A DNA stretch of 11,501 nt from Candidatus Micrarchaeia archaeon (lineage in GTDB: Archaea; Micrarchaeota; Micrarchaeia; CABMEP01), in the NCBI GenBank assembly GCA_038886535.1, contig JAVZXS010000015.1, forward strand, positions 1 through 11,501. The letters run 5' to 3'. The notes below the pieces were generated by a model that was not told the DNA's origin, did no database searches, and saw only the letters and a list, made by a program, of their open reading frames with translations. Within the stretch, counting starts at the first letter, position 1. The number at the start of each line of letters is the position of its first letter. This document shows positions 1 through 11,501 of the stretch, one piece after another. The position numbers and the translations under genes were made by a program.

Positions 1-143
1 ACTACGGATTTTAATCCGTAGATGAATTGAGGTATAGAGTCTATTAGAGGCTATACAGAGATATATAGAGGAACAGAAGGGCAGATGACAAGTCACTACG
101 ATGAAACAGGACGCTCACGAATTTATTTGTGAGAGGATGTCAC
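1..143 (+). mobile_element. Non-autonomous IS200/IS605-family miniature element (PATE-like); left end probably cut by the window edge
   Basis: Two hairpins with the same TTTA loop: CTACGGAT-TTTA-ATCCGTAG (2-21) followed by ATGAATTGA, and CTCACGAA-TTTA-TTTGTGAG (114-133). The second is preceded by GACG and followed by AGGATGTCAC, ending in TCAC (140-143), which is the layout of IS605/IS1341 right ends. No ORF lies between the hairpins. Confidence 0.65.
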
Positions 144-186
144 TGTATTAAAAATGGCATTTCCATTGAAAAAGAAAGGAGAATAA

Positions 187-846
187 ATGGAAATTAAAAG
201 GGCAGTCATTTATTTTGATGGTGCTTGTCTTCCACATAATCCCGGAGGAATTGCTACTTATGGATTTGTGGTCAAAAATACAAGTGGAGATACTGTTTTT
301 CGTGGCAAAGGAGTTGCTGCAGAGCAGGGAACAAATAACATTGCAGAGTATACAGGTTTAATTGAGGCGTTGAAGAAGGCTAAAGAAATGGGGATAGAGC
401 AGGTAAAAATCTATGGCGATAGCATGCTTGTTGTAAATCAAATTAATGGAGTTTACGGAGTAAGAAGTAAAAACATTTATTCTCTATACGAGACAGCTAA
501 AAAACTTCTATCACAATTTTCTGATTGGAAAATACAGTGGGTAGCAAGAAAAAATAATAAAGAAGCAGATAAACTTTCTACTGAAGCATTTATTGAATAT
601 ATAGAAAACAAAAACAGACAAAGAATTGAAAAGTTAAGAAGAGAAATTGTTATTTTCGAAAATGGCTACTTTAAGATTAAAGATTATGTTATTTCTCTTA
701 ATCCTTTATCATGTAACTGTCAATATTTTCAAAGAATTAATTCCTCATCCTTATTGAAGAAAGACAATATAGTTGTCAAATGTAAACATATATTATATGT
801 AGAAGAATTCACTAAAAGTAGAGGAGAGAATACATGGAAAAGATAA
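187..846 (+). CDS. rnhA: Ribonuclease HI family protein with C-terminal SWIM-like zinc finger
   Basis: RNase H motifs YFDGA, TNNIAEY, GDSMLV and VARKNNKEADKL. C-terminal CNC...CKH fits the CxC-xn-CxH SWIM pattern. RBS AAGGAG at 176-181. Confidence 0.9.
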   Translation: MEIKRAVIYFDGACLPHNPGGIATYGFVVKNTSGDTVFRGKGVAAEQGTNNIAEYTGLIEALKKAKEMGIEQVKIYGDSMLVVNQINGVYGVRSKNIYSLYETAKKLLSQFSDWKIQWVARKNNKEADKLSTEAFIEYIENKNRQRIEKLRREIVIFENGYFKIKDYVISLNPLSCNCQYFQRINSSSLLKKDNIVVKCKHILYVEEFTKSRGENTWKR

Positions 847-995
847 AGAAAACAAAGAAACCTACAGAAATGAAAAGAACAAGTTATATTCTTGTGAGAC
901 TTACTGATGAGGAAAAGGAAAGGCTAAAGAAACTTGCATACTCTCAAGGGCTTGATATGTCTGAGTATGTAAGAAAAAAGGTTTTTGATTTGTAA
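834..995 (+). CDS. 53-aa ribbon-helix-helix DNA-binding protein (CopG/MobA/MobC-like); absent from the ORF track
   Basis: Manual translation: MEKIKKTKKPTEMKRTSYILVRLTDEEKERLKKLAYSQGLDMSEYVRKKVFDL. The pattern VRLTDEEK..L...A...GL.MSEYVR is typical of RHH proteins. RBS GAGGAG at 821-826. Overlaps the rnhA stop. Confidence 0.85.
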   Translation: MEKIKKTKKPTEMKRTSYILVRLTDEEKERLKKLAYSQGLDMSEYVRKKVFDL

Positions 996-1202
996 AAAAA
1001 ATATATCTAAAAACTCTTAATTATCAAAGATAGTTTATGGGGGAATAGAGAAATTTTTACTGCTTTCACTTATTTATTAATCTGTGGAATAATCATTTTA
1101 TTTTTTTTCACTATTAAGAATTTCAAATCTATATCCACTATTAAACTATTCACTTATTTTTTAAAGAAAAGATACAAAATTCTTTTTTATCCTTATATTG
1201 CA

Positions 1203-2078
1203 GTGGCTTTTTTATTAAATTTGATTATCTTCTTTTTTTTATTAATTAATTTATTAGGCTTTATTTTTTCTCCTGCAGGGTTACTGTCAAAATATCCAAA
1301 ATTGACTTCTGTTTATGCTTATGGCATATTGAGGGGAGAATTTTTTTATCCTGTAGAAAAAGACCAACTCTTTTATCCTTCGGTTAAGAAAAAGTATTTT
1401 TCAGTTCCAGGGCATATTCTTAAACCTTTAGTTGATAGAGAATGTATCCATGTGAGAAATCAAAAATTCAATAAAGATGCATATCACATTATAAGTGTTA
1501 GTTTTGACCCATCTAAAAGTTATTTAAATACTAAAATTAACATAATTCACTATTCTACAGAATCAATTTTGTTTTCTCTTAATTATTGTAATAATGATAT
1601 GTTTGTTAGTCCTACATATTTTTATGACATCATTTATACTAATAATGAGGTTAAAAGGCTTAATAGAGTTAAGTTATACGATAATTTCAATGCCTTTGTA
1701 TTAGTCGTTATCTTGTTAATCATTTCTAATTTTGCTAATCAAAACATAATCAACTTAACATTTTCACGTATCCATAGGTTATATAGTGATAAATTTAGGG
1801 AAAGCCATTCATCTTACTCTTATGAAAGAAAAGAAAATACAGAACAATACGATGAAGAAGAGGAATATGAATACGAAAATAACTTAATAACAAAATACTA
1901 CGAAGTGTTTGGGCTTAACGAAGGGGCAACATGGGAACAAATTAAAGCAAAATATAGAGAGTTAGTTAAAAACTATCATCCCGACAGGTTCACAGATGAA
2001 AATCAAAAAAAGCAAGCAGAAGAAAAGATGAAAGAGATAAACGAAGCCTATGATTATTTCAAGAGAAAGTTTCAATAA
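1203..2078 (+). CDS. Membrane protein with C-terminal DnaJ (J) domain; true start uncertain (frame is open from 1011)
   Basis: C-terminal YYEVFGL...IKAKYRELVKNYHPDRF...MKEINEAYDYF is a J domain with the HPD motif. Hydrophobic segments at the N-terminus and at AFVLVVILLII, plus an acidic linker. Confidence 0.8.
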   Translation: MAFLLNLIIFFFLLINLLGFIFSPAGLLSKYPKLTSVYAYGILRGEFFYPVEKDQLFYPSVKKKYFSVPGHILKPLVDRECIHVRNQKFNKDAYHIISVSFDPSKSYLNTKINIIHYSTESILFSLNYCNNDMFVSPTYFYDIIYTNNEVKRLNRVKLYDNFNAFVLVVILLIISNFANQNIINLTFSRIHRLYSDKFRESHSSYSYERKENTEQYDEEEEYEYENNLITKYYEVFGLNEGATWEQIKAKYRELVKNYHPDRFTDENQKKQAEEKMKEINEAYDYFKRKFQ

Positions 2079-2091
2079 TTCGCAACTGCTT

Positions 2092-2121
2092 TTTGATACA
2101 TTTAGGTACCCTATATATAGG
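2092..2121 (+). promoter_or_regulatory. Copy 1 of a 30-bp repeated regulatory element: TTGATA -35-like hexamer plus NrdR-box-like palindrome
   Basis: TTTGATACATTTAGGTACCCTATATATAGG is 28/30 identical to 10486-10515. Perfect palindrome CCCTATATATAGGG at 2109-2122. Core CTATATATAG fits the NrdR-box core CwAtATaTwG. Intergenic, upstream of the RBS at about 2139-2144. Confidence 0.6.
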
Positions 2122-2149
2122 GAAGCAAAAAACTAATAAGGAGGTATTT

Positions 2150-2416
2150 TTGGCAGACAAACTTTTCACAATAGCCTGCGTTGTAGCACGTTATTTTGAT
2201 GTTGAGGAACCTGATGTTAATGCAGACACCCAAGAACTAGCCATGTTTATTAAGAATGCACTAAAAGGGAAACTTCCTGAATCAAAACACTGCGTTCAAT
2301 GTGGTGGAATTCTTGTAAAAAGAATAACAGGTGGAGCAGAAAGATACCACTGCAAAAACTGTTTTTCTGTTTTTGATATTAAAACCTATAAAAAGAAAAG
2401 GAGACTGTATGCCTAA
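2150..2416 (+). CDS. Small zinc-ribbon protein (88 aa, TTG start)
   Basis: CVQC...CKNC four-Cys ribbon. AAGGAGGT lies just upstream of the in-frame TTG at 2150, a better start than 2093. The 3' end overlaps the topB start. Confidence 0.75.
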   Translation: MADKLFTIACVVARYFDVEEPDVNADTQELAMFIKNALKGKLPESKHCVQCGGILVKRITGGAERYHCKNCFSVFDIKTYKKKRRLYA

Positions 2417-4400
2417 ACAACTAATTTTATGTGAGAAACCCTCAGTAGGGATGGACTTTGCAAAAGGACTTGGAAACAACTTTACTCAAAAAGATGGTTT
2501 TCTTGAAAACAGTAACTATATAATTACATGGGCACATGGACATTTGTGTGAACTTAAAACTCCTGAAGAATACAATCCTGAATTGAAAAAGTGGAGTATT
2601 GATACCTTACCAGTTTTTCCTGAAAAATTTGAATACAAAATTATTAAAGAAGGAGCAAAACAGTTTAAAGTTATTAAAGATTTAATACACAGACAAGATG
2701 TATCAAGTATAGTAATAGCAACAGACTGTGGAAGAGAAGGAGAATTAATTGCAAGGTTAATCTTATTGCTTTCAGGTAATAAAAAACCAACTTATCGTTT
2801 TTGGACTTCAAAAGCACTTACCCCAGAAGTAGTGCAAAGAGAAATAAAAAATCTAAAACCTGCGAAAGAGTTTGACCGACTTTATCAGTCCGCACTGGCA
2901 AGACAGTGGGCAGACTGGCTTGTAGGAATAAATGCTACAAGAGCAGTAACTATAAAAAACAACGGAGAACTATTTAGTGTAGGAAGGGTTCAAACTGCAG
3001 TTTTATCGCTTATAGTAAACAGAGAAAAAGAGATTAAAGAATTCAAACCACAAACATTCTACAACGTAGTTGCAGAGTTTGAAAAAGGTAAAGATTCTTA
3101 CAAAGGTATTTACTTCAAAATAAAAAAAGATGAAATAGAAGTTGATGAAGTTGAGCAGGAAGGAGATGAAAAGCAAGAGGAAAGCATAAATTCCAAGTAT
3201 GCAATACTTAAGAAAGAGGAAGCAGAAAAAATAGCAGGTGAAGTTTCAGGTAAAAAAGGCGTAATAAAGAGTATACAAAGCAAAATATCCTCAGAAAAAC
3301 CACCACTTCTTTTCTCACTTACTACGCTACAACAGGAAGCAAACAAAAAGTTCGGCTATTCTGCGGATAAAACTCTCAACATAGCACAATCTCTTTATGA
3401 AAAACACTTAATATCATATCCAAGAACAGAGTCTCAGCATCTTGACCCAGGCTATGTAGCAGAGGTTAAGAAAATTGTAACTTTGTTATCAAAAGCAAAT
3501 GTAATAAGTTTTGATATAAACAAGTGTAATATTAATGCAGGTAATAAAAGAGTATTTGATTTAAGTAAACTTACAGACCACCACGCACTTATACCTCAGC
3601 AGGCACCTAAAGGTGCACTTACTGAAGACGAAAAGAAAATATACGAACTCATTTGCAAAAGATTTATCTCTGCTTTTTATCCTGACTGCAAATACAAAAA
3701 CACAACAGTTATAACAGAAGTAGCAGGCTATTTATTTGAAACAAAAGGTAAACAGTTAGTTGATGCTGGATGGCGTGAGATATATGGTGGGCTTACTCAG
3801 GATATTATACTTCCTGCAACCATTCTTGAAAAGGATGCGGTAAACACAAAAAAAGCAGAAGCAGTTCAGAAGCAAACTCAACCACCGCCAAGATACAATG
3901 ACGCTAGTTTGCTTAACATAATGGCTAATGCTCACAAAGTAGTGCAAAACCCTGAACTTAAGAAAATACTTAAAGAAAATGCAGGCATAGGAACACCTGC
4001 AACAAGAGCACAAATATTAAAGGTTCTGCAGGATAGAAAATATGTTTACAAGCAAGGGAAACAGTTTGTTCCTACAGAAAAGGGAATGTTTCTTATAGAG
4101 ATGCTTAAGAATGAAAAGGTTGCTTCTCCTGAATATACAGCAGTGTGGGAGCAGGAACTTGAAAAAATTGCAAAAGGAGAAAGTAAGGATGTAGAAGTGT
4201 TTTTAAACTCAATTAAGCAGTATGTAGTTAATTTTATTGAAACAACTAAAAGAGCAAATACAGTATGGCAAAGGAAAGATTATGGTGGTGGAAAATTCAC
4301 AAAATCATATACAAACAAATATCAAAAAGCAGGGAAAACCTATAAGTCAAAAGTAAAAACTTATGGGAAGACAAAAAAAATCAATACATTTAAGAAATAA
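2409..4400 (+). CDS. topB: DNA topoisomerase III (type IA), 663 aa
   Basis: TOPRIM motifs LCEKPS, GHL and ATDCGREGE, plus ADWLVGINATR, SVGRVQT, catalytic ISYPRT, DHHA and GIGTPATRA. ATG 2409 follows AGGAG; the track's 2331 start is an over-extension. Confidence 0.95.
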   Translation: MPKQLILCEKPSVGMDFAKGLGNNFTQKDGFLENSNYIITWAHGHLCELKTPEEYNPELKKWSIDTLPVFPEKFEYKIIKEGAKQFKVIKDLIHRQDVSSIVIATDCGREGELIARLILLLSGNKKPTYRFWTSKALTPEVVQREIKNLKPAKEFDRLYQSALARQWADWLVGINATRAVTIKNNGELFSVGRVQTAVLSLIVNREKEIKEFKPQTFYNVVAEFEKGKDSYKGIYFKIKKDEIEVDEVEQEGDEKQEESINSKYAILKKEEAEKIAGEVSGKKGVIKSIQSKISSEKPPLLFSLTTLQQEANKKFGYSADKTLNIAQSLYEKHLISYPRTESQHLDPGYVAEVKKIVTLLSKANVISFDINKCNINAGNKRVFDLSKLTDHHALIPQQAPKGALTEDEKKIYELICKRFISAFYPDCKYKNTTVITEVAGYLFETKGKQLVDAGWREIYGGLTQDIILPATILEKDAVNTKKAEAVQKQTQPPPRYNDASLLNIMANAHKVVQNPELKKILKENAGIGTPATRAQILKVLQDRKYVYKQGKQFVPTEKGMFLIEMLKNEKVASPEYTAVWEQELEKIAKGESKDVEVFLNSIKQYVVNFIETTKRANTVWQRKDYGGGKFTKSYTNKYQKAGKTYKSKVKTYGKTKKINTFKK

Positions 4401-4486
4401 AAATTTCATTTGATTTTCTTTGTTACATTTAAATCCTTTTAAGTAGAAAAAATAATTCTTAAAACTTTCTCATGGAGGTTACATCC

Positions 4487-6574
4487 ATGTTTTCCCAAAT
4501 TGAAAAACGTGATGGTAGAATTGTGCCTTTTGATGCACAAAAAATAGTAAATGCCATTGCCAAGGCAGGTAAGGCAACAGGTGAGTTTGACGAAAAGGTA
4601 GCCAAGAGACTTGCAGGTAGGGTTCTTGCAGTGCTTGAGGATTTAAATGGTGATGGCACTTACATTCCGCATGTAGAGGAAGTTCAGGACATAGTAGAGG
4701 AAATTTTACTTCGCAGTCAGTATAAGAAAACTGCTAAAGCATACATAATCTACAGAGACCAACATGCAAAGATGAGAGAAATTGCTACACAAAGTGGTAT
4801 AGAATTGGTAGATGCATATCTTAGTAAAGCAGACTGGCGTGTTAATGAAAATGCTAATGTTCACTTCTCCCTTCAAGGGCTTAACAACTACATATCATCA
4901 GAAATAAGCAAATCCTACTGGTTAAATAAAATCTATCCACCTGAGATAAGAGAAGCATACAAAAATGGTGCTATGCATATTCACGACCTAAATTTACTTT
5001 CAGCCTATTGTGTCGGGTGGGATTTGCAAGACCTGTTAAGAACAGGATTTAGAGGGCTAAAGGGTAGGGTAGAATCCAATCCACCAAAGCACTTTAGGGT
5101 TGCACTTATGCAAGCAGTGAACTTCCTCTATACACTTCAGAATGAAACTGCAGGAGCATCTGCATTTTCTAACTTTGACACCCTTCTTGCACCTTTCATT
5201 GCTTATGATAATCTCACTTACAAACAAGTAAAACAATGCATGCAGGAATTCTTATTCAACATAAATGTTCCTACAAGGACTGCAGGACAAGTTCCTTTCA
5301 CCAACATAACACTTGATATAACAGTTCCACCACATCTGAAAGACCAAGCGGTAATTATTGGTGGCATACCACAAGATAGGACTTATGGGGAGTTTCAAGA
5401 ATATATGGATATGTTCAATCAAGCATTGTTTGAATGCATGATGGAAGGAGATGCCTCTGGTAGAGTGTTTTCTTTCCCCATTCCTACCGTAAATATAACT
5501 AAGGAATTTGATTGGCATAGACCTGTTGTAAAGCAGATGCTTGAGTTGACTGCAAAGTATGGAACATTTTACTTTGCAAACTTTATTAATTCAGATATGA
5601 AACCAGAGGATACCTATTCAATGTGCTGCAGGTTAATGCTTGACAAGAAAGAACTTCAAAGAAAAGGTGGTGGTTTATTTGGTGCAAACGCCCAAACTGG
5701 CTCTATAGGAGTGGTGACTATTAATTTACCGCGCATTGGCTATTTAAGCACTTCAGAGAAAGACTATTTTGAAAGACTTGAAGCACTGATGAACCTTGCA
5801 AAAAATTCTCTTGAAATAAAGAGAAAAGTTATTGAAAGATTTACAGAAACAGGACTATATCCTTATGCAAAATTCTATTTAAGAAGTGTTAAGGAAAAAA
5901 CAGGTAAGTATTGGAGCAATCACTTCTCTACAATTGGTATTATTGGCATGAATGAATCCATTGCAAATGCAAAATGGCTTGGTGAACCAGGAATATGGAC
6001 AAAGGGTGGTAAAGAGTTTGCACTCAAAGTGCTTGATTTTATGAGAGAGAAACTCATTCAGTATCAAGAGGAAACAGGTAATCTCTATAATCTTGAAGCA
6101 ACACCAGCAGAGGGAACTTCATACAGATTTGCAAAGATAGATAAACAGCATTTCCCTGATATAATTACTCAAGGAAATGAAGAACCTTACTATACAAACT
6201 CCACATGGTTACCTGTTGGGTTTACTGAATCAATTCATTACATACTTGACCATCAGGATGAACTGCAGAGCAAATACACAGGTGGCACAGTGCAACACAT
6301 ATTTTTAGGTGAAAGCCCTGACCCTGAAAAACTTGGTAACTTTATTATGAGTGTATTTACTAAGTATAGACTTCCCTACATTAGCATAACACCAACTTTT
6401 AGTGTGTGTGAGAAGCACGGATATATTGAAGGAGAGCATTCTGTTTGTCCAAAATGTGGAGCAGAGTGTGAAATTTATTCTCGTGTTGTTGGATACCTTA
6501 GACCAGTAAATTATTGGAATAACGGTAAAAAAGAGGAATTTAAAGATAGAAAATATATCAATTTATCTCAATAA
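4487..6574 (+). CDS. nrdD: Anaerobic (class III) ribonucleoside-triphosphate reductase with N-terminal ATP cone
   Basis: ATP cone IEKRDGRIVPFD...VEEVQD, then HIHDL, AYC, finger loop SMCCRL, EATPAEG, Zn site CEKH...CPKC and glycyl-radical loop YSRVVGY. ATG 4487 follows GGAGG at 4474-4478. Confidence 0.96.
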   Translation: MFSQIEKRDGRIVPFDAQKIVNAIAKAGKATGEFDEKVAKRLAGRVLAVLEDLNGDGTYIPHVEEVQDIVEEILLRSQYKKTAKAYIIYRDQHAKMREIATQSGIELVDAYLSKADWRVNENANVHFSLQGLNNYISSEISKSYWLNKIYPPEIREAYKNGAMHIHDLNLLSAYCVGWDLQDLLRTGFRGLKGRVESNPPKHFRVALMQAVNFLYTLQNETAGASAFSNFDTLLAPFIAYDNLTYKQVKQCMQEFLFNINVPTRTAGQVPFTNITLDITVPPHLKDQAVIIGGIPQDRTYGEFQEYMDMFNQALFECMMEGDASGRVFSFPIPTVNITKEFDWHRPVVKQMLELTAKYGTFYFANFINSDMKPEDTYSMCCRLMLDKKELQRKGGGLFGANAQTGSIGVVTINLPRIGYLSTSEKDYFERLEALMNLAKNSLEIKRKVIERFTETGLYPYAKFYLRSVKEKTGKYWSNHFSTIGIIGMNESIANAKWLGEPGIWTKGGKEFALKVLDFMREKLIQYQEETGNLYNLEATPAEGTSYRFAKIDKQHFPDIITQGNEEPYYTNSTWLPVGFTESIHYILDHQDELQSKYTGGTVQHIFLGESPDPEKLGNFIMSVFTKYRLPYISITPTFSVCEKHGYIEGEHSVCPKCGAECEIYSRVVGYLRPVNYWNNGKKEEFKDRKYINLSQ

Positions 6575-6641
6575 ACCAGAAGACTACCACATATAGAAGA
6601 GGTAGATGAAAAAACATTTGAAATAAAAAAGGGGCAAAAAT

Positions 6642-7700
6642 ATGAAAAAAACTAAAAAATTTCACATTGGATGGGGTTTTGGGAACTGTAATTTTAAATG
6701 CATCCATTGTTACAATAGTTCAAAAAAACGAAAGTATAAATATCAGTTAGATTTGTTATTGTCAACTGCACGACAATTATGTCCCATAGCAGATTCTATA
6801 AATTTTGGTTCGGGCGAATTTATCTATAACAGCCATACAATTGAATTATTAGAATTCATTCATTCTGAATTTTCTGAAGTTTCTATTGCATTAACAACCA
6901 ATGGTTCTTCAGTGTTACGATTACCTGAAGAAAAACTTTTATATTTTCATGACATAGATGTCTCTTTAGATTTTCCAACTAAAGAAAAACAAATTAATTT
7001 TAGGCAACACAGCAGTGCTTGGGATATTCCTATTAAGGCGTTACAAAAACTAAAGTCAATAGATAAAATTCCATTTACAATAGTAACTTGTGTTACTAAT
7101 ATTACTCAACCAGATGACATAAAAAGACTTTTAGAGTTGGCAAATAACTTTAATGCTTTTTTAAGAATTAGTTGGCTTAGAAAAACTGGTTATGCGTCAG
7201 ATGGTTTATATCTTAATCCAAGACATGCTTGGAATTTGTTAAACACACTAGTAGAAAATTCTTATATTGTTAACATAGACAGTGTATTTGGGGCTCCAAT
7301 GGGAATTAATGTAAATAAATGTCCTGCTGGATTAAATTCGTTAAGAATTCAGGACAATGGAGATGTAACTCCTTATACTTTTTTAAAAAGTAAAAACTGG
7401 GTAATTGGAAACATATATGAAAATTTAGATTTTTTGCAAAATATCGATGAAAGAGTAAATGAAATTTGTAGTAGAAATCTTTTTGAATGCAAAGATTGCC
7501 AATTTTTACACTTATGTCAAGGAGGATGTATTAGTAGAGCCTATTTGCATAGGGGCGATAAAAACAGAGCTGATGACTTATGTTATAAAGTAGCACAAAT
7601 TCCTCTAGATTTTATTAAAAAAATAAAAGAAAAAATAAAATTCAAAAAATACAATCTTGTTCATGGAGGATATTTATGTACAACAATAGTAACGACTTAA
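6642..7700 (+). CDS. Radical SAM enzyme with SPASM-type auxiliary Fe-S domain
   Basis: C16xxxC20xxC23 (CNFKCIHC), INFGSGE, TTNG and VSLD. C-terminal CPAG...GDVTP...IGNI...CKDCQFLHLCQGGC...DDLC. Confidence 0.9.
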   Translation: MKKTKKFHIGWGFGNCNFKCIHCYNSSKKRKYKYQLDLLLSTARQLCPIADSINFGSGEFIYNSHTIELLEFIHSEFSEVSIALTTNGSSVLRLPEEKLLYFHDIDVSLDFPTKEKQINFRQHSSAWDIPIKALQKLKSIDKIPFTIVTCVTNITQPDDIKRLLELANNFNAFLRISWLRKTGYASDGLYLNPRHAWNLLNTLVENSYIVNIDSVFGAPMGINVNKCPAGLNSLRIQDNGDVTPYTFLKSKNWVIGNIYENLDFLQNIDERVNEICSRNLFECKDCQFLHLCQGGCISRAYLHRGDKNRADDLCYKVAQIPLDFIKKIKEKIKFKKYNLVHGGYLCTTIVTT

Positions 7701-8368
7701 ATCTGCAGGACTATACAGTTGTTTTGGTTTCAAGAGGCGGAATAAGCCCTCCTTATTTGAGTTGGTGGAGAAAAATATCTAAAAAAATACATGTATTAGA
7801 CTTTAGCAGATGGAGATGGTTTGCTTATAATAAAGAACCTCAATGGATATATCCACCTTATCCGCCTAAAGATGAAAATTTAATTATTTTTGACAGAAGT
7901 ATCTCTACTGGGATGACTATGAAATTTCTTAAAAAATATTTGACAAACAAAGGATATAATGTTGTTTGTATAGGAGTTTTAGATAAAAAATTTGGTTTAT
8001 TAGGACAGAAATTTTTAGATTATATATGGGATAATGGACAAATAATAAAAGCAGATGATTTTCAAAATGATGCAAAATTTAACTATACAATAGTTGTAGT
8101 TGAAAAAACAATTCCATTTCTGGGTGGATTAAATTATGAACCTGACTTTCTTTCTTTACAAGAAAACCCGCTTGACAATGTAGTTAATAAAGACAAAAGT
8201 ATAGTAATCCAAAAAGTGCCTACATGGATAGAAGGTATGTTAATTAGTTATATAGTGGAAAAACCCCTTATTCTTGTAGCACCGCCAGAACAGGTAAATA
8301 TACCAGTTGACTTAAATACTGACGAAGAAATCAACTTAATTTATTCTTATTTGCAAAAAGAAAAATAA
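7676..8368 (+). CDS. Type I phosphoribosyltransferase-like protein with atypical PRPP loop
   Basis: VVLVSRGG pyrophosphate loop, LIIFDRSISTGMTM PRPP-binding loop and a later DY motif. RBS GGAGGA at about 7665-7670. Overlaps the upstream gene. Confidence 0.75.
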   Translation: MYNNSNDLNLQDYTVVLVSRGGISPPYLSWWRKISKKIHVLDFSRWRWFAYNKEPQWIYPPYPPKDENLIIFDRSISTGMTMKFLKKYLTNKGYNVVCIGVLDKKFGLLGQKFLDYIWDNGQIIKADDFQNDAKFNYTIVVVEKTIPFLGGLNYEPDFLSLQENPLDNVVNKDKSIVIQKVPTWIEGMLISYIVEKPLILVAPPEQVNIPVDLNTDEEINLIYSYLQKEK

Positions 8369-8380
8369 AATTTCACAAAA

Positions 8381-8827
8381 ATGATGGAAAAAACAACTAT
8401 TTTCTCTGATTTAGATGGAGTTATTGCTCAAAATGTAGAAGACGCAGAGATTGTTTTAAACTCTATAAATAATATTGAAAAATTTTTTTTGAATTTAAAA
8501 TCCATAGATGATATATATTTACTTCAAAAATTTTTAAAAGAAAATGCAAAAAAAATTATTTTCTCTGTAATTACAGCGAGACCAATTATTTTATTTGATA
8601 TTACAAAAAAATGGCTAAACAAAAATTCAATTCCTTTTTGTTCTCTTTATTGCTGTGGTAGTGCTGAAGAAAAGATTAATACAGTATTAAAAATCAATCC
8701 TGATTTTTTTATTGATGATAAAAAAATAATTATTGAACAAATTAAAAAAAGAAGCACAAAAACTACAAGTATTCTTTTTGAAAGTTGGAGGAATACTCTT
8801 AAAATAATTTCTTACCATTTGAGATAA
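8381..8827 (+). CDS. HAD-superfamily phosphatase, 5'(3')-deoxyribonucleotidase (NT5C)-like
   Basis: HAD motif I IFSDLDGV, motif II ITAR, motif III Lys (EEKI) and motif IV FFIDD. TKKWL helix typical of the NT5C-like group. Confidence 0.8.
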   Translation: MMEKTTIFSDLDGVIAQNVEDAEIVLNSINNIEKFFLNLKSIDDIYLLQKFLKENAKKIIFSVITARPIILFDITKKWLNKNSIPFCSLYCCGSAEEKINTVLKINPDFFIDDKKIIIEQIKKRSTKTTSILFESWRNTLKIISYHLR

Positions 8828-8837
8828 AGGAGGAAAT

Positions 8838-10490
8838 ATGTTAATAAGTTTTGATGGAATTGATGGTTCAGGGAAAAGTTGGGCTATTTCTGAGTTAAAG
8901 AAAAAACTTGAATCTTGTGGTTTTTCAGTGTGGGCAACAGTTCCGAGAAATCATGTAGGCTCGTGCAGAGAAATAATTAATTATCCTGACAAGATTTTAT
9001 CTTACATTAATGATGCAAAAGAGTTTTTAAATAATTGTAAAAGTTTAATAAAAGATGGCAAATATGATTTTATTTTGCTAGATAGGTCTCTTTTTACTTT
9101 ATTTGCATGGTTTATTTTTAAAAATAAACTATTTACTCCTGATAGATTTTATTCAATGATAGAAGATGTATGGGCAGATATAACAGTTGTTTTAAAACCA
9201 GATTTAGAAATTTGCAAAAGAAGAACAATGAGAAACATTAAAGAAAAGAATAGTCATATTGCTAAAGACAACAAATATTGGATTAGTTTCTGGGATACAG
9301 TTAATAAATCAATAGAATATCTTTCACCAAGATTAAGAGAGAAGTTGTTAATTTTTGAAGATAGCGAAGATGCTGTTGATTGGTTGTTTAATACTTTGAA
9401 AAGAAAAAAAACGCATTTAGATATTCATTTAACTAATAAGTGTAATTTAAAATGCCCTACATGTTGTTTTGGGGCTAATAATAAAGTAAAAATCGAAGAA
9501 TCAGTTATAAACTATATTCCTGAAATAATTGAAAATGCACAATATGCAGGAATAAAAGAAGTTCATCTATTAGGAGGAGAACCTTTGCTTTTAGGAAATA
9601 AACTGTATGGTATAGTTCAATTTATAAAAAGTTCAGGATTTAAAATTCATATTATTACCTCTGGAAGTATATATAAAGAAAATCTGTTGAAAAAATTAAC
9701 AAAAGTTACTGATGCTTTTTTTGTCTCTGTTGATGGAGATAAAGATACTCATAATAAATTAAGAGGAAGAAACATATTTAATAATACAATGCAATTTCTC
9801 AAAGAATTACAGAACAGTAACATAAAAATTAGAATTGGTACTTTAGTAAGTAAATTAAATATTGACATTGCTCACAAAGTACCTGACATCTTAAATAATT
9901 ATGGAATTAGTAACTTTTCAATATGTTGGATGCATACTAGTCCTACAGGACAACATTTTGCAATAAACAGAAACCAGTCTAATAATTATTTTCTGCATAT
10001 AAATAAATACTTTATTTTGTGGAAAGATTGGTTTTCTTTCGTTAGTAAAGTAAAAAGTTTGTACCCTAATAATCCTGAATATAAGGTAGAAGTTCCTTAT
10101 ACCTTTTATAAAGAAAATTCAGTTTGTGAACTCCTTTATTTTAAAAGAAGGCTTTTAGTTTTATCTGATGGTTCTGTATATTATTGTCCTATGCTATCTA
10201 CAAAACCTTCTACTTACAACATTATTAAAAATATTAAAGATAAAGAATACTTTAAAAAACTTACTTTAAACAAAATTGAATTTAAAAGAAAATCTTGTTT
10301 TTATTGCTTTGGTGGTTGTCTTGGTTATTATGAAATATTTAATTCAAGTGCATGCGACAGCCGATGTGTTCATTCGGATGGTAACTTTATAAAGATAAAT
10401 CAAAATGAAAAATTAGTTTTTCCTTCTTGTCCTTGTAGAACACTCTCTTTGTCTTCTTCTTTTCTTGAAAAAGAATTAACAAAGATTTGA
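8838..10490 (+). CDS. Fusion of thymidylate-kinase-like P-loop nucleotide kinase and radical SAM/SPASM-like domain
   Basis: N-terminal ISFDGIDGSGKS, ILLDRS and ADITVVL...R are dTMP-kinase motifs. From about aa 190: HLTNKCNLKCPTC (C202/206/209), LLGGEPLL, VSVDG..THNKLRG. Cys-rich tail DGSVYYCP...CFYCFGGC...C..RC...CPC. RBS AAGGAGG. Confidence 0.9.
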   Translation: MLISFDGIDGSGKSWAISELKKKLESCGFSVWATVPRNHVGSCREIINYPDKILSYINDAKEFLNNCKSLIKDGKYDFILLDRSLFTLFAWFIFKNKLFTPDRFYSMIEDVWADITVVLKPDLEICKRRTMRNIKEKNSHIAKDNKYWISFWDTVNKSIEYLSPRLREKLLIFEDSEDAVDWLFNTLKRKKTHLDIHLTNKCNLKCPTCCFGANNKVKIEESVINYIPEIIENAQYAGIKEVHLLGGEPLLLGNKLYGIVQFIKSSGFKIHIITSGSIYKENLLKKLTKVTDAFFVSVDGDKDTHNKLRGRNIFNNTMQFLKELQNSNIKIRIGTLVSKLNIDIAHKVPDILNNYGISNFSICWMHTSPTGQHFAINRNQSNNYFLHINKYFILWKDWFSFVSKVKSLYPNNPEYKVEVPYTFYKENSVCELLYFKRRLLVLSDGSVYYCPMLSTKPSTYNIIKNIKDKEYFKKLTLNKIEFKRKSCFYCFGGCLGYYEIFNSSACDSRCVHSDGNFIKINQNEKLVFPSCPCRTLSLSSSFLEKELTKI

Positions 10491-10515
10491 TACATTAAAG
10501 TACCCTATATATAGG
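10486..10515 (+). promoter_or_regulatory. Copy 2 of the 30-bp repeated regulatory element
   Basis: TTTGATACATTAAAGTACCCTATATATAGG with palindrome CCTATATATAGG at 10504-10515. Its TGA (10488-10490) is also the stop codon of the kinase-radical SAM gene. Confidence 0.6.
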
Positions 10516-10543
10516 AGGAATATAAAAAAGAAAAATATTATTT

Positions 10544-11029
10544 ATGCTTGGATTTAGTTTTAAAAACCTAATTAACAACTTAGGAGAAATTATAACAAAA
10601 GAATTTTTTGTATTTGTGTTTGCTTTTACTTTTTGTTTTACAGAAAATATATATGCAATAGAACTCAAACCACCTATTGAGTTGTTTAAACCAATACCTG
10701 AAATTAAAAAAGCACATAAAACAAATAAATCAGTTTATCTACAGGAAGAAACGCAAACAGAAAAAATGCCAAAAGAAAAAATAAAAAAAAAAGATACACC
10801 TGTAGTTGTGCAAACTAAAGAAAATAAAGAAAAAACCACAACCAACATATCTGCTGCTATTGAAGATTTGAAAAAAATAGCAGACACAAAGTGGTTTAAA
10901 TTTAAAACAGAAAAAGACGTAATTATAATTTCAGGCATGACTAAAAAAGAAAATACGAAACAGGAAATGGAAAAGTACTGCAAAGAAAACAAATTAAAGT
11001 GTAAAATCACATTTATTAAAATTATGTAA
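10544..11029 (+). CDS. Hypothetical exported or membrane-anchored Lys-rich protein; start uncertain
   Basis: Hydrophobic FFVFVFAFTFCF followed by IYA (possible signal peptidase site), a low-complexity K/E/T linker and a small globular C-terminus. Same strand as its neighbours and ends 13 nt before dut. Confidence 0.65.
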   Translation: MLGFSFKNLINNLGEIITKEFFVFVFAFTFCFTENIYAIELKPPIELFKPIPEIKKAHKTNKSVYLQEETQTEKMPKEKIKKKDTPVVVQTKENKEKTTTNISAAIEDLKKIADTKWFKFKTEKDVIIISGMTKKENTKQEMEKYCKENKLKCKITFIKIM

Positions 11030-11042
11030 ATAAGGAGGGAAT

Positions 11043-11495
11043 ATGGAAAATGCAACAGTTCTAATAAAAAAATTGCCTCATGCAGAGGATTTACCAATTC
11101 CTCAGTATGCAACAGAATTTTCATCAGGCATGGATTTGACTGCAGCAGTTACAGAACCTGTTAAACTGAAACCCTTTCAGAGAGCGTTGATACCAACAGG
11201 CATATCTATTGAACTACCTGTTGGTTATGAAGCACAAGTAAGACCTCGTAGTGGACTTGCGCTAAAACATGGGATAACTGTGCTAAACACACCAGGCACA
11301 ATTGATGCTGATTACCGAGGTGAAATAGGGGTAATTTTGATTAATCTTGGACAAGAAGACTTTGTTGTTGAAAGAGGTATGCGTATCGCTCAGTTAGTGA
11401 TTTGTCCTGTAGTGAAAGCAGAGATTATTGAAGTTGAGGTACTGCAGGAGACTGCAAGAGGTAGTGGTGGTTTTGGTTCAACAGGAACAAAGTAG
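11043..11495 (+). CDS. dut: Trimeric dUTP diphosphatase
   Basis: All five motifs present: [29 protein letters not shown] and [20 protein letters not shown]. Confidence 0.97.
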
Positions 11496-11501
11496 GTGAT
11501 A

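Follow-up and report, generated by a model that had tools for sequence, protein, structure and literature searches.

Linkages between radical SAM enzymes and nucleotide kinases have already yielded chain-terminating antivirals (the products of viperins) and thionucleoside antibiotics. Viperin is described as a partial barrel with a C-terminal extension that closes it and with no auxiliary Fe-S clusters, and viperins are reported to be linked or fused to kinases (10.1101/2023.09.13.557418). 4'-Thiothymidine is made by ThmABC, which comprises a radical SAM enzyme together with a kinase and an NTPase, and the albomycin cluster encodes the kinase AbmG along with two radical SAM enzymes (PMC12691670). 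The biosynthesis of toyocamycin and tubercidin includes a radical SAM step, the conversion of preQ0 to a nucleoside, and a final dephosphorylation by ToyI or TubG (PMC7492574, PMC12648386). In phage M6, the kinase gp54 sits alongside the radical SAM protein gp53, whose iron content fits two [4Fe-4S] clusters (PMC8989533).

We analysed a stretch of 11,501 nucleotides (the window; contig C15) from the genome bin of a Candidatus Micrarchaeia archaeon. Positions 6642-10490 hold four co-oriented, tightly packed ORFs, exactly at the coordinates given by the initial annotation, and its description of two radical SAM enzymes, a PRTase-fold protein, a HAD protein, and a dTMP-kinase-like domain was confirmed by the ORFs and their domains (Table 1). 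The cassette is 3.8 kb long and self-contained. It had been placed between nrdD and dut. We found that nrdD lies directly upstream (67 nt separate its end from the start of rSAM1), but a 161-aa ORF (10544-11029) intervenes before dut. The downstream edge of the cassette is marked by a 31-nt repeat overlapping the fusion gene's stop codon, with a second copy at 2092-2122. Across the whole bin, the core of the repeat occurs only at C15:2109, C15:10503, and C25:2679, and it is possibly an archaeal promoter or a regulatory site of the next gene. A search for RNA runs with this stretch found none.

Table 1. Features of the cassette and its immediate surroundings, in window coordinates.
Feature	Position	Strand	Remarks
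nrdD, anaerobic ribonucleotide reductase, upstream neighbour	4472..6574	+	PF13597 1.9e-194
rSAM1: radical SAM enzyme with C-terminal SPASM domain	6642..7700	+	352 aa; Pfam, NCBIfam, alignment A4
PRT-like protein	7676..8368	+	230 aa; 25-nt overlap with rSAM1
Small HAD-superfamily phosphatase	8381..8827	+	148 aa; 12-nt gap after PRT-like gene
Kinase-radical SAM fusion gene	8838-10490	+	550 aa; 10-nt gap after HAD gene
Fusion N-terminal domain, dTMP-kinase-fold P-loop NMP kinase	8838..9407	+	residues 1-190
Fusion C-terminal part, radical SAM core then SPASM-like Cys-rich domain	9408..10490	+	residues 191-550
31-nt intergenic repeat, palindromic TATA-like core (CCCTATATATAGG)	10488..10518	.	sequence read and alignment of copies

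The first protein, rSAM1, has no domain ahead of its cluster motif CxxxCxxC (C16/C20/C23). It matches the Radical_SAM family of Pfam (1.1e-12) and passes the SPASM model TIGR04085 (45.1 bits versus a cut-off of 27). C150, C283, C286, C292, C296, C314, and C346 are also invariant (alignment A4); the C-terminal cysteine pattern CxxCx5Cx3C...C is kept across the family alignment, and the C-terminus has the conserved motif HxGYLCTTIV. A profile search of the PDB gave SkfB and anSME at about 1e-11. Only three full-length homologues were found besides rSAM1 itself.

The kinase domain of the fusion has the P-loop (FDGIDGSGK), the DR motif (invariant D82-R83), and the LID arginine of the Tmk fold (R129, which is invariant, as is C126 in the same region). 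Its scores are below the Tmk cut-offs (19.7 bits versus 27 for PF02223 and 24.9 versus 83.25 for TIGR00041). Two canonical Tmk genes are present elsewhere in the same genome. We considered and rejected the fusion as a housekeeping Tmk. Of the 10 members of the fusion family (alignment A1), 9 have the N-terminal Tmk-fold domain; the N-terminus of P0002 is shorter. Next come the radical SAM core (C202/C206/C209, with GGEP at 246-249) and the SPASM-like domain, which has eight invariant cysteines (C430, C450, C490, C494, C506, C510, C531, and C533). Among the Pfam and NCBIfam matches listed for this part there was no SPASM model, and it aligns with the whole of anSME. It shows homology to rSAM1 across 312 columns (95.5%); the two are distant paralogues. 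The solved sequence nearest to the radical SAM profile is BlsE (1.7e-12), a nucleoside-modifying enzyme. The predicted two-domain model has a pTM of 0.81. Full-length relatives of the fusion number nine in 5.8 billion clusters.

The N-terminal half of the PRT-like protein (approximately residues 2-132) has the core fold of a type I phosphoribosyltransferase, and the C-terminal half (approximately 134-230) is an alpha/beta domain that was assigned to no family. The protein matched no Pfam family at E <= 0.01, including Pribosyltran, and its NCBIfam matches were HGPRT- or OPRT-like with E of about 0.06 at best. Canonical type I PRTases have two adjacent acidic residues in the PRPP loop before the TG-T motif. 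Here, the loop reads F72-D73-R74 and is followed by T78-G79-x-T81 (both invariant in 10 of 10 sequences); the FDR motif is atypical in that it lacks the acidic pair. Because of this, the earlier proposal that the protein builds a nucleotide from PRPP has become uncertain. The protein also bears the motif S44-R45-W46-R47, and its family has eight representatives in 1.84 billion.

HAD phosphatases are recognized by DxD in motif I, S/T in motif II, and DD in motif IV, and the third protein has all three: D10-x-D12, T65, and D112-D113, each invariant, as is K98 (alignment A3, three sequences). It had been called NT5C-like. The HAD assignment stands on these motifs, but the matches behind the NT5C label are weak: the protein from the window had no match in Pfam, and its PHROG matches were phrog_420 (2.9e-9) and the nucleotidase phrog_8630 (1.3e-5), while the homologue at locus L021 scored 18.1 bits against NT5C (PF06941; cut-off 24.8, E 0.0026). 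Homologues from the high-GC clade are longer by about 170 aa at the C-terminus, and this extension matched no family. In all four families, the catalytic residues are invariant in the alignments.

To be credible as a pathway, the initial annotation held, the genes should co-occur in other genomes, and we found that their adjacency is kept across distant ones. When all ORFs of seven loci were compared against each other, these four genes were common and nothing else was. The genes recur together in three or more lineages that are divergent from each other (27-58% GC, 30-40% identity), and wherever the genes are linked, the order is rSAM1, PRT-like, HAD, and kinase-rSAM. Specifically, L021 has the C-terminus of rSAM1 (LVHDGYLCTTIV), then PRT, HAD, and fusion; L022 has the C-terminus of PRT, then HAD and fusion; L023 has rSAM1, then fusion; and L072 has rSAM1, then PRT, while the fusion is on L003, which belongs to the same bin as L072. 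In another MAG, a contig of 5,488 bp carries rSAM1, PRT, and fusion. At the Patescibacteria locus, PRT and HAD are absent. Because the same genes adjoin in other loci, the linkage is more than chance, and the four gene families form one real, very rare unit. The suggested link to the dNTP-pool genes nrdD and dut fared worse: these flanks are specific to the window and absent at every other locus, and there is no NrdD beside the cassette at L021, L022, L023, or L072.

Scanning 185,579 species genomes yielded three further family-level loci. Among 401 genomes of the phylum, a search with the fusion (E <= 1e-20) matched two, G000 (the genome of the window) and G160. The G160 match covers residues 193-374 only, without the kinase, so the fusion is present in G000 only, and four genomes of the same genus had no match to it. 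The cassette is thus accessory within its phylum. The composition of C15 differs from that of the bin's main contigs, and C15 has a second topoisomerase, nrdD, and dut, which the genus-mates lack; the contig may lie outside the main genome of the bin. PADLOC called no system for the cassette (there were generic pVip matches only), and our literature search found no description of it, in agreement with the initial view that it is not a named system. Candidate defence genes (HigBA and PDC-S01) were found near a single locus, L002, and PADLOC reported nothing near the remaining loci.

How does the cassette compare with described systems? It shares with viperins the fusion to an NMP kinase. Nevertheless, we rejected the fusion as a viperin: it scored 70.6 bits against NF038283 (cut-off 180), with residues 194-343 aligned to model positions 4-168 of 281. 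Where viperin has a cluster-free C-terminal extension, the fusion has a SPASM-like domain with eight invariant cysteines, and the second radical SAM enzyme, the PRT-fold protein, and the HAD occur only here. Viperins are further characterized by making 3'-deoxy-3',4'-didehydro-NTPs. The viperin likeness that had been noted reflects generic similarity of the radical SAM core, as unrelated anSME-like proteins match the pVip models too. Compared by description only, ThmABC and albomycin (AbmM, AbmJ, and AbmG) show the same combination of one or more radical SAM enzymes with a kinase and a phosphohydrolase, leading to a nucleoside antimetabolite; the differences are that the kinase here resembles Tmk and is part of a fusion, that a HAD stands in place of the NTPase, and that the hosts are uncultured organisms of DPANN or CPR type. 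In the toyocamycin and tubercidin pathways, too, radical SAM chemistry (by ToyC) goes together with nucleoside formation (ToyH is the PRPP transferase) and dephosphorylation, but homologues of QueC, QueD, and FolE are absent here, and the radical SAM enzymes are of the SPASM type; a QueE-like PHROG match was weak (1e-6). Like the phage thymidine hypermodification systems (5-HMUDK, aGPT-Pplase, a PLP enzyme, and the radical SAM protein gp53), the cassette places a P-loop kinase beside a two-cluster radical SAM enzyme, but it lacks the aGPT-Pplase and PLP genes that define those systems, its surroundings are not viral, and the phage enzymes act on polymeric DNA. Neither 5-HMUDK nor aGPT-Pplase (AADT) domains occur in the window or the related loci. 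As for SPASM/twitch enzymes (anSME, SuiB, SkfB, PqqE, MoaA, and BlsE), no specific family model was passed, and in the literature we did not find one with a fused NMP kinase.

We tentatively favor, at a little under an even chance, the explanation that the four genes are one operon for the radical tailoring of a nucleotide, with a nucleotide or nucleoside analogue as the probable product. As had been proposed, the types of enzyme present suggest that the substrate is a nucleotide. The Tmk-like domain would phosphorylate a substrate at the NMP level and hand it to the fused radical SAM domain, which is the role of CMPK2-type kinases toward viperin. The fused domain and rSAM1 would contribute one radical step each, directed at the sugar or the base, and their auxiliary clusters might help to transfer electrons or to bind the substrate. 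A phosphoribosyl substrate would be supplied or bound by the PRT-fold protein, whose atypical D-R pair hints that the ribose is unusual or that the protein binds its substrate instead of acting as a transferase. The HAD phosphatase may release the nucleoside or remove toxic phosphorylated species. Because the distribution is patchy and accessory, a role in conflict (as an antiviral or antibiotic antimetabolite) fits better than core metabolism. The fuller proposal, that a SPASM-type radical SAM enzyme fused to its own NMP kinase, with a SPASM-type paralogue, the atypical PRT-fold protein, and HAD, makes a new modified nucleotide or nucleoside as an antiviral or inter-microbial weapon of ultra-small DPANN- and CPR-type organisms, among which this undescribed type of system would have spread horizontally, is doubtful. 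Some observations count against the nucleotide-analogue explanation. Peptides or proteins are the most frequent targets of SPASM radical SAM enzymes, and SuiB, anSME, and SkfB, which gave the best structural matches, are modifiers of these. Also, the PRT-like protein has no acidic pair, PRT and HAD are missing at the Patescibacteria locus, the kinase is under the Tmk cut-offs, and candidate defence genes are near one locus only.

These structural matches, together with CteB, are what one would expect if the SPASM-type pair matured a peptide or protein (RiPP-like, or a cofactor as for anSME, PqqE, and MftC) with the kinase, PRT, and HAD as accessories, and the top NCBIfam matches were the mycofactocin, GeoRSP, and StsB maturases. 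All of these are under their cut-offs, with family-specific models scoring far below; the seven loci share no small ORF or other gene; the gaps within the cassette are just 10-12 nt; and a search for RRE- or PqqD-like domains came up empty, with a kinase occupying the N-terminal end of the fusion. We consider maturation very unlikely. It is highly improbable that rSAM1 or the fusion is NrdG, the activating enzyme of the adjacent NrdD. The proximity of rSAM1 to nrdD, and the lack of any NrdG above cut-off in the whole bin (88% complete), would fit, but against the NrdG2 model TIGR02495 the two proteins scored 33.2 and 37.1 bits, respectively (cut-off 131.15), and neither matched TIGR02491. Furthermore, homologues of rSAM1 adjoin PRT or the fusion, not NrdD (L021, L023, and L072), and in G401, which has rSAM1 and the fusion, NrdD was not found. 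We rejected this assignment on the model scores and the linkage. To our knowledge, a SPASM domain is not a feature of NrdG activases.

A salvage or housekeeping role for nucleotides or a nucleotide-derived cofactor, with the radical SAM pair replacing a step that reduced-genome symbionts lack, would draw on PRT, NMP kinase, and nucleotidase as classic salvage types, and the window also holds nrdD, dut, topoisomerase, and RNase H genes. Such a role would fit the small genomes of the hosts too (1.14 Mb for this bin, 0.8 Mb for G401, and 1.2 Mb for G402; three of the four binned hosts are at 0.8-1.2 Mb). It is nevertheless unlikely: the genome has canonical Tmk and class II-type RNR genes elsewhere, and the rarity of the cassette, both in the phylum and genus and among the 185,579 species genomes, argues against a core function. 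Alternatively, the cassette might supply a non-canonical (d)NTP, or act directly on DNA or RNA, and so mark nucleic acid, either that of a mobile element or the cell's own. In phage M6, gp53, with an iron content fitting two clusters, and the kinase gp54 are a precedent (PMC8989533), and the deviating composition of C15, with genes that the genus-mates lack, also speaks for this reading. However, no aGPT-Pplase-like or PLP enzyme is encoded in the cassette or the related loci, genes for a polymerase, capsid, or integrase are missing from the contig, neither the fusion nor the PRT-like protein had a match in IMG/VR, and tblastn against 50,697 phage records gave four weak matches to the radical SAM core. 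We judge this quite unlikely, and nothing in these searches points to a phage contig or to modified element DNA of the kind envisaged in the initial annotation.

The nucleotide chemistry is directly testable because the cassette is small and self-contained and a version with higher GC exists: the one at L021, with 55-58% GC, would suit heterologous expression. In organisms whose secondary metabolism and immunity are scarcely explored, the cassette follows the same logic as the known radical SAM-kinase linkages but with other parts: its two SPASM-type enzymes, one of them fused to a Tmk-like kinase, are accompanied by a PRT-fold protein whose active-site motif is altered.

Four co-oriented ORFs within 6642–10490 encode a radical SAM/SPASM protein (rSAM1), a protein with a phosphoribosyltransferase fold (PRT-like), a HAD phosphatase, and a fusion of a Tmk-like kinase to a second radical SAM domain. 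GGAGG-like ribosome-binding sites lie upstream of three of the four ORFs. The GC content of the cassette is 23–29%, versus 37% for nrdD and 41% for dut.

Coordinates of the cassette genes, nrdD, and the 31-nt repeat
Feature	Position	Strand	Remarks
rSAM1 (gene 1)	6642–7700	+	352 aa; 25-nt overlap with next ORF
PRT-like (gene 2)	7676–8368	+	230 aa; 12-nt gap to next ORF
HAD (gene 3)	8381–8827	+	148 aa; 10-nt gap to next ORF
Fusion (gene 4)	8838–10490	+	550 aa; last ORF
nrdD	4472–6574		looks intact (full model coverage)
31-nt intergenic repeat	2092–2122 and 10488–10518		nearly identical copies (alignment)

In an all-against-all comparison of ORFs from seven loci, these four genes were the only ones that recurred between loci. 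The boundaries of the cassette are therefore those drawn in the initial annotation, which had also placed nrdD and dut at its sides; by the same comparison, these two genes fall outside the unit, as does a 161-aa ORF. The genes do occur together in other genomes. All four are represented at L021 (56% GC), where the C-terminal motif of rSAM1 at the start is followed by PRT, HAD, and fusion. Parts of the set are found at L022 (55% GC; the C-terminus of PRT at the start, then HAD and fusion), at L072 (58% GC; rSAM1, then PRT, then the contig end), in a Patescibacteria MAG (L023/L002, 38% GC; rSAM1 overlaps the fusion, and PRT and HAD are absent), and on a contig of 5,488 bp from another MAG that carries the label Anstonellaceae (rSAM1, PRT, and fusion at a minimum of 95–97% identity). 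In the same bin as L072, the start of another contig (L003) falls within the fusion.

All of the cassette families are very rare. Among 5.8 billion clusters, the fusion has nine full-length relatives (33–95% identity), and the best match after those covers half of the protein. The PRT-like protein has eight representatives among 1.84 billion, and rSAM1 has three full-length relatives.

The second half of the fusion matches Pfam's Radical_SAM (7.9e-18) and Fer4_12 (2e-10), and residues 1–135 match Thymidylate_kin below threshold. A structure model built from 10 sequences has a pLDDT of 82.6 and a pTM of 0.81. The family alignment retains the signatures of both halves: the P-loop, D82-R83, and R129 of a kinase, and C202/C206/C209 and GGEP of a radical SAM enzyme, along with eight cysteines at residues 430–533. 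Both canonical Tmk proteins of this genome can be aligned with the kinase domain over its full length; the DR motif is followed by Tyr in the canonical proteins but by Ser, Ala, or Gly in the fusion. Because those two canonical copies are encoded elsewhere in the genome, we ruled out the fusion as the cell's Tmk. We also ruled it out as a viperin: it scores 70.6 bits against the curated model (cut-off 180), covering just the first 168 of 281 positions, and its Cys-rich, SPASM-like C-terminus speaks against that identity. PADLOC did match the fusion to pVip at 81.8 bits, but part of this signal is generic, given that anSME-like radical SAM proteins with no relationship to it reach 36–47 bits as well.

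rSAM1 matches Radical_SAM (1.1e-12, Pfam), and its SPASM domain is above the curated cut-off (TIGR04085 in NCBIfam, 45.1 bits versus 27). C16/C20/C23, the SPASM pattern CxxCx5Cx3C...C, and the C-terminal motif HxGYLCTTIV are kept across the family. By hhalign (95.5% over 312 columns), rSAM1 is distantly paralogous to the fusion's radical SAM region. A single-sequence search of the PDB gave no match. Neither the PRT-like nor the HAD protein matches Pfam, and profile searches of the PDB with their alignments gave nothing significant. The C-terminal domain of PRT had no useful match in NCBIfam, and the ESM Atlas returned only the generic clusters "PRT family" and "radical SAM/SPASM." The HAD alignment retains D10-x-D12, T65, and D112-D113, and the PHROG families matched by this protein include a nucleotidase (1.3e-5). 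HAD homologues of the high-GC clade (L021:858–1790 and L022:91–1074) are 310–327 aa long and have about 170 additional, conserved residues at the C-terminus, for which no family matched, including in NCBIfam.

As the initial annotation had surmised, the cassette corresponds to no named system in PADLOC, NCBIfam, Pfam, or PHROGs; the pVip matches from PADLOC are generic. For 18 flanking proteins, PADLOC gave PDC-S01, PDC-M51A, and generic pVip matches, all of them at L002, and NCBIfam gave no useful match for neighbouring proteins at L021 (622 aa and 238 aa), L022 (370 aa), and L001 (243 aa). The stretch L002:1885–7359 (equivalent to L023 3' of the fusion) holds two further genes for anSME-like radical SAM proteins, fragments of a radical SAM gene and of a pyrophosphatase-like one, a nucleoside 2-deoxyribosyltransferase-like ORF, a PDC-S01-type ATPase, and a HigB/HigA pair. 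In a 1.2-Mb bacterial MAG (L001:1–1071), the fusion is present from about residue 238 only, without the kinase or CxxxCxxC; the contig opens with an unrelated, AT-rich stretch of about 125 nt ahead of it, and downstream lie YebC, RuvC, and glycogen genes. This partial copy is a remnant or else the product of chimeric assembly.

The window is an entire 11.5-kb contig (C15) of a 1.14-Mb bin of 40 contigs. Among 401 genomes of the phylum that we searched, only this one has the fusion (one further genome gave a match, without the kinase). The four genomes of the same genus all lack a match to the fusion; this NrdD is absent from them, dut has no match in them, and their topoisomerase is merely about 38% identical to that of the window. 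The bin has topoisomerase IA on C15 and a second topoisomerase on C1. Compared with the three largest contigs (C1–C3), tetranucleotide profiles give correlations above 0.98 for C1–C5 and C16, and of 0.85–0.96 for C6–C40, including C15. The former amount to about 755 kb, the size of a genus-mate, versus about 380 kb for C6–C40. Given these split profiles, C15 may come from a second population, be extrachromosomal, or form an accessory island, and an additional element or population may thus be present in the bin. A search for sigma-70 gave no match and one for TFIIB gave one gene, so no sign of bacterial contamination was seen. We found no viral hallmark on C15 and no relatives in IMG/VR with the fusion and PRT alignments; tblastn against phages gave four weak matches, to the radical SAM core only.

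Near-identical DNA is present in hot-spring metagenome runs. The three runs with full coverage are all from one study and may be the source sample, and no RNA run among the sequencing runs searched contained the window DNA. In each of two runs (X2 and X3), one contig has a joint between 6556, which is 18 nt short of the nrdD stop, and 10634, which lies within the 161-aa ORF; the part left out is precisely the cassette, and the matching sides are 82 and 66 nt. This might conceivably be a strain variant that lacks the cassette. The remaining joints, of which there are many, coincide with the 31-nt repeat and do not necessarily mean rearrangement. The palindromic core of this repeat (CCCTATATATAGG) occurs just three times in the whole bin, always on small contigs (the third is on C25 near 2679), and the repeat may serve a gene set or an element as a shared archaeal promoter or operator. 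A 107-aa zinc-ribbon ORF (2093–2416) overlaps the annotated GTG start of topoisomerase IA (2331–4400) in a different frame, the overlap being 86 nt; this could reflect an N-terminal zinc-finger region that is split or frameshifted, or the start may be mis-called.

What might the cassette do? The window's nrdD has a C-terminal RVVGY-type motif, which we take to be the glycyl radical motif, and no NrdG scored above the cut-off anywhere in the 88%-complete bin. A role as NrdG, activating NrdD, is highly improbable for the cassette proteins: rSAM1 and the fusion reach 33–37 bits against a cut-off of 131, and rSAM1 accompanies the cassette rather than nrdD. We ruled out NrdG identity on these two grounds. 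Furthermore, a search for NrdD in the Patescibacteria genome that encodes rSAM1 together with the fusion found none. Maturation of a peptide or protein is very unlikely; the loci share no small ORF and have no RRE domain, so a recognisable RiPP system was ruled out. Marking of nucleic acids is quite unlikely, and a thymidine-hypermodification cluster was rejected because the transferase and PLP genes that define it are absent. A role in salvage seems unlikely.

We tentatively propose, at somewhat less than an even chance, that the cassette is a nucleotide-tailoring pathway, each step of which we infer. This reading is based on the nucleotide-enzyme folds of two of the four proteins, a third (HAD) of plausible nucleotidase type, and the fusion of a radical SAM domain to a kinase. 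The PRT-fold protein would deliver or hold a phosphoribosyl substrate, the kinase would phosphorylate an NMP-level substrate to the stage at which its fused radical SAM domain uses it, the two paralogous SPASM enzymes would carry out one radical step each, and HAD would free the nucleoside or detoxify an intermediate. Viperin and CMPK2-type kinases are described as likewise linked or fused (10.1101/2023.09.13.557418), and the proposed relay would mirror that pairing. Small clusters of similar logic are known: ThmABC, which comprises a radical SAM enzyme, a kinase resembling AbmG, and an NTPase and is reported to yield 4'-thiothymidine (PMC12691670); the albomycin core of two radical SAM enzymes and AbmG (PMC12691670); and the toyocamycin genes, with dephosphorylation given as the final step (PMC7492574, PMC12648386).

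We found no published description of the cassette, though such kinase–radical SAM fusions could appear in supplementary tables of viperin papers. Kinase-linked radical SAM tailoring of nucleotides is already known, and the cassette has real potential for new chemistry.
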